DNA from: an uncultured cyanobacterium
Lineage (GTDB): Bacteria > Cyanobacteriota > Cyanobacteriia > Cyanobacteriales > CAWUOF01
Reading direction: 5' to 3'
NCBI GenBank assembly: GCA_963744145.1
Contig: CAVUSO010000001.1
Coordinates: 5,664,001-5,728,000, forward strand
DNA length: 64,000 nucleotides
The notes beneath the pieces are model-generated. The model made no database searches, was not told the origin of the DNA, and saw nothing but the letters and a program-made list of their open reading frames with translations. Below, piece after piece: positions 1 to 64,000 of this stretch; within the stretch, counting starts at the first letter, position 1, and each line of letters starts with the position of its first letter. The position numbers and the translations under genes were made by a program.

Positions 1-181
1 GTTGATCCTGTCCCACCATGATGGTGATTAGATTTGCTGTGGGAATATAGTCTGAGAGTGTTGACTAAATAGCCATGGTAATCTGGTCGGAAATGAAATC
101 CGCTACTTTGGCTCAAGTTGTTCATTTTTTGGCTATTGTCTTATTATATTAGTCAACTATTGAAATAAATTTCCTAAAAAT

Positions 182-448
182 ATGAAACCAAATATTATTG
201 TTATTGTGAGTTCAGAGAGGAAGTTAGAAATTCCCCCAGAAATTGAAGCTCAACTTAATCCTGGCGATCGATATAGTGTGATTGTTACCGCAGATCGGAT
301 TGTTTTTCAGAAGGTAGCTGGTTTTGACTGGGAGGAACTACGACGACGTAGAGAGTCTTTACCACCCGAGCCTAATCCGATGACAATGGAGGAAATTTGC
401 GAAATTGTTAGAGAAGTCCGTCGCGAAAAACGTTTGGAAAAAGAATGA
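182..448 (+). CDS. AbrB/MazE-like antitoxin (copy 1; no toxin follows)
   Basis: 88 aa with an AbrB-type N-terminus (VSSERKLEIPPEIEAQLNPGD); near-identical to 2427.. and 3822.. Confidence 0.7.
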   Translation: MKPNIIVIVSSERKLEIPPEIEAQLNPGDRYSVIVTADRIVFQKVAGFDWEELRRRRESLPPEPNPMTMEEICEIVREVRREKRLEKE

Positions 449-579
449 AGCATCAGATCATCCTGATCGCTAATAAGCCTGCAATTTTATCGTAAATTGG
501 GATAAAATTAGAAAACTCTACTGATGAATAAATCAATCTTAACAAGGGAGGATTATAATATGTCATCAAATGCTATCCG

Positions 580-810
580 CTAAACACGCTTTCAGATCTG
601 GACAACCAGTACATAAAGTGTAGAGATGGCCAGTCTAAGTTCTTGATTGGACTACGTTACTTGGGTCATGGCACCTGCGAGTGCTTTCCAGCTTTTAGCT
701 CTGCCGTTCAGTTTTAAACATTCCTATTTAGCTAAGAAAGTGAACTGAACATGACAAGCCTAAGTAACATTGACGAGGAAAAAATTACCTGAGAAATCAG
801 AGTTTCAACT
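580..810 (+). ncRNA. omegaRNA/HEARO-like scaffold of IscB (boundaries approximate)
   Basis: Non-coding stretch directly upstream of iscB with the typical look of these scaffolds (CCAGTCTAAG..CTACGTT..GGTCATGGCACC..CCAG..CTCTG..AACATTGACGAGG). Confidence 0.65.
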
Positions 811-2085
811 ATGTCTAACTTTGTTTTTGTGATCGACACCAACAAGCGCCCTATTAATCCTGTTCATCCAGCACAAGCTCGATTGTTGTTGAATCAGGGG
901 AAAGCTGCTATATTTCGGAGATTTCCATTTACGATCATCTTAAAAACTGCATCAATACAAGTAACAAAACCGATTCAGTTAAAAATAGATCCAGGTTCTC
1001 AAATAACTGGTCTGGCATTAGTATCTAATGATGCAGTTATTTGGGGTGCTGAATTAACTCACCGTGGTCAAGCAATTAAAGCTAATCTTGAGTCTCGGCG
1101 AGCGCTGCGTCGTAATCGGCGGAACCGCAAAACTCGTTATCGCCAATTACGGTTTCTAAATAGAACTCGTTGCAAAGGTTGGTTAGCTCCCAGCATGGAA
1201 CACCGAGTAGAAACTACTCTAACCTGGGTAAATAGGCTAAGGAAATTTGCACCAATTAGTTCTATTTCCCAAGAACTGGTCAGGTTTGATCTGCAACGGT
1301 TAGAGGCTCCTGAAATATCGGGCATTGAGTACCAACAAGGAGAGCTACAAGGCTACGAAGTTCGCGAATACTTACTGAATAAGTGGGGCAGAAAATGTGT
1401 TTATTGTGGAGCAGAAAATACGCCCCTAGAGATTGAACATATTTTGGCTAAAAGCAGAGGTGGGACGGATAGAGTTAGCAATCTTACCCTAGCTTGTCAT
1501 ACTTGTAATCAGAGAAAAGGTAATCAGTCAATTGAGAAATTTCTCCACAACAAACCAGATGTTTTGAGACGGGTTCTAGCACAAGCCAAAGCACCATTAA
1601 AAGACGCTGCTGCTGTCAACTCTACCCGATGGGCATTATTCAACCGACTCAAGGAAACCGGATTACCAGTTGAAACCGGAACTGGTGGCAGAACCAAATT
1701 TAACCGCGTTAAGTTTGGGATTGAAAAGCGTCACTATCTAGATGCGGCTTGTGTGGGCGTAGTTGAGAAATTAACTTTGAAAACTACTAAGCCCTTACTG
1801 ATTACTGCTAAGGGTTGGGGTACTCGCCAGATGTCTACTACCAACCAATATGGTTTTCCTATAAGACATCGCACCAGACAGAAAGCTTTTTTTGGGTTTC
1901 AAACTGGGGATATAGTTCGCGCTACTCTACCAAAAGGAAAATTCGCAGGAATACATATCGGGCGCTTAACTGTTCGTGCCACAGGTGTTTTTGAAATGGT
2001 GACAGTCAAGGGCAAAGTTAGCCCTGTCAGAGCTAAATACTGCCAAATAGTTCATCGGGTTGATGGATACAATTATGCCGCATAA
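811..2085 (+). CDS. iscB: RNA-guided endonuclease IscB (RRXRR, split RuvC, HNH)
   Basis: PLMP-like N-terminus (KRPINPVHPAQARLLL), RuvC-I IDPGS, Arg-rich bridge helix RRALRRNRRNRKTRYR, QELVRFD, HNH CVYCG..EIEH..GG..N..C..CN, RuvC-III HYLDAAC. Confidence 0.95.
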   Translation: MSNFVFVIDTNKRPINPVHPAQARLLLNQGKAAIFRRFPFTIILKTASIQVTKPIQLKIDPGSQITGLALVSNDAVIWGAELTHRGQAIKANLESRRALRRNRRNRKTRYRQLRFLNRTRCKGWLAPSMEHRVETTLTWVNRLRKFAPISSISQELVRFDLQRLEAPEISGIEYQQGELQGYEVREYLLNKWGRKCVYCGAENTPLEIEHILAKSRGGTDRVSNLTLACHTCNQRKGNQSIEKFLHNKPDVLRRVLAQAKAPLKDAAAVNSTRWALFNRLKETGLPVETGTGGRTKFNRVKFGIEKRHYLDAACVGVVEKLTLKTTKPLLITAKGWGTRQMSTTNQYGFPIRHRTRQKAFFGFQTGDIVRATLPKGKFAGIHIGRLTVRATGVFEMVTVKGKVSPVRAKYCQIVHRVDGYNYAA

Positions 2086-2426
2086 TCCACTTATGTCCAC
2101 TTATTCGGCGATTAGAGGTGATCTGATCGCGACCTTGGTCAAAATTATGGAATCTTTGCCCGAAACTCTCCAAGACCAAGTAGTTCAGTATTTGCGAGAA
2201 TATATTGAAGATTTAAGGGACGAAGAGCAATGGAATTTATCTTTTCAGAATACACAAAAATCCCTGATTATGGCTGCACAACGAGCCAAACAGGAAATTG
2301 CCGCAGGAAAAGCACAGCCATTAGATATTGAGCAGTTATAAAATTGGCTACTTTGGGTCATGTTGTTCATTTTTTGGCTATTGTGTTATTATATTAGTCA
2401 ACTATTGAAATAAATGTCCTAAAAAT

Positions 2427-2756
2427 ATGAAAGCAAATATTACTGTTCTTGTGAGTTCAGAGGGAAAGTTAGAAATCCCCCCAGAAATCGAAGCTCAACT
2501 CAATCCTGGCGATCGATATAGTGTAATTGTTACCGCAGATCGGATTGTTTTTCAGAAGGTAGCTGGTTTCGACTGGGAGGAACTACGACGACGTAGAGAG
2601 TCTTTACCAAACTATCCCAGTCGCCGAGAATTTATGAAATTGCCACTAGAAGATAGGCGAAATATTTTAGCAAAACAAGCTGAGGTCATGTTGCAGCATT
2701 ACCAACAAGATAGAGAATGGCAAGAATTAGAAGCAGGAGATTTAATTGACTACTAA
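2427..2756 (+). CDS. AbrB-like antitoxin, chimeric C-terminus (copy 2)
   Basis: Same N-terminus as copies 1 and 3; C-terminus resembles ORF 4726..4971; overlaps the mazF-like gene. Confidence 0.7.
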   Translation: MKANITVLVSSEGKLEIPPEIEAQLNPGDRYSVIVTADRIVFQKVAGFDWEELRRRRESLPNYPSRREFMKLPLEDRRNILAKQAEVMLQHYQQDREWQELEAGDLIDY

Positions 2757-3108
2757 TTCTCCTTCTCCTAAACGGGGTGATATTTGGGTTGCTAATTTTG
2801 ATCCAACCGTGGGAGTAGAAATCAAAAAAATCCGTCCATCTGTAGTGGTAAGTTCTGATAGTGTTGGTAAGTTACCACTCAAATTGGCTGCACCGATAAC
2901 AGCTTGGAAAGAATATTATGCTGGCAATATCTGGCACGTTAAGATTGACCCAGATATTGCTAATGGTTTAACGAAAGTTTCAGCAGTTGATGTGTTGCAA
3001 TTGCGAGGCATGGATGTACAAAGATTTATTCGTAAAATCGGAGAAATTTCGACTACTGATATAGAGGAAATTGCCAGAGCGATCGCTATTTTAGTAGAGT
3101 ATTATTAG
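2746..3108 (+). CDS. PemK/MazF family toxin
   Basis: PKRGDIWVANFDPTVGVEIKKIRPSVVVS motif. Confidence 0.9.
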   Translation: MTTNSPSPKRGDIWVANFDPTVGVEIKKIRPSVVVSSDSVGKLPLKLAAPITAWKEYYAGNIWHVKIDPDIANGLTKVSAVDVLQLRGMDVQRFIRKIGEISTTDIEEIARAIAILVEYY

Positions 3109-3150
3109 TTACTTATAAAGCGCGATCACACTCAATCCTGGCCATCGATA

Positions 3151-3315
3151 TATAGCGAATCTAAATGAAACATGAACAGAACCCTTCGACAGGCTCAGGG
3201 CAAGTTTTGTCTGGATTTGTAGGGGCAAAGCATTTCGGCAGATCCGCGATCGGCTCAACGCAGAAAATTATGACCGAAATGCTTTGCCCTCGGCCATTTA
3301 TGAATCAAATAGATT
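3151..3315. repeat. MITE/REP-like palindromic element (related copy at ~5113-5230)
   Basis: Imperfect terminal IR and an internal GGGCAAAGCATTTCGG...CCGAAATGCTTTGCCC hairpin, duplicated near 5160-5230. Confidence 0.7.
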
Positions 3316-3391
3316 GACTTGGTCAAATTATTAGAGCTGATTATCAAGTATCTTTAGTCGTTTTTGCTGAAGAAAATGAGGAGATATTACA

Positions 3392-3727
3392 ATGGGAACA
3401 TTAGAAAATTATCGTGACATTATCCAAAAAATTCTGACTGAATATGCTCAAATACCTTATGCTTATGGAGATATTCAGATTCAAACAGTTTTCGATCGCA
3501 ATTCCGACCATTATTTGCTCATGATCTTGGGACGTGAAAACGATATCAGAGTTCATGGATGCTTAGTTCATGTTGATATTATTGAGGGAAAAATTTGGAT
3601 TCAAAGAGATGGAACTGAACAAGGAATTGCCAATGAATTAGTAGCCGAGGGAATTGCCAAAGAACAGATTGTTTTGGGATTTCGTTCTCCGAATATTCGG
3701 CAGTACATAGGTTTTGCGATCAATTAA
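3392..3727 (+). CDS. XisI family protein
   Basis: FDRNSDHY...VHGCLVHVDIIEGKIWIQRDGTEQGIA...IVLGF signature. Confidence 0.9.
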   Translation: MGTLENYRDIIQKILTEYAQIPYAYGDIQIQTVFDRNSDHYLLMILGRENDIRVHGCLVHVDIIEGKIWIQRDGTEQGIANELVAEGIAKEQIVLGFRSPNIRQYIGFAIN

Positions 3728-3821
3728 ATGCAGTAATAAATATCCTCGACTAGAAATAATCACTTTTTTGGGCTATGATGTGATAATATTAGTCAACCAT
3801 TGAGATAAATTCCCTCAAAAT

Positions 3822-4097
3822 ATGAAAGCAAATATTACTGTTATTGTGAGTTCAGAGGGGAAGTTAGAAATTCCCCCAGAAATCGAAGCTCAACTCAATC
3901 CTGGCGATCGATATAGTGTAATTGTTACCGCAGATCGGATTGTTTTTCAGAAGGTAGTAGGTTTCGACTGGGAAGAATGGGAACGACGAGTAGAAGCAGC
4001 TAATCCCGATCCCGATGAGTTAACAATAGAAGAGATTTGCGAAATTGTGCGGGAAGTACGTCGCGAGAAACGTTTGGAAAGAGACTCACAACAATGA
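3822..4097 (+). CDS. AbrB-like antitoxin (copy 3)
   Basis: Paralog of copies 1 and 2; ATGA overlap with the PIN toxin. Confidence 0.75.
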   Translation: MKANITVIVSSEGKLEIPPEIEAQLNPGDRYSVIVTADRIVFQKVVGFDWEEWERRVEAANPDPDELTIEEICEIVREVRREKRLERDSQQ

Positions 4098-4516
4098 AAA
4101 TTGTAGTGGATACAAATATATTTGTGTCAGGCTGGTTATGGGGAGGTATCCCTGCTCGTTTATTTAGGTTAGCAAGAAATTATCAACTCATAATTTGTAC
4201 TTCTGAACCAATACTAGCAGAATTAGAAACTACATTGGGTAAACAAAAAATACAGGTTAAATTACAATCTTTGAGTTTTACCATTAATGGTTTAATGAGC
4301 GGAACACGAGAGTTAGTGGAAGTTTACCCGATTTCTACTATCAATGTGCCTGAGTTAAGAGATTTTAATGATCAGATGATTTTAGCAACAGCGATCGCTG
4401 CTGAAGTTGATGTGATTGTGACTGGCGATCGCGATTTGCTAATTTTGCAGGAATATCAGGAGATTCCAATTATTACTGCTAGGGATTTTTTGGAGCGTTA
4501 TTTTCCAGAAAATTAA
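4094..4516 (+). CDS. PIN-domain toxin
   Basis: MKIVVDTNIFVSG...D..D..IL..A...IVTGDRDLL; start moved to the ATG at 4094. Confidence 0.9.
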   Translation: MKIVVDTNIFVSGWLWGGIPARLFRLARNYQLIICTSEPILAELETTLGKQKIQVKLQSLSFTINGLMSGTRELVEVYPISTINVPELRDFNDQMILATAIAAEVDVIVTGDRDLLILQEYQEIPIITARDFLERYFPEN

Positions 4517-4725
4517 GATTTGGTAATATGAAGCATCAGATTGTAGCAACGATCGCTATTTTTAGAAGCACTACGGGAAGATTTAATCAAAGCTATTCAG
4601 GATGGTAATCTGCCTAAAATCGCAAAATATTCAGACGGGTTATAACAAGAGGTCATGAATTAATATCTGACTTATATGCTATTCTAGATCAGAGAAAACT
4701 CAGATATTGGCGAGAAAAAAATTAA

Positions 4726-4971
4726 GTGGAGCGAATAGAAGCACTGATTTCTGAGCATCAGATTCAAACAATGGCAACCGATATGGCTTTAGAAATCCCA
4801 ACAATCACCAACTATACCAATCGTCGAGAATTTATAAAATTGCCACTAGAAGAGAAGCGCAATATTTTAGCAAAACAAGCTGAGGTAATAAGGATATTTT
4901 GGGAGATATCAACGAAGAATGGTGAAGCATTCGGGGATAATATTACTCCCCTTCGACTACGCTCAGGGTAA
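4726..4971 (+). pseudogene. Truncated antitoxin-like gene running into a repeat element
   Basis: Shares NY..RREF.KLPLE..RNILAKQAEV with 2427..2756, then runs into REP-like sequence. Confidence 0.5.
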
Positions 4972-5230
4972 AGTTTGAGCGTTCAATTGTCACCCGAATG
5001 CTTCACCCCTACAATTAACTGAACCGTATTGCTTCGACTCCGCCTTTCGACTCCGCGAGCAGGTAAACTCAGGGTAAACTCAGGGTAAACGATCGCGAAC
5101 AGCAAGGAAACATCAACAGAACCCTTCGACAGGCTCAGGGCAAGTTTTGTCCGGATTCGTAGGGGCAAAGCATTTCGGCAGATCCGCGATCGGCTCAACG
5201 AAGAAAATTATGACCGAAATGCTTTGCCCA
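4920..5230. repeat. Cluster of REP-like hairpins and CCTTCGAC..GCTCAGGG short repeats
   Basis: GTGAAGCATTCGGG...CCCGAATGCTTCAC inverted repeat plus several CCTTCGACnnGCTCAGGG units. Confidence 0.65.
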
Positions 5231-5375
5231 AGCAGTTTGGTAGAAAGCGCGATCAGCTGAAACGGATTGACTTATAAAGCGCGATCGCACACCTGATTGT
5301 TGTTATATCAAAAATGAAAAGCGATCGCAAACTCTGTAATATTTATACAGTAAATATTTGACGCTTTCCACCTTA

Positions 5376-7478
5376 CTACTGTGTTACATTCAGCCCCATT
5401 TCAGCTAGAAATGGAGAGGGAATAGCATCCCGATTGCAAAACTGCCTACTCACAAGGATCAAAACCTTTCTCCTTGCGCGTGTAAAAGCAACATAAAAAA
5501 CTCGTCGTTCCGCTTCCTGCTCCTCTGGTGTTTCTGCGTTTCTATTCGGCCAGATATCATCATTCACATCCAGGAGGATCACGGAGTCGAATTCTTTACC
5601 TTTGGAACGAATTGCTGTCATCAAATGAACTGGTCTTGTCAAAAGCTCATCCGATGATGAAGGTTCATCATCATCAACTGGAGGAATATGAGCAAGTTGT
5701 TCCTTTGCCCGCTCAATATCATCAATAAATTGGTTGTAATCGTCTTCATATCTGATCGCATATTCTGCTAAGTGTAAAAATGGTGGATCGACGTAGAATA
5801 TATCGTCTTCAGCTTTACCAAGATCAATCTGTAAACCGCTAAAATTTTCCCCCAATTGACGAATTGACTCAGCCACAGTTTCTGCCTGAAGAAAACACCG
5901 AATGGAATCAGCCATAACTGAACTAATCCTGCCCTTGCTGTTTGCCTTTTCCCCCCTCAATGAGCCACGATATAGTTCGAGAGATTCCACTGCCTCTAAT
6001 ACTGTTGACAAACCTTCTGAGTTATTTAAATGCCTGCGAAGTGCTTGCCGATCAGGTTTACTTAGAGGGTATCTTTGAACAAGATCACAAAGTTCCAAGA
6101 TATCATTTACTACTTCTGTTCTACGCGGCTTAGTGTCATATCGGGTTTTAATTGTAATGAGGCTAATTATGCGCTCGAAAGCCTTACTCATAAATACTTG
6201 AAGATCCTCAGCTGCACAGAATGGTACGTTATTCGATGCAAAAAATATTTGGTATGGGATCAGTTGGCTACGTTTTCGCCCAATAATAGCAACACGAGCT
6301 GGATTATTCCCTCCTGCAATGAGATTTTGAATTTCAGTATGTACTCGTTCCATCGCTCTGTTCAAGTTTTCAGTCACTTGAACTTCTACTAAAGCAACAT
6401 CAGTTCTAGCAGCATAGATCGTTTTATTAACCCGCCTAGAATTTCTAGCTATTAGTCGTTGCGACATTTCGACAATATTACTAGGAGAGCGATAGTTTGT
6501 AGCCAATGTATATGTAGAGAAATCCATTTCAAAAAAGTCCTGTGGTCTCAGGATGTATTCAGGAGTCGCTCCACGCCATTCAAAAAGTGCTTGATCGTCA
6601 TCACCAACAATAGTAATGTTTGCTCGATTTCGCTGAACAATCGCTTTTAGCAGTGCAAGATCGAGCGGGTTAATGTCTTGGAATTCATCTACAAGTATAT
6701 GATCGTATCGAGCTGCCCCCGAAAGATAGCTATCTTCATCAAGCTTCTGACGTTCATTAAGATAAGCAAAGTATTTTTGATCTTCGATTGTAAATGTTTC
6801 ACTACTAATCAAGTGTTTTGTTGCATCTCGCCAAAATCGGAAAAAGTTGTTATAAATTTCACGGTTATTATTATTTTTAGATATAATTCCCAATCCTACA
6901 AGTAAACTACATATTTCGTTGAGCTTATGAGTAAGCCCTTGTGAACGAAGTTCATCGAGTCGCTTAACAAACTCTTCATAGTTTGTTTGACGGATATGAT
7001 CGAAGCCAATAGACTTGAATGAGTCTATTATTTCCATCAGTTTTTTTGGTCTAGTATTCTTCTTTTTGCCTTCTAATGCAGTTCTTACTATTTCATATTC
7101 AGACCTTATCCAAATCGGTCGAAGCTGATTACGCATTGTAAAAAAAAGGTCTTCGTTAGTAGTAATTAGCTTGGTGCTGGATGCAATATTTTTTATTCTT
7201 CGATATCCCCATGAATTTAGGGTTATGATCTCAATCCGATCTCGGAGCGATGCAAATCTGTTGTCTTCATTTAGTCGTGAACGAAGTTCCTGTTGAGCTA
7301 CCCTCGTGAATGTAAGAATCAGAAATCGTAGACGCTGAGGGTTCGCTTTTTCTGCAAGATACGCACACCGAAACAGTAGCGAAATAGTTTTACCGCATCC
7401 TGCTGGAGCAAGAAGCCGAATATTTTCATCGGGTGCTTCACAAAATTGCCTTTGTGATAAATCAAGTGTTATACACAT
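5376..7478 (-). CDS. UvrD/REP (SF1) ATP-dependent helicase
   Basis: APAGCGKT, LTFT, LVDEFQD, VGDDDQ, NYRS, SKGKEFD, EERR-like ERRVFYVAFTRAR motifs. Confidence 0.9.
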   Translation of the reverse strand: MCITLDLSQRQFCEAPDENIRLLAPAGCGKTISLLFRCAYLAEKANPQRLRFLILTFTRVAQQELRSRLNEDNRFASLRDRIEIITLNSWGYRRIKNIASSTKLITTNEDLFFTMRNQLRPIWIRSEYEIVRTALEGKKKNTRPKKLMEIIDSFKSIGFDHIRQTNYEEFVKRLDELRSQGLTHKLNEICSLLVGLGIISKNNNNREIYNNFFRFWRDATKHLISSETFTIEDQKYFAYLNERQKLDEDSYLSGAARYDHILVDEFQDINPLDLALLKAIVQRNRANITIVGDDDQALFEWRGATPEYILRPQDFFEMDFSTYTLATNYRSPSNIVEMSQRLIARNSRRVNKTIYAARTDVALVEVQVTENLNRAMERVHTEIQNLIAGGNNPARVAIIGRKRSQLIPYQIFFASNNVPFCAAEDLQVFMSKAFERIISLITIKTRYDTKPRRTEVVNDILELCDLVQRYPLSKPDRQALRRHLNNSEGLSTVLEAVESLELYRGSLRGEKANSKGRISSVMADSIRCFLQAETVAESIRQLGENFSGLQIDLGKAEDDIFYVDPPFLHLAEYAIRYEDDYNQFIDDIERAKEQLAHIPPVDDDEPSSSDELLTRPVHLMTAIRSKGKEFDSVILLDVNDDIWPNRNAETPEEQEAERRVFYVAFTRARRKVLILVSRQFCNRDAIPSPFLAEMGLNVTQ

Positions 7479-7738
7479 TTTAAGATTCTCTCAAGAAAGT
7501 AAGTTAATCAGTAGCGTGCAAAAAGCATTTCTAATTACGATTTTTGCCAGGAATATCTAGCTTTAAGACAGGTTGGCTATTAATCTGATAAAAATTCCAG
7601 ATTTTCTCTTGCAATAAATTAACCCTTAATATTAATTTAGTACATCATTACAAATTTAAGTTCTGCTATCTCTGCCGCGTTCCGTATTCTGTTTAAATCT
7701 CAACAAACACGGAAAGCCGTAGGGACAATCAATCTCTA

Positions 7739-8776
7739 TTAGTTTGCTGCTATTCTGATATCAGGAGAGCATAAAATATGAGATTCTGCGCGAAAAAAAA
7801 TTATGTCTTGTCGATTCATTACGCTTTCCCAATAGATTTTTTGCTGCTTTATATCTCCGTCATCTGCGGTTATGGAAATAGCTACTGTCTCAGGTTTTGA
7901 TTCAACAATTGCGTCTAAAAGGTGTTTATTAAAATCAGGAGAATTGTTTTCCTGGTTTGACTCAAGATTCAGTGGATTGCCAAGTATAACAAGTTTACCC
8001 GTGTTTTGTTTAAATCTGTTATAAGCAAACAACAGATAAGTGCACTTATCAATAAATTTGCGCTTGTCTCTAAATGTACCCTCTGCCATGATCAATGGTC
8101 GAATAGTTCGCTCTCTCCAGAGTGTTTCACACTGTTCTAAGATGGTTTTTTCTCGTTGATAGGCAATTTTTCGGATCTCTTCTCCTTGAGAATATAAATG
8201 TAATCCCCCATGAAGATAAAAAACCCTTAACCAGTTATCCTCTTGACTGAAGCTTTCATCGAATTTGTCAACATTAAAATAGTCTCGAAAGCCCGTAGTA
8301 CTTTCATCTGACATAAGGCTCCAGTAAATCAGCAAATCATAACCTGTATAAAACAGGTTTTGATACTTCAATAGTTCTTCTTTAATCTTGATTAATAAGT
8401 CTGGTTGGATTGTTTCCCAAAGAATATGAACTCGTTTGATAGCGTGGGTTAGAGAGCGTTGGATATTCTGATAACGCTCGTCTATTATCTTGCGAATCTC
8501 TGAACCTGCCTGTATGTTTAAAAGATTATCGACTACCATTTTGGTAGTCGAAAGAGTTGCTAGGACTTTTTCAAAGTTTTTAGTATCTAGAGCCTTAAAA
8601 AGTTGTTGATCTTCTGCTGACAAGTAATTGCCGCCATTATTTTCTAATGATGCCTCTTGATACAAGGATGAATTTTGGAAACGATCCCACACTGCACAAC
8701 TAAAGCCTTTGCCCAACAAAAGACTTGTTTCCTTGTTTTCAAAATCTTTTTTAATGTCTTTCCATTCATTACTCAT
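7739..8776 (-). CDS. DUF4917-family (SIR2-like fold) protein
   Basis: LLLGKGFS N-terminal motif, YDLLIYW, YLHGGLHLY, AEGT. Confidence 0.7.
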   Translation of the reverse strand: MSNEWKDIKKDFENKETSLLLGKGFSCAVWDRFQNSSLYQEASLENNGGNYLSAEDQQLFKALDTKNFEKVLATLSTTKMVVDNLLNIQAGSEIRKIIDERYQNIQRSLTHAIKRVHILWETIQPDLLIKIKEELLKYQNLFYTGYDLLIYWSLMSDESTTGFRDYFNVDKFDESFSQEDNWLRVFYLHGGLHLYSQGEEIRKIAYQREKTILEQCETLWRERTIRPLIMAEGTFRDKRKFIDKCTYLLFAYNRFKQNTGKLVILGNPLNLESNQENNSPDFNKHLLDAIVESKPETVAISITADDGDIKQQKIYWESVMNRQDIIFFRAESHILCSPDIRIAAN

Positions 8777-8992
8777 TTCTGCACCTATTACTAACTAAAG
8801 GTATCCGACTAATGTTTAGCTTTATCACTTATATGATAACTTAAATATTTAAAATTTAATATCATCAAAACTCATAAATTATCACTAATTAAACTTAGGA
8901 ATTCATATCATAAAAATTCATGTTTTTTCCCTAATCTCATAAAATGTCATAAGCTTTGGTACAATAAGGAAATTACTCCAATTTATCTGACT

Positions 8993-10399
8993 ATGGACAT
9001 TAAGGAAGTGTTAAAATTCGCCGACGACTTGGTTTTAGCCAAAACTGGCAAACACTTAGATAACCTACAACAGGCTATATTGCTCGCAAGTTGGCAAGGT
9101 AAAAGATATTCCCAAGTTGCTAAAGACTTTCATTGCACTGAACGTCATGTTGGAAATATCGCCTCAAAATTATGGAAAATTATGTCAGAAATATTAGAAG
9201 AGAATATCAGTAAATCTACTTTTCAGTCTGCAATTGAAAGATATCAAGTTTCTAATGTATCAAATTTCGGTCAGCTTAATTTAGTACAAAAAGGCAACAT
9301 TAGAGTTTGCACGGAAACCTCACATCCTCCCAAAACTCCACAAAACTCGCCCCCAGCACAAACCTCAAATAAAGCCAACACCGAACAAAAACCACGACTT
9401 GATTTAAGAGACGCACCCGACGATCTCAAAACTTTCTATCACCATCCATCCCTTACCACCATCGAAAGTGCGATCGCTCAAAACTCTCGTCTCATAACTA
9501 TCACAGGTATGAGTGGCACCGGAAAAAGCGCGATCGCTCGTCACCTAATCCCCCAAATTCAAACTCAATTTGATTGTATCATCTGGCGCAGTCTCCGCAC
9601 ATCTCCACCCCTAGAAACTACCCTCAAAAACCTGATTCAATTTCTCTCAAATCAACCAGAAATTAACATACCCACTAACACCGACTCTCAGCTCGCAATC
9701 CTGATCGAATATTTGCGCGATCGCACCTCTCTAATTATCCTAGATGATGTACAACAAATCCTCAACAGTGAACAACTTGCAGGCAATTATAAACCTGGAT
9801 ATGAAAATTATGGAACCCTATTTAAACTAATCGGTGAAATCCCTCATCATAGCTGCTTCATCCTCAATAGTTGGGAACCACCTTCAGATATTCTCACCTT
9901 CACCGAAGATCATTCAGCAGTACGTTTATTACCATTAATTGGTTTAGGTGAAGCAGCTACTGAACTTCTCCAAGAAAAAGGTTTATTAGATCAAGAATAT
10001 TTTCCAGAATTAATTAACCTTTATCAAGGTAATCCCCTCTGGTTAAAATTAGTTGCTCAAACTATTAATAACTTATTTAGCGGTAGAGTATCTCAATATT
10101 TAAACTATGAATCAGTATTATTAAGCGACGAATTGAAACCAATATTACATCAGCATTATCAGCGGTTATCCGAGGGAGAAAAACAAGCGATCACGCAACT
10201 TAGTCAGGAAAATGAAACGATCTCGCTGACTCAATTTCTGGCAAAATATCAAGGGGAATCGAATTTATTGACAGCAATTCAATCTTTAGCAAGACGGGGA
10301 ATGATCGCAAAATTTAGCAATGAAACTGAAACAGTGTTCACGATTCAATATATATTGAAAAAATATGTTAAAATTGTCGGCGAAATCATTATGTCTTGA
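8993..10399 (+). CDS. NB-ARC/NACHT-type P-loop ATPase with N-terminal HTH
   Basis: GMSGTGKS Walker A, LIILDD Walker B, YQGNPLWL; typical cyanobacterial N-terminal HTH. Confidence 0.8.
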   Translation: MDIKEVLKFADDLVLAKTGKHLDNLQQAILLASWQGKRYSQVAKDFHCTERHVGNIASKLWKIMSEILEENISKSTFQSAIERYQVSNVSNFGQLNLVQKGNIRVCTETSHPPKTPQNSPPAQTSNKANTEQKPRLDLRDAPDDLKTFYHHPSLTTIESAIAQNSRLITITGMSGTGKSAIARHLIPQIQTQFDCIIWRSLRTSPPLETTLKNLIQFLSNQPEINIPTNTDSQLAILIEYLRDRTSLIILDDVQQILNSEQLAGNYKPGYENYGTLFKLIGEIPHHSCFILNSWEPPSDILTFTEDHSAVRLLPLIGLGEAATELLQEKGLLDQEYFPELINLYQGNPLWLKLVAQTINNLFSGRVSQYLNYESVLLSDELKPILHQHYQRLSEGEKQAITQLSQENETISLTQFLAKYQGESNLLTAIQSLARRGMIAKFSNETETVFTIQYILKKYVKIVGEIIMS

Positions 10400-10446
10400 A
10401 AAACAGATATACTGAATGACAGTGTGCAGGGAGTTTTTAATTTCCA

Positions 10447-12228
10447 ATGAACCAAATTTTCCGCTTATCGATTCTAGCAGTTTTTATGTCATCTCCCGTT
10501 TGGGCTAATGAGCAACCTCTTTATATCGCTTATCCTCCCCAAAACTATGAAACCACAGCAAACCAAATATTTTTACTGGGGACAGCACCACCCACGGGAG
10601 AGGTATTGTTAAATGGTCAACCGATCGCACGTAGTGAAGCTGGACATTTTGGTCCTAGTTTACCTTTACAACTAGGAGAAAATATTTTTAATTTTCACTA
10701 CCAAAATCAAGATATTTCCCTAAAAGTAATTCGTAAACCTATTACCGATCCACCAATTGTCGGATTAGGGTTTGCCCAAAATTCTTTAACTCCCCAAGTA
10801 AATTTAGTCAGAAAACCAGGGGAAGTGATTTGTTTTAATGCGATCGCACCCAATCAATCTAATGTTTCGGTATTACTCTCAGGTCAAACTATTCCCTTAA
10901 TTCCTCAATCTCAAATTCTGCTCCCAGAAAACTCTGGGGTACTGACGAATAATTCCCAACCAATTGATTCTGGATCGATTAATCGCGATCGGCAATTTAA
11001 TTCAGTTTATCAAGGTTGTACAAGAGTTAATATCTCCGGAGATTTAGGACAACCTGAATATCGTTTGACCCTCAATAATCAAACGATTAGTCAAACTGCT
11101 CCGGGACAAATTTCGATTCTTTCTCCACTGCAATTTAATATTGCTGAAGTAACTGCTGAATCCGGTACGACTAGAACTGGACCAAGTAGTGATTATTCGC
11201 GTTTAACGCCTTTACCTAAAGGTACTCAAGCAGTAATAACTGGTCGTGAAGGAGACTGGTTACGTCTAGATTATGGTGCTTGGATTAAAAGTCAGGAAAC
11301 TCGCTCTTTCTCCAGTGCAATTCCCCTCCGTTCGATCATTCGGGGAGTTACATCTCGTCAAGTGGATGGTGCGACAGAAATTTTATTTCCTTTAGAAGTT
11401 CCTGTACCAGTAGCAATCTCCCAGGGAACTAATACCTTTACTCTCACTCTTTATGATACTATTGCTCAAACTGATATTATTCGCTTAAATGATGATCCCT
11501 TAATTTCTCGTCTAGATTGGCACCAAATCGCACCAGAAACGATCGAATATAAATTTAATCTCAAAACTGCTCAACAGTGGGGTTATCATCTGGAATATCG
11601 CGGTACAACTTTGGTGTTATCCTTACGTCATCCACCAAAAATTCAGCTTGATCAAAAAAGTTCTTTACCTTTAAGTGGAATTCGGATTGTCATCGATCCA
11701 GGACATGGTGGTCCAGAGGATCTCGGAGGAGTTGGACCAACAGGTGAGCGCGAAAAACAATTTACTTTAATTATTAGTAAATTAGTCCGCGATCGCTTAT
11801 TAGCAAAGGGAGCAACAGTATATATGACTAGAGAAACCGATGTAGATCTAGATTTACCCCCCCGTGTTGCTCTAATTGAAAAACAACAACCAGCGATCGC
11901 AATTTCGTTTCATTATAATGCTTTACCTGATCAGGGAGATGTTTTTCATACTAAAGGTGTAGGAGCTTTTTGGTATCAACCCCAAGCTCATAGTCTAGCA
12001 GTATTTCTCCATAATTATCTGATTCAAAAACTTGGTCGTCCCGACTATGGCGTTTTTTGGGATAATTTAGCCCTCACTCGTCCAGCGATCGCACCTTCAA
12101 TATTGTTAGAATTAGGGTTTATGACGAATCCCTTTGAATTTGAATGGGTAAAAGATCCCCAAGCACAACAGCAATTAGCTGATGCGATCGCGGAAGGGAT
12201 TACTCTCTGGTTTACGCAAGTTCTCTAA
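10447..12228 (+). CDS. N-acetylmuramoyl-L-alanine amidase
   Basis: IDPGHGG, E, SFHYNA, ILLELGF motifs; signal peptide. Confidence 0.9.
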   Translation: MNQIFRLSILAVFMSSPVWANEQPLYIAYPPQNYETTANQIFLLGTAPPTGEVLLNGQPIARSEAGHFGPSLPLQLGENIFNFHYQNQDISLKVIRKPITDPPIVGLGFAQNSLTPQVNLVRKPGEVICFNAIAPNQSNVSVLLSGQTIPLIPQSQILLPENSGVLTNNSQPIDSGSINRDRQFNSVYQGCTRVNISGDLGQPEYRLTLNNQTISQTAPGQISILSPLQFNIAEVTAESGTTRTGPSSDYSRLTPLPKGTQAVITGREGDWLRLDYGAWIKSQETRSFSSAIPLRSIIRGVTSRQVDGATEILFPLEVPVPVAISQGTNTFTLTLYDTIAQTDIIRLNDDPLISRLDWHQIAPETIEYKFNLKTAQQWGYHLEYRGTTLVLSLRHPPKIQLDQKSSLPLSGIRIVIDPGHGGPEDLGGVGPTGEREKQFTLIISKLVRDRLLAKGATVYMTRETDVDLDLPPRVALIEKQQPAIAISFHYNALPDQGDVFHTKGVGAFWYQPQAHSLAVFLHNYLIQKLGRPDYGVFWDNLALTRPAIAPSILLELGFMTNPFEFEWVKDPQAQQQLADAIAEGITLWFTQVL

Positions 12229-12337
12229 AATATTAAAAGGATCGCGCAGTAAATCAAAAAACCAGGCATTTAGCCTGGTAAAATCAATCATGGAATTCTA
12301 AAAAGCGATCGTCACTTGAGGAGGAAAATACTTATGG

Positions 12338-12799
12338 TTAGTTAGATTGACCACCATGTCCAGAATGTCCAGGATGGTTTTGTTTCCACTGAGCTCTCAT
12401 TTGCTCTAACTGCTGTTGTTGTTGAGGTGTTAAAAGTGCTTTAATTTGAGAACGGGTAGATTCATGAATTTGTTTGAGTTGAGCCTTTTGATCAGAAGAG
12501 AGATTCAACTGGGGACGTTTGTGCTGTTGTCTAGCCTGTTGTAGTGCTGTTTTTTGCTCAGGTGTGAAAATAGCGTCTCTTTGTTGTTTAGCACTCTCCC
12601 GAATTTGTTTAATTTGGTTTTTTTGGTCAGGAGTTAAGTTTAATTTATCCCAGAAACCTCCCTTTTTCCATTGATGATGATCTTGAGTGTTTTGAGTGTC
12701 TTGAGCGTTTGCTGGAGCAATCAAGGGAGCAATAATCGGTGCAGCAGCAAGAGTAAGAGCAATGACACCAGGTAACAAGAAAGCAGCTTTGAGTTTCAT
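12338..12799 (-). CDS. Spy/CpxP-family periplasmic chaperone
   Basis: Signal peptide; repeated LTPDQ/FTPEQ/LTPQQ motifs. Confidence 0.8.
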   Translation of the reverse strand: MKLKAAFLLPGVIALTLAAAPIIAPLIAPANAQDTQNTQDHHQWKKGGFWDKLNLTPDQKNQIKQIRESAKQQRDAIFTPEQKTALQQARQQHKRPQLNLSSDQKAQLKQIHESTRSQIKALLTPQQQQQLEQMRAQWKQNHPGHSGHGGQSN

Positions 12800-13116
12800 G
12801 GTTGAGAATTTATTGATTAGGTTTGTTGTGGTTGTCTTTCAACCTACTTACATCCTATTGATTATAACTGTATTATAATAGTGTAAACAGTAATGGTTTT
12901 GAGCATGATAAAAGTAATGGTTTTGAGGATGATCAAAGTTATATTATGATTAACTTCAATCAAAAACGCTTGATGGTTATTTGATCACTCCCTGGTCTAG
13001 GGTGAATATTTGGAGGCGATCGCGTTTAATTTCTCCTTAACCTTGATCACAAATTTTTTGATTAAAATTGGCTCTAATCCCAATTCACCATCAAGCTATA
13101 CTAAATATATTTATCA

Positions 13117-14049
13117 ATGATGAAAAAAATTTATCTCTGGAGTTTCCTGAGCGTTATTTTTATTAGTTTAGCAGTTTGGGTATTTTTTCCCCGTCCCGTT
13201 CAACTACCATCAAAAACTGTACCCGTTTTTATCCCTCCCAAAAAATTGATTCAATTTAATTCCTATACTTTACCTAATCGGATTGTCTATGTTCTCCGAA
13301 TTCCTAATGCTAGACAATTTTTAATCACTACCGCAGTATCACAAACAGTAGATAGCTTAGAAACATTTGCTCAAACATATCCAGGAAAATTATTGCCGAA
13401 AAAAAAAGCGATCGCTGTGATCAATGGGGGTTTTTTTGATCCCAATAATCAACAATCTAATTCTTTTGTGATTCACCAAGGAAATATTATTGCCGATCCA
13501 CAATTAAATCAGGACATGATGACCAATCCTAATTTAACACCTTACTTAACAAAAATCCTCAACCGCACAGAATTTCGACGCTATCTTTGTGGAGAAACTA
13601 TTCGTTATGATATTGTGCCACATCAAGAACAGGTTCCCACTGCTTGTCGATTGATCGATGCGATCGGTGGTGGACCGAGTTTATTACCTCAACTAACTTT
13701 ACAGGAAGAAGGTTTTTTCGATCTAAACCATGGTCAAATCCTGCGTGATCCATTGGGAAATAATCAACCTAATGCTAGAACTGCGATCGGAATTGATGAT
13801 CAGAATAATCTTGTCTGGGTCATGGTAGGGCAAAAATCATCAGTTACTGCATCATCAGGTATAACTTTAACAGAGTTAGGAAATTTGATGACAACCATGG
13901 GAGTTAAAAAAGCGATGAACTTAGACGGAGGTAGTTCTTCATCTTTATACTACCAAGGCAAAACTTTTTATGGAAAAATCGATGAAAATGGTAATCCCAT
14001 TGGACGCTCGGTTAAATCAGTGATCATTTGTTTAGACAACGAGTCTTAA
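13117..14049 (+). CDS. Phosphodiester glycosidase (NAGPA) family protein
   Basis: INGGFF, ARTAIG, AMNLDGGSSS motifs. Confidence 0.85.
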   Translation: MMKKIYLWSFLSVIFISLAVWVFFPRPVQLPSKTVPVFIPPKKLIQFNSYTLPNRIVYVLRIPNARQFLITTAVSQTVDSLETFAQTYPGKLLPKKKAIAVINGGFFDPNNQQSNSFVIHQGNIIADPQLNQDMMTNPNLTPYLTKILNRTEFRRYLCGETIRYDIVPHQEQVPTACRLIDAIGGGPSLLPQLTLQEEGFFDLNHGQILRDPLGNNQPNARTAIGIDDQNNLVWVMVGQKSSVTASSGITLTELGNLMTTMGVKKAMNLDGGSSSSLYYQGKTFYGKIDENGNPIGRSVKSVIICLDNES

Positions 14050-14072
14050 TCAAGTTCAGCAAGTTGATTAAT

Positions 14073-14196
14073 TAGACTTCTTGCAAAAATAATTAAAACA
14101 GGCAAGATGCCTGTCCCACAAGAGTCTTTTTTTGTTGTGGGACAGGCATCTTGCCTGTCCAATAAATCGATCAACATGACTTTTGCAAGAGGTCTA
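14073..14196. repeat. MITE/REP-like element (TAGAC.TCTTGCAAAA termini; ACAGGCAAGATGCCTGT core)
   Basis: Terminal inverted repeats and internal palindrome; copies at 20241, 36134 and 61166. Confidence 0.85.
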
Positions 14197-14206
14197 TTTA
14201 ATCGCA

Positions 14207-14872
14207 TTAATATTGGATTTTTTCAATTGGACCCAAAAAAGTTGGACGGGGATGAGTAATATGTACCTCCCAACAAGCTTTGAGCGTAGAAAAAGATTCT
14301 CGGAAAGAATAATATCTCATCGAACTGTCTGGATATTGTCCCCAATCAGCCATTCCCAAACCAACTACATTTATACCCAAATGCTCACAGGTATAAACAG
14401 CTCTAGGTAAATGATAACGCTGAGTCACCAAAACTGCTTGCTTGATGCCAAAAATCTCCTTGGCACGATAGCAACTTTCGTAGGTACTAAAACCAGCATA
14501 ATCTAAAACAATATTTCCAGCAGGTACTCCTCTTGCTTGAGCATATTGTGCCATTGCTTTGACCTCATTATAGTCCTCGCTACTATTGTCTCCAGTCATT
14601 AATAATTTCTTTACTCGTCCTAATTTATAGAGCCCGATCGCACCCTCGATCCGATCCGCTAACATTGGTGTGGGAGTACCATCTTCCCAGATCCCAGCAC
14701 CAAAGACAATCGCGATCGGTTGGAGCGGTACTTGAATTGGAGTATGATAGCAATGTCGATTTGTCGTAATTTTGACATAATAGTTTAGCCCTAGTAATAG
14801 CATGATCATGCCTATAAGTACCACCCAGAAAATTATCCTTCCGTAAAATATAAATTTTTGTTCCAGCATCAA
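14207..14872 (-). CDS. SanA/ElyC/YdcF (DUF218) family protein
   Basis: IVFGAG, TGDN, YNEV, DYAGFSTYES, QRYHLPRA. Confidence 0.9.
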   Translation of the reverse strand: MMLEQKFIFYGRIIFWVVLIGMIMLLLGLNYYVKITTNRHCYHTPIQVPLQPIAIVFGAGIWEDGTPTPMLADRIEGAIGLYKLGRVKKLLMTGDNSSEDYNEVKAMAQYAQARGVPAGNIVLDYAGFSTYESCYRAKEIFGIKQAVLVTQRYHLPRAVYTCEHLGINVVGLGMADWGQYPDSSMRYYSFRESFSTLKACWEVHITHPRPTFLGPIEKIQY

Positions 14873-15295
14873 ATCTCATCTCACTCAAATAAGACACAAT
14901 TCTCTTCTAGTATAATCTGTAGCTTTGGGTTCATTGGACAAGGTTTAGGCAAATATCAAAATTATTATTTTCGCCTAAAAGCTTTATCGGACAAGGCTTT
15001 TAGCTGTTTCAATTATATTTCTTTTTGCCTATGAAGCCAATCAGATTGAGGAAATTCATCCAAATTTTAACTAAAAAACTCTTTTCTTTAAAAGAAAAAT
15101 ATCATAATTTTGGCATTCCTTTGATATGGCACAATAAAATTCTCTTGTCTTAGTTAGCGGTAGTGACTTTTAATTAGGAGGTGAATAAGATTTAAAAAGA
15201 TTGCAACATAAGTTAGTTTTTATCGTCTTATCTAGCGATCGCTAATCACCAAACCAAGTAAAAGTAAGATTGCTTACGCAGGGGTATCGTAAAGA

Positions 15296-16000
15296 ATGAA
15301 CATTCTGGCAACTTCTAGCAACAACTATAGCGACTCTTTAGCTCTTAGCAATACTGTCCAAGTTAAACAATTGCTGGAAACTAATCAATGTCAAGGGGGT
15401 GAATTGAGTGGAGCAAATTTGGTTCAATTTAATTTGAATGGTGCTAATTTGAATGGTGCTAAATTACTTTTGGCAAATTTGAATGGCACTCAATTGAAAG
15501 GAGCTAATTTAAGTGGTGCCGATCTCAGTTTTGCTAATTTAGTAGCAGTCGAATTAGGTCATGCAATTTTAAAAGGTGCTGCTGCTCAAGGAGTGAACTT
15601 ATTACAAGGTAAATTAAGAAATGCCAACTTAAGTGGAGCTGATTTAGGGTTTGCAAATTTAGTTCAGATCGATCTTAAAGGAGCAAATCTGGCTGGTGCA
15701 ATTCTCGATGGTGCTAATCTAATTGGAGCCCAATTAAGCGGTGCTAATTTAAGTGGTGCATACTTAGCTGGTGCTAATCTGGGTTATGCCCAACTCGAAG
15801 CAGCTAATTTATCCAATAGCGATTTAAGTAATACCCAATTAGTCGGGGCTAATCTGAGAAACGCTGATTTAAGAGGAGCTAACTTGAATGGAGCTAATTT
15901 GTTACACGCTAATCTTCAAGGAGCCAATCTAGCTGGAGCTGATATTGCTGAAGTTGCTCTGACCGAGGTGCAATATTTAGGTGCTGTTGGGATCGGCTAA
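15296..16000 (+). CDS. Pentapeptide repeat protein
   Basis: Tandem A(N/D)LxG repeats. Confidence 0.95.
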   Translation: MNILATSSNNYSDSLALSNTVQVKQLLETNQCQGGELSGANLVQFNLNGANLNGAKLLLANLNGTQLKGANLSGADLSFANLVAVELGHAILKGAAAQGVNLLQGKLRNANLSGADLGFANLVQIDLKGANLAGAILDGANLIGAQLSGANLSGAYLAGANLGYAQLEAANLSNSDLSNTQLVGANLRNADLRGANLNGANLLHANLQGANLAGADIAEVALTEVQYLGAVGIG

Positions 16001-16022
16001 AATCTACCCAGGGTATTTTTGG

Positions 16023-17162
16023 TTAATTTTTCCACCCCACAGCTTCAGAAATTTTAGATAATCCCGATTCCTCTAATTTTTTAGTTAATCCCTGTAAAAT
16101 CTGATGAACGATCAATGGACCTTCATAAATTAATCCGGTATAAATTTCTAACAGACTAGCTCCTGCTGTAATCTTTTCCCAAGCGTCTTCAGCTGTAAAA
16201 ACCCCTCCAGTGCCAATAATCGGGATTTGTCCTTGAGTTTGTTGCCAAATAAAACGAATAATTTCCGTAGAACGTTGTTTCAAAGGAGTCCCACTAATCC
16301 CCCCTGCTTCTTCAGTAATCAGATTACCCGTCGCAGAAATTATCTGTGTTTTTAAACCATCTCGACGAATAGTAGTATTGGTGGCAATGATTCCAGCTAG
16401 CTGGTAGGTCATTGCCACTTTAATTACATCTCCGATCGCCTCCCATTCCAGATCAGGAGAAATTTTCACGAATATTGGTTTATTAGTCCGATTTTCTGCT
16501 TGTAAAACTTCTAAAATTGCACTGAGCATTGCCCCATCCTGAAGCGATCGCAATCCAGGAGTATTCGGTGATGATACATTCACGACAAAATAATCTCCCC
16601 AAGGCTGAAGCAATTTAAAACTAGCCAAATAGTCTTGTGCTGCTTCAGCTAAGGGTGTGATCTTAGATTTACCAATATTGATGCCGATCGGGATGGGTCG
16701 AGCCACCTCTGGCCAACGCTGGGCTAATTCTGTGGCCATCGCTGCACTGCCACGATTATTAAATCCCATCCGATTCAAAGCCCCATAATCTTTGGGCAAT
16801 CGAAACATCCGCGGACGAGGATTACCTGGTTGAGGATGGAAAGTACAAGTACCCAACTCGGCAAAACCAAACCCAAAACTTGCCCAAATCCCTGCTGCAT
16901 CGCCATTTTTATCAAAACCTGCTGCCAATCCCAGGGGATTTTTAAACTCTAATCCCCACAAAGTTTGGGTTAACCTAGAATCAACCACACTACAGGATTG
17001 CTCTAATTGGGACTGCACCCACCTGGCGACCGGACTGGTTGGCGATCGATCTAACCAACGCAAAAAATTAATCGTTTGTTGGTGTAACCATTCCGGATCA
17101 GTTGGGACTCCAGAGAGCAAAATCGGACGGACAAAGATTCGATAAAAATCCACTTTTCTCAA
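16023..17162 (-). CDS. pyrD: Quinone-dependent dihydroorotate dehydrogenase
   Basis: [33 protein letters not shown]. Confidence 0.95.
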
Positions 17163-17391
17163 AAAGTAATTATTAAACGATAATAAAAGGTAGTCAGGAC
17201 TGAAAATTCAAGTGTCTAACGAACTTTAGGGAAATAAAATTCATTCCTCCCGCATTATTACTCATTCTTGGACTCGGGAGCCAGAGCTTGGTAGATTTTC
17301 ATCTCCCAATTATTTATTGTCTATAATCTCTTCCCTATTAGACCTTAGCTATTAATACATACTAAAGATTAACTAACAAATTCTGATTAGC

Positions 17392-20229
17392 ATGGGTCAG
17401 CAGCAAAAATCGACGGCCTACGATAAACAACTCGTTGCCTTGGGGCGTGTTCTCCAGACCCTGAGGGAGGAGGAAAATGTTGATGTCTTAATCGAAACTA
17501 CTCTGAGTTATATTCAAGCCGAGTTTGAATATAGCTTAATTTGGATTGGTCTCTACGATCGCCTGGAACATAAATTATTAGGGAAAGGAGGTCGAACTCC
17601 CCAAGGTGATGCGCCCATCTTGCACCAGCGATTTATCCTCAACCCTGGAGATATTATGGAGCAAGTGGTAATTCAGCAAAGGGCTGTGGGAGTCCCAGAT
17701 TTGCGCGAAGAATCACGCGGAGGTGAATGGCGTAAGGCAGCTCAACAATTTAATATCCAAGGTACGATCATGTTTCCCATTCGCTACAAAGATCGTTGTT
17801 TTGGTGTGACTTTATTGGGCTCGACCTTGTGGGGAGTATCCCCCCGTTCCGAAGAAAAAGCCAGACTTAGCACTATTTTGGGCGGACTAGGTGCAGCTTT
17901 GTTTCAGATCGAAATGGAATGGCAAAGACAACTAGCCAAACGTCCCCATGAACCCTTGATCTCGTTGTTGGGTCAGTTGCGATCGCTCCCTACCCTCGAT
18001 CAATTTTTAGAGACCCTGGCGGAGGAAACTCACCAATTTGTCAAACCCACACGCACTAATATCTATTGGTTTGAACGGGAAAAACGTTATTTTTGGCGTC
18101 GAGCTAGCAATCGGGCCAAAGCCATTGGTTTGACTGATACCACCCAATCAGCGTCAGGAATTACCGTAGCCGATGTCAGTGGATTTTACCAAGCCTTAAT
18201 ATCCGATCAAGTAGTCTCGATCGGCGAAGCCCATAGTTCTTTAAAAGCTGATATTACTGGTCGTCTGATGCAATTAATTCGGGCGCGATCGCTTTTAGCT
18301 GCACCAATTAGCTTTAAAAACGAACTATTAGGTTTTTTAGCTGTAGAAGGTAACGAAGCCAGAATTTGGCAGGATGAAGAAAAAAAATATGTCCGAGGAG
18401 CAGCTCATTTAATTGCCCTCTTTGCCCCCCTAGCTGAACGAGATGATACGATTAAACAAATTAAATTAGACCAAGAATTAACGGCTGGGGTGACTCGTGC
18501 CATTTATACTGATGCTGACTGGAAAGCTACTTTAGACAAAACTGCCGAAAAGTTATGTACCCGTTTGGGAGCAGAAAGATTTGTCTTGTTAGCACATAAC
18601 CGAGATTTAGAACAATTTGAAATTATCCATCAGCGTCAACCTCCCAGCAAACGCCCTATTACTAATCCGTTTAATCTATTAAATGATTTAGATCGACAAT
18701 TGCTCGAACAGAGTCCCCAAGCAATTAGTATTGAAAGTTGGCCAGAAGATTTTAAGTGTGCCGCCTGGAAGGATAATTTTTTAGAGGTAGGTATCCGCTC
18801 AATTGTCTTGTGTAACACTGCGATTGGTCATTCTCTCACCGCAGTATTAATTGTTGGTCACGAAAAACCTCGCACTTGGAACCGAGCTGAGGAAGAACTT
18901 GTATGTATCGTCAGCCAGCAAATTGGGGTAATTTTGCGTCAGTGGCAACTAAATAATTATCAGAGCAAACAACAGGAACTATATAATTTAACTCTGAATG
19001 GATTAAATATCCTACACAAAGCTAAGAATATAGATCGGCTCGAACACTTAGCTACAGACAATATCGCTAAAATTACTAACTGTTCTCTGGCTAGTTTAAT
19101 CACTTGGTCACCAGCTCGTTTAATTGGTCGAGTTGTGGCACCTGTGGTGGCTCATCCCCAATTTGGTTTAAATACGACTATACCAATTCAAATTAGTCAA
19201 GATCCATTGATCACCTCAGCTTTGAACAATGAAGGAATGACTGGACCGATGAAAGTGAGTGGTCTTCCATCTCTCACTAGACAATGGTTATCTGGAGCTG
19301 GAATTGGTCAGGTATTAGTCATTCCCCTCCGGACAGTCCCTGAATATCAGTCCACTGCAATTATGTTGTTGGGTGATGTCAGCAAACGTCGTTGGTCTGA
19401 AGATGAACTATTGGCAATTCAAACTTTTGTCTATCAGTTAGCTTGGTCACGCCGTTATTTGATTTTAAGCCAAACTCTTCAGTCTGAGCGCGAAGAACTA
19501 GAACGACTGAATTGGTATAAACAAAGAAGAATTGAAGAACTTTATCGTTCTGTCACTGGAGGAGTGAAAAAGCTTGGAGAACTGAGTAATCAAAAAGATG
19601 CTCTGACTGGACTACGTTATCAGCAATTACTCCGGCAAATTAGTAATGTGTTAACCACAGTTACTCCTCTTTTAAAACATGAACAATGGCAACTTGTTCA
19701 TAATAATGAAATTATTTCTTTAGCTAGTTTACTCAGGCGATCGCTCGAACGAGTAGATCGTCTGATTAAACAACTGCGTCTCTGGGCTCAAATTCACCGG
19801 GAGGGAAATTTAAGTGTCAGAGGAGACATGATCAAACTGGAATTAGTGCTTTATGAAATCTTAACTATGGCTGCTCGTCGTTCTCCACCTGGGGGTAGAA
19901 TTGATATTTGGTGTCGTCCCATAGATAGTATTAATGCTGTCAGCAATAAACCCGAAGCTGATTCCTTACTGATTGTTGAGTCTTCCTCTCAGTTTTTAGA
20001 GATATCGATTACTGATAATGGTGGAATTGACTCCCGGTTACTGACTGAACTTAGAAGCGCTAATACCAGTGATTCCTTAGTTCCTTCCACTCTTGATCAT
20101 CCACCTGGTCTCCATCTGCTCATTTGTCAAAGATTAATGAAGCAGATGGGAGGTGATTTTGATCTTTACCAACTTGAAGATGGTCGGGTTGTCAGCCGTT
20201 TAATTATTCCCTTAGCCACGGAAACTTAA
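17392..20229 (+). CDS. Multi-GAF sensor with degenerate histidine-kinase-like C-terminus
   Basis: Several GAF-like repeats; HATPase-like ITDNG..GLHL; no canonical H-box seen. Confidence 0.7.
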   Translation: MGQQQKSTAYDKQLVALGRVLQTLREEENVDVLIETTLSYIQAEFEYSLIWIGLYDRLEHKLLGKGGRTPQGDAPILHQRFILNPGDIMEQVVIQQRAVGVPDLREESRGGEWRKAAQQFNIQGTIMFPIRYKDRCFGVTLLGSTLWGVSPRSEEKARLSTILGGLGAALFQIEMEWQRQLAKRPHEPLISLLGQLRSLPTLDQFLETLAEETHQFVKPTRTNIYWFEREKRYFWRRASNRAKAIGLTDTTQSASGITVADVSGFYQALISDQVVSIGEAHSSLKADITGRLMQLIRARSLLAAPISFKNELLGFLAVEGNEARIWQDEEKKYVRGAAHLIALFAPLAERDDTIKQIKLDQELTAGVTRAIYTDADWKATLDKTAEKLCTRLGAERFVLLAHNRDLEQFEIIHQRQPPSKRPITNPFNLLNDLDRQLLEQSPQAISIESWPEDFKCAAWKDNFLEVGIRSIVLCNTAIGHSLTAVLIVGHEKPRTWNRAEEELVCIVSQQIGVILRQWQLNNYQSKQQELYNLTLNGLNILHKAKNIDRLEHLATDNIAKITNCSLASLITWSPARLIGRVVAPVVAHPQFGLNTTIPIQISQDPLITSALNNEGMTGPMKVSGLPSLTRQWLSGAGIGQVLVIPLRTVPEYQSTAIMLLGDVSKRRWSEDELLAIQTFVYQLAWSRRYLILSQTLQSEREELERLNWYKQRRIEELYRSVTGGVKKLGELSNQKDALTGLRYQQLLRQISNVLTTVTPLLKHEQWQLVHNNEIISLASLLRRSLERVDRLIKQLRLWAQIHREGNLSVRGDMIKLELVLYEILTMAARRSPPGGRIDIWCRPIDSINAVSNKPEADSLLIVESSSQFLEISITDNGGIDSRLLTELRSANTSDSLVPSTLDHPPGLHLLICQRLMKQMGGDFDLYQLEDGRVVSRLIIPLATET

Positions 20230-20240
20230 ACTCATTCATC

Positions 20241-20362
20241 AGATCTCTTGCAAAAATAAATAGGACAGGCAAGATGCCTGTCTCACAAAAGTGATTTTTC
20301 CAGTGGGACAGGCATCTTGCCTGTCAATAAATAGATCAATAAGGACTTTTGCAAGAAGTCTA
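20241..20362. repeat. MITE/REP-like element between convergent genes
   Basis: Same family as 14073-14196. Confidence 0.85.
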
Positions 20363-20369
20363 TCATTAA

Positions 20370-23153
20370 TTAAACTATCTCCGGTTGGACTGATGGCTGA
20401 ACTTGAGGTTGGAATTGGAATAAAGAGTAAACTACATTACGACGAATGTTAGTCATCATGTCTAAAAACAATTCATAACCTTCACTCTTGTATTCAATCA
20501 AAGGATCTTTCTGTCCATAACCTCGTAAACCTACAGCTTCTCTGAGCGCATCCATTTGTTGTAAGTGTTCGCGCCAAAGAATGTCAATCTGTTGTAAGAT
20601 AAAAAATCGTTCCGCTTGACGCATTAAACCTGGTTGAATTTGATCAACTTGCGATTCTTTCAAATCGTAAGCAATTCTAACTTGTTCATACAGGAAGGTA
20701 ATAATTTCTTCCATCGATAATTCTTCGAGTTGATTCGGTTCTAGATCTGCTAGTAGATAAACAAATTCTTTTACTTTACCCACTAAACTATCTAATTGCC
20801 ATTCTTCTGAAGGTAAGTCAGGATTAATGTATGCTTCAACAATATCATCCATGGTATCTTCAGCATATTTAATCACCATTTCTTTCAGATCTTGACCTTC
20901 TAAAACGCAACGTCGTTCTGCATAAATCGCCCGACGTTGGTTATTCATGACATCATCATACTCAAATACTTGTTTGCGGATGTCATAATAATAGGTTTCT
21001 ACTTTGCGTTGGGCACCTTCTAGGGAACGAGTCAACATTCCTGATTCGATCGGCATATCTTCTTCCACCCGGAAGAGATTCATCATATTAGCTACCCGAT
21101 CGCCCCCAAAGATCCGTAACAAGTTATCTTGCAAACTGAGGAAGAATTTGGTCGATCCCGGGTCACCTTGACGACCAGCTCGACCACGTAATTGGTTATC
21201 CACCCGACGGGATTCATGTCGTTCTGTCCCAATTACATATAATCCTCCCACTTGTACCACTTCGTCATGTTCACGAGTAGTAAATTGTTCGTAGAGCCGA
21301 CGGAGTTGGTTGTATACTTCCCGCAGTTTTTGGATCACTAGCTCATCAGTCGGTGCTTTTTCACAAGCGATCGCAATTTTTTCTTCTGCTTCTAGTTCCG
21401 GTAAACTCCTTTCTCCCCACTGTTTTACAGCAAAATCGACCGCTGATTTCAACATTTTTTCCAGATCGGAAGATAGGGAAGTCGGGAATATTTGGGTAGA
21501 TACTTTCCAACTTTTCACTTTTGTTTTGGGCTCGAAACCTTTAGGACTATTGATTTCTTTCGCTCCCGGGACATGGGTCACCCCAAAACGACTTTCATCT
21601 TCAGGCTGAACAATCCGGGGCATAAAGTATTCCCGTAACTTCAACCTCGCCATATAATCAGCATTACCACCTAAAATGATATCTGTCCCACGACCAGCCA
21701 TATTTGTCGCGATCGTGACTGCACCTTTACGACCAGCTTGGGCGATAATTTCTGATTCCCGTTCCACATTTTCTGGTTTAGCATTGAGCAGATTATGGGG
21801 AACACCATGCTCATCTAACAGTTTGGATAGGGTTTCGGAATTTTCAATGCTAGTCGTACCAACTAAAACCGGACGTCCTTTTTCATGTTGGTCAGCACAT
21901 TCGGCGGCGATCGCTTTCCATTTCGCGATTTCTGTTTTATAAACCACATCGGCTAAATCAACCCGACCTGATTTGCGGTTAGTGGGAATTGTGGTTACTT
22001 CTAACTTATAAATCTTTTCAAATTCAGCCTGTTCCGTTTTAGCCGTCCCCGTCATCCCCGACAACTTCGGATAAAGCAGAAATAGATTTTGATAAGTAAT
22101 TGTTGCTAGAGTTTGACTTTCTGGTTGAATCGATACTGCTTCCTTGGCTTCGATCGCCTGATGTAAGCCATCACTCCAACAACGTCCGGGCAGAACACGA
22201 CCTGTAAACTCGTCAACTATCACGATTTCATCATTGCGAACGATATAGTTGACATCTCGAATAAATAATTCTTTGGCTTTAATCGCATTAAAGATATAGT
22301 GAGCCCAAGGATCTTTAGGATCATATAGATCCGTGACCGACAATAATTCCTCAGCTTGAGCAAAGCCTTCATCAGTTAAAAGCACATTCCGGGCTTTTTC
22401 ATCAACTTCATAATGCTCTTCTTTGAGTAATTGGGCTGCTACCTCTGCCCCTCGAATATACTTTTCATCAGGTCGATCGATTTGACCAGAAATAATCAGC
22501 GGTGTTCTGGCTTCATCAATTAGGACTGAGTCTACTTCATCAACTACACAGAAATTAAAAGGACGTTGCACCACATCGGGCATGGCAGTGGCCATATTAT
22601 CCCGCAGATAATCAAACCCAACTTCGCTATTTGTGCCATAAGTAATATCACAGTCATAGCTCTTTTTGCGTTCGATCGGTCCCATGCCCTGTTGAATTAA
22701 CCCGACACTCAATCCCAGAAACCGATGTACCTGTCCCATCCATTCCGCATCGCGACGAGCTAGATAATCATTAACTGTAATGACATGGACTCCTTTACCA
22801 GTCAACGCATTTAAGTAAGAGGGTAAAGTTGCCACTAGGGTTTTGCCCTCACCAGTTTTCATTTCGGCAATTTGTCCGGTGTGAAGAATTATGCCACCGA
22901 GTAATTGCACTTCAAAATGTCGAAGATTTAATACCCTACGTCCAGCTTCCCGAACTACAGCAAAAGCTTCGGGGAGGATCTCATCAAGGGACTGCCCTTT
23001 CTCAATCCGTTGTTTAAACTCTGCTGTTTTGCTGATCAGCTCTGGATCGGAGAGCTTTTGCAGATCTTCTTCGTAGAGGTTAATGTCCACGACCAAGGGC
23101 TGATATTTCTTGAGCTTACGTGTATTCGGATCGCCGAGCAAAGTCTTAAGCAT
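20370..23153 (-). CDS. secA: Preprotein translocase ATPase SecA
   Basis: [50 protein letters not shown]. Confidence 0.99.
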
Positions 23154-23364
23154 GGCTAGAGAAAGGGAATTGCATTAACAGGATTTTAAATTGCTGCCCT
23201 ATTTACCTAAAGGTAATCTAATAGGCAAATCAGCCTTAACTCTATTCAAGATTTGGCTGACTTAATCTTTATCCTATCATTGTGTTTAGAGCTAAAGAAA
23301 TATAGATTATTAGTTCGGGCAATAACTCAAGCAGATTTTTGAATATTCAGGATTTCGACCTGGT

Positions 23365-23928
23365 CTAAGACCCATTTGGAGGATTTTCCCATTCCGGGGT
23401 TAAGACTCGAAAATTGTATAGTCTGACCTTGGGGTGACAGCTAACACAAGTTGAGAGTGTAAGGGGTTTTGGCAATTGAACTTCGGGATGAAGGGCTTTA
23501 AAAAAGCGAGATTGAGCGATCCGATAAGCAAGTTCCTCATCTTTTCCTTGAGAACGGGAGTAGTTACGCAAATAAGCCCAAACCAATTGTAGAGGGGGAT
23601 CGACGAGTAATTTAATTTGAGTGCCATAATGTTGTGGGTCTAGGAGTAACCTTCTCCAAGTTTCGGTGGGTAAAACCGATGGTGGTATAGCGATATGACA
23701 CTGAGCGCAGTTTTCCAGGTAAGTTTCTTCTCCTAATGAAGCTTGGAATGGAATTCCTTCTAAATAATTCCCTGTTTCTGCTATTTGTGAGGGATGAGGG
23801 AGTTGTGGGCTGGGTGGGAAATTGTTTTGCGCTTGTGCTAATCCCACACCAATGCCAATACTCCACAATAAAATCAACAATAACAAAACTAGGGGTGAAC
23901 GTTTTTTTTGTCTAAGTAAATCAGACAT
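23365..23928 (-). CDS. Diheme cytochrome c family protein
   Basis: Two CxxCH motifs (CAQCH, CVSCH); N-terminal membrane/signal segment. Confidence 0.85.
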   Translation of the reverse strand: MSDLLRQKKRSPLVLLLLILLWSIGIGVGLAQAQNNFPPSPQLPHPSQIAETGNYLEGIPFQASLGEETYLENCAQCHIAIPPSVLPTETWRRLLLDPQHYGTQIKLLVDPPLQLVWAYLRNYSRSQGKDEELAYRIAQSRFFKALHPEVQLPKPLTLSTCVSCHPKVRLYNFRVLTPEWENPPNGS

Positions 23929-23982
23929 AAACTAAATTAAATATTTAAGTGTGGTAAGTTGGGTTAAAGGCATGGTGCCCAG

Positions 23983-24891
23983 TTAAGGGATAGGGATAGA
24001 GCGTAGTAATCTTTCTACGATCGCTTTCGCTTTGCGTCCTCCTGCGGGGATTAATCGGTGGGACAGAACGTGGGGTGCCATAAATTTAATATCATCTGGG
24101 ATAGCATAATCTCGACCAGCCAGAAAAGCAAGTGCTTGGGTAGAGCGTTGGAGTGCTACTGTCCCACGCGGACTAACTCCCAGAGTAATTTCTTCATCTT
24201 CACGAGTGGCACGAACGATATTAAGAATATATTGTTGCAATGATTTGTCTACTGTGACATTACTACACAGATGTCGTAATTCTTCGACTTCGGTTAAGGA
24301 AAGGCAAGGTTGCAGTTTTTCCACAGAAACTTCTGTAGGTATTCTTTGGAGCATTTGCATTTCTTCTAATTCGGTTGGATATCCCAAGGATAGAGATAAA
24401 GCGAAACGATCCATTTGCGCTTCGGGTAGAGGAAATGTCCCCTGATATTCGATCGGGTTTTGAGTAGCAATCACAAAAAAAGGACTGGGGACAAAGCGAG
24501 AAACTCCATCCACAGTGACTTGTCGCTCTTCCATTACTTCCAACAAAGCTGATTGAGTCCGGGGAGTGGCACGGTTAATTTCGTCAGCTAGTAAGATGTT
24601 GGCAAAAACTGGTCCGGGCAGAAATTGAAATTCGCCCAGACTCGGATTCCAAATATTGGTGCCAGTAATATCGCTGGGTAAAAGATCGGGGGTACATTGG
24701 ATGCGTTGAAATTTACCATCTAAGGAACGGGCTAAGGATTTGGCTAGTAGTGTTTTTCCTACTCCTGGTACATCTTCTAGCAGAGCATGACCACCGGAAA
24801 GTAAAGCAACTAAGACTAGACGGATCGCATCATTTTTACCAACGATGGTATGACCAAGATTTTGAGTTAGTTTTTCGACGCTTTGGTTCAT
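23983..24891 (-). CDS. MoxR family AAA+ ATPase
   Basis: EDVPGVGKT, DEINRATPRTQSALLE, ATQNP. Confidence 0.95.
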   Translation of the reverse strand: MNQSVEKLTQNLGHTIVGKNDAIRLVLVALLSGGHALLEDVPGVGKTLLAKSLARSLDGKFQRIQCTPDLLPSDITGTNIWNPSLGEFQFLPGPVFANILLADEINRATPRTQSALLEVMEERQVTVDGVSRFVPSPFFVIATQNPIEYQGTFPLPEAQMDRFALSLSLGYPTELEEMQMLQRIPTEVSVEKLQPCLSLTEVEELRHLCSNVTVDKSLQQYILNIVRATREDEEITLGVSPRGTVALQRSTQALAFLAGRDYAIPDDIKFMAPHVLSHRLIPAGGRKAKAIVERLLRSIPIP

Positions 24892-24964
24892 TGTGGCTGA
24901 TGTACTCAGGAATAGTTGACCAAGAAGAGATGATTAGCCATGTCAAGAGAGGCAAAATTTGGGC

Positions 24965-25900
24965 TTATGGCTGATGGTTCAGGAGAATTTTCCTAGCCAT
25001 CTGACAATCTAGTTGAATTTGGGCTTTTAAATCATCTAAGGAAGCGAATTTTATTTCTGGTCGTAAGAAGTCTTCGAGGGTGACAGTTAAATTCTGTCCA
25101 TATAAATCTCCTGACCAATCGAGTAAATAGACTTCCACTTGAGTATTAGTACCATTAATGGTCGGGCGATCGCCAATATTCATTACTCCTAACAGTCGAT
25201 TCTGGTGTGATTGGGCCGATAATTGGACTCTGACTGCATAAACTCCTAGTCTCGGTAAAAATTTGGTTGGAGGTACTTGGAGGTTAGCGGTGGGAAAGCC
25301 AATGGTTCGACCGAGTTGTTGTCCAGTTACTACCCTACCACTCAAACTATAGGCACGTCCAAGTAATTGATTAGCTCGCTTAATATCTCCTTGACTGAGA
25401 AATTGACGAATACTCGAACTACTAATTCTTTCATCTGAGTTTTTTTGGAGTGTGACAATGGTAACTGCTATTCCGTAATGAGCGCCAATCGCTTGTAAAT
25501 CTTCCGCTGTACCTAGACGACCACAACCAAACCGAAAATCAGCCCCGACACTAATTTTTTGGGTTTGTAATTGTTGTACTAGGATTTTTTCGACAAATTC
25601 CGTCGGACTCAGATTTGCTACTTCATTGTCAAAAGGTAAGAGTACCAGTTGCTCCACTCCTAGCGATCGCAACTGGGTGGCTTTTTCCAGGGGAGGTGTC
25701 AGTAAAGTCCATGACTGACCTGAAAAAAATTCTTGCGGATGGGGATTAAAAGTCACCACTGTGGCATAAGGGTTGCCCATTTTTTGTGGTGGAATAATTT
25801 CCTGCACAACTTTTTGATGTCCTTGATGCACACCATCAAAATTGCCCAGAGCTACATAATTTGGAGTTAGAACTGTTGCCAGCGAAGATGTTACCCACAC
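24965..25900 (-). CDS. ribF: Bifunctional riboflavin kinase/FAD synthetase
   Basis: GNFDGVHQGH, ISSSSIR, GRTIGFPTAN. Confidence 0.97.
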   Translation of the reverse strand: MWVTSSLATVLTPNYVALGNFDGVHQGHQKVVQEIIPPQKMGNPYATVVTFNPHPQEFFSGQSWTLLTPPLEKATQLRSLGVEQLVLLPFDNEVANLSPTEFVEKILVQQLQTQKISVGADFRFGCGRLGTAEDLQAIGAHYGIAVTIVTLQKNSDERISSSSIRQFLSQGDIKRANQLLGRAYSLSGRVVTGQQLGRTIGFPTANLQVPPTKFLPRLGVYAVRVQLSAQSHQNRLLGVMNIGDRPTINGTNTQVEVYLLDWSGDLYGQNLTVTLEDFLRPEIKFASLDDLKAQIQLDCQMARKILLNHQP

Positions 25901-25942
25901 ATTTTACATTTTGAAATATAAGCATCGCTAATCAACCACTAG

Positions 25943-26842
25943 CTAGGCAGAAACTTTTGCTTCTGCTAGTGGTTCGGGCATGGCAGTAGAAGTCGGGATC
26001 AGTTGAATTGATAATCCTTCCTTCGCCATCAGACTATCGGGAAATATAGCTGCGACTTGTTCGCCCATCCGGTCTAAAAATTCATCATTGTGGAGTGGAT
26101 CATGGTGGAAAATCACCAATTTTTTCACCCCAGCTGCTTGTGCAACTTTTACGGCTTCTTGCCAAGTTGAGTGTCCCCAACCGATTTTTGGAGATTTGGG
26201 TGAGTTATATTCCTCATCCGTGTATGTGGCATCATAAATTAAGACATCGGCATTACGGGCTAATTTCAGCACGTTTTCATCAAGGCGATCGGGGAAATGT
26301 TCGGTATCGGTAACATAAGCAGCCACATATTCTTGCCACTGAACTCGGTATCCGACTGCTTCTCCAGGATGATTCAGCAGGGCACTTTCGACCATGATGT
26401 CCCCAATACTAATGGTTTCACCGATTAAGATATCGTGAAATTCCAGTTGGGCCGCCATAATTTGCAATGGCACCGGGAAGTTTGGGTGCAACATCTGGTC
26501 GTTCAAACGTTGCTCGATGGTGGAGCCATTTGGGGCGATCGCGCCATAGATCCGAAAGCGATTTCCCTTGACAAACGCTGGGATAAAGAAAGGAAAGCCT
26601 TGAATATGATCCCAGTGGGAATGGGTGAAAAACATATAAGCTTCTAGAGGCATTTGCGATAGTAAAGATTGCCCTAACACTCGCAAACCTGTGCCCCCAT
26701 CAAAGATCAGGCGTTTTCCGCCCAAGCGCATCTCAATGCAAGGTGTATTACCTCCATAGCCTACTGTTTGGGCACCTGGACAGGCAATACTACCTCTAAC
26801 TCCCCAGAAGTGGATGGTAAATTGGTTTTGTATACTAGACAT
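25943..26842 (-). CDS. MBL-fold metallo-hydrolase
   Basis: WGVRGS, THSHWDHIQG, WGHS. Confidence 0.9.
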   Translation of the reverse strand: MSSIQNQFTIHFWGVRGSIACPGAQTVGYGGNTPCIEMRLGGKRLIFDGGTGLRVLGQSLLSQMPLEAYMFFTHSHWDHIQGFPFFIPAFVKGNRFRIYGAIAPNGSTIEQRLNDQMLHPNFPVPLQIMAAQLEFHDILIGETISIGDIMVESALLNHPGEAVGYRVQWQEYVAAYVTDTEHFPDRLDENVLKLARNADVLIYDATYTDEEYNSPKSPKIGWGHSTWQEAVKVAQAAGVKKLVIFHHDPLHNDEFLDRMGEQVAAIFPDSLMAKEGLSIQLIPTSTAMPEPLAEAKVSA

Positions 26843-27139
26843 GGATGTTGACCGCAGGATTTTTCATGTTGGTTTATGGGCAAGATTTTATACCTCAGTA
26901 AAGTCTATGCTATCCAACCCAGTTGCAATGATTGTAAGTTTTGCATATCTTTTCAGAAAATGTACTTGTTTTTATTGCTAGACCAGCTATGAGTATTTAA
27001 CTAGTTGACAATCCCTGGGACATTGCCAAGCTAGGAGTTGGATTTTTGGCGCAATATTTGCTATGGATCTAAACACTCATTCTTGATTAATACCTATTGT
27101 ACCGGAAAGCCAAGGTAACTGTGGCAATGAAAGTTGCTG

Positions 27140-27235
27140 CCCTTCGACTCCGCTCAGGATAAACCCTTCGACTCCGCTCAGGATAAACCCTTCGACTCCG
27201 CTCAGGATAAACCCTTCGGCTACGCTCAGGATAAA
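27140..27235 (+). repeat. Four tandem 24-bp repeats CCCTTCGACTCCGCTCAGGATAAA
   Basis: Direct tandem units without spacers; the 4th has 2 substitutions. Confidence 0.9.
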
Positions 27236-27685
27236 CCTTTTTTGAGCCAAAATTTGGATACTCCTTTAATCACCCTTGCTGTTCTTCCATTCTACTTTCT
27301 AGCCTAACCTGTATTAATCCGGTTGGAAGTGGCTGACTATAACTACAGTAATTTAATCTGGTTACTTGGGTTTGAGCAATTGCTTCTCACCCGATTAATG
27401 AGAATTAATTCTGATCAAGATTTTTTCTTCTACCCAACAAAATGCTCAATGTCAAGCTCAACACCAGATGATGTTGAGCAATTGATCGGACAGGTAAGAT
27501 ATCTGTCCCACTAGAAAAAAAAATTCTCTTGTGGGAACTTCAATCATGCCATAGCGACGCGATCGGTAGCAGCAATCACTAGGAATTAATAACTATTTGA
27601 ATCATGGCAATAAATTTTATCTAACTGATATAATACTTAATTAAATTAAGGATGAGAAAAACACGGTTATCTTGAGCAAAAAAAA

Positions 27686-27938
27686 ATGGCAGATCAATCT
27701 GATTTTTTATATCCCCGGAGCCGTTATTACGGTCAATTTAACCCCCAGAACTTGACTTTTAATGCTAATCTTCAGGAATTTGCCCAGCGGATTAACTATA
27801 TCTGTGCGTTAGAGACAAATGGAAAAATTTCTCCGGAAGATGCTTATCAAGAAATTAAGTTACTCTGGACATGAGTTAAAAGAGTCAAAAATTCAGCTTG
27901 GTATTGGTCCGATCATCCCCCAACCCCGAAGATACTGA
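27686..27938 (+). pseudogene. Small conserved cyanobacterial protein with apparent +1 frameshift near 27869
   Basis: FLYPRSRYYG..NANLQEFAQR..LETNGKISP; removing one base after TGG continues as HELKESKIQLGIG. Confidence 0.55.
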
Positions 27939-28108
27939 CTCCTAGTTTTTTTTTTGGGGATCACTAATGACTTGTTTTAATCTTTATATTGTGAATTTTT
28001 ATCCGTGTTAGCTGACTTGAGTCCTAATTTTGATCGGAAAATGTGACGATCGCGTCTGGAATTGGTCGATCGGTCGGCTCGATGAGATGATTTTTTTTAC
28101 TTAGCCTC

Positions 28109-28137
28109 TTGACGAAAAAATCAACATAAGATAGAAT
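28109..28137 (+). promoter_or_regulatory. Sigma70-type promoter (TTGACG-17-TAGAAT)
   Basis: Near-consensus -35/-10 with 17-bp spacer upstream of the coiled-coil gene pair. Confidence 0.55.
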
Positions 28138-28179
28138 TGATTCAGTTGGTTAAAACAGAGGTGTTTCAACTTACGAGAA

Positions 28180-28350
28180 CATCTCTCTCCCAACCCTTCT
28201 CCTCAAATGAGAGGGAAGCTATTGGGACCTCTCCCCCAACCCTTCTCCTCAAATGAGAGGGGAGCAGAAGGACTCCGATTAAATCTTACCTAAATTTAAT
28301 CATCTAAATTGCTCCCCCTGCCCTCCTAGAGAAGGGGGTTGGGGGTTAGG
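28180..28350. repeat. REP-like duplicated hairpins (CTCCCAACCCTTCTCCTCAAATGAGAGGG x2 plus an inverted copy)
   Basis: Direct and inverted repeats visible. Confidence 0.6.
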
Positions 28351-28486
28351 TCAAGAATACGAGCATTGAGGATGAAATAGTCCTGGTTGACTAAAGAGTT
28401 AGAGGAGATTAGTAATTAGAGCTGGGGTCGCGATCGAACAAAAAAGTGATACTAAGAAGAGATTGTCAAGCAACTGGAGCAGAAAA

Positions 28487-29491
28487 ATGGTCAGTCAAAT
28501 TACCGTAAAAGACAATAAGGCTAAAATATTTGCAGCATTTGGGCAAATTCTATCTGAACGAAAAAAGATTGATTCAAAAATTGCCACCAAAGAACAAGAA
28601 GCAGAAAAAGAGAAAAATAAACAAGTTCTGCTAGTTGCTGCTACCTATACCGTAGATAGCATTGTCAAAGGTTTAGCTGATTTGCAATTAGATTTTGGCA
28701 CAATTGTCAATGGGTTGTCAGAGAAGTTAACTAAAGAAACTGCCAAATTAGATGAACTAAAACGAGCGATCGAAGCCCAACAGCAGCAATGGCAAGAACT
28801 TCAACAAATTAGAATTGTAGCAGATGCCCTCCATCTTTTGACTCAAGAACATCAAGAAAAGTTAAAAGTGCTAGAACAAGAGTCAGCTCGTCATCGAGAA
28901 GCACTTGAAAAAGATCAGGCTGAAAAACGCAAAATTTGGCAAAAAGAGCAAGCCGAATATGAAATTTTAGTCCAAGAACAAACCCAACTTGCTACTAAAG
29001 AACGACAAGGAGAAGCGGCTGATTATCAATATGAAACTGAACGATTACGCAAATTAGAAATGGATGATTATGAAGAAAGAAAGCGTAATCAAGAAAGGGA
29101 GTTACAGGAACTTAATCAAACTAAAGATAAGCAATGGAAAGAGAGAGAGAAATTCTTAAATAGTCAACAAAAACTATTTACAGAAAATCAAGCTAAAGTG
29201 GAAGCATTTCCTAAAGAATTAGAGGAAGCTATCAAAAAAGCTCGCGAAGAAGCAATTAAAGAGACTCTCCAAGAAGCTAAAGTAAAAGCTGATTTGTTTG
29301 ACAAAGAATGGGAAGCTAGTAAACAAGGATATGAATTTAAGATTCAATCTCTTGAAGCGACAATTCAGAAACAAAATGAACAGATTAATGAGCTTGCTAC
29401 TCAGCTCCAATCCGCAGTAAAACAAGCGCAAGATTTGGCGATGAGAGCTTTTTCTAGTTCTGCTAATGCTATTGGTTCAACTCAATCTTAA
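28487..29491 (+). CDS. Long coiled-coil protein (paralog A)
   Basis: E/K/Q-rich heptads; shares KVEAFPKELE.AIKKA.EE and QLQS..KQ.QDLA with the next gene; start moved to the ATG after the GGAG RBS. Confidence 0.75.
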   Translation: MVSQITVKDNKAKIFAAFGQILSERKKIDSKIATKEQEAEKEKNKQVLLVAATYTVDSIVKGLADLQLDFGTIVNGLSEKLTKETAKLDELKRAIEAQQQQWQELQQIRIVADALHLLTQEHQEKLKVLEQESARHREALEKDQAEKRKIWQKEQAEYEILVQEQTQLATKERQGEAADYQYETERLRKLEMDDYEERKRNQERELQELNQTKDKQWKEREKFLNSQQKLFTENQAKVEAFPKELEEAIKKAREEAIKETLQEAKVKADLFDKEWEASKQGYEFKIQSLEATIQKQNEQINELATQLQSAVKQAQDLAMRAFSSSANAIGSTQS

Positions 29492-29535
29492 ATCTAGAAT
29501 TCATCAGCAATAATCAATAATTGAGGAAATGCAAA

Positions 29536-30639
29536 ATGGCAAAAAAACCAACTGCAAAAAGTACCAAAGCGGAAATTTTAGAAGCTTATGAAAAAGCTCA
29601 AAAAGAAAAATTAGAGTTGGAAACAGAACTCAAGCAACTGCAAAAACAAAAAGCAAATGTCAGTATTGAAAAACCATCAGAAGTGAAAGAAGTGAAGGAA
29701 GTGAAGGAAGTGAAAACCCCTATGGCTCAACCAGCGATCGCCCAGAAAAAAATGGCTCATACGATTGAAAGTCTTGCCCAATTACAATTAGGATTTGGTA
29801 GTTCTATTAGTGAGTTGTCAGAACAACTTACTTCGGAAGCTTCTCAATTACAAGACCTCACTAAATCTGTAGCAGAGGAAATTAAACAGTTAGAGGAATT
29901 GCATGATCTTAAGCAAATTAATGATGATACCTTGGATACTTTAATTGAACAATATGAAAATCAGGCTAAAACATCTGAAGAAGAAAGTAATTTAAGACGA
30001 GAAACCTTAGACCAAGAGTTAATTCAATTACGCAAAGCTTGGGAGAAAGAACAGGAAGAATATAAGCGTGCTATTAAAGAACGTCATGAGAATCAACAGA
30101 AAGCAATGCACCGCAATAGTGAGGAATATCATTATGATTTAGAACTGCAACGGAAATTAAGTGATGAAACCTATGAACAGACGAAAAAAACCCTAGAGCA
30201 AGAATTAGCAGAGATTCGCAAGGAACAGGAAAAAGTTTGGGAAGAACGAGAAAAAGCGATCGCGGAACGAGAACAGCTTTTCCATGAGTCTAAAAATAAA
30301 GTCGAAGCATTTCCCAAAGAATTAGAAGCAGCAATTAAAAAAGCGAAGGAAGAAGGTAAGGGAATTGCTACTTACCAAGCTAAAGTTAAAGCTGATTTAT
30401 TAGCTAAAGAAGTGGAAGGTCAAAAACGTTTCTATGAATTAAGATTGCAATCATTGGAAGAGACAATTAAAAGTCAACAAAATCGCATTCAAAGTTTATC
30501 TAGTCAATTAGAATCAACCTTGAAGCAAGTCCAAGATTTGGCAGTAAAAGCAATCGAAGGTGCTTCCAGCGTTACTTCATCTCAGGTATTTAAAGAAATT
30601 GCGATCGAACAAGCTAAGGGAATTCAAAAAAATAAATAG
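29536..30639 (+). CDS. Long coiled-coil protein (paralog B)
   Basis: Paralog of the upstream gene; (EVK)4 microrepeat. Confidence 0.75.
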   Translation: MAKKPTAKSTKAEILEAYEKAQKEKLELETELKQLQKQKANVSIEKPSEVKEVKEVKEVKTPMAQPAIAQKKMAHTIESLAQLQLGFGSSISELSEQLTSEASQLQDLTKSVAEEIKQLEELHDLKQINDDTLDTLIEQYENQAKTSEEESNLRRETLDQELIQLRKAWEKEQEEYKRAIKERHENQQKAMHRNSEEYHYDLELQRKLSDETYEQTKKTLEQELAEIRKEQEKVWEEREKAIAEREQLFHESKNKVEAFPKELEAAIKKAKEEGKGIATYQAKVKADLLAKEVEGQKRFYELRLQSLEETIKSQQNRIQSLSSQLESTLKQVQDLAVKAIEGASSVTSSQVFKEIAIEQAKGIQKNK

Positions 30640-30679
30640 TCTGGTCGATCGCGTTAACAAATTTAAAGATAGACAGAGT

Positions 30680-30704
30680 AGCCCGTTCATCCGGGCTTTT
30701 TTTT
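30680..30704 (+). terminator. Rho-independent terminator
   Basis: AGCCCG-loop-CGGGCT followed by a T tract. Confidence 0.75.
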
Positions 30705-30768
30705 GTGTAATCTGGAATGGATTGAGGAGACTGGTTGAAAATTAGTAATGGAATAGGCTCAGTTACAA

Positions 30769-31245
30769 ATGACCATCTATTTTTATAAAGTTGACGATCC
30801 TTTTGGCTGCTTTTCTAATTTTTCTCCCCATGGGATTAGTTTACATGGTCAATATTGGCCAACAGTAGAACATTATTATCAATCACAAAAATTTGTCAAT
30901 ACGATTGATGATTCACTCATCAAAGTTATCCAGGTTGCGAAAACTCCAGTAGAAGCTACAGTTTTAGGACGTGATTGTCGTCGTTCAGTACGTTCTGATT
31001 GGGACTTAGTCAAACAACCGATTATGAGAGAAGCTGTCTTAACCAAATTCTTGACTCATCTCGACATTCAAGCGATTCTGCTGTCTACAGGAGATGAATT
31101 GATCGTGGAAAATTCGCCCACTGATTATTATTGGGGATGTGGCTTAAATCAAACTGGGAAAAATTATTTGGGTAAACTTTTGGTGAGTATTCGTGAACAA
31201 ATCCGTCATCAATTAGATGCCCAATCTGATCGGATTTATAATTAA
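30769..31245 (+). CDS. NADAR (YbiA-like) family protein
   Basis: FSNFS, WPTVEHYYQSQKF, ENSPTDYYWG, GKNYLGKLL. Confidence 0.92.
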   Translation: MTIYFYKVDDPFGCFSNFSPHGISLHGQYWPTVEHYYQSQKFVNTIDDSLIKVIQVAKTPVEATVLGRDCRRSVRSDWDLVKQPIMREAVLTKFLTHLDIQAILLSTGDELIVENSPTDYYWGCGLNQTGKNYLGKLLVSIREQIRHQLDAQSDRIYN

Positions 31246-31844
31246 TGATTGAGGAGATTAAGTTTTTTTTTCTTGTGACCAATCAAGGTTGTCCAATCAT
31301 CCAGATTCGATGGAGAGCTTATCCCTGGGATTTCCTGATCTCGTTGATCCCAAAACCTCAACAGGCATTTTTATCTTGTTCAGACCTAGTTGTTAATTTT
31401 TTATAAACTTAAATAAGTTATATTAAGAATTTCCTCAAAATTTTTACAAATTTTGAGTAGAATCTGCTAAAATGTTATAGAATAATTTAAGAATTTGAGT
31501 AAGGAATAACTGACCTGGACTTAAAGCTGGACTAATCAGCTAAAACAGAGTTTTGTTAAAGCCACAGCAAATTGAGCTAGCTATTTGATCCTCACTCAAT
31601 TCTAAATCACAAAAGTGGAGTAATAGAGATTGAGTAAAAATGTTTTATCAGGATGAATAACTCTGGACTTGCTAAGGATTAACAATACTGTTTTCTATAC
31701 TTACTGATCAACAAGTTCGCCAGAGCAGACTGTTATATAGTTAAGTAAGTAATTATACAGTTAATATTTTAATTCTGATTAAATTCAGAAATAAGTATCT
31801 TTTGCTACAGCAAAATTGGGATAAAGCTTTGGTGGTGGAGTTTT

Positions 31845-34685
31845 ATGAAAATGGCAGATCATATGCAATCAATAGCACAGAATTTAGATCAAAAAAGTCT
31901 GGATCAAGAAACTTTGTTACATCGGATGACGAACCAAATTCGTCAATCTTTGGAATTGTCCGAGATTCTCAAGGTAACAGTAGAAGAAATTCGGTCTTTT
32001 TTGGGTACGGATCGAGTCATGATCTATCGATTTGATCAGGACAATTCTGGTGAAGTAATTGCGGAATCGATTAATGGAAATCGTCTCCCATCCCTCATCG
32101 GACTGCATTTTCCCGCTGATGATATTCCACTATCCTATCGAGAGTTACTACTCAACGCGAGAATTCGTTCCATTGTTGATGTGACCAGGGGGATGATTGG
32201 AGTAAGTCCATTAGATTGTAGTCAAACCGGTAAATCCTTAGAAACTAGAGAAATTACCTATCGAGCAGTAGACCCTTGTCATATCCAATATTTACGCACG
32301 ATGGGAGTGTCTTCTTCCTTAGTAGTACCAATTTTAGAACGGAATGTGCGCGAAGAAACAGCAACAAATCGTCTCTGGGGGTTATTGGTATCTCACCATT
32401 CCGAATCTCATTATGTGCTTGAACAAGATTTACAAGTAGTACAATTAATTGCAGATCAAGTATCAATCGCGATCGCTCAGTCAAATTTGCTAGCTCTGGA
32501 ACGAGAACGAGCTCAAAGAGAAGCAACCATCAACCAAGTTGCTACCCTATTACATGAATTACCAACCATCCATCTCCAATCAGCATTTAGCGAAACAGTT
32601 ACCCTACTTAATGGTGCGGGAGGACGTTTATATATATCACCCTCTGCTGATCAGGGAAGAGAAGTTTATTACTATGGTATTCAACCAAATATAACAGAAG
32701 AATTACAAGGATGCTTATTGGAAGAACATCCTATGTGGTGCAAACATTTTGATATTACTGTCCAAAACTCTTGTCGAGTCAACGGAATTTGGGCAATGAC
32801 CGATATTTATCAAGAAGCACAACTAGGAAAACTATCCTTTAGCTTTTTTAATACAAAAATTCGGGGAATGTTGGTAATTCCCTTACAATACCGTCAACAA
32901 TTTTTTGGTTATTTAACAATTTTTCGTCGTGAAATTGATACAGAAAAATTATGGGCTGGTAATTTCGACCTAGATCAACGTCAAGGTCGTCCTCGTCAAT
33001 CTTTTGAAGTTTGGAGACAGCTAAAAAAAGGTCAAGCTGATCGGTGGACTAGTGCTGATATTGAACTGGCGAAAGCTTTAGGTAATCATTTCTCCATGGC
33101 AATTCAGCAACATATATTGTATCACCAGGTTCAAGGACTAAATGCTAACCTAGAACTACAAGTGCAAAAACGCACTATGGAATTGCAGCAATCTTTGGAA
33201 TTTGCTAAGGTCTTGGGACGAGTGACCGAGCAAATGCGTAGCACCCTGGATTTAAAAACCACGTTGCAAATTATTGTCCGAGAAGTGCAATCCTTGTTGA
33301 ATAATGACCGAGTATTAATTTATCAACTTGCTCCTGATCGCTCTGGAGAAGTAATTGTGGAAGCAGTAAATGGGACATGGGCTTCAGCTTTGGGAATTAA
33401 AGCATCAGGGGAATGTTTTCCCGCTCAATATAACAATTTTTATCTGGAGCGAAAAGTTTGTGCTGTTAATAATACTGCTGAAGTAGAAATATCTCCTTGT
33501 TATCGAGAATTTTTGGAGACTCTTCAGGTCAAAGCTAAGTTAATTGTACCGATCGGGATTGGGTCCCAATTGTGGGGGTTACTAATTGCCCATGAATGCG
33601 GTTATCCCAGAATTTGGCAAAATAAGGAATTGGAGTTACTCAAACAACTAGCTGATCAAGCGGCGATCGCGATTCAACAAGCAGAACTTTATCAACAAAG
33701 CTGTAATACTGCTTTGATTGCGGAAGATAAAGCACGACAATTAGCTCAAACGTTAGATGATCTGCGCCAAACACAAGCCCAATTAATTCAAACCGAAAAA
33801 ATGTCTGGATTGGGTCAATTAGTTGCAGGGGTAGCTCACGAAATTAATAATCCAGTTAACTTTATCTACGGCAATATTGCTCATGCTAGTAACTATATTG
33901 AGGATTTGCTGGGATTAATCGAACTATATCAACAACATTACCCCAATCCGGATTCAGATATTAGTGATCTTTGTGATGCGATCGATTTACAATTTCTGAT
34001 CGAAGATTTGCCGAATATTTTATCTTCCATGAAAATTGGAGCCGATCGGATTCGTCAGTTAGTGCTATCCTTACGGAATTTCTCCCGTCTTGATCAAGCA
34101 GAAATGAAACCTGTGGATATTCACGAGGGGATTGATAGTACCTTGTTAATTTTACAGCATCGGTTAAAGAATAAAGCTGGGACTTTTCCAATTCAGATCA
34201 TTAAAGAATATGGTGATTTACCGCTAGTTGAATGCTACGCGGGTCAACTGAATCAGGTATTTATGAATGTGATTGGTAATGGAATAGATGCTTTAGAAGA
34301 ACGGGATGCACAGCGATCGCTAGAGGAAATTAAAGCACATCCGAGTAAAATTACCATCCGGAGTGCGGTAGTTATGGGAAATAATGGTAGTGGAGGTCGT
34401 GTGGTAATTAGGATTGCAGATAATGGGAAAGGAATGCCAGAATCAGTCCAAGCAAAGATTTTCGATCCTTTTTTTACGACTAAACCTGTTGGTAAAGGTA
34501 CGGGATTAGGACTATCAATTAGCTATCAAATTGTAGTAGAAAAACATGGTGGAGTTTTTAAATGTACTTCTCAACCGGATCAAGGAACTGAATTTTTGAT
34601 CGAAATTCCGATCCGACCAGCTCAAAATGTATCTACTGCTAATTTTGTTGCTATTCCTGTTTCCCATTCAGTCATTGCTAGTTAG
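31845..34685 (+). CDS. Knotless phytochrome (GAF-PHY) + second GAF + histidine kinase
   Basis: FPADDIP, DPCH, PRQSF tongue; second GAF with ECF/CY; H-box AHEINNP; G-boxes. Confidence 0.88.
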
Positions 34686-34710
34686 AGGTAATCAGGATGT
34701 TGATTTTAGT

Positions 34711-35226
34711 TTATTGGAAGATAAAACTAAAATCATCAATAGTTAATTGACCATCAAAAGCATAAAAAGTTAGTCGGTAAATATTGTTAGTTTTGAGGGT
34801 AAGTTCCGCGTTGGGAGGGATAGGGGAATCAGAACCAGCTAAATTGGGACCAGGAATTTCTGCATGAGCAATTGGTTTATCATCGCGATCGTAAGCAGAT
34901 AAAACGGTACGACGGGAACTCGTGACAAAAGCGCTAATCCAAGTAATCGGATAGGTAAAAGTTACCTCTAACCAACCATTTTTTGGAGCTCCCATGAGAA
35001 CTGTCATCCCAGAACGACAGGGAAAAGCTGGATTGGAAGGATGAAGAGCGATCGCGTTACCAAAATTTACTCCCCAACGTTGAAATTGACGATCGACAAC
35101 TTCAAAGCATTTTAGATCTTCTAAGTCTAAACGGATCTGGGTGAGAGTTTGCAGGGGTAGGTTAGATAGATTAGGAGAATTATGATGGGGAGAAGCGATT
35201 ATGACTGGTGTATCCATTACTTCCAT
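34711..35226 (-). CDS. Conserved hypothetical protein
   Basis: 171-aa ORF with normal composition, directly downstream of the transglutaminase. Confidence 0.6.
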   Translation of the reverse strand: MEVMDTPVIIASPHHNSPNLSNLPLQTLTQIRLDLEDLKCFEVVDRQFQRWGVNFGNAIALHPSNPAFPCRSGMTVLMGAPKNGWLEVTFTYPITWISAFVTSSRRTVLSAYDRDDKPIAHAEIPGPNLAGSDSPIPPNAELTLKTNNIYRLTFYAFDGQLTIDDFSFIFQ

Positions 35227-35233
35227 CTCTAGT

Positions 35234-36097
35234 TCAGTTAGCTGAATCTAACTCTGATAAGGATTCCAACAATATCTTAAATTGCATTTGAGCTTTCGCA
35301 CTAGTGTCGCGCAAAAAACCAGAAACTGGAGTAGTATCAGTGGGACTTGGACTTGCAACTACTGCAATGTGACGATCAGCTACAGCTAATCCTTGAGTTG
35401 GATCATAACCACACCACCCACCTCCAGGTAAGTATACTTCAACCCAAGCATGAAGATGTCTTTCTTCTTGGTCCGGATCTCCTTCTTGATAACCACTGAC
35501 AAACCGAGCAGCTAAACCAACTGCTCGACAAGCTTCCATAAATAAAACTGCGACATCACGACAACTACCAGATTTTTGTTTCCAGGTGATTCCGGGTGGT
35601 AAGGGATCACCATCTATTCGGATTTGATACTGACAATTTTCGTAGAGCTGTTGATTGAGCTGAGTCAAAAAAGCGGAAGTTTCCCCCTTGACAGTGTGAC
35701 TGATTTCTTGAGCTAAGGTGAAAATTGCTGGATCGATTTGACTTGATCCTAAATAAGGTTGCAATTTAGCCAACAAAGATATAGAATAATCGATGGGGAT
35801 TTTGGTTGCTCCCCGATCGAGGATATAATTAAAAGGATTATCACGATAAGTTTCTACTTCTGTTGTGGCTGTAATTTGGAGACTATCGGTAGCATCCCTA
35901 AACCAAATTTTTACAATTGAATTGCCATCTAGGTCAACTATTTGGGAAATTCCCCTGGGTTCCGGTACAATTTTTAAAGAGAAAAATTGCACTGATTGGG
36001 TACTATCACAACGCGATCGCAACCGGAGAATATGGGGTTCTAGGAAAACAGTCCGGTCATAATTATATTCAATCTGGTGAACAATTTGATAGCGCAT
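35234..36097 (-). CDS. Transglutaminase-like family protein
   Basis: GSCRD, ARFVSGY, HAWVEVYLPG.GW..DPT. Confidence 0.92.
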   Translation of the reverse strand: MRYQIVHQIEYNYDRTVFLEPHILRLRSRCDSTQSVQFFSLKIVPEPRGISQIVDLDGNSIVKIWFRDATDSLQITATTEVETYRDNPFNYILDRGATKIPIDYSISLLAKLQPYLGSSQIDPAIFTLAQEISHTVKGETSAFLTQLNQQLYENCQYQIRIDGDPLPPGITWKQKSGSCRDVAVLFMEACRAVGLAARFVSGYQEGDPDQEERHLHAWVEVYLPGGGWCGYDPTQGLAVADRHIAVVASPSPTDTTPVSGFLRDTSAKAQMQFKILLESLSELDSAN

Positions 36098-36133
36098 TCG
36101 AGATTTTTAAATTTGGTTTGTAGACAAGAAAGC

Positions 36134-36324
36134 TGAAATAACTAGGACAGTCAAGATGACTGTCCCACAAAAGTTATTTTTCTGGTGGGACAGACAAGAT
36201 GTCTGTCCAATAAAATGATTTTTGCTAGGTTGAAATAACTAGGACAGTCAAGATGACTGTCCCACAAAAGTTATTTTTCTGGTGGGACAGACATCTTGTC
36301 TGTCCAATAAAATGATTTTTGCTA
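36134..36324. repeat. Two tandem ~97-bp copies of the GGACAG..AAGATG..CTGTCCCAC MITE/REP variant
   Basis: Direct tandem duplication; related to the 14073 element. Confidence 0.8.
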
Positions 36325-36329
36325 GAGTT

Positions 36330-37298
36330 CTAGGAGCAGATCGGTTCAACTGCAAAAAAAGTTGCAAAAATCTTATCCCCCACTTCATAAATCTGCTGCT
36401 GTAAATGATTCAAAACCTCATGTAAACCAGTCTGAAAAATATCATCAATGGTTAAATAATCTAGTTCTGACCGTAAACGACCTAACGCACGTTCTACCGG
36501 ATCTCTCCAAGTTCCCATTGCGCTTCCAGTAATCTGATGTAATGATAATTCACTCGCAACTAAACAAGAGCGAATTGCGCGGGGAAAATCCCGATCTAAA
36601 ATCAAAAAATCTGCTACTTCCAGAGGTGTAATTCGATGTAGACTGCTCCGTTTACGATACATTTCATAAGCACTAGCTGATTTTAGCAAAGCCATCCACT
36701 GAATTTCATCTAATGTCGTACCTACATCCTTAACCGAAGGTAACAAAATAAAATACTTTACATCTAAAATTCTAGCAGTTTTATCAGCTCTTTCCAACAA
36801 CCGTCCTAATTGACCAAAATGCCATCCCTCATTATGAGTCATGGTAGCATCCATTACTCCAGCAAACAAATGACTAGCCATTTTTACCTGACTAAAAAAA
36901 TCATGGATATCTGGGAGCGATCGCAGCGATCGATTAGAAGTAAATTCTTTTACCATCAGATAAAACGCATTCACTTGTTCCCACATTTCCGAGGAAATAA
37001 TTTCGCGAATAGAACGAGCATTTTCCCGAGCTAAGTACAAACAAGATAGAATCGAATTAGGATAGTTGCTATCAAAAGCTAGAAACTGAATTACATTTTC
37101 GGCTGTTGCTTGATCATAACAACTATTGAACAATACCTGATCACCCATAGTGATCACTAGAGGTTCCCACTGTTGAGTAATCCCACTAGGAGAATCTAAA
37201 ATCAGATTGAGATTAGCATCAATAAACCTAGCAACATTTTCAGCTCGTTCAACATAGCGATTGAGCCAATAGATCGAATTAGCAACACGACTTAGCAT
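36330..37298 (-). CDS. Alpha-E domain protein
   Basis: MLSRVA..YW..RY.ERAEN.AR, ARENAR, GR.LERAD. Confidence 0.92.
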   Translation of the reverse strand: MLSRVANSIYWLNRYVERAENVARFIDANLNLILDSPSGITQQWEPLVITMGDQVLFNSCYDQATAENVIQFLAFDSNYPNSILSCLYLARENARSIREIISSEMWEQVNAFYLMVKEFTSNRSLRSLPDIHDFFSQVKMASHLFAGVMDATMTHNEGWHFGQLGRLLERADKTARILDVKYFILLPSVKDVGTTLDEIQWMALLKSASAYEMYRKRSSLHRITPLEVADFLILDRDFPRAIRSCLVASELSLHQITGSAMGTWRDPVERALGRLRSELDYLTIDDIFQTGLHEVLNHLQQQIYEVGDKIFATFFAVEPICS

Positions 37299-37315
37299 AA
37301 TTAAATATTCACAAA

Positions 37316-38749
37316 TTATTCAGTCAGTACCCAGGTATCTTTACTCCCTCCACCTTGAGAGGAATTAACTACCAAACAACCTTTTTTCAGAGCTACCCGA
37401 GTTAAACCACCGGGATTAACATAAGTATTCTGACCATAAAGAACATAAGGTCGTAAATCGACATGACATCCTTCAAAATGATCATCGATGATTGTCGGTA
37501 CTCGGGACAGACAAAGAGTAGGTTGGGCAATATAATTGCGGAGATGAGCTTGAATAAGTTCGGCAAATTTTTCGCGTTCCGCTGGGGTCGCATGGGGACC
37601 AACTAACATCCCATAGCCACCTGATTCATTAGCAGATTTTACTACCAGTTGCTCCAGATTGGCAAGGACATATTCTCGGTGCTTGGCTTCCCAGCACATA
37701 TAAGTAGGTACATTCGCTAAAATTTGTTCTTCACCCAAATAATAACGAATCATCTCAGGTACATAAGCATAGATCACTTTATCATCAGCAATCCCCGTAC
37801 CTAAAGCATTAGCAACCGCAACTCGACCCGAACGATATACTTCCATAAACCCAGGAATACCTAACTGGGAATCGGGACGAAATACTAAAGGATCGATAAA
37901 ATCATCATCAATGCGACGATAAACTACGTCAACTCGCTGTAAACCTTTAGTAGTACGCATTTGTAAATAACCATCTGCTACTACTAAGTCTCCTGCTTCT
38001 ACCAGTTCGACTCCCATTTGTTGGGCTAAAAAAGAATGCTCGAAGTAAGCAGAGTTGTAAATTCCTGGGGTTAAAACGACCACATTTGGATTTTGTAAAG
38101 TCCGTGGAGCAAGGTTGAGTAAAGTTTCCAGAAGATGACTCGGATAATCATCCACTGGTTGAATGGGCATACTAGTAAAAACTTGGGTAAAGGTACTTTT
38201 CATTACCCGTCGATTTTCTAAAACGTAGGAAACTCCAGAAGGACAACGCAGATTATCTTCCAGAACGTACCATTTACCATCGCGATCGCGAACTAAATCT
38301 GTACCCGTAATGTGACACCAGATCCCCTGGGGTGGTTTTAAACCCATACAGGGTGGTAAAAATCCTTTAGCAGAATAAATTATTTCTCCGGGAATAATCT
38401 TGTCTTTGATAATTTTCTGTTGGTCATAAATATCTGCTAAAAATAGATTAAGGGCATGAATGCGCTGTTTTAGACCTCGTTCGATCGTAGCCCATTCCTG
38501 AGCAGCAATAATCCGAGGGATGATATCAAAGGGAAATATCCGTTCCGTCCCCTGACTGTCCCCATAAACATTGAAAGTCACCCCGAGTTTAAACAAAGCA
38601 ATTTGTGCTGCTTGTTGTCTTTGTAAGAGTTCTCCATCTCCGAGAGCATGAATTTTCTCGATCAGGGGACTTACTTCAGGACGAGGTTTCCCTTTCGTGA
38701 TGAATAGCTCATCATAAAAATCTTCTGGGTCGTAATTATCAAATCGCAC
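37316..38749 (-). CDS. Circularly permuted type 2 ATP-grasp protein
   Basis: [36 protein letters not shown]. Confidence 0.95.
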
Positions 38750-38910
38750 TTTAGACTGGTTTTGCTTAATTGACGATCTAGACCTTATCAGCTTTTATCA
38801 GTGCATCATGTTCTGGGATAACATTTTGAAGCTCATAATCTTTTCTTTTGGCAAATAAATTGTAAATTTTAGTTAATCTGGTTGAGTGGCACTAAGCAAG
38901 AGGAGATAAT

Positions 38911-40338
38911 ATGAAAGAACACCCAAGTAAAAAATTTGTTCACCATGGGGCGATCGCTGCGGTCGGAATTACTCTATTAACCGTTGATTCCCTAGCATTT
39001 TTTGGACCAAAAGCCTTAGCTCGGAATACTTTTGTGGATATTCAGGGTTATTGGGCTCAAAATTGTATCGAACAGCTAGCACAACGGGATATTTTAACGG
39101 GTTACCCAGATGGGACTTTTAAACCAAATGCACCCTTGACTAAGGCTGAGTTTGCGGCTATTTTACTGAAAGCTTTTCCTGGTGCGAATCAGGTCCGTCC
39201 CACCATCTCATTTAAGGATGTTCCTCCCGAATCTTGGTCAGCTAATGCGATTCAAACTGCTCAAGAAAGAGGTTTTATATCTGGATCTTCCTATCAAGTC
39301 TTTAATCCGAACCAGCAAGTTTCCCGTGTGGAAGCTTTAGTTAGTTTGACGAATGGATTAAAATATAAACCGACAACTTTAACTGTGGATGACTTAAATA
39401 AAGTTTTTGATGATGCAAAAGATATTCCTGAGTATGCTCGGATCGGAATACTAGCAGCAATAGAGAAACGTTTAATTGTTAATTATCCTCAAATTAGATT
39501 ACTCAATCCTAATCAGAATGTAACCCGATCAGAAGTGGCAACTTTTTTATGTCAAGCAACCGCAACTTCTACACAACCATCAGGAGTACCCCTTGAGTAT
39601 ATTGTTGATATACCAACAACCACCCAGGATGCTCAAACAGATGTTCAAACCTTTGGTAATGTTCGAGCCGAAGTTTCCTATCAGAAACAAAACTATGCTT
39701 TAAGCAATCTGCGTTTAAAAATAATTCGACAAGGTCAAACATTACTAGATCAAATTATCCCAGTTCAAGGTAGTATCAACCGTTCTGTTGGTGTAACCGT
39801 GCGAGATTTAGATGGGGATGGAGAACCGGAAGTGTTAGTTGATATATTTACCCGTGGAGAAGGGTGCTGTTCCTATTCTTTAATTTATCGTTATTTACGT
39901 CATCCCAATAGTTATATTTCAATTCAACAGAATTGGGGTAATGTTAAATATAAATTGAAGGAAAATAATCAAGATAATTTACCAGAATTTGATAGTTTTA
40001 ATTATAAATTTGCCCTCCCATCTGAAGAAAATCAAACTGATTTGGTATTTCCACGTCAAATTTGGCAATATCGTCAAGGTCAGATGTTTGATGTTACCCG
40101 TCAACGTCCTGATTTAGTTCGCAGTCATGCGACCATGTTGTGGCAAAATTATCAACAGCGACTTCAAGCAAAACAGGATGTAAAAGGAGTTTTAGCTGCT
40201 TATTTAGCAGATAAATGTCTGTTAGGTCAAAGTCAGGAAGGTTGGAGTGATGTCCAGCGTGTTTATGATGGTGCCGATCGCTCTGAATATTTGATTAATT
40301 TGCAGACTTCTCTTCGCAATGCTGGTTATTTAAGATAA
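38911..40338 (+). CDS. S-layer homology (SLH) domain protein
   Basis: GYPDGTFKPN, TRSEVA SLH repeats. Confidence 0.85.
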   Translation: MKEHPSKKFVHHGAIAAVGITLLTVDSLAFFGPKALARNTFVDIQGYWAQNCIEQLAQRDILTGYPDGTFKPNAPLTKAEFAAILLKAFPGANQVRPTISFKDVPPESWSANAIQTAQERGFISGSSYQVFNPNQQVSRVEALVSLTNGLKYKPTTLTVDDLNKVFDDAKDIPEYARIGILAAIEKRLIVNYPQIRLLNPNQNVTRSEVATFLCQATATSTQPSGVPLEYIVDIPTTTQDAQTDVQTFGNVRAEVSYQKQNYALSNLRLKIIRQGQTLLDQIIPVQGSINRSVGVTVRDLDGDGEPEVLVDIFTRGEGCCSYSLIYRYLRHPNSYISIQQNWGNVKYKLKENNQDNLPEFDSFNYKFALPSEENQTDLVFPRQIWQYRQGQMFDVTRQRPDLVRSHATMLWQNYQQRLQAKQDVKGVLAAYLADKCLLGQSQEGWSDVQRVYDGADRSEYLINLQTSLRNAGYLR

Positions 40339-40368
40339 AATAGAGATGATCCAAGGATTCAATCTACC

Positions 40369-40600
40369 ATGCCAGATCTGATTACTATACCTGGAATACC
40401 TGAACTTTGGACTCATACCAAAGGTGACTCCCGAATTAAAATTGCTATTCTTGATGGTGCTGCTGACTTAGATCGTGCTTGTTTTCAATGGGCAAATTTT
40501 ACTCAGTTTAAACCCTATTGGACAGAAGATATTGAACTCATTGATGAGTATTACCATTACCTGAAATTAGCAACAGATTTTAACCAACAGCAAAAAGCAA
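40369..40600 (+). pseudogene. 5' fragment of a PatG/PatA-type cyanobactin subtilisin protease
   Basis: MPDLITIPGIPELWTHTKGDSRIKIAILDG..D..RACF resembles the N-terminus of these protease domains; truncated after ~77 codons. Confidence 0.7.
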
Positions 40601-40757
40601 AAAATAGAAAGAGACAATTGGCAATTTGGATATTAACACCCGATTCTGGCGGTATTTCAATTAATTCTCCGTTGAATAATTCATAGAACTTTTCTGAATT
40701 ATTGTCGGATCGCAGATAGTCGGTAAAGCTTTCAAATCGAGGTTTAATAGTTAGCAT
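40600..40757 (-). pseudogene. 5' fragment of a Uma2 family endonuclease
   Basis: F..YL....YEL.NGELIEIPPES..N..IA; truncated against the PatG fragment. Confidence 0.7.
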
Positions 40758-40768
40758 CTCAATAGTCC

Positions 40769-41383
40769 CTAGCTCTGATTAATCCCTTTTAATAGCTGAA
40801 GTCTTGCCTCTAAAATATCAGGTATTTGTAGACACTGTAATAGTAAATCTATATCTAAACCTGGTAAAAGTTCACTTCGCGTAATTTGCACATAACCGGA
40901 TTCTCGCAAATGGTATAAAGACAATTGATTATTTTGCCAAAACCAAACTTCAGGAATAAGAAAGCGACGATATTTTTCCAGTTTATCGATGCTTCCACTG
41001 GTAATAATAATTTCAATTGCCAAATCAGGATGACTCTTTTTTTCTCCTAAATAATAAGACTCATCGGGTTCAAAAGAAACTTGTTTAGTTTGATCTTGTC
41101 GAGTCGCACTACCGACAGGAAAAAATCTTATTCTTTTTTCAACAAAATAAACTTCTAATAAGAATCTTAAAATACCTTTAATACCTTCGTGAGTTTCCCC
41201 TAATGTCATAAGTTCTATCTTGCCATCTAAATAAGTTATTCGCAAACCCAGTGGAGCCGCTAGCAATGCTTCTAAATCTAGAAATTGCTGCCAACTGTAA
41301 TAACTAGGTAAGGTTAAACATTGTTCATCAATTGAATTATTTTTGTCGATGGGATCGGCTTTTTCAATTAGTTGGATGGTCAT
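40769..41383 (-). CDS. Uma2 family endonuclease
   Basis: EPDESY, PDLAIEI, IPEVW. Confidence 0.9.
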   Translation of the reverse strand: MTIQLIEKADPIDKNNSIDEQCLTLPSYYSWQQFLDLEALLAAPLGLRITYLDGKIELMTLGETHEGIKGILRFLLEVYFVEKRIRFFPVGSATRQDQTKQVSFEPDESYYLGEKKSHPDLAIEIIITSGSIDKLEKYRRFLIPEVWFWQNNQLSLYHLRESGYVQITRSELLPGLDIDLLLQCLQIPDILEARLQLLKGINQS

Positions 41384-41939
41384 AATTTAAAGTGTTTGAT
41401 GTGCGTGCTAGAATTAAGGGAAATACTCGGCGTCATTGACATAACGGGATCATATTCAGGTACTGGACGATTTGTCAAGTTGTTCATCTCAGTTTGGTTA
41501 GTAAATTTCTTCAGTTTATTCTTCATCTTGTTGGGCAAGTCTGGGTGTTCAAGTGCAAGCTAATTTTCAATCCTTCCTGCATTCAGTTCTGATTGGGTTG
41601 ACGGCGATCGCGAGATTAATAACTATATTAGTACGAAAGAAGCGAGCAACTCATTAAAGTTTTATATTTAGCGATCGCACTTCCAACTTATATCAATCAT
41701 TTATCGAAAAATTTTGAGGCGATCGCTCTGGGCGTTATTTATGAAGTATAAAGGTGAATTAATCGAGAGTTAGGAATTCCCTAGGAGTAATTATCTGGTG
41801 AATGATATTCAGCTAGAATCTTGAGTGATAAAAGGTCTTGATCTCCTGTAATTAAAAATATGGTTTTATTCTACATATGAAATAAAACGTTTAAAGATTT
41901 TGGGTAGTGCGACTAACTTGGTGGAAATTGATTTATTAC

Positions 41940-42173
41940 GTCAAGTGTTTGTAAGTATAAGCTTTGGCTAGACGTACCCAATGTTCTAGGAGCAAGTACC
42001 GATCAAGTTCGATTTCCTCTAGGCGCTCAAGGGTGCCAGATTTGTTACGTTTCAGTAGCTCACTCATCCTAGCTCGTCAGGCGGGCGTGGGACGAATGGG
42101 CTTCCGGAAGGCGATCGCCCAATAGTTGTAGTCTTTCACCGAGGGGTTCAGGGACTTCTAGGATGACTTACAT
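41940..42173 (-). pseudogene. Decayed small antitoxin-like gene
   Basis: Reads M*VILEVPEPLGERLQLLGDRLPE...MSELLKRNKSGTL..EEIELDRYLLLEHWVRLAKA with a stop and frameshifts. Confidence 0.55.
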
Positions 42174-42343
42174 GATTTTGGCAAGATTTTGGAACAGTCA
42201 GATTTTTGGCAGAGCTTGGAGGATCATTTAATCAAATCTCAGCTCTAAAAATCACCACAAATCCCAAAATTGAGGCTCAGACTTTTATGATGGAAGATAG
42301 GTTAGGTTTGTAGTTTTTATGGATCGGATTGGGAGTTTTGAGC

Positions 42344-43117
42344 ATGGCTTTTGTGTTTCCTGGGATGAATCCTTATTTGGAGCATCCCTCACTCTGGGCA
42401 GGAATTCATCATCGATTGATTACGGCGATCGCGAATGACTTAGCACCGCAAATTCGCCCCAAATACATTGTTGCTATTGAAGAAAGAGTCTATGAGATGA
42501 ATGGAAGCACAGTCATGGTGGGTGTGCCAGATGTTTCCGTCCAAAGTTCACTCTCTTTATCACTAACAACTCCATCTAATTTGGCGGTGGTTTCTTCAAG
42601 TACACAGCCAATTGATGTGATCTTACCATTACCAGAGATTTTGACAGAGGGATATTTAGAAATTCGCGCTGTTGAAACAGAGGAAGTTATTACTATTATT
42701 GAGGTGCTTTCTCCCAAAAATAAACAAGTAGGAGTGGGGCGGTTGCAATATGAAACAAAACGTTTAAAGATTTTGGGTAGTGCGACTCACTTGGTGGAAA
42801 TTGATTTATTACGTCAGGGAAATCCCATGCCAATGATCGAACAAATTCAAAGTCACTATAGAATTCTAGTTAGCCGGAGCGAAACTCGTCCGAAAGCTAA
42901 ACTTTATGGGTTTAATTTGCAAGATCAGATTCCTGAATTTCTGATCCCACTAAGGTGTGGCGAACCTGAACCTATAATCAACTTAAACCTATTACTCAAT
43001 GAAATTTATGACCAAGGCAGTTATGACTTAAGAATTAATTACAGCCGTCCTCCGATTCCTACCTTGTCAGAACTTGATCTGGTCTGGGTAAATGAGCAAT
43101 TGCAACCGCAGAAATAG
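42344..43117 (+). CDS. DUF4058 family protein
   Basis: FPGMNPYLE, IEVLSPKNK, HLVEIDLLR. Confidence 0.85.
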   Translation: MAFVFPGMNPYLEHPSLWAGIHHRLITAIANDLAPQIRPKYIVAIEERVYEMNGSTVMVGVPDVSVQSSLSLSLTTPSNLAVVSSSTQPIDVILPLPEILTEGYLEIRAVETEEVITIIEVLSPKNKQVGVGRLQYETKRLKILGSATHLVEIDLLRQGNPMPMIEQIQSHYRILVSRSETRPKAKLYGFNLQDQIPEFLIPLRCGEPEPIINLNLLLNEIYDQGSYDLRINYSRPPIPTLSELDLVWVNEQLQPQK

Positions 43118-43198
43118 ATACTTCCGCATCAATTCCTTTTCTATACTCGGAATACCTGAACATTTATAATTTGTTGAGAAACTGGTTTAGGAGTTTTT

Positions 43199-43678
43199 AT
43201 GACTACTCCCTTACAACAAGTCCCTGTTGAAAATCTAGAGCTTTATGAACAAGATTACTATTTGTGGATGGTAACAACCGCTAATTTACTGCGCGATCGC
43301 CGTTGGGAAGAAATTGATTTTGAACATCTAATTGCAGAAATAGAAGAGATGGGTAAGGATAAACGACGTGAGTTAAAAAGTAGATTGGTGGTACTACTCA
43401 TACATATTCTCAAATATCAATATCAAATCGAAAAACGCTCCTCAAGTTGGGTCAGCACAATTTTGGAACAGCATGACCAAATTGAATATCTGTTAGAAGA
43501 TAGCCCCAGTCTAAAACCTTATTATCTAGAAATATTTAAGCAGTGCTATTCTAAAGCAATTCGCAATGCTAGCACCGAAACTAAATTGCCTGTGAATGCT
43601 TTTCCTAGTGAGTCTCTTTTTTCCCCTGAAGATGTCATTAATTCTGATTTCATTTTTGCTCTAGTTAACCAGGATTAG
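43199..43678 (+). CDS. DUF29 family protein
   Basis: LYEQDYYLW, LIAEIEEMG, SPSLK. Confidence 0.9.
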   Translation: MTTPLQQVPVENLELYEQDYYLWMVTTANLLRDRRWEEIDFEHLIAEIEEMGKDKRRELKSRLVVLLIHILKYQYQIEKRSSSWVSTILEQHDQIEYLLEDSPSLKPYYLEIFKQCYSKAIRNASTETKLPVNAFPSESLFSPEDVINSDFIFALVNQD

Positions 43679-43711
43679 ATTTATGCCCGTACCTTTAGTG
43701 ACTTTCAAAAA

Positions 43712-43936
43712 ATGCCCAAAAAAATTGGAGAATTAAAACGAATATTACAGAAAGCGGGATTTACGCTCTTACCCAAACGAGGTAAAGGTAGCCATTCTTA
43801 CTGGATTCATCCTCTTTTACCTAAACCCGTTGTCCTTTCTGGTAAAGATAGCAAAGATGCAAAACCTTATCAGGAAAAGGATATAATAGCAATCATCAAA
43901 GAACTCGAACAGTTAGAAGCAGATGATGAACCATGA
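43712..43936 (+). CDS. hicA: HicA family toxin
   Basis: AGF...GKGSH..W.HP motif. Confidence 0.85.
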   Translation: MPKKIGELKRILQKAGFTLLPKRGKGSHSYWIHPLLPKPVVLSGKDSKDAKPYQEKDIIAIIKELEQLEADDEP

Positions 43937-44139
43937 AATATAGTATTTTGATTCAGTGGTCTGAAGAAGATCAGGTTTACATTGCTAGTTTACCTGAATG
44001 GGGAGAATATGCCCGGACTCATGGTGAAAGCTATGAAGAAGCACTCTTAAATGCTAAGGAAATTTTAGAAGATTTAGTGTATGGCTATGAGCAAATAGGG
44101 AAACTATTACCAGAACACCAAACATTCCAGGTTATTTAA
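43933..44139 (+). CDS. hicB: HicB family antitoxin (short)
   Basis: YSILIQWSEED..Y...LPE....THGESYEEAL. Confidence 0.85.
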   Translation: MKYSILIQWSEEDQVYIASLPEWGEYARTHGESYEEALLNAKEILEDLVYGYEQIGKLLPEHQTFQVI

Positions 44140-44210
44140 ACATTCATTCAGGTATCTCTGTGGAAAGAATCGTAGGTATTGCTTCTCTACCCATCTCCAA
44201 AAAAAAAATC

Positions 44211-44567
44211 CTAATCTTCCCTCATTTCCTGTACCAACAATTCCTTTAATAGCGGTACAAGAGGAGGTAGATCCTCAGAAATAGTTCTCCAAAGCCGATC
44301 CAAATTGACTTGAAAGTATTCATGAGCTACCACATTTCTCATGTCACCCATCAAACGCTAAGGAATCTCTGGATAGCGAGATTGAATAGTATGAGGAACA
44401 TTGACGGCAGCTTCGCCAATAATAATAAAGTTGTAAAGAAGCCCTTGCAATATGAGTTCTTCTATCTTCTCAAAGTCGGTAAAATTTATCCCACCAGTAG
44501 TTTTTTGAATGCGAGCGATAGCATCCAAAATATCCTGAATCCGAAGTTGCCATTTTCTAGAGGGCAC
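44211..44567 (-). pseudogene. HepT/DUF86 HEPN ribonuclease toxin with an in-frame amber stop at 44358-44360
   Basis: ...YPEIP*RLMGDMRNVVAHEYF...; the RX4H motif lies downstream of the TAG. Confidence 0.85.
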
Positions 44568-44862
44568 GAATCGTCTCCTTGAGAACAGGTTCCCGCAAAT
44601 GTTCCCTCAACGCATCCTCAGTGCCCAAATCTACGGCACATCCCAAAAGATCCTCTAAATAGTGTTTTACCCTAAACAGTTGAAATAGCCCTCCCGGTTG
44701 AGTAAACTCGACTAAAAAGTCTACATCACTATCCGGTCGCGCTTCATCCCGCGCCACTGAACCAAACAAATCTAAAGACTTTACCCCCAAGTCTGTTAAT
44801 TTATCCTTGTGGGCTGCTAAAATTGCTAGGACATCTTTCCGTTTCATTACCACTTCTACCAA
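44557..44862 (-). CDS. MNT (minimal nucleotidyltransferase) antitoxin
   Basis: LFGSVARDEA..DSDVDFLV. Confidence 0.9.
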   Translation of the reverse strand: MVEVVMKRKDVLAILAAHKDKLTDLGVKSLDLFGSVARDEARPDSDVDFLVEFTQPGGLFQLFRVKHYLEDLLGCAVDLGTEDALREHLREPVLKETIRAL

Positions 44863-44877
44863 TCCTTTACTTAGATT

Positions 44878-45519
44878 TTAACACAGTGCTTCCCCAGGTT
44901 CAATTACATTTGGTGATCTACCTTCGAGTTGTCCGCCACCAATAAAAAATTTTAAAATATCAAAAACCTGTTTAGGTGTTAACTTTAATTCAGGCAAAAG
45001 TAAAGACTTGATTTCCTGTTCACCTGTAAATTCTGTCACTTCATAAAAACCAGAAACTAATAACAAAATCGAGATTTTCTCAGTTTCTGGATCAATAATC
45101 CAATATTCAGGAATTTCTCTAACCGCATATTCAGAACGCTTATAACGGTAGTCATCATCAGCATTACCCGGATTAACAATTTCTACAGCTAAAAGAGGAG
45201 GTGTTTCCAAAACAGCAGTAGACATTTTTCGGATCTCTTGACATTGACTTTCTGATATGATGACTAAATCAGGAATTCTTGATTTATTTTTAGCAGTTCT
45301 TACTCCTACTGTCCCAGGCATCACTTTCCACGGCTGTTTAAGGTGGCCAATTTCTTGTTCTAAAATTGTAAAGATCAAATGTAGAATCAAAGCATGAAAA
45401 CCACTAGCAGTAGGCATAAGTTGTAATTTTCCATTCACTAACTCATATTTGTTGTCAGTGCGATCGTCATAAACTAGATATTCTTCAAAAGAATAAGTGG
45501 TAGTTAGTAATTGAACCAT
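44878..45519 (-). CDS. Uma2 family endonuclease
   Basis: YELVNG, RIPDL, DYRYKRSEY, IPEYWIIDP. Confidence 0.9.
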   Translation of the reverse strand: MVQLLTTTYSFEEYLVYDDRTDNKYELVNGKLQLMPTASGFHALILHLIFTILEQEIGHLKQPWKVMPGTVGVRTAKNKSRIPDLVIISESQCQEIRKMSTAVLETPPLLAVEIVNPGNADDDYRYKRSEYAVREIPEYWIIDPETEKISILLLVSGFYEVTEFTGEQEIKSLLLPELKLTPKQVFDILKFFIGGGQLEGRSPNVIEPGEALC

Positions 45520-45677
45520 TTTTTGATTTACTCCTAATTTTTTGAGGTGAGTGCTACCGATAATTGCTCGACAAAATCTTCATCCTAGTTTGATCTTCTT
45601 CACTGCCGCTCCTGGGATCATAAAGAAGTATGATCAGACAAAGCTGTCAGCCAGGATCATTTTTAAATTTTTGTGCT

Positions 45678-46328
45678 ATGACTATCCAACTGCGTGTATA
45701 TGTTCCACCTCATCCTTTAATTCAACACTGGTTAGCCGTGGCCCGCGATGAAACGACACCCTCTGTCTTATTTCGTAGTGCCATGACTGAATTGGGACGA
45801 TGGTTAACCTATGAAGCTACCCGAGAATGGTTACCAACCATTGAGACAACGGTACAAACTCCTTTAGCTGTCTGTCCCGCGACTGTGATTAATCCAGAAG
45901 TACCCGTGGTAGTAATCCCAATTTTGCGGGCTGGATTAGCATTGTTAGAAGGTGCCCAGACCTTGTTACCTCTAGCATCCATTTATCATCTAGGGTTAGT
46001 GCGGAATGAAGAAACTTTAGTCGCAAGCTGCTACTTAAATAAATTACCAGCCAGTTTTGCTCCCCAAACCAGGGTGCTAATCAGTGAACCAATGTTGGCA
46101 ACTGGAGGTACAATTATGTCAGCAATGGCAGAGTTAACTCAGCGCGGAGCTGACCCGGCTCTGATTCGGATTATTTCTGTAGTCGCAGCTCCCCCAGCTT
46201 TGCAAAAACTCAGTGTGGCTTATCCCGACTTACATATCTACACTGCTACCATAGATGAGGGGATTAATAGTAAAGGATTTATTGTGCCTGGGTTAGGAGA
46301 TGCAGGCGATCGCACTTTTGGGACTTGA
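45678..46328 (+). CDS. upp: Uracil phosphoribosyltransferase
   Basis: HPLI, PILRAG, PMLATGG, IVPGLGDAGDR. Confidence 0.95.
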   Translation: MTIQLRVYVPPHPLIQHWLAVARDETTPSVLFRSAMTELGRWLTYEATREWLPTIETTVQTPLAVCPATVINPEVPVVVIPILRAGLALLEGAQTLLPLASIYHLGLVRNEETLVASCYLNKLPASFAPQTRVLISEPMLATGGTIMSAMAELTQRGADPALIRIISVVAAPPALQKLSVAYPDLHIYTATIDEGINSKGFIVPGLGDAGDRTFGT

Positions 46329-46331
46329 AAC

Positions 46332-46670
46332 ATGAGTAATCGAGATAGTTTTGTTGGTGGATTTCTCGCGGGAGCTGTAGTCGGTGGTGTGATTGGTGGA
46401 CTGTTAGGAGTTCTGCTCGCTCGCCAAACCGAAGAGTCAGCAGCGACTGAAGAGCCCTTGCTCAATGCTAATCGCGCTGAAGCTAAATCCATTAAAGGGA
46501 CGAAAAAACGTCAGATCAAAGAAGATACGATTGAAACAGCAAGACGCAGTTTAGAAGAAAAGATTGCTCAATTAAATGAGACGATCGATGATGTCAGGCT
46601 GCAAATTGGTAATGTTAATGGTGCTAACCAAGGATTAGAAAGTGAGCGATCGCTAACCGACGAAACTTAA
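46332..46670 (+). CDS. Conserved membrane-anchored hypothetical protein
   Basis: GFLAGAVVGGVIGG anchor; IETARRSLEEKIAQLN coiled coil. Confidence 0.7.
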   Translation: MSNRDSFVGGFLAGAVVGGVIGGLLGVLLARQTEESAATEEPLLNANRAEAKSIKGTKKRQIKEDTIETARRSLEEKIAQLNETIDDVRLQIGNVNGANQGLESERSLTDET

Positions 46671-46777
46671 CGTCAATTTTGGCGATCGGGTCAGACACTC
46701 CAAATTAGAGCAGATGGATTAAACTAAGGGAAATGCTTTCGAGCATAGCTGAGTTGCAAAAGAAGTCGATAAAGCCT

Positions 46778-47056
46778 ATGAGTCCCGTTGAGCTATTACT
46801 TAATACCCTGATTACATCTGTTGAAATCTATTCGGTGTTGCTGATTCTGCGCTTTCTGTTAAGTTGGTTCCCGAATATCAATTGGTTTGATCCACCTTTT
46901 TCTATTCTCAGCCAATTAACCGATCCTTACATCAATCTCTTTCGGGCCCTGATTCCCCCGATGGGTGGAATTGACTTTATTGGTCCCACCCTAGCTCTGG
47001 TTCTGCTCCAAGTATTAATGAACATTCTCGCTAGTCTCCGACATACCCTTGCTTAA
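46778..47056 (+). CDS. YggT/Ycf19 family membrane protein
   Basis: LSWFPN, LTDPY, IPPMGGID. Confidence 0.9.
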   Translation: MSPVELLLNTLITSVEIYSVLLILRFLLSWFPNINWFDPPFSILSQLTDPYINLFRALIPPMGGIDFIGPTLALVLLQVLMNILASLRHTLA

Positions 47057-47067
47057 ATAGCCAAAGA

Positions 47068-47526
47068 TTAGCGTCGAACTGTACCAGTAAATCCCGCAGC
47101 TTTAAATTGCTGAAGTTGTAAAGGAGTGGGTTGATTAGCGGGAACGGAAATTCTCAGATCAAAATTACCTACTCCAATGGGTATTTCATCGATAGAACCC
47201 AAGCGAGTGCGGTTTTCCATGACTGAGTTACCATAAGCATCATAAATTCGACCAAAAATATCAGCGTTGACTACTGGTTTACCTGAATTATTTTCAGTCT
47301 TGCCTGTGATGATAAAACAATTAGCAGCACGGGTAGTACCATTACTGGTAACTGTACCTGCGGCTACTTCGGCGGGACAATCGTGATAAGTCAGGTCGAA
47401 TAGTTTAATCTGGACTAATGCCCAAGCATTCGGGGTGAAGATCCAAGTGATGATTGTGATCAGAAATGAGAGGATGATGACAGCAAAGGTTCGCGATCGC
47501 ATGAATTTTTCCTGGCTTGACTTCAT
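47068..47526 (-). CDS. Conserved exported hypothetical protein
   Basis: Signal-like N-terminus; NADIFGRIYDA. Confidence 0.65.
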   Translation of the reverse strand: MKSSQEKFMRSRTFAVIILSFLITIITWIFTPNAWALVQIKLFDLTYHDCPAEVAAGTVTSNGTTRAANCFIITGKTENNSGKPVVNADIFGRIYDAYGNSVMENRTRLGSIDEIPIGVGNFDLRISVPANQPTPLQLQQFKAAGFTGTVRR

Positions 47527-47559
47527 CTTTCAGCTTAACTTGAATTTGTCAGAGCAATT

Positions 47560-48429
47560 TTAGGATCTATTTAACTGCTCCTGTAAAGCTTGACGCATAA
47601 TATCGATGGGGACAGGTTGGTTGAGCCACATTTGTAAAGCAGTAGCTCCCTGTTGCACTAACATTTCTTTTCCATCGATCGCGATCGCACCCTGGGCACT
47701 AGCTAGTTGCAAAAATTGGGTCGGACTCGGACGATAAATTAGATCATAGACGATCGCACCTGGAGTTATTTTACCTATTATTGTCCGACTGATTGGACTA
47801 TCGTCAATTTGAGGATACATCCCGATGGGTGTAGTATTGACAATTAACAAACTTTGTGATATAAGCTCTGGTAATTTTTCCCAGAGATGAATATGGAGGT
47901 AAATTTTTTGGGGTGAATTTAACCAACTATGCTGAAATATGACTAAATGATCAAGATTACGTCCAATCAGATGAATTTCCCCACAGTTAAGTTGGACTAA
48001 TCCAGCAACTACAGCACGAGCAGCACCACCATTACCTAAAATTAAAGCGATCGTTTGACTCCAATCACGCGGATCAGTCTGTAATGGAGCAAGAAAACCG
48101 GTCACATCAGTATTAGTACCGCTCCAACCGCTTTCTGTTCTCCACACCGTATTGACTGCTCCGACTGCTTGAGCGATCGGGGAAACTTCCTGAAGTAAAG
48201 GAATAATTGCTTGTTTGTGGGGAATGGTAACATTAAATCCTACCAGTCCAATGGCGGTAAAACCAGCCAGTGCTACCTGTAAATCTGTAGATTTCACGGG
48301 TAAAGGTAAATAAACATAATCCAATCCTAAAGCTCTCAGTGCTGCATTATGGATTACTGGAGACAGTGAATGGGTAACTGGATCACCGATTACCCCTAAT
48401 AATTTAGTTTTACCTGTAATGACGTACAT
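47560..48429 (-). CDS. aroE: Shikimate dehydrogenase
   Basis: HSLSP, NVTIPHK, GAVNT, NTD, GNGGAARA. Confidence 0.95.
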   Translation of the reverse strand: MYVITGKTKLLGVIGDPVTHSLSPVIHNAALRALGLDYVYLPLPVKSTDLQVALAGFTAIGLVGFNVTIPHKQAIIPLLQEVSPIAQAVGAVNTVWRTESGWSGTNTDVTGFLAPLQTDPRDWSQTIALILGNGGAARAVVAGLVQLNCGEIHLIGRNLDHLVIFQHSWLNSPQKIYLHIHLWEKLPELISQSLLIVNTTPIGMYPQIDDSPISRTIIGKITPGAIVYDLIYRPSPTQFLQLASAQGAIAIDGKEMLVQQGATALQMWLNQPVPIDIMRQALQEQLNRS

Positions 48430-48944
48430 TAATTTTTCCTTTGGGAATGTTCTAGCAATTCGACTCGTTTAGCTGTAAAGGTAAGGGACTGATTAGCGGG
48501 ATTAAAATCGAGGTTACCCTGTAAGTTATGGTTGGCTAAACTAGCTTTAAGCTTGATATTTTGAATTTCATTAGGATCAGATTGATCAGAGAATTGACCA
48601 CATAGTTTTCGATGAGAAACCTGACCGACTAAATTTAATTCTTGATGTTGCCATTTTCCCCATAAAAAAGGTTTTTCTCTGGATGGGTTAATGTTATCCT
48701 CAGTTGCTAATAAAGAGCCACTTAAATAAATTCCAGATTGTTGGATCATTAAAGTCATTGTTTGACTCTTAGGACAGAGTTGTAAATTATTCAGTAAATA
48801 ATTTCCACTGATTGGGGGAGGAGCTTCCAGATGATTTTCACCATAATTAGTCACAATTTTAAATAAAATTAACACAAAAATAATCGAAAATACATAAAAC
48901 GATAGAGTCTTGAAGCGAAGATTTTTTAACATACTAGCTCCCAC
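48429..48944 (-). CDS. Hypothetical membrane-anchored protein
   Basis: N-terminal TM segment; lies between the antiporter and aroE. Confidence 0.6.
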   Translation of the reverse strand: MGASMLKNLRFKTLSFYVFSIIFVLILFKIVTNYGENHLEAPPPISGNYLLNNLQLCPKSQTMTLMIQQSGIYLSGSLLATEDNINPSREKPFLWGKWQHQELNLVGQVSHRKLCGQFSDQSDPNEIQNIKLKASLANHNLQGNLDFNPANQSLTFTAKRVELLEHSQRKN

Positions 48945-48992
48945 GGATAATTTAAGTATATAGCCAATTCTTGGACATGAAAAAAAATTTAG

Positions 48993-51192
48993 CTAAATTT
49001 CCACTTGATCATGTTGACGAGAAAGCAGGGAAGCTAGGTGAGAAGTAACTTGAGAATAGCGACGGGTAATTAGGAGAGAAGACTGACATTTACTCGCTAA
49101 TTCATCGGTGTAACGTCCCAAAGTTTGACGTTCAATTCCCCAAGCACGGCTAGTACCAGCAATGGTAAGATCAACATGAGCTGAAGCTGTAACCACAGTT
49201 TGAATTGGTTCTGCTGCTTCGACTAAACTGATTTCAATCCGCGATCGCAATTTTTCCGGTAATTGTTCCATCAGGACTCGAAACTCATAACTTAAGTCAG
49301 GAGGAGCTGCTAAATCCTGGACAATTCGGAGTACAGTTAGCTGACGAGTATCACTATTAACTAAAAGTCGGATTGCTAGCTCTAATGCCAAATCATCATG
49401 AATATTAGCAGAGTAAGGCACTAATAAAGATTCAAGCTGATATTTTTCTCTACCGACAAAGACAGCTACATCGACTGGTGCAGAAGAGAGAATTTGACCA
49501 ACTCTTCCACCTAAACGATTATGGCTAAAAGCTGGACGGTGCCAACCTACTAGAATTAAATTAGCTAAGTCAAGTTGAGCAATTTGGACAGTTTCTTGGG
49601 CAACATCATTAGAAATACGAATAATTGGATTGATATAAGCACAACTTTCTGGGGATGCAAGACTTTGAATTAATTCTTGGATATGCACCCGACGCTCTTC
49701 GATTAATCGAGCTGCTTCAACAGGGGTACTTTGAAATAGATAATCTTCCTCTAATTCAATTAAACTCAAGGGATAAACAGCAGACCGTTTGTAAACGATT
49801 ACCCGCGATCGCCACCGCTAGCTCCATTAATTCTTTTTGGGTACTAGGATTAGCGATCGGGACGAGAATGCGATAAGAGGGAGCAATTATTTCTGACTCA
49901 GCTGACTCTGATGCGGGAGTTGCGGAAACAAGAGATTCTTGACTGTGAATGGAAGCTAAAGCATCAGCTTGAATTAATTTTTTCGGATAAGTCCACTCTA
50001 ATAGTGGGGAAGTCATAAATGTGGTGACTAAAGCCATAATTACTAGCATGGTAAATAGCAACGGTGAAATCACCCCCAAACTCAGACCAATATTCAGGAC
50101 AATTAATTCAGTTAATCCCCGAGTATTCATTAACCAACCTAGAGCAGCTGCTTCTCGATTTTCGATTCCAGAAATTCGAGCTGCTCCATAAGTACCGACA
50201 TATTTACCAATAATTGCTACTGCGACAACCATCACACAAAGTAACCAGAGTTCGGGACGGTTGAGTAAACCAATTTCTGTGCGTAAACCACTATAAGCAA
50301 AAAAGACCGGTAGGAGAAACGTGAGTACAAAATCTTCCGTTTTTTGTGCTATTTCTCTAACTAGACCAGGGTTTTTTGGCAATACGGCACCAAGCAAAAA
50401 TGCCCCAAAAATTAGGTGAATACCGATCCATTCGGTGATGAGAGCAGAAATTACTACTCCCATATAAATACCGGCTAAAACAAATTGAGTAAGTCTACCT
50501 GTGCGATTATAGTGAGTAGAAAGTCGTTTGAGTAACCAACGTCCTGCTGTTGCCATGATGGCAATGTAAATTATTGAATAGATAATGGTGGGGATAGCTT
50601 GAACTATGCTATTAGTCCGGGTCACCGCGATCGCTAGCGCAAGTAAGCACCATGCGGTGACATCATCGACAGCAGCACAGCTGAGAGCTAATGTACCTAA
50701 GCGACTATTTTGCAGGTTATTTTCTGTGATAATTCTGGCTAGAACTGGAAAAGCAGTGATTGACATGGCTGCACCTAAAAATAAAGCAAAAGCCAGAAAG
50801 GAAACACTAGAATTAGAAACGAGTGGGTAGAGGATCAGAGCTAATAAACTACCTAAGGAGAAAGGTACTAAAATGCTGACATGGGACGTTAAAATTGCTA
50901 CTTCAATCTGACCACTGAGATATTTTGGATCAAGTTCTAATCCAATTAAAAACATGAAAAAAATTAACCCAATCTGAGACAAGACATTCAGAAAAGGGAT
51001 AGTTTCTACAGGAAATAACCCAGCAGACCATTCTGGAGCAATTAAACCGAATAAAGATGGTCCGAGCATGATTCCTGCGACGATCTCCCCAATCACTAGG
51101 GGTTGCTTAATCCAGCGAAAACCTAAACCGACCAGTCGAGACAACCCAATCACGATCAGCACTTGAACCAATACTCTCACGACTATTTCCAT
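48993..51192 (-). pseudogene. Cation:proton antiporter (CPA2) with USP-like C-terminus, split by a frameshift near 49790
   Basis: SITAFPVLARI, DD, MNTRGL in 49756..51192; the other frame reads RSAVYPLSLIELEEDY and continues as 48993..49769. Confidence 0.8.
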
Positions 51193-51461
51193 AATTTCCT
51201 CTTGGGGGATGTGGGGGAGTGCAGAGCGATCGCTGGTATTAGTTTACCTGTTCCTGCTCACAACCCAGCTCTTTCTTTGATTTTGAGCAAAAATACTACC
51301 ACCAATATTAACTATTTTCAATTGCTGCAATTACTCTTTAATCTTTATCCATTTAAGCACAGAAGGGGCAGTCTGATCACTGCCCCTTCTATGATAAGTA
51401 AATAGCACACCTGAATTTATCCAAATATGTAGTTGATTTGACATTAATTAAGTTTGATTGA

Positions 51462-51920
51462 TCACAATGTCATTTGACACATTAATCGATTCCGGTTGGT
51501 TAAAGTTACTGAATCATCTGGCTGAATTTCTAGAGCTTGATTATAGACATCTAGTGCTTCTTTTTTCCGATTTAATTGGGTGAGAGCGAATCCTTTTCCG
51601 TTTAAAGCTGCTAATTTAGCCACTACATTTGGCTGGAATTTTGTGACTTCTTCAAATGATGTAACTGCTTCTTGAAACCTGCCCATTTGACACATTGCTA
51701 TCCCTCGTAATAACCAAGCTTCCCATAATTTTTTAGATTCTTGAATTGCTTGGTCATAAGCAATTATTGCCTCGTTACATTTCTCTGCACTGAAATGTAA
51801 GATTATCCCTTGTTTAAAGCTATTTTCTGCTTTTAAACTTTGTTTCAACTGCTGAACATTAATGCCAAATATATTACATATAGTAACGAGACGGTCGGAA
51901 ATTTTAATTGTCTGCACCAT
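51462..51920 (-). CDS. TPR repeat protein
   Basis: TPR-like A..AY..A, W..RG, KG.AL..L motifs. Confidence 0.8.
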   Translation of the reverse strand: MVQTIKISDRLVTICNIFGINVQQLKQSLKAENSFKQGIILHFSAEKCNEAIIAYDQAIQESKKLWEAWLLRGIAMCQMGRFQEAVTSFEEVTKFQPNVVAKLAALNGKGFALTQLNRKKEALDVYNQALEIQPDDSVTLTNRNRLMCQMTL

Positions 51921-52236
51921 AGATTTTTCCTCATGTAAATACCCTGGTTACTCCTCTTTTTCAATCATAGCTTTAGCTATCCAGCGAAAGTATTTTTTTT
52001 GGAAAGCTTTATGCTTTTTTTACTAATTCTTTAACTTTCCCTGTAATTTTCGCTCAGAAATTGGGTATGAGTGATAATTTTTTTTATAATTCATCATCAA
52101 AAAAAAAGCAAGGGAATATTTACGGAATTTTGAATTACCATGTCCTTATTTACATTTCTTTATATTGAAGTGATATTTTTACGGAAAGACCCGATCGCTC
52201 ACCTCATTCAACTCTAATCTAGAAATTTTCATCTGG

Positions 52237-52899
52237 TTATTTTTGATGGGATGCTAATCGATCAGCTAAACGAGTTGTTTCGGGAAGTCTATATTTTGGG
52301 GTACAACTAATAACATAATTTATGGCAGTTGTCAAGCTAATGCGATGACCACTAGAGACATAAATGGGTTTAACTCCCATTCGAGTTCGCAAAACTGCAC
52401 CAATTGTCTCACCTTGATCTTGCATTGGTTGCCAATCACCTCGATGATTTCCGACCTGATCATATTTACCAATTAACCAAGACTTAGCTACTCCAATGGT
52501 GGGGACATCTGCTAACAGACCAAGGTGACAAGCAATCCCAAAACGACTGGGATGGGCAATTCCCTGACCATCACATAAAATTAAATTAGGAATAGTTGAA
52601 AGTTTGGCTAAAGCATCAAGCACTGCAGGTGCTTCGCGAAAAGAAAGAAAACCAGGAATGTAAGGAAAAGTTGTGGGACGATAAGCGATCGCCCGATCTA
52701 CTAATTGTAAATCAGGAAAACTTAATACTACCACAGCAGCTTTAGCCACATCAGGAGTTTCATAGCCCACATCAACTCCAGCTACATATTCTACTGTTTC
52801 TAGTTGATCGGAGATAATTACTTCATGGGCTAGTTCTTGTTGGATCGCGATCGCTGCGGTAACCGTAGTGGGCCAAGAGTGCCGAGGGTGAATTCTCAT
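52237..52899 (-). CDS. nfi: Endonuclease V
   Basis: [37 protein letters not shown]. Confidence 0.95.
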
Positions 52900-53170
52900 A
52901 CTTTTAACTTATCAATTGCATCAAAATTCAGTTAATTGCGTTGTTTTTTCCTACTACCCCTAAGGAGCCAAAAATATCCTAATCTGGATTAGACATAGAT
53001 GACATGGGGGGGTATAAAATAATATCAGATAAATTTTGGTAAGATGTACTCAAATGATCACAAATTTCCATTGGGGGGCAGCTCTGGCTCAACAAAGATC
53101 CAGCATTTTCCTATTTGATCAATGTCCTGAACAATGAACGATAACTACTCATCCCTCGAGGTAACAATCA

Positions 53171-53995
53171 ATGATCACGACTGATAACTTGAAAATAGGA
53201 CTTTATGCTACGGGAGGCATGATCTTAATCCTGACTGCAATTATTTTCAAACCATTCGTAATTGTTAATGCGGGGGAACGGGGCGTTATTATGCGCTTTG
53301 GTAAAGTTGAGAATCAAGTCTTAGATGAAGGAATTCATCCGATTATTCCCATCGTTACTTCGGTAAAAACCCTGAGTGTCCGTGTCCAAAAAACTGATAT
53401 TAAAGGAGAAGCAGCTTCTAAAGATTTACAACAAATCACCGCAGAGTTAGTTCTGAATTGGCATATTGATCCGAGCCAAGCTAATAAAGTTTACCAAACA
53501 ATTGGTGATGAGGAACAAATTATTAACGGAATTATCTCTCCCGCGATTATAGAAGTGCTAAAAGCATCAATGGCCAAAAAAACTGCGGAAGAGATTATTA
53601 CTAAAAGAACTGAGTTAAAAGATGAAATTGATGATTTTCTCAAAAACCGTCTGAAAAATTATGGGCTGATAGTTGATGATGTATCTTTAGTTAACTTTGC
53701 TTTTTCTCCAGAATTTACCAAAGCGATCGAAGCGAAACAAATTGCGGAACAACAAGCCAAACAAGCAGAGTTTACAGCCCTAAAAGCTGCTAAAGATGCC
53801 CAAGCTACAATTAATACGGCTAAAGGTCAAGCCGAAGCCCAAAAATTGCAACGTTTGACTTTAACTTCAGAACTATTGCAACAGCAAGCAATAGAAAAAT
53901 GGGATGGTAAGTTTCCGATGGTGATGGGTAGTAATGGTGCGTTACCATTTATTAATATTAATCCTGATAATTTATCGTCATCACCAAAACAGTGA
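53171..53995 (+). CDS. Prohibitin/SPFH domain protein
   Basis: VNAGERGV, ASKDLQ, AIEAKQIAEQ, AIEKWDG. Confidence 0.92.
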   Translation: MITTDNLKIGLYATGGMILILTAIIFKPFVIVNAGERGVIMRFGKVENQVLDEGIHPIIPIVTSVKTLSVRVQKTDIKGEAASKDLQQITAELVLNWHIDPSQANKVYQTIGDEEQIINGIISPAIIEVLKASMAKKTAEEIITKRTELKDEIDDFLKNRLKNYGLIVDDVSLVNFAFSPEFTKAIEAKQIAEQQAKQAEFTALKAAKDAQATINTAKGQAEAQKLQRLTLTSELLQQQAIEKWDGKFPMVMGSNGALPFININPDNLSSSPKQ

Positions 53996-54051
53996 TGCCC
54001 CTGAAAAAACAGGTTTGCAGTTTACCTTAAGTAAAAAGAGATTAAATACCA

Positions 54052-54873
54052 ATGAAATTTGCCAATACACTGAATAAATCGCTTAGTATTTTTGCCATAG
54101 TAATTGTGGGGTTTTTACTGTTAGCAATCCTGTTTAATCCTTTTGTGATTGTCAATGCTGGGGAAAGAGGTGTCGTGATGAATTTTGGCAAAGTTTCTGA
54201 TCTAGTTTTAGATGAGGGACTACATCCAATCATTCCGATCGTCACAACGGTGAAAAAAATTAACGTCCGGGTTAAAAAAAATGATATCCTCGCTCAAGCA
54301 GCTTCTAAGGATTTGCAACAGATTCAAACTGATGTCGCAGTTAACTGGCACATCAATCCTTTGCAGGTCAATATGGTTTTTCAAAGGGTTGGAGATAGCG
54401 AGCAAATTGTGAATGGAATTATGACTCCAGCAGTTTCCGAAATTGTGAAAGCATCTGTCGCGAAGAAAACAGCTGAAGAAATTGTGACTAAAAGAACCGA
54501 TTTGAAAGCAGAAATAGATGATACTTTAAAGACTCGGTTGAATTCCTACGGGATTTTAGTTGATGATGTGTCTTTAGTTGATGTCACTTTTTCCATCGAG
54601 TTCAGTAAAGCGATCGAAGCTAAACAAATTGCTGAACAAGAAGCAAAACGAGCTGAGTTTGTAGCTTTAAAAGCCGAACAAGAAGCACAAGCAGATGTTA
54701 ATCGTGCTAAAGGTCAAGCTGAAGCCCAATTATTATTACGAGCTAACTTAACATCAGAAATTCTGCAAAAACAAGCGATCGATAAGTGGGATGGTCATTT
54801 TCCAATGGTAATGGGAGGTAATGGAGCTTTACCGTTTATTAATCTTCAACCCAACCAGGATTTAATCAAATAA
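54052..54873 (+). CDS. Prohibitin/SPFH domain protein (tandem paralog)
   Basis: Same motifs as the upstream gene. Confidence 0.92.
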   Translation: MKFANTLNKSLSIFAIVIVGFLLLAILFNPFVIVNAGERGVVMNFGKVSDLVLDEGLHPIIPIVTTVKKINVRVKKNDILAQAASKDLQQIQTDVAVNWHINPLQVNMVFQRVGDSEQIVNGIMTPAVSEIVKASVAKKTAEEIVTKRTDLKAEIDDTLKTRLNSYGILVDDVSLVDVTFSIEFSKAIEAKQIAEQEAKRAEFVALKAEQEAQADVNRAKGQAEAQLLLRANLTSEILQKQAIDKWDGHFPMVMGGNGALPFINLQPNQDLIK

Positions 54874-54895
54874 ATCTAATCGGTACTCTTAGGTA

Positions 54896-55063
54896 ATACC
54901 AATTTTTGATGAAGGTGCAGAGAATTGATCCCCCCAACCCCCTTATTAAGGGGGAGCAATCCCCCCAACCCCCTTAATAAGGGGGAGCATGAATTAAAAG
55001 TCCCCCTTTTTAAGGGGGATTTAGGGGGATCTAAATCTCTGCAACTTCACATTAAATTGGTAT
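54896..55063. repeat. MITE/REP-like element (ATACCAATTT termini; CCCCCCAACCCCCTT..AAGGGGG units)
   Basis: Terminal inverted repeats and repeated hairpins. Confidence 0.8.
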
Positions 55064-55074
55064 AAGAGCTTAAT

Positions 55075-58000
55075 TTGCTCAAGATATTACGTCAGCGACT
55101 AGAACTATTTCGACCGCAAATGATTATGTTCAGTTTTTTATTAGGTTCGCTCATTAAAATTTTCTTGATCCTGACCGACTCGATCGTCATGATGAATATT
55201 CATCAATTTTATTTATATTTGGGATTTTTGATATTACTGATTTATATAAGTTATTTATTGATGCGATTAAGACAAACAACATTAGCTCTAAAAACAGCTA
55301 ACGAAACCTTAGAATCACGAGTAATAAATCATCCTCAGCAATTGGTAACAGCTTTAGAACTAACCGAAAAAGTTAACCAAGAATTAGCAACAGAAGCAAA
55401 TTTGCTATTGACACAACGACACTTACAATTTTTACTTTCAGTGAGTCCAGCTGTTATTTATAACCGCGAAGTTGCAGATGACTCTCAGATTACATTTATC
55501 AGTGAAAATATTAGCTCAATTTATGGTTATGAAACTAGGGAATTTTTAGCAGATCCTCAGTTTTGGATAGAAAAAATTCATCCGGAAGATGTGGACCGTG
55601 TTCTGAAGGAATTTTCTAATATCTTTATCGAAAAAAATGATCACCATGAATATCGCTTTCAACACAAAAATGGAAACTACCGCTGGATATATGACGAACG
55701 GAAATTAGTTCGAGATGAAACTGGAAATCCTTTAGAAATAGTTGGTTATTGGTTAGATGTCACCGAACGTAAACAATCAGAAGAATGGCAACATTTACTC
55801 GAATCGGTAGTAATTAATGCTAATGATGGAATTATGATTGCTACAGCTAATTCAATCGATTATCCCTTAGGTCCAAAAATTGTGTATGTGAACGAAGCTT
55901 TTACCAAAATAACGGGATATTTACCTGGGGAAGTAATAGGAAAAACACCAAGAATTTTGCAAGGAGAAAAAACGAATCGTTCTGAGTTAAATAAAATTCG
56001 TCATGCTCTCATTAACTGGAAACCTGTTAAAGTTGAAGTGATTAACTATCGCAAAGATCGGTCAGAATTTTGGGTAGAACTAAATCTTTTTCCAGCAGCA
56101 GATAAAAAAGGATTTTTTACCCATTGGGTATCAATCCAGCGCAATATTACCGAACGTAAACAGGTTGAAGAAGAATTACTTAAACAAAATCTGCGATCGC
56201 AACTTTTTACAGAAATTACTTTAAAAATTCGTCAATCTTTACAACTAGAAGATATTCTGCAAACCACAGTTACAGAAATTCAAAAAATTCTGCAATCTGA
56301 CCGAGTCTTAATTTATAGATTTTGGGATGATGGTTCAGGTACAGTTGTGACCGAAGCAGTGATTCCAGGATATCCAGGTATTCTCGGACAAATTATTCAC
56401 GATCCTTGCTTTGGAGAAACACATATAGAACAGTATCGTAACGGACGTATTGCTATTGTAAATGATATAGAAACAATGCCCGTGCAAAGTTGCTATTTAG
56501 AATTCCTACGTGCTTTAGGTGTTAAAGCTAATTTAGTTGTACCCATTTTACAACAAAATACTCAATTATGGGGATTACTAATTGCCCATCACTGTAGTAG
56601 TCCTAGAAATTGGAATAACTTTGAAACTGAATTATTACAACAACTAGCTAATCAAGTAGGTATTGCTTTAGCACAAGCTAAACTTTTAGAAGAAGAAACT
56701 CGTCAGCGTGATAACTTGGAATTAGCTCGTCGTCAAGCGGAAGCAGCTTCCCAGATCAAGAGCGATTTTTTAGCTAATATGAGTCACGAAATCCGGACTC
56801 CAATGAATGCTGTTTTGGGAATGACAGGTTTACTGCTAGAAACTTCTTTAACTTCTGAACAACGGGATTTTGTAGAAACAATCCGTCTCAGTGGGGATGC
56901 TCTTTTAAGTTTAATTAATGAAATTTTAGATATATCTAAACTTGAAGCTGGACAATTAGCATTAGAAATTTTAGATTTTGATTTAGCTAGCTGTGTTGAG
57001 GAAGTGGTAGATTTATTTGCTACCAATGCTCATGTTAAAGGACTAGAGATTACTGCTTTAATCTTACCTAATGTGACGACCCAAGTTAAAGGTGATGCTG
57101 GTCGTCTCCGACAAATTCTGACTAATTTGACTGGGAATGCTGTGAAATTTACTGAGGAAGGGGAAGTTGTAGTTAAAGTAGAAGTACAAGAGCATAAAAA
57201 TAATGAAATATCTGAATTAGAACTAACTAATCAGATAATTTTGCGTTTTTCTGTCACTGATACAGGAATTGGGATTGCTTTAGCAGATCAAAATAAACTT
57301 TTTCAACCTTTTTCTCAAGTAGACCCTTCGACTGCTCGCAAATATGGTGGGACTGGATTAGGATTGGCAATATGTAAACAACTTGTCAACTTAATGGGAG
57401 GAGAAATTGGAGTTGAAAGTACGTTAGGACAAGGTTCAACCTTTTGGTTTACAGCTAGGTTAGCCAAGCAATTAAATAATAATTTTTCTCCCACTAAACG
57501 GGAGTATCCTGGTGAAAATTATCCGGTCTATTCTCCACCGGGTTTGCCAAGCAGAAGTTGTATTTTTCCGGCTAATTGTCTCAAAGATAAACGGTTATTA
57601 GTAGTGGATGATAATGATAATCATCGCCAATTAATTCGTTATCAAATTAGTCCTTTAGGAATGCTAATTGATGAAGCTGATCGGGGCGAAAAAGCCTTAG
57701 AATTTTTGGAAAACGCTGATCGCCAAAATCTAGTTTATGATGTCATTTTAATCGATCTAAAAATGCCGGAAATGGATGGAATATCCCTCGGCAAAATTAT
57801 TAAGAATAACCCGAAGTTTGCTGGGATTCCCTTGATTATCTTAGTGGCTACTAATCAAAGAGATGAAGTATTACGATGCCTGGAATTAGGTTTTGTTGCT
57901 TATTTGGTAAAACCGATTAAACAATATCGGTTATTAGATAGTTTAATTAATGTATTGGATCTACAGTTATATTTATCAGATTCCCAGGAGAATAATCTGG

Positions 58001-58473
58001 CACTGACTGCACAACAAGCTGGAGGAGGAGAACCAAGGTTTCCCCATTTATATACAAAACTGAGAATTTTACTGGCTGAAGATAATCTGGTGAATCAAAA
58101 AGTAGCAATTAGACAAATCCAAAACCTCGGCTATGATGCAGATGTAGCCGCAAATGGTGAGGAAGTTCTCCAACTTTTGGCCCAAATTCCCTATGATTTA
58201 ATTTTAATGGACTGCCAAATGCCAATTCTTGATGGTTATGAAACTACTCGGGAAATTCGTCGTCGGATGCAAGAGTCTAACCGAGCCAACGATCGCCCAG
58301 AATTACCAATTATTATTGCGCTGACTGCCAATGCGATGAAGGAAGATCAAGAAAAATGTCTCGCTGCGGGTATGGATGATTATTTAAGTAAACCAGTCCG
58401 CAAAGAAGCACTCCAAGTTATGCTATCTCACTGGAGTAATAAAATTTTTCAAGCTAAAGAGACCAACCTATGA
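55075..58473 (+). CDS. Hybrid histidine kinase: PAS-PAS, DXCF-type cyanobacteriochrome GAF, kinase, two receivers (start uncertain)
   Basis: IHPED PAS, IHDPCF + [31 protein letters not shown], two REC domains. Confidence 0.9.
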
Positions 58474-58814
58474 ATACCCCCTCTCCTATCGATATAGAGC
58501 GATTGTATCAAACTTCTGGAGGTGATGCAGAATTTGAAAAAGAACTGTTGGAGCTGTTTATTGAGGATACTCAGCCTCATTTAGCTAATCTGACTAGAGC
58601 ATTAGCAGAAAAAGATTTTGACCGACTGCAAATGGAAGCTCATTACATTAAAGGTGCCAGTATCAATATGGGTGCTAATATGATGCACTCTCTAGCACTG
58701 CAACTGGAACTGGCTGCTAAACAAGCAAATTTAGACAGTGCTGGAACTTTTAATACTAAATTAGTCGCGGCTTTTGAGGCTGTGAAAAATTTTCGAGTGA
58801 CAAAAGATAATTAA
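58470..58814 (+). CDS. Hpt phosphotransfer protein
   Basis: AHYIKGAS motif; ATGA overlap with the kinase. Confidence 0.9.
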
Positions 58815-59025
58815 TCCATCAAAAGTAACTCTAAATTTATTCATCTTCATAGCGATCGCATTGGTCAACTTTAATTCGATGCGATCGCATCGAATTCCTT
58901 GATTTGATTAAATCAACAAATTTTTTGTCACTTTCTGAAAAATATGATTTAATCAGATTAGGCTAATTTAGCCCTTGTCCGATTGACTCAGTTTGGTTCC
59001 TTATCACTTTACATCAGGTTAAGTT

Positions 59026-60975
59026 ATGATTAAAAAAAGAATAAAGGTCTTAATTTTATCTTTAATCATTGGGTTCTTTGGGGTGATTGGGTGTAATACA
59101 TTGCAACAGCAAACTACAAATAACCAAACCGCATTAAACCCACCAAAGCACAATAATAATGTCGTCATATTTATTGCTGATGGTTTACGAAGAGATGCGG
59201 TTAACCAAACAGATGCTCCTACGATTTTATCAATTAGAGAAAATGGAGTTGATTATGTTAATAGTCATTCCCTATTCCCGACTTTTACAACTCCTAATGC
59301 TTCAGCGATCGCGACGGGACATTATTTAGGAGATACCGGAGATTTTAGTAATAACCTTTATATTGACTCTCCTGTTGCTCATGCTGATCATAGTGTAATC
59401 CCGTTTATTGAAAATGATCCAATTATAGCAGATATAGATGAAAAATTTCCTAGTTTGAATTTCTTAGATGAAGAAACTTTACTAGCGATCGCGCGTCAAG
59501 CTGGATATAGTACCGCTGCGATCGGTAAACTCGGTCCGACTTTAATTCAAGATGTTACCCAAGGAAATCGAGTCAATGGCAATATTCTACCACCACAAAC
59601 CATTATTATTGATGATAGTACAGGTTCTAAAGGTGGAGTACCATTAAGCGCAGAGTTAACAGCAAAATTACCAACTGTAGGTTTACCTTTAGCGACAACT
59701 CCTCGTGATCAACCTCCGGGAAATAATCAAAAACCAGGAACTACTAAAGCTAATATTGGTCAGCAACAATATTTTGCCGATGTCACCACTAAAGTAATCC
59801 TACCCTTATTTAAAGAAAGGGGAAAGCCTTTTGTCATGGTATATTGGTCTCGTGATCCAGATGGAACTCAGCACAATCATGGAGATAGTTTAAATAGTCT
59901 GACTCCTGGGATTAATGGTCCGACCTCAAAAGCTGCAATTAAAAATGCAGATAATAACCTCAAGCAAATCATTGATGCTTTAAAAGATCAAGGTTTAACA
60001 AATACTACAGATATATTTGTTACCTCAGATCATGGATTTTCAACTATCAGTAAGCAATCTATAGATGCTAAAGGTAGTAAAACTAATAGCTATGCAGCAT
60101 CTCTTTCCTACCCTAATGTTAATGCTGGATTTCTCCCAAATGGTTTTGTTGCGATTGATCTAGCTAAAGCACTAAAGCAACCTTTATTTGATCCGAATCA
60201 GGTAATTACAACTTCAGCTAAAGAGGAAATAAAGTATACTCCTATTGATCCAACTAAAGGACAATCACTTAAATCGGGAAATGCTTTAATTGGTGGTACA
60301 GGGAAAATTACCAACAACAAAACTGATGCTCAAGTAGTCGTTGCAGCTAATGGAGGTTCAGATTTAATTTATTTACCTAGTGGAGATAAAAATCTCGCTA
60401 AAAAAATAGTAGATATTTTATCCCAACAAGATTATATTAGCGGGATTTTTGCTGATGATATTTTTGGGAAACTTCCTGGAGCATTACCTTTAAGTAGTGT
60501 GGGATTAAAAGGATCAGCACTGACTCCTATCCCTGGGATTGTTGTTAACTTTAGAACTTTTTCTCTAGATCCCAAAAATCCGCTTCTGAGTGGTATCCAA
60601 ATCGCTGATACAGGATTACAACAGGGACAGGGGATGCACGGTTCATTTAGTCGGGCAGATACCTACAATAATATGGCAGCGATCGGTCCTGATTTTAAGA
60701 AAAATTTTGTTAATCAAGCTCCTGTTAGTAACGCTGATATCGCAGTTACTCTAGCAAAGGTGCTTGGGTTACCAATTTCCAAGAAAGGAAATTTACTCGG
60801 TCGAATTAGTGAGGAATCTCTAGTAGGAGGACCAAATACCGTATCATCCTCTTCCGAAACTTTAAAATCCGATCCAGCAACTAATGGTTTATCAACTATT
60901 TTAAAATATCAAAAAGTTGGTAACAACAATTATTTTGATGTGGCAGGATTTCCCGATCGAACAGTTGGGTTATAA
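59026..60975 (+). CDS. Alkaline phosphatase/nucleotide pyrophosphatase family lipoprotein
   Basis: FIADGLR, FPTFTTPN, DPDGTQH, TSDHG, MHGS. Confidence 0.88.
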   Translation: MIKKRIKVLILSLIIGFFGVIGCNTLQQQTTNNQTALNPPKHNNNVVIFIADGLRRDAVNQTDAPTILSIRENGVDYVNSHSLFPTFTTPNASAIATGHYLGDTGDFSNNLYIDSPVAHADHSVIPFIENDPIIADIDEKFPSLNFLDEETLLAIARQAGYSTAAIGKLGPTLIQDVTQGNRVNGNILPPQTIIIDDSTGSKGGVPLSAELTAKLPTVGLPLATTPRDQPPGNNQKPGTTKANIGQQQYFADVTTKVILPLFKERGKPFVMVYWSRDPDGTQHNHGDSLNSLTPGINGPTSKAAIKNADNNLKQIIDALKDQGLTNTTDIFVTSDHGFSTISKQSIDAKGSKTNSYAASLSYPNVNAGFLPNGFVAIDLAKALKQPLFDPNQVITTSAKEEIKYTPIDPTKGQSLKSGNALIGGTGKITNNKTDAQVVVAANGGSDLIYLPSGDKNLAKKIVDILSQQDYISGIFADDIFGKLPGALPLSSVGLKGSALTPIPGIVVNFRTFSLDPKNPLLSGIQIADTGLQQGQGMHGSFSRADTYNNMAAIGPDFKKNFVNQAPVSNADIAVTLAKVLGLPISKKGNLLGRISEESLVGGPNTVSSSSETLKSDPATNGLSTILKYQKVGNNNYFDVAGFPDRTVGL

Positions 60976-61006
60976 AAAATACCTGTGTATTGCAGTGGAA
61001 TTTATA

Positions 61007-61151
61007 CCCCGCACAAGTTGACAAAGCTTTTGCACTGGCGAGTTACCGTTACTCTACAGACCCTTTTTGAGGTGGATCTGGTAGGAGTCGAACCTACAAT
61101 TCCCGCTGTTCAAGCGGATTGTGTGTAAGCTTTATCTGTCAGGGTGCGGGG
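61007..61151 (-). ncRNA. YrlA-like Y RNA candidate (permuted tRNA-like module in a terminal stem)
   Basis: CCCCGCAC/GTGCGGGG ends pair; inside: hairpin, T arm GTAGG-TTCGACT-CCTAC, acceptor CAGATCC-loop-GGGTCTG, D arm GAGT-AACGGTA-ACTC. Confidence 0.7.
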
Positions 61152-61165
61152 AAAAATTATTACCT

Positions 61166-61289
61166 TAGACCTCTTGCAAAAGTCATGTTGATCAATTTAC
61201 TGGACAGGCAAGATGCCTGTCCCACAACCAAAAAAAACTCTTGTGGGACAGGCATCTTGCCTGTCCTAGTTATTTTTGCAAGAAGTCTA
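61166..61289. repeat. MITE/REP-like element inserted in the tRNA operon
   Basis: Same family as 14073-14196. Confidence 0.85.
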
Positions 61290-61312
61290 TTCCAATAGTG
61301 AAAGAAAAATAG

Positions 61313-61395
61313 AGGAAGATGGAGGAATCGAACCCCTACAGAAACCCGTACCCTGGTTTTCAAGACCAGTCGCTGTCCATTCAGCGGCATCTTCC
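61313..61395 (-). tRNA. tRNA-Ser(TGA)
   Basis: CTGGT-CT TGA AA-ACCAG; long variable arm; GGTTCGATTCC. Confidence 0.85.
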
Positions 61396-61402
61396 CTTGA
61401 GG

Positions 61403-61478
61403 GGTGTCTGACGGGACTCAAACCCGCTATTAACTAGCTTCACAGACTAGCGTCTCGATCGCTTCGACTTCAAACACC
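61403..61478 (-). tRNA. tRNA-His(GTG)
   Basis: CTAGT-CT GTG AA-GCTAG; G-1:C73; atypical T loop TTTGAGT. Confidence 0.8.
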
Positions 61479-61483
61479 ATCAG

Positions 61484-61556
61484 TGGATCTGGCGAGGGTT
61501 GAACTCGCAACCTCCTGTTTGCAAGACAGGCATTCTCCCATTAGAACTACAGACCC
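61484..61556 (-). tRNA. tRNA-Ala(TGC)
   Basis: CCTGT-CT TGC AA-ACAGG; G3:U70. Confidence 0.9.
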
Positions 61557-61565
61557 AAACCAAGA

Positions 61566-61639
61566 CGGGAATGGTAGGAATTGAACCCACAACATCCGAG
61601 GTAGAAACTCGGCGCTCTATCCGATTGAGCTACATTCCC
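61566..61639 (-). tRNA. tRNA-Arg(TCT)
   Basis: CCGAG-TT TCT AC-CTCGG; full cloverleaf. Confidence 0.9.
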
Positions 61640-61665
61640 ATCAACAATTGTGAAAATTTTTCAGT

Positions 61666-61910
61666 TCAGGCGATCGCGTAAGGGCGTGCAAGTTAGCAGA
61701 GCATTTTGCGTTTTCTCAGCTACTAGAGGGACTCCGCCGATGAGTTATTACACACTCTTTCAAGGATGGCTACTTCTAAGCCTACCTATCGGGTTCTTTG
61801 TACTCCCCATTGGCAAACGCGACCCGATATTTGATAGGGTTACTATTCCTCTCGTACTTAGTATGTAAGCTCTATCCTATTAGGGCACGCTGAGGACGCG
61901 ATCGCACTGA
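61666..61910 (-). ncRNA. Structured RNA with a sarcin-ricin loop and a 23S rRNA H43/H44 (L11-binding) mimic
   Basis: Ends pair; AGTACGAGAGGAA at 61846-61858; 56-nt GTPase-centre-like domain at 61737-61792. Confidence 0.75.
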
Positions 61911-61967
61911 TTACCAAACATGATCAAACGAATTTAACACACCTCCTTAAATCAAATTCAATTCACA

Positions 61968-62039
<72 letters not shown>

Positions 62040-62045
62040 TTTAAA

Positions 62046-62116
62046 AGCGGATAACGAGAGTCGAACTCGTACCTAGAATTTGGAAGAATCAGATGCTACC
62101 GCTACACCATATCCGC
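62046..62116 (-). tRNA. tRNA-Gly(TCC), weak anticodon stem
   Basis: GCGGATA/TATCCGC acceptor; CT TCC AA loop; TGATT/ATTCT stem has mismatches. Confidence 0.7.
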
Positions 62117-62139
62117 CGATTAAAATGATCAGATTTGGT

Positions 62140-62985
62140 TTATTTATCTGGCCGAAATCGCCGATCGAACTCTGTAAATATCTTTCTTTCTTCGCTTAGA
62201 TCCAGAACTGAAAATAGGATGCTTTTGAATCTTCCCCAAAACTGTCCTTTTGTTAATAAAAAATCCGCAAACATTTGAGCGACCATTGCCGGATCGTTTC
62301 TGAATACTCCACATCCCCAAGCTCCTAAAACTAAAGCATCACAATGATGGTAAGCAGCTAAACTTAACAACTTAGCACCGCGAACATAGAGAACTTCGCG
62401 AATTTTTCCTTGAGCCGGAGATGGTCTTTTTCTAATTTCACCAGCGTTAGGAGCTGGACTAGTGAAAAAATCCACTTGATGGGGGATTGACAGTAAAGTT
62501 CCATCATCTTTGCGAAAAATTGGACAACTTGGTGAATGAATAATATGATCGGAATATAAAAGTGAGGAAGTAGACCGATGAAAATCATAATATTTAGGAC
62601 ATTTCAATAGACTTTGGTAAAGTCCAGAACTACGTGCTAAACTCTCTTCTTGTGCTTGAGCACCTCTCATAAATCCACCACCAGGGTTTTTAGCAGAAGC
62701 AAAATTGAGAACACCAATTTTGGCAAATTTTTGAGTTTTCGTCATCATTTCTGCTCCGCTCAATGTCGTCTCATTCCTGATGGTAAATTCAGTATTAGTG
62801 AAGGTGGCAGCACTAGCGAGAACTTCGGTTTGGATTTGCTCAAGATCAGCAGGATCGTAACATTTTGTTTGAGCGACACAGAATGCTAAATCTGGCGCTA
62901 TATCCACCCGTTCGCTTTGAGGGGATTGGTAATAACCTGCTGCTAGTATATTGAGAGTATCTTGCGCGATCGCAACTCGCTTCAT
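62140..62985 (-). CDS. TIGR02452 family (DUF2263, PARG-like macrodomain) protein
   Basis: VLNFASAKNPGGGF..GAQAQEESL, LVLGAWGCGVF; start moved to MKRVAI after the AGGAG RBS because the longer ORF overlaps tRNA-Thr. Confidence 0.88.
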   Translation of the reverse strand: MKRVAIAQDTLNILAAGYYQSPQSERVDIAPDLAFCVAQTKCYDPADLEQIQTEVLASAATFTNTEFTIRNETTLSGAEMMTKTQKFAKIGVLNFASAKNPGGGFMRGAQAQEESLARSSGLYQSLLKCPKYYDFHRSTSSLLYSDHIIHSPSCPIFRKDDGTLLSIPHQVDFFTSPAPNAGEIRKRPSPAQGKIREVLYVRGAKLLSLAAYHHCDALVLGAWGCGVFRNDPAMVAQMFADFLLTKGQFWGRFKSILFSVLDLSEERKIFTEFDRRFRPDK

Positions 62986-63027
62986 GTGTTTAAAACTCCT
63001 GATACATATCTCCTTTTTTAAAGTCCA

Positions 63028-63099
63028 AGCAGGAGGCGAGATTTGAACTCGCATAGGCAGTTTACAAGACTGCTGTGTTGCCATTGACACCACACCTGC
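63028..63099 (-). tRNA. tRNA-Thr(TGT)
   Basis: GCAGT-CT TGT AA-ACTGC. Confidence 0.85.
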
Positions 63100-63107
63100 A
63101 TGATCAA

Positions 63108-63176
63108 ATACCCCTTGGATTTGAACCTTCCTAAACGAGCTGACTAGACTCGTGCGTGACCACTACTCTAGCCCGC
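63108..63176 (-). pseudogene. Degenerate tRNA (loop CT AGT CA, Thr-like; acceptor does not pair)
   Basis: D-loop AGTGGTC, anticodon stem ACGAG/CTCGT and GGTTCAAATCC are present; the acceptor is broken. Confidence 0.5.
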
Positions 63177-63178
63177 TA

Positions 63179-63260
63179 TGGGTCGAGCTGGATTTGAACC
63201 AGCAAAGCGTTAAGCCGCGGTTTTACAGACCGTCACCTACACCAATAGGTGGGCCGACCC
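63179..63260 (-). tRNA. tRNA-Tyr(GTA)
   Basis: CGGT-CT GTA AA-ACCG; long variable arm. Confidence 0.85.
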
Positions 63261-63271
63261 AGAAAAAAACA

Positions 63272-63344
63272 CGGCCCCAACGGGATTTGAACCCGTGTCT
63301 TCTGATCGAAATTCAGAAATCCTTAACCACTAGACGATGGGGCC
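63272..63344 (-). tRNA. tRNA-Glu(TTC)
   Basis: TCTGA-AT TTC GA-TCAGA; GGCCCCA/TGGGGCC acceptor. Confidence 0.85.
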
Positions 63345-63347
63345 TTT

Positions 63348-63423
63348 TGGCAAGGGAGTCGAGCTTTGAACTCGAAGTCTTCGGTTTTGGAGACCGATAT
63401 GTTGCCAGTTACACCACTCCCCC
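63348..63423 (-). tRNA. tRNA-Trp(CCA), encoded 3' CCA
   Basis: TCGGT-CT CCA AA-ACCGA. Confidence 0.88.
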
Positions 63424-63426
63424 CTA

Positions 63427-63501
63427 TGGTCGCAGCGGTGGGATTTGAACCCACATTTGCTCGGTTATGAGCCGAGGACTTTACCGTTAAGTTACACTGC
63501 A
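63427..63501 (-). tRNA. tRNA with CAT anticodon (Met-type; subtype not resolved), encoded 3' CCA
   Basis: CTCGG-CT CAT AA-CCGAG. Confidence 0.8.
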
Positions 63502-63538
63502 ATCTCTTTTAACTGTTTTCCCAACCTAATCTAGCTCA

Positions 63539-63611
63539 CGAGGCTGACGGGTTTCGATCCCGCTACCTTCTGTTCGACAGACAGACGCTCTCCCAATTGA
63601 GCTACAGCCCC
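63539..63611 (-). tRNA. tRNA-Asp(GTC)
   Basis: TCTGT-CT GTC GA-ACAGA; atypical T loop ATCGAAA. Confidence 0.85.
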
Positions 63612-63753
63612 ATTTAGATCAGGTTTACTTTTTGGGAATTTGGACTTGTTGGCGGTCTACCCAATAGGGCATTACCTGGGTCGGTGATTGCTCGCTTTTG
63701 AGTGAAAACCGCCTTTGTCCAAAAGTGTGTGATATGAAGAATTATTTATTTAG

Positions 63754-63809
63754 TTTTCAAGGTTCAGTTTCTGGCTAGGGTGAAGCTTTTCGGTTCTTTC
63801 CCTCTCGCC
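63754..63809 (-). promoter_or_regulatory. boxB-like hairpin followed by rrn-type boxA (GAACCTTGAAAA)
   Basis: Hairpin at 63773-63809, then GAACCTTGAAAA at 63754-63765 in the operon leader. Confidence 0.6.
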
Positions 63810-63819
63810 CTATATTTAC

Positions 63820-63848
63820 ATACTACAATCATACTACAAAATTGTCAA
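63820..63848 (-). promoter_or_regulatory. Sigma70-type promoter of the tRNA operon with overlapping TGTAGTAT direct repeats
   Basis: TTGACA-17 bp-TAGTAT; two TGTAGTAT copies 11 bp apart. Confidence 0.8.
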
Positions 63849-64000
63849 GGGTTTAGACAAAAAAATTTTTGATTGGCAGCAAAGAGGGCGGAAACCTTAT
63901 GTATAGGTGGGTTTAAGGGTTTGGTTGGTAGTTAGGTTATGGTAGGTGACATGGGTTCGCTGAGGCGATCGCTGGCCAATGGAATGATGATGAAATTATA

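Follow-up and report, generated by a model that had tools for sequence, protein, structure and literature searches.

The window analysed here, a 64,000-nt stretch of cyanobacterial DNA, contains an operon of tRNA genes, all on the minus strand, of which ARAGORN found 10 and Rfam alone a further 2. tRNA-Gly(UCC) and tRNA-Val(UAC) (61968-62117; ARAGORN, Rfam) lie directly 5' of an unannotated RNA element at 61666-61910, and tRNA-Arg(UCU), tRNA-Ala(UGC), a tRNA that Rfam alone detected (61403-61477) and tRNA-Ser(UGA) lie directly 3' of it (61312-61640; ARAGORN, Rfam). The operon also includes an ORF for a microbial PARG (62140-63093, minus strand; NCBIfam TIGR02452, 337.8 bits, and tblastn), whose relatives match Pfam PARG_cat_microb at 4.6e-51 and whose true start is probably downstream of tRNA-Thr. 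The operon promoter (63820-63848, minus strand) consists of a -35 TTGACA (63848-63843) and two tandem TGTAGTAT boxes (63838-63831 and 63827-63820) 3 nt apart, the second of which contains the -10 TAGTAT, with a -35/-10 spacer of 17 nt. At the operon end, a terminator-like hairpin on the minus strand, GGACAGGCA-AGA-UGCCUGUCC (61225-61268), has a U-run that starts 9 nt past the stem, where the scan criterion is 0-2 nt; the scan reported the hairpin on the plus strand only.

The preliminary description of this DNA had read the interval between tRNA-Val and tRNA-Arg as an RNA combining two pieces of 23S rRNA, and every sequence feature that it named is found where it was placed, on the minus strand. 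The region 61660-61915 folds with an MFE of -82.7 kcal/mol (z = -3.44), a stability that none of 200 shuffles reached. The ends of the element (61666-61910 with the outer stem included, from sequence and folding) pair into P0, whose 5' arm is tcagtgcgatcgcgt (61910-61896) and 3' arm acgcgatcgcctga (61679-61666); the RNAduplex energy of P0 in the window copy was -24.4 kcal/mol vs -8.1 in shuffles. Each arm, however, contains the cyanobacterial HIP1 palindrome GCGATCGC (61670-61677 and 61898-61905), of which the window has 60 copies, so that pairing of any two copies is built in, and in just 60 of 121 family copies did the P0 energy surpass that of shuffles of the same arms by over 2 kcal/mol. 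Inside P0 lies the conserved core (61684-61890, from nhmmer and pair counts), to which a profile of 121 copies aligned at 61890-61684 with 187.2 bits (E 1e-55). It comprises P1 (GCGTGC 61890-61885 with GCACGC 61689-61684), the loop boxes CCYAAY and AACUU, P2 (about 61875-61869 with 61702-61696, from pair counts) and UACAUAC.

Within this core is a mimic of the sarcin-ricin loop (SRL, 23S H95), the hairpin TACTA-AGTACGAGAGGAA-TAGTA at 61841-61863, with a stem round AGUACGAGAGGAA. RNAalifold paired TAC (columns 80-82) with GTA inside the SRL; this pairing was replaced by the SRL stem 84-86/106-108, the support for which is conservation, since both-sided changes are absent there. The P3 hairpin (61822-61840, alignment columns 110-129), for which no 23S counterpart was identified, separates the SRL from P4 and has both-sided changes at all 6 pairs across the family. 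Then come the 5' strands of P4 (61820-61816) and of an H42-like lower helix (GGGGAGUACAAAGAAC), together spanning 61793-61820 and recognized by local alignment to cyanobacterial 23S H42; the mimic of the GTPase-associated centre (GAC, 61737-61792), with the top of H42, H43 with the A1067 loop and H44 with the A1095 loop; and the 3' strands of the H42-like helix (CGGAGUCCCUCU...) and of P4 (61712-61708), spanning 61708-61736 and assigned by alignment and pair counts. The pairs of P4 and the H42-like helix correspond to alignment columns 131-135/241-246, 144-146/226-228 and 150-151/221-222.

A cmscan confined to 61641-61967 matched 61737-61792 (minus strand) to LSU_rRNA_bacteria 1093-1148 without gaps (45.6 bits, E 8.7e-13), below the gathering score of 50 (Rfam RF02541); the piece was found solely in this narrow interval, and the rest of the element had no LSU match. 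The copy from Kovacikia reached 55.1 bits on the same model, over 1081-1156 only. The 56 nt are identical, without gaps, to E. coli rrlH 1052-1107 at 42 positions, to Allocoleopsis 23S at 45 and to Scytonema 23S at 44. Collinearity includes the H43/H44 pairs, the base triple and A1067/A1095, and the substitutions had been listed correctly in the preliminary description: CCAG/CUGG becomes CCGA/UCGG, U1058-A1080 becomes G-C and C1072.(C1092-G1099) becomes U.(U-A), A1067 and A1095 are retained, and 1061 is A. The suggested likeness of the flanks to H42, which is the L10 site on 23S, was borne out by local alignment to cyanobacterial 23S for the 5' strand (GGGAGTRCA..GA.A.CC).

The SRL 12-mer AGTACGAGAGGA equals E. 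coli 2654-2665, is exact in 4 of 4 reference 23S sequences and has a single occurrence in the window. Allowing at most one mismatch, its chance expectation there is 0.09, and 9 of 100 shuffles had at least one match; because of this shuffle rate the SRL alone is just modestly unlikely, and non-randomness follows from the combination and from conservation elsewhere. The SRL stands 5' of the GAC with 63 nt between them, whereas in 23S the two are about 1.5 kb apart with the GAC first; the reversed order proposed earlier is thus correct. Unlike 23S, the element joins the two by non-rRNA helices (P2, P3, P4) and closes them by P1. On the ribosome, SRL and GAC adjoin and together form the translation-factor binding site. 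Downstream of the SRL, the window copy and E. coli 23S have the 9-mer TGCCAATGG in common; as the family does not conserve it, it was taken as chance. The Rfam scan found no 23S gene in the 64-kb window, and neither at gathering scores over the whole window nor at E <= 10 over 61000-64000 did the element match a family; GOLLD, ROOL, a leader or YrlA were likewise not found there. Rfam 15 yielded no family covering the whole element; the only Rfam piece is the LSU match at 61737-61792.

We scanned isolate and MAG genomes with a fixed pattern, SRL-N(45-75)-GAC, and found at least 120 loci with the element; among the matches listed, 116 of 120 titles were cyanobacterial. The set analysed comprised 121 distinct copies and 83 usable loci, 66 of them non-array and 17 in tRNA arrays. 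That the SRL 12-mer and 1063-1076 do not vary in these copies is imposed by the search pattern; 2 further homologues came from unbiased plasmid BLAST. Outside the pattern, A1095 was kept in 119 of 121 copies and A1088, G1091, A1098, C1100 and U1082 in 121 each. Paired cells made up 97.3% across the 121 copies, vs 92.3% in shuffled alignments (0 of 500 reached the real value) and 33-50% with slid partners, and both-sided changes were seen at 25 of 44 pairs vs 12.0 in shuffles and 6-12 with slid partners. P1 (95.9% paired) and P2 (96.0%) both have compensatory changes. The 1058-1080 pair was GC in 89, AU in 27 and UA in 3 copies; the 1072.(1092-1099) triple was U.U-A in 112, U.U-G in 4, C.C-G in 3 and C.U-A in 2 copies, and it co-varies in 3 copies. 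U1072.(U1092-A1099) is a derived character of the family, as the two cyanobacterial 23S references have C.(C-G). The element is very probably a real, selected RNA with rRNA mimicry.

We analysed the sequences upstream of the element. TGTAGTAT was present upstream of 65 of 123 copies, exactly at -59 from the SRL start in 38; at 63 loci with more than 9 kb, the -200..0 bin held 41 occurrences and every other bin at most 5. According to PMC10272220, TGTAGTAT is the site that TrcR recognizes in the trn promoter of Anabaena, and TrcR binds it as the repressor of the trn operon, of rtcB and of a TIGR02452 gene; Table 1 of the same source places a ribosome-associated GTPase gene in the Anabaena TrcR regulon. 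The tandem arrangement over the -10 box is the one that PMC8421152 describes as making a promoter inducible by translation inhibitors. The L-arrays and trn operon of Anabaena sp. PCC 7120 resemble the window operon in having a same-strand tRNA series, tandem TGTAGTAT over the -10 and a TIGR02452/PARG gene; by analogy, the window promoter may be induced under translation inhibition, as in Anabaena. BLAST of the PCC 7120 plasmids found no copy of the element, and the searched text of two papers on the Anabaena trn operon makes no mention of 23S, sarcin or L11. Neighbours at the 17 array loci were PARG (5), Macro (3), NADAR (2) and RNA ligase (5). PMC11833690 describes removal of ADP-ribose from the RNA 2'-OH by bacterial PARG, and a toxin that ADP-ribosylates 23S rRNA has been published in a paper whose abstract contains 'helix 44' and 'GTPase-associated center' (PMC8661411).

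The tRNA-operon setting noted in the preliminary description holds for the window copy and is a minority across the family, seen at 17 of 83 usable loci; for the most part, copies have promoters of their own and lie next to genes for a Ro60-like protein, a 277-aa protein (c1) and a ThiF-like E1. Among the 66 non-array loci, same-strand neighbours were the Ro60-like protein in 58, c1 in 60, ThiF-like E1 in 54, a 241-aa protein (c8) in 27 and a copy of L7/L12 in 14. A same-strand Ro60-like gene no more than 5 kb away was present at 58 of 66 non-array vs 3 of 17 array loci, and tblastn (E <= 1e-5) detected no Ro60-like, c1, ThiF or L12 gene in the window. The L7/L12 copy has both Pfam domains and, with 106.8 bits, exceeds the TIGR00855 cutoff of 84.4. 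For L10 and L11 the analysis found no such copies.

The Ro60-like protein was so named from its predicted structure, helical repeats plus a vWA domain, modelled with moderate confidence (pLDDT 65.3). Foldseek with this model returned Ro60/Rsr/TROVE structures as all of the best 11 matches (E 9.5e-9 to 2e-7, probability 1.00), with TM-scores of only 0.33-0.38. None of 41 family members matched Pfam TROVE, 1 of 41 matched vWA_Ro60 at E 0.028, and a profile search of PDB sequences gave zero matches; the assignment is thus by fold only, from a model of moderate confidence, and weak at the sequence level. For c1, no family was found in Pfam or NCBIfam and no usable match in the Atlas; a profile search of PDB sequences gave nothing significant (one match, E 0.93), its AF2 model was poor (pLDDT 51), and Foldseek returned 0 matches at E <= 0.001. 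The best local Foldseek match of c1, an aIF1A-type OB fold (E 0.057), was not relied on. The c1 family is large (835 representatives at E <= 1e-3, 253 at E <= 1e-30); a Pfam scan of 15 members left 14 without a match and found only zinc ribbons in the other. Its C-terminal SSGICLSG is invariant and may resemble the E2 active-site loop. No family was found in Pfam or NCBIfam for c8 or for a 290-aa protein (c22).

We found that the closing part of the element is not restricted to it. Both scaffold boxes, CCYAAY and AACUU, are present in 98 of 121 element copies, and tRNA-like RNAs of the cassettes carry the 5' box in 50 of 53 cases and both boxes in 27 of 53, vs either box in 2 of 434 ordinary array tRNAs. 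One tRNA-like unit (L067:1875-2020) was more stable than its shuffles (z -4.57), while a second was not distinct from them (z -0.87). One further cassette RNA stands on the same closing scaffold. This shared scaffold points to a modular RNA of the Y-RNA type.

Bacterial Y RNAs (YrlA, YrlB, Yrn1) with Ro60/Rsr are among the closest known systems. As described in PMC4201824, they likewise comprise several same-strand ncRNAs, located a few kb or less from a protein with a ring and a vWA domain, the counterpart here being Ro60-like by fold only; the RNA ends pair into a stem that encloses a module imitating an RNA of translation, RNA-repair genes are associated with the systems, and induction by stress is described there and predicted here. 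By the same account, the YrlA module is tRNA-like, whereas that of the element is rRNA (SRL + GAC), with tRNA-likes also present in its cassettes; characterised Y RNAs have 80-130 nt and the element about 200-245 nt; and the Ro60-recognition motif GNCGAAN0-1G was found in the 5' part of 0 of 121 copies. The YrlA model (RF02553) matched neither the element at E <= 10 nor the tRNA-likes, the sole YrlA match in L067 (21.8 bits, E 0.36) lying away from them. A link to PNPase, as in Y-RNA systems, was not seen here.

Taken at its most general, our preferred reading, to which we give a probability of about one half, is that the element encodes a Y-RNA-like modular ncRNA whose display module mimics the factor-binding centre, within a Ro60-like stress-induced system. 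On its own, the proposal that the element is a Y-RNA-like partner of the Ro60-like protein is slightly favoured by genomic context. The element would be a trans-acting structured RNA in two parts, a closing scaffold (optional P0, P1, the asymmetric loop CCYAAY/AACUU, P2 and UACAUAC) and a display module replicating H95 (SRL) and H42-H44 (the L11/L10-binding GAC). Transcription would start from TrcR-type promoters, which in Anabaena are de-repressed on translation inhibition; the window copy may have relocated to a short tRNA operon of the TrcR type, and maturation of the tRNAs on either side would free the RNA there. The scaffold would hold the Ro60-like protein, and the module would serve as a free-standing surrogate of the factor-binding centre. 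We prefer to see it as a surrogate target, a decoy or sentinel, for agents that hit this centre under translational stress; candidates are ADP-ribosylating, cleaving or depurinating toxins and thiopeptide-type antibiotics, and the damaged RNA might then be dealt with by neighbouring enzymes. Alternatively, it could be a tether by which the Ro60-like particle acquires L11, L10/L12 or a translational GTPase; granted the partnership, the chances of a decoy or sentinel rather than a tether are about even.

A tentative and somewhat doubtful extension of the surrogate-target reading is a stress-induced bait panel on a Ro60-like ring, flanked by the E1-like enzyme and an unknown partner. Its members would be the tRNA-likes with freely varying anticodons, the SRL + GAC replica and possibly a third RNA (23S 1915-1933-like); baits struck by toxins, phage effectors or antibiotics would let the particle absorb or report the attack, as a guard of the ribosome at the RNA level. 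If the Y-RNA-like reading is true, a scaffold of the Y-RNA kind can bear a near-exact replica of the factor-binding centre, assembled from two rRNA pieces 1.5 kb apart in sequence and touching in space, whereas known bacterial Y RNAs mimic tRNA. The element would offer a natural model of the SRL-GAC site that is compact and folds independently, with the synthetic 'ribosome-in-pieces' oligonucleotides as its laboratory analogues, and a concrete handle on the role of Ro60-type particles in translational stress. An unannotated gene in at least 120 public genomes would then be a candidate RNA-level layer of defence or regulation, linked to the TrcR regulon, accessory tRNA arrays and RNA ADP-ribose erasers.

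The RNA might instead, as the preliminary description had proposed, act as a free decoy or sponge without a Ro60-like partner, soaking up thiopeptides, SRL- or GAC-directed toxins, L11, L10-L12 or translational GTPases. The window copy and 14 of the 17 array copies have no Ro60-like gene in reach, the family conserves the determinants of both GAC and SRL, a TrcR-type stress promoter precedes the operon, and arrays contain enzymes that remove ADP-ribose; isolated GAC and SRL oligonucleotides, in work of the Draper laboratory and of Munishkin and Wool in 1997, reportedly bind L11, thiostrepton and EF-G in vitro. We nevertheless consider a free decoy unlikely: the Ro60-like gene is retained on the same strand at 58 of 66 non-array loci, a non-rRNA scaffold common to the element and the tRNA-likes implies a common protein partner, and to titrate abundant ribosomal proteins or EF-G the RNA would need a very high copy number.

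The L7/L12 gene, a bona fide copy in 14 cassettes, brings up a mini-stalk particle, in which the RNA with the cell's L10/L11 and the cassette L7/L12 would form a free factor-binding centre. Such a particle would recruit EF-G, HflX, a BipA/RsgA-type GTPase or RelA and trigger or trap it, lowering or re-routing translation under stress. The retained H42 likeness and the GTPase gene that PMC10272220 assigns to the Anabaena TrcR regulon fit this proposal. However, the copy is present in just 14 of 66 cassettes, copies of L10/L11 were not found and c8 (241 aa) has no detectable family, which makes a mini-stalk rather improbable.

The position of the element relative to c1 could indicate a cis-acting leader that controls c1-ThiF through binding of a ribosomal protein or factor. 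c1 is downstream at 60 of 66 non-array loci, and in Leptolyngbya-type loci (L001, L022, L017, L077) the element ends about 50-100 nt before the c1 ORF. Leaders of ribosomal-protein operons (e.g. the L10 leader) are likewise extraribosomal RNAs copying the rRNA site of a ribosomal protein, but they are short cis-acting 5' UTRs with loose mimicry, whereas the element is a near-exact copy plus the SRL, and it does not precede a ribosomal-protein operon, lying in the tRNA-Val/tRNA-Arg gap in the window and before c1/ThiF elsewhere. Array copies sit among tRNAs without c1 or ThiF, the distance to c1 varies in Nostoc loci (about 250 to 1040 nt), the ends are closed by P1/P0 as in a stand-alone RNA, and the scaffold also occurs on tRNA-likes with no c1 downstream; a leader is highly improbable.

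A functionless rRNA pseudogene, recombination scrap or assembly chimera, for which one could cite the 23S origin of both modules (nearest to cyanobacterial, 45/56) and the existence of decaying truncated copies, is scarcely credible, as the preliminary description had maintained, given the identical non-collinear architecture at at least 120 loci, compensatory changes at 25 of 44 pairs, a triple that is derived relative to two cyanobacterial 23S references, and conserved promoter and synteny. The truncated second copies (n = 4) are substituted in the SRL or the GAC loop and no longer have their 3' strands, and 3 of the 4 fail the search pattern; such decay is what would be expected under lost selection. 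The earlier statement that no such family is described agrees with Rfam 15 and with the literature searched. By BLAST, E. coli genomes gave zero matches to the element and phages no complete copy; an H43-like piece was observed in phage pf16.

We analysed the rRNA-like RNA encoded on the minus strand between tRNA-Val (61968-62039) and tRNA-Arg (61564-61640). The preliminary description had placed it in the window's tRNA operon, with paired ends, a sarcin-ricin loop (SRL) hairpin and a CCGA...TCGG piece, and all of these are present. The outer stem P0 (61910-61896 with 61679-61666) is formed around two of the window's 60 HIP1 palindromes; it encloses P1 (GCGTGC 61890-61885 with GCACGC 61689-61684), the SRL hairpin (TACTA-AGTACGAGAGGAA-TAGTA, 61863-61841) and a copy of the GTPase-associated centre (GAC; CCGA...TCGG, 61792-61737). 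The minimum free energy of 61660-61915 is -82.7 kcal/mol (z = -3.44), and none of 200 shuffles was as stable. The SRL 12-mer, identical to E. coli 2654-2665 and matched exactly in all four reference 23S sequences, occurs once in the window; alone it is only mildly unlikely there (expectation 0.09 with one mismatch; 9 of 100 shuffles give one match).

We compared the GAC copy with 23S genes, each confirmed as rRNA, of E. coli (rrlH, record L007), Allocoleopsis (L004) and Scytonema (L005). Its 56 nucleotides align with them without gaps (42/56, 45/56 and 44/56 identical, respectively), and E. coli numbering 1052-1107 is valid for it, as had been proposed. The differences described earlier are also correct against the reference 23S: closing pairs CCAG/CUGG become CCGA/UCGG, U1058-A1080 becomes G-C, C1072.(C1092-G1099) becomes U.(U-A), A1067 and A1095 are retained, and 1061 is A. 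In 23S itself, positions 1072, 1092 and 1099 are known to covary. As to the claimed resemblance of the flanks to H42, the similarity to cyanobacterial 23S extends into the 5' strand of that helix. Rfam gave no family over the element, either in the whole window at gathering scores or in 61000-64000 at E <= 10; a narrow scan matched only the LSU piece and no full-length family (61737-61792 with LSU_rRNA_bacteria 1093-1148, gapless, 45.6 bits against a gathering score of 50, E 8.7e-13).

BLAST against plasmid records found two full homologues, on Kovacikia pA and Dolichospermum pAfl69, neither with a tRNA nearby; the remaining matches were true 23S genes. Scanning species-representative genomes for an SRL motif with the H43 loop motif 45-75 nt downstream of it, an order impossible for a normal 23S, yielded at least 120 loci. 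By title, the 120 matches listed comprise 116 cyanobacterial sequences, two labelled 'uncultured bacterium', one Acidobacteriota MAG (L022) and one Actinomycetota MAG (L059). Both MAG contigs carry full copies; because HIP1 sites lie on both sides of the L059 element, these are likely mis-binned cyanobacterial contigs, horizontal transfer being a possible alternative source.

We aligned 121 distinct copies among the matches listed. RNAalifold predicted 43 pairs, with compensatory changes in 24. A hand-checked structure has 44 pairs, comprising the closing stems P1 and P2, the SRL stem, the P3 hairpin, P4, an H42-like helix, H43, the 1082-1086 pair and H44. In this structure 97.3% of cells are paired, versus 92.3% in shuffles (none of 500 reached it) and 33-50% with slid partners, and 25 of the 44 pairs changed on both sides, versus 12.0 in shuffles and 6-12 with slid partners. 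The 1058-1080 pair is GC in 89 copies, AU in 27 and UA in 3, and all four pairs at the top of H42 changed on both sides. For the tertiary triple, 112 copies have U.U-A, 4 have U.U-G, 3 have C.C-G and 2 have C.U-A, C1072 accompanying all three C-G pairs. Invariance of the SRL 12-mer and of 1063-1076 proves nothing, because the search pattern fixed both; outside the pattern, A1095 is kept in 119 of 121 copies, and A1088, G1091, A1098, C1100 and U1082 in every one. With homologues at this many loci and covariation between them, the element is a family under selection and not a scrap of rRNA, as had been suggested from the window. In the selected fold, the GAC with its tertiary triple is reproduced alongside the SRL hairpin on a scaffold that is not ribosomal.

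Searching the locus DNA with a profile revealed a truncated second copy in each of L013, L018, L036 and L048, about 1.7 kb upstream of the main one and with the promoter-like region retained. Three of these four fail the search pattern; the SRL or H43 loop is substituted and the 3' strands are gone, which looks like decay after loss of selection. Tandem AATTCGT heptamers, which may serve termination or processing or may simply belong to the Nostoc short tandem repeat class, lie directly 3' of P1 in many copies from Nostoc (L012, L015 and L110 among them).

Gene context was counted in 83 usable loci longer than 3 kb among the matches listed. The element lies inside long same-strand tRNA arrays in 17 and outside them in 66. 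In the latter, the same strand encodes a 477-aa vWA protein (58/66), c1, a 277-aa protein without a Pfam or NCBIfam family just downstream (60/66), a 212-aa ThiF-family E1-like protein (54/66), c8, a 241-aa protein with no family match (27/66) and a full L7/L12 copy (14/66; TIGR00855, 106.8 bits, cutoff 84.4). Leptolyngbya-type loci also hold endonuclease V, a CCA-type nucleotidyltransferase, DUF4291, NADAR, an RNase T-like exonuclease, Tpt1 and GNAT. Array loci contain microbial PARG, RNA ligase with a tRNA-binding domain and HNH (5/17 each), Macro and the vWA protein (3/17 each) and NADAR (2/17). In the window, a PARG/TIGR02452 gene (62140-63093, minus strand) belongs to the element's operon; NADAR-domain (30769-31245, plus strand) and endonuclease V (52237-52899, minus strand) genes, which share 57% and 55-58% identity with their cassette counterparts, are distant from it, and no vWA, c1, ThiF or L12 gene was found within the 64 kb.

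Stand-alone copies share the upstream consensus TGTAGTATAnTGTATTATAnnAATATCCT, immediately 5' of P1. The box TGTAGTAT precedes 65 of 123 copies, 38 times at exactly -59 from the SRL start; in the 63 loci longer than 9 kb it occurs 41 times in the -200..0 bin, no other bin holding more than 5. TrcR of Anabaena sp. PCC 7120 protects TGTAGTAT over the trn operon -10 box TAGTAT; rtcB, a TIGR02452 gene, GNATs, HNH genes and rsgA are under its repression too (PMC10272220, Table 1). For a promoter to be inducible by translation inhibitors, a tandem pair of 9-nt repeats spanning its -10 box and transcription start is sufficient (PMC8421152). The family shows conserved synteny and TrcR-type promoters. 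The window's array has a -35 TTGACA (63848-63843) and tandem TGTAGTAT boxes (63838-63831 and 63827-63820, 3-nt spacing), all on the minus strand, and ends at a hairpin near 61268-61225 with a U-run about 9 nt past the stem (the hairpin scan listed it on the plus strand only). Given this promoter at one end and the hairpin at the other, the element most likely shares a transcript, made under translational stress, with PARG and about 12 tRNAs, and processing of the flanking tRNAs would most likely cut it out. Two minus-strand stretches of the operon missed by ARAGORN, 61403-61477 (Rfam tRNA, 41.3 bits) and 63179-63261 (tRNA-Sec, 40.8 bits, below the gathering score of 47), are possibly degenerate or long-arm tRNAs.

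The predicted structure of the vWA protein resembles Ro60. AlphaFold, run on a 41-sequence alignment, places about 20 helices ahead of a vWA fold (pLDDT 65.3); searched against the PDB with Foldseek, this model gives Ro60/Rsr/TROVE entries as its 11 best matches, each aligned along the full length, including D. radiodurans Rsr (2nvo, E 9.5e-9) and Xenopus, human and phage Ro60, at low TM-scores (0.33-0.38). Pfam TROVE matched none of the 41 members, vWA_Ro60 matched one (E 0.028), and a profile search of PDB sequences gave no match.

The cassettes of the non-array loci carry one or two upstream 'tRNA genes' (Rfam tRNA 56.0 and 51.9 bits in locus L067). They lie within the element's scaffold (L067:185-256 and 1913-1986; equivalents in 39 cassette loci), all start (U)UACAUAC or UUCAUAC, and share with the rRNA-like RNA the frame 5' ..GUGCCCYAAC - P2 - UACAUAC [body] - P2' - AACUUGCAC.. 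3'. The 5' box is present in 50 of 53 cassette tRNA-likes and both boxes in 27, compared with both in 98 of 121 rRNA-like copies and either in 2 of 434 ordinary array tRNAs. Anticodons vary between orthologous positions (CUA 15, GAA 10, UGA 10, UAA 3, others), and of two units folded, one was well supported (z -4.57) and the other was not (z -0.87). Rather than decoding tRNAs, these are probably tRNA mimics of the Y-RNA type. The scaffold also carries a third RNA (L067:675-875, plus strand; same position in other Nostoc-type loci; -48.8 kcal/mol, z -2.93), which has no Rfam match at E <= 10 and matches 23S 1915-1933, around H69-H70, at 18 of 19 positions (blastn-short E 0.002, four 23S references), making it a candidate second rRNA mimic. 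'Other' scaffold units occur in 17 loci, with the 10-mer CCTAAGGTAG in 14.

Bacterial Y RNAs have paired ends and an inner module imitating a translation RNA, and lie near a same-strand Ro60 gene (PMC4201824). The cassettes likewise encode several same-strand RNAs of this plan near a Ro60-like gene; however, the Ro60 motif GNCGAAN0-1G reported there is in none of 121 element copies (5' part), and the YrlA covariance model matched neither the element nor the L067 tRNA-likes. If the Ro60 link holds, the element is a Y-RNA-like RNA with an rRNA-mimic module; if it fails, the element stands farther from any known system.

Isolated GAC and SRL RNAs are binders of L11, thiostrepton and EF-G, and the SRL is cut by PIN-domain toxins. 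The Ro60-like protein may hold the RNA by its scaffold, and the module displayed there would be a free-standing surrogate of the factor-binding centre. We favour a role as surrogate target, decoy or sentinel, on three grounds: classic targets are represented in the cassette by a set of replicas (tRNA-likes whose anticodons drift, and the rRNA-like RNA); array copies accompany RNA ligases and removers of nucleic-acid ADP-ribose, and bacterial PARG acts on RNA 2'-OH ADP-ribose (PMC11833690); and a toxin ADP-ribosylating 23S rRNA is known, the abstract of its paper containing the terms 'helix 44' and 'GTPase-associated center' (PMC8661411). About as likely is a tether role, with the module drawing L11, L10-L12 or a GTPase to the Ro60-like particle; the L12 copy in 14 cassettes favours this.

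The architecture, which the preliminary description could assign to no described family, has no model in Rfam 15 and no description in a full-text literature search (Burroughs and Aravind 2016 lay outside its scope) or in term look-ups in two papers on the trn operon. Pseudomonas phage pf16 (NC_041881.1, about 29520-29600; L128:2497-2578) has an H43-like 23S copy, GGAAGGUAGGCUUAGAAGCAGCCAUCCUUUAAAGAGU (LSU_rRNA_archaea, 20.2 bits, E 3.3e-4), in an unannotated 253-nt gap between tRNA-Asn and tRNA-Pro of the phage tRNA cluster, on the same strand, with the SRL-resembling AGUAGAGAGGCA, one base short, about 80 nt downstream; it may be an independent GAC mimic. The window also contains a full-length HEARO RNA (562-788, plus strand; RF02033, 127 bits) followed by a 424-aa ORF (811-2085, plus strand), the usual HNH-endonuclease-associated RNA/ORF pair.

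Follow-up and report, generated by a model that had tools for sequence, protein, structure and literature searches.

In the genome of an uncultured cyanobacterium, a segment of about 245 nt on the minus strand, flanked by tRNA-Val(UAC) and tRNA-Arg(UCU) inside a tRNA array, resembles two parts of 23S rRNA. This raises the question whether the segment is a stray piece of rRNA or an RNA gene in its own right and, in the latter case, what such an RNA might do. The locus was analysed within a window of 64,000 nt, i.e. the whole stretch of DNA considered here, and the segment is referred to as the SRL-GAC RNA after its sarcin-ricin loop (SRL) and its GAC (L11-binding) domain. Its parts and the neighbouring features are listed in Table 1.

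Table 1. Features of the SRL-GAC RNA and of the surrounding tRNA array (window coordinates)
Feature	Position	Strand	Basis
Promoter of the array (-35/-10), its -10 box covered by two TGTAGTAT direct repeats as a TrcR-type operator	63820-63848	-	
TIGR02452 / microbial-type PARG gene, inside the array	62140-63093	-	
tRNA-Val(UAC), upstream neighbour	61968-62039	-	tRNA calls
Optional outer stem, 5' arm, HIP1 palindrome	61896-61910	-	
Conserved core of the SRL-GAC RNA, ~207 nt	61684-61890	-	covariance-model match, alignments, pair counts
Shared scaffold, 5' strand: terminal helix, CCYRAY loop strand, GAGC helix, invariant UACA	61864-61890	-	
Sarcin-ricin loop hairpin, H95 mimic	61841-61863	-	
Variable hairpin, H96 position relative to the SRL	61823-61839	-	named from the order of parts
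Connector helix (61809-61820 with 61708-61714) bearing H42-H44, H97 position	61708-61820	-	suggested by topology
H42 lower stem with Kt-42-type kink-turn (61793-61808 with 61727-61736)	61727-61808	-	
GAC / L11-binding domain mimic, 23S 1052-1107	61737-61792	-	
Shared scaffold, 3' strand: GCUC helix, RACUU loop strand, terminal helix	61684-61702	-	
Optional outer stem, 3' arm, HIP1 palindrome	61666-61679	-	
tRNA-Arg(UCU), downstream neighbour	61564-61640	-	tRNA calls
Sibling RNA, scaffold with YrlA-like permuted tRNA module (T-arm, closed acceptor, D-arm)	61007-61151	-	

Both rRNA-like parts named in the original prediction are present: the SRL hairpin lies where it was placed, and the GAC mimic aligns without gaps to E. 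coli 23S 1052-1107, with 42/56 identical positions. The unit of ~245 nt with paired ends stands in part. Its outer stem exists in the window, but what is conserved is a core of ~207 nt. The arms of this stem are HIP1 palindromes, of which the source genome has 7,811 copies. Among the matches listed, 26 of the 62 copies in arrays are flanked by such arms on both sides, against none of 37 stand-alone copies. The 245-mer has a folding z-score of -3.59, with 0/200 shuffles equally stable, and the covariance model, in whose training set the window copy was included, matches it at 61682-61892 with 209 bits. A Shine-Dalgarno-like GGAGG lies upstream at 61941-61948 (-), where there is no evident ORF; GGAGG is found within 95 nt upstream of 56/62 array copies and 0/37 stand-alone copies (among the matches listed).

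A narrow Rfam scan matched LSU_rRNA_bacteria (RF02541) to exactly 61737-61792, at 45.6 bits and thus below the gathering score of 50, while a wider scan did not report this match. Only the GAC part is recognised as LSU, and the Rfam scans of the element yielded no full-length family. The source genome has three 23S genes, all elsewhere, and the SRL 12-mer occurs four times, namely in those three and in the SRL-GAC RNA, which is a single copy outside the three rrn operons. A 23S gene or a recent fragment would be colinear, near-identical and in rrn context; here, identity to the genome's own 23S is 43/56 (77% over 56 nt), the order is reversed and the location is outside rrn. The SRL-GAC RNA resembles H42-H44 and H95 of 23S (RF02541) in the 56-nt gap-free GAC, the SRL loop, the kink-turn and the tertiary triple. 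It differs from 23S in its reversed order, in the removal of ~1.5 kb, in new joining helices giving a total of 207 nt, in a U.U-A triple and in a relaxed H43 loop. The change of U1058-A1080 to G-C, previously taken as specific to the mimic, is not so, as the organism's own 23S also has G1058-C1080.

In the ribosome, H97 of 23S contacts H42 (PMC2952862). The succession of SRL, hairpin and connector stem with H42-H44 would, topologically, recall the domain VI order H95, H96, H97. Sequence homology of the connector to H97 is not established, H97-like loop words being found in only 7-8/111 copies among the matches listed. At the position of SRL 2666, 108/112 copies (among the matches listed) have A instead of C.

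Searching with blastn and then with the covariance model retrieved 22 full-length copies in 18/61 related genomes. A pattern scan of species genomes gave at least 121 stretches, of which two are chance and one a duplicate; the others are homologues, nearly all labelled cyanobacteria. The chance matches, on Thermoplasmata and Clostridia contigs, were dropped before counting, as was the duplicate locus L110. Outside this group, a divergent copy sits in the tRNA array of an Obscuribacterales MAG, a Vampirovibrionia-side class sample contained a full copy in 1/141 genomes, and metagenomes gave four matches, including three divergent GC-rich SRL-GAC copies. One contig labelled Actinomycetota (L131/G062) carries a cyanobacterial-type array, the RNA and a Ro-like gene (see below), scoring within the 73-75% range of cyanobacterial scores, and is probably a mislabelled or mixed bin. 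Among Paenibacillus plasmid matches, the single one checked is a whole 23S gene. The SRL-GAC RNA is a conserved RNA gene, ~207 nt long, of many cyanobacteria. Of 135 distinct copies among the matches listed, 62 lie in tRNA arrays, 37 are stand-alone, three have one tRNA nearby and 33 have flanks too short to tell.

In viral contigs, the SRL-then-GAC pattern matched once, inside a coding region and by chance, and blastn of the SRL-GAC core against phages found GAC-half matches only. Phages carry a separate family of GAC mimics (e.g. pf16 L156:2990-3185, L157, L158 and L160; viral loci L166-L233), in which H43 and H44 are split by an insert of ~45-330 nt between 1090 and 1091 and which have neither SRL nor scaffold. 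The 68 viral GAC matches comprise 52 split ones (40 with tRNAs in the locus), 13 whose closing strand was not found and three contiguous rRNA-like ones; a Rfam scan of these mimics gave partial LSU matches and no other family.

Covariation was examined in 41 sequences, taken from 44 representatives (<90% identity) of 139 after exclusion of L016, L056 and L154. In a 50-pair structure, 91.5% of the cells are paired, versus 85.5% in shuffled and 31-50% in slid controls, and two-sided changes occur in 28/50 pairs versus 16.6 in the shuffled control, a comparison that flatters the structure because it was derived from the same related sequences. Two-sided changes are seen in 8/14 pairs of helices 1-2 (the long stem of the 5' and 3' ends), in all six pairs of the variable hairpin (helix 5) and in 3/5 pairs of the connector (helix 6); one H42 pair is unpaired in 37/41 sequences. 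A pairing of the invariant UAC with the SRL GUA, proposed by RNAalifold, was discarded because it shows no covariation and because siblings lacking an SRL keep UACA unchanged; on the same grounds, a pairing of UACA with 1092-1095 was discarded too.

Position counts in the GAC refer to 135 of 138 copies, those free of GAC indels, among the matches listed. Within this set, pair 1053-1106 is C-G in 71 and U-A in 63, pair 1058-1080 is G-C in 115 and A-U in 14, and the triple 1072/1092/1099 switches as a unit (U.U-A 122, C.C-G 8, mixed 5). In nearly all 135, 1059-1079, 1060/1088, 1062-1076 and 1082/1086 are kept, which we take to be L10/L11 determinants. The flanks said to resemble H42 carry a Kt-42-type kink-turn consensus in 89/111 copies (among the matches listed). 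The prediction that 1061 and 1067 are A is correct for the window copy and does not extend family-wide: among the same 135 listed copies, A stands at 1061 in 39, at 1067 in 113 (G or C in the other 22) and at 1068 in 86, and 1070 is G in 40. In 23S controls, by contrast, the A-G-A-A of the H43 loop is invariant (13/13). The search pattern fixed both the SRL core and 1086-1095, so that their invariance is in part built in; in copies found without the SRL pattern, the SRL is intact in 20/22, the other two being second copies.

What the original prediction missed is that the terminal stem is a carrier tied to a Ro60-fold gene and that the RNA is often an independent gene. The scaffold, made of the terminal stem, a CCYRAY/RACUU loop and the invariant UACA, is common to several kinds of RNA. 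In the source genome its pattern occurs three times (strict) or four times (looser, one probably by chance), and not once in the reversed genome with either version. One of these RNAs ends the array that holds the SRL-GAC RNA (Table 1). The SRL-GAC covariance model finds it with 32.3 bits (E 1.2e-7), and it scores 23.6 bits (E 0.023) against Rfam YrlA, far below the gathering score of 69. Another precedes the Ro-like gene. The array also contains a long perfect inverted repeat (61195-61274) that separates tRNA-Ser from the YrlA-like sibling. Its only scores, all below cut-off, are with miRNA hairpin models; it is probably a small repeat element.

A catalogue of 270 scaffold RNAs, collected with a pattern in which the shared motif is built in, holds 112 SRL-GAC, 95 tRNA-like, 33 short (without cargo), six H69-like and 24 other RNAs. 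Among the tRNA-like ones, 32 are T-arm-first and the others have more than 20 different anticodon triplets; permuted siblings reach up to 46.6 bits against YrlA (cut-off 69). The six H69-region modules contain 21-28 nt with 85-96% identity to 23S. A model trained solely on SRL-GAC RNAs finds siblings in 16/61 genomes, mostly beside the Ro-like gene, which all 16 genomes have. The closing stem is a scaffold common to SRL-GAC, tRNA-like and H69-like RNAs.

Several further observations concern the siblings. In a 595-kb phage, the Ro-like gene is preceded by several scaffold RNAs. In phage LR756511 (L247:16000-19300), a scaffold RNA cluster lies upstream of both a Ro-like gene and a 28-tRNA array; ARAGORN and Rfam score some of its scaffold RNAs as tRNAs, and scaffold RNAs elsewhere, e.g. 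L234:3397-3471, are probably misannotated as tRNAs. The H69-like RNAs (L049:679-864, L070:447-630, L264:5997-6183, L267, L268 and L279) resemble 23S H69-H70 plus base pieces of H67/H68, mostly circularly permuted; their core stretch falls on the I-CeuI site, a caveat for bare matches. Of 14 H69-core matches in viral contigs (L296-L309), two are 23S and 12 are not 23S and have no scaffold; several extend into hairpins like those of the H69 module. A ~124-nt two-hairpin cargo (~117-155 nt) recurs in L263, L267, L269, L271, L277, L279, L285 and L098, usually in the scaffold copy nearest the Ro-like gene, and blastn gave no rRNA or tRNA match for it.

The commonest neighbour of the SRL-GAC RNA is a 477-aa helical plus vWA protein, found at 36/140 loci, 41 of which have flanks of only 300 nt. 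A profile of this Ro-like protein (85 aligned) finds human Ro60 (E 1.7e-16), Rsr (3.7e-7) and also Ro60 of phage and Xenopus. Superposition of its structural model (pLDDT 89) on Ro60 and Rsr gives TM 0.60-0.71. Pfam vWA_Ro60 is detected in 19/85 members and TROVE in none at E 0.01. Profile and model together indicate a divergent Ro60 homologue, homologous over its full length, with a predicted helical-repeat ring and a vWA domain. The gene is present in 17/18 RNA-positive versus 7/43 RNA-negative genomes, for which a Fisher P of 1e-8 is an overstatement since kin genomes are not independent; a shared regulon or mobile island could account for part of this co-occurrence. In the RNA-positive exception (G049), the SRL-GAC copy has broken H42/H43 pairs, and the Obscuribacterales genome has both RNA and gene. 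The Ro-like gene lies upstream on the same strand in 27/30 stand-alone loci whose flanks reach 3 kb or more versus 4/35 array loci; for the window copy, the Ro-like gene is 2.6 Mb away. A Bacillota-side sample gave 2/301 for the Ro-like clade, a weak presence.

Other recurrent neighbours of the 140 loci are a 280-aa uncharacterised protein (27), ThiF (27), TIGR02452/PARG (17), NADAR (10), RNA ligase (8), AAA (7), Tpt1 (6) and macro (6); no ribosomal-protein genes were found among them. An operon-like run behind a double box (L234:3654-8654) encodes the Ro-like protein, Tpt1, an AAA ATPase, a 278-aa uncharacterised protein and ThiF. Elsewhere in the window, at 53171-54873 (+), two tandem ORFs look prohibitin/band-7-like by their translation.

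The direct repeats over the -10 box of the array promoter follow the TrcR-type motif described for the Anabaena trn operon (PMC10272220, PMC8421152). Such boxes lie within 45 nt upstream of 29/37 stand-alone copies and 0/62 array copies among the matches listed, and of 1/37 controls, with a box pattern looser than the published 8-mer. Seven double boxes are found in the source genome, including those before the window array, the second tRNA array, rtcB and the Ro-like operon. The second array (nine genes) lies behind a similar double box (L235:1836-3135, G000:C1 ~7.373 Mb), and the L-array of this genome thus appears to be split in two; rtcB carries an intein (L237:6821-8680). According to PMC8421152 and PMC10272220, the cyanobacterial trn L-array and TrcR regulon have the same array type, the same kind of operator repeats and co-regulated rtcB and TIGR02452, the latter as alr1372 in the Anabaena TrcR regulon (PMC10272220). 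Taken together, the boxes support assignment of the SRL-GAC RNA to a TrcR-type translational-stress regulon. The main text of PMC8421152 contains none of the terms '23S', 'ncRNA', 'Y RNA' and 'TROVE', and the accessible text of PMC10272220 has neither '23S' nor mention of a rRNA-like or Y-like RNA.

Y RNAs are modular, joining a Ro-binding stem as tether to an effector module (10.1101/312249, PMC4201824, PMC12135203). Compared with YrlA (RF02553) and Yrn1 with Rsr/Ro60, the SRL-GAC RNA is alike in its long 5'/3' terminal stem and exchangeable effector module. Bacterial Y RNA genes lie within 4 kb of a Ro60 orthologue on the same strand; a Ro60-fold gene is so placed at most stand-alone SRL-GAC loci (27/30), at few array loci (4/35) and not at the window copy. 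Further parallels with bacterial Y RNAs are the frequent presence of several RNAs per locus, an RNA-repair neighbourhood and T-arm/acceptor/D-arm siblings that score against YrlA. However, its effector mimics 23S rRNA whereas that of YrlA is tRNA-like, and its partner belongs to a divergent clade missed by the Pfam TROVE model, unlike the partners of known Y RNAs. The motif GNCGAAN0-1G near the 5' end of bacterial Y RNAs (PMC4201824) is absent from its scaffold, where the consensus is CCYRAY. Rfam scans gave no YrlA match over the SRL-GAC RNA, the tRNA-like module being confined to siblings, below gathering. Since tests for the GNCGAA motif and for the tRNA-like module found neither, it is not classed as YrlA or a Y RNA, although it plausibly works like one.

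Ribosomal-protein leaders, e.g. the L10 leader, are cis elements before r-protein operons and mimic one rRNA site. With the L10 leader, the SRL-GAC RNA shares mimicry of the Kt-42 region; unlike such leaders, it is free-standing, comprises two sites and lies among tRNAs or beside a Ro-like gene. GOLLD and similar RNAs are large structured ncRNAs embedded in tRNA arrays. This embedding is shared, but the SRL-GAC RNA is much shorter and built from rRNA parts. Rfam gave no match over it to a r-protein leader or to GOLLD-type array ncRNAs. To our knowledge, the rRNA mimics described so far act in cis as single-site leaders, and the bacterial Y RNAs described so far imitate tRNA. Full-text literature searches, judged from listings and the openings of abstracts, showed no SRL-GAC RNA and no rRNA-mimicking Y RNA, in line with the earlier statement that no described family with such an architecture was known to its author. 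In the accessible text of PMC7824862, TROVE platforms are mentioned only with tRNA-like partners, and in that of PMC10690425 none of the viral candidates overlapped rRNA according to Barrnap. Ro60/RNA-repair reviews, surveys or supplements may already describe the Ro clade together with its tRNA-like RNAs. The rRNA-mimic cargo appears to be new, whereas the carrier is a variation on the known Y RNA kind.

As to function, nucleases target the SRL and H69-70, and the cargo set of the scaffold RNAs (tRNAs, SRL-GAC and the H69 region) matches the targets of ribotoxins. Tre23 ADP-ribosylates H44 (PMC8661411), and array tRNAs have been proposed as toxin sponges (PMC8421152). Because of this match, and because of the repair and ADP-ribose-removal neighbours, we tentatively favour a decoy or bait for rRNA-damaging enzymes, held by Ro within a translational-stress regulon, although we would put its chances at somewhat under even. 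The SRL-GAC RNA would then be one member of a modular, Y-RNA-like family, its constant terminal stem being the putative binding site of the divergent Ro60-fold protein and its cargo a miniature 50S factor-binding surface, with SRL and H42-H44 in a domain-VI-like order. Stress would lift TrcR repression, so that the RNA is released at the same time as RtcB, the accessory tRNAs and further repair genes. Held by Ro, it would serve as bait for enzymes that attack the SRL/GAC by cleavage or ADP-ribosylation, thereby sparing ribosomes, and its damaged ends would go to the co-encoded repair enzymes, while siblings might play the same role for tRNAs and the H69 region. Two features count against parts of this bait reading. 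The CCYRAY loop, which differs from the bacterial Y RNA motif, speaks against the Ro carrier. The kept kink-turn and L11-contact core, needless for a pure nuclease decoy, speak against the decoy and favour ribosomal-protein binding.

Such binding is the essence of the main rival reading, in which the mimic, held on the Ro ring, binds uL10-(bL12)n, uL11, perhaps uL6 or a translational GTPase, either storing and recycling stalk proteins from damaged 50S or bringing a factor to RNA-repair or decay complexes. Besides the kink-turn and the nearly invariant L10/L11 positions, the tethering role of Y RNAs (10.1101/312249) and the H97-H42 contact in 23S (PMC2952862) agree with it. On the other hand, the SRL is not an L10/L11 site, the recurrent neighbours include no r-protein gene, and the scaffold's tRNA bodies and H69-region piece would be left unexplained. 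We consider this reading rather unlikely, at about one chance in four.

A sensor is considerably less probable. Here the Ro-bound mimic would be a trip-wire whose cleavage or modification signals repair, dormancy or defence. Its anatomy would be identical to that of the bait, the Salmonella Rsr/RtcB operon is regulated by tRNA damage (PMC7790460), and the conserved uncharacterised operon partners (280-aa protein, ThiF and AAA ATPase) would suit signalling. Since it lies behind TrcR-type boxes, however, the RNA is probably made after stress begins, which is late for a primary sensor.

Slightly less probable still is a sponge for elongation factors or thiopeptide antibiotics, tuning the translation rate or giving tolerance. 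The SRL and H43/H44 form the site of elongation factors and thiostrepton (PMC8661411), and the SRL stays intact even in copies found without its pattern. Yet 1067, 1068 and 1070 vary, while they are invariant in 23S controls, which weakens both a thiopeptide decoy and an optimised elongation-factor sponge. Finally, a non-functional rRNA fragment, an assembly chimera or a chance likeness is refuted in substance, and the original view of a selected RNA upheld: some copies are decayed (L015, the second copies of L040 and L109, L278 and L286), but the 77% identity to the own 23S comes with compensatory changes and a kept kink-turn, and more than 130 copies occur in cyanobacterial lineages, one Obscuribacterales MAG and GC-rich metagenome contigs, with own promoter-like boxes.

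Returning to the favoured bait reading, it can be widened into a broader proposal, to which we give even odds. Cyanobacteria, other bacteria and huge phages may possess a whole library of RNAs built on a single Ro60-type stem, miniatures of vulnerable parts of the translation machinery (tRNAs, SRL-GAC, H69) that would act as decoys, baits or sensors coupled to repair and de-ADP-ribosylation, with the SRL-GAC RNA reproducing in its fold, apart from the ribosome, the 3D shape of the 50S factor-binding centre. If true, a trans-acting RNA that rebuilds a two-part ribosomal surface would mean that Y-RNA biology includes mimicry of rRNA as well as of tRNA, bacterial Ro60 proteins would gain a concrete role in ribosome defence or repair, and the TrcR stress regulon would gain a missing RNA component. 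The SRL-GAC RNA would also offer a natural 200-nt model in which the reading of SRL and GAC by factors, stalk proteins and ribotoxins can be studied without the ribosome.
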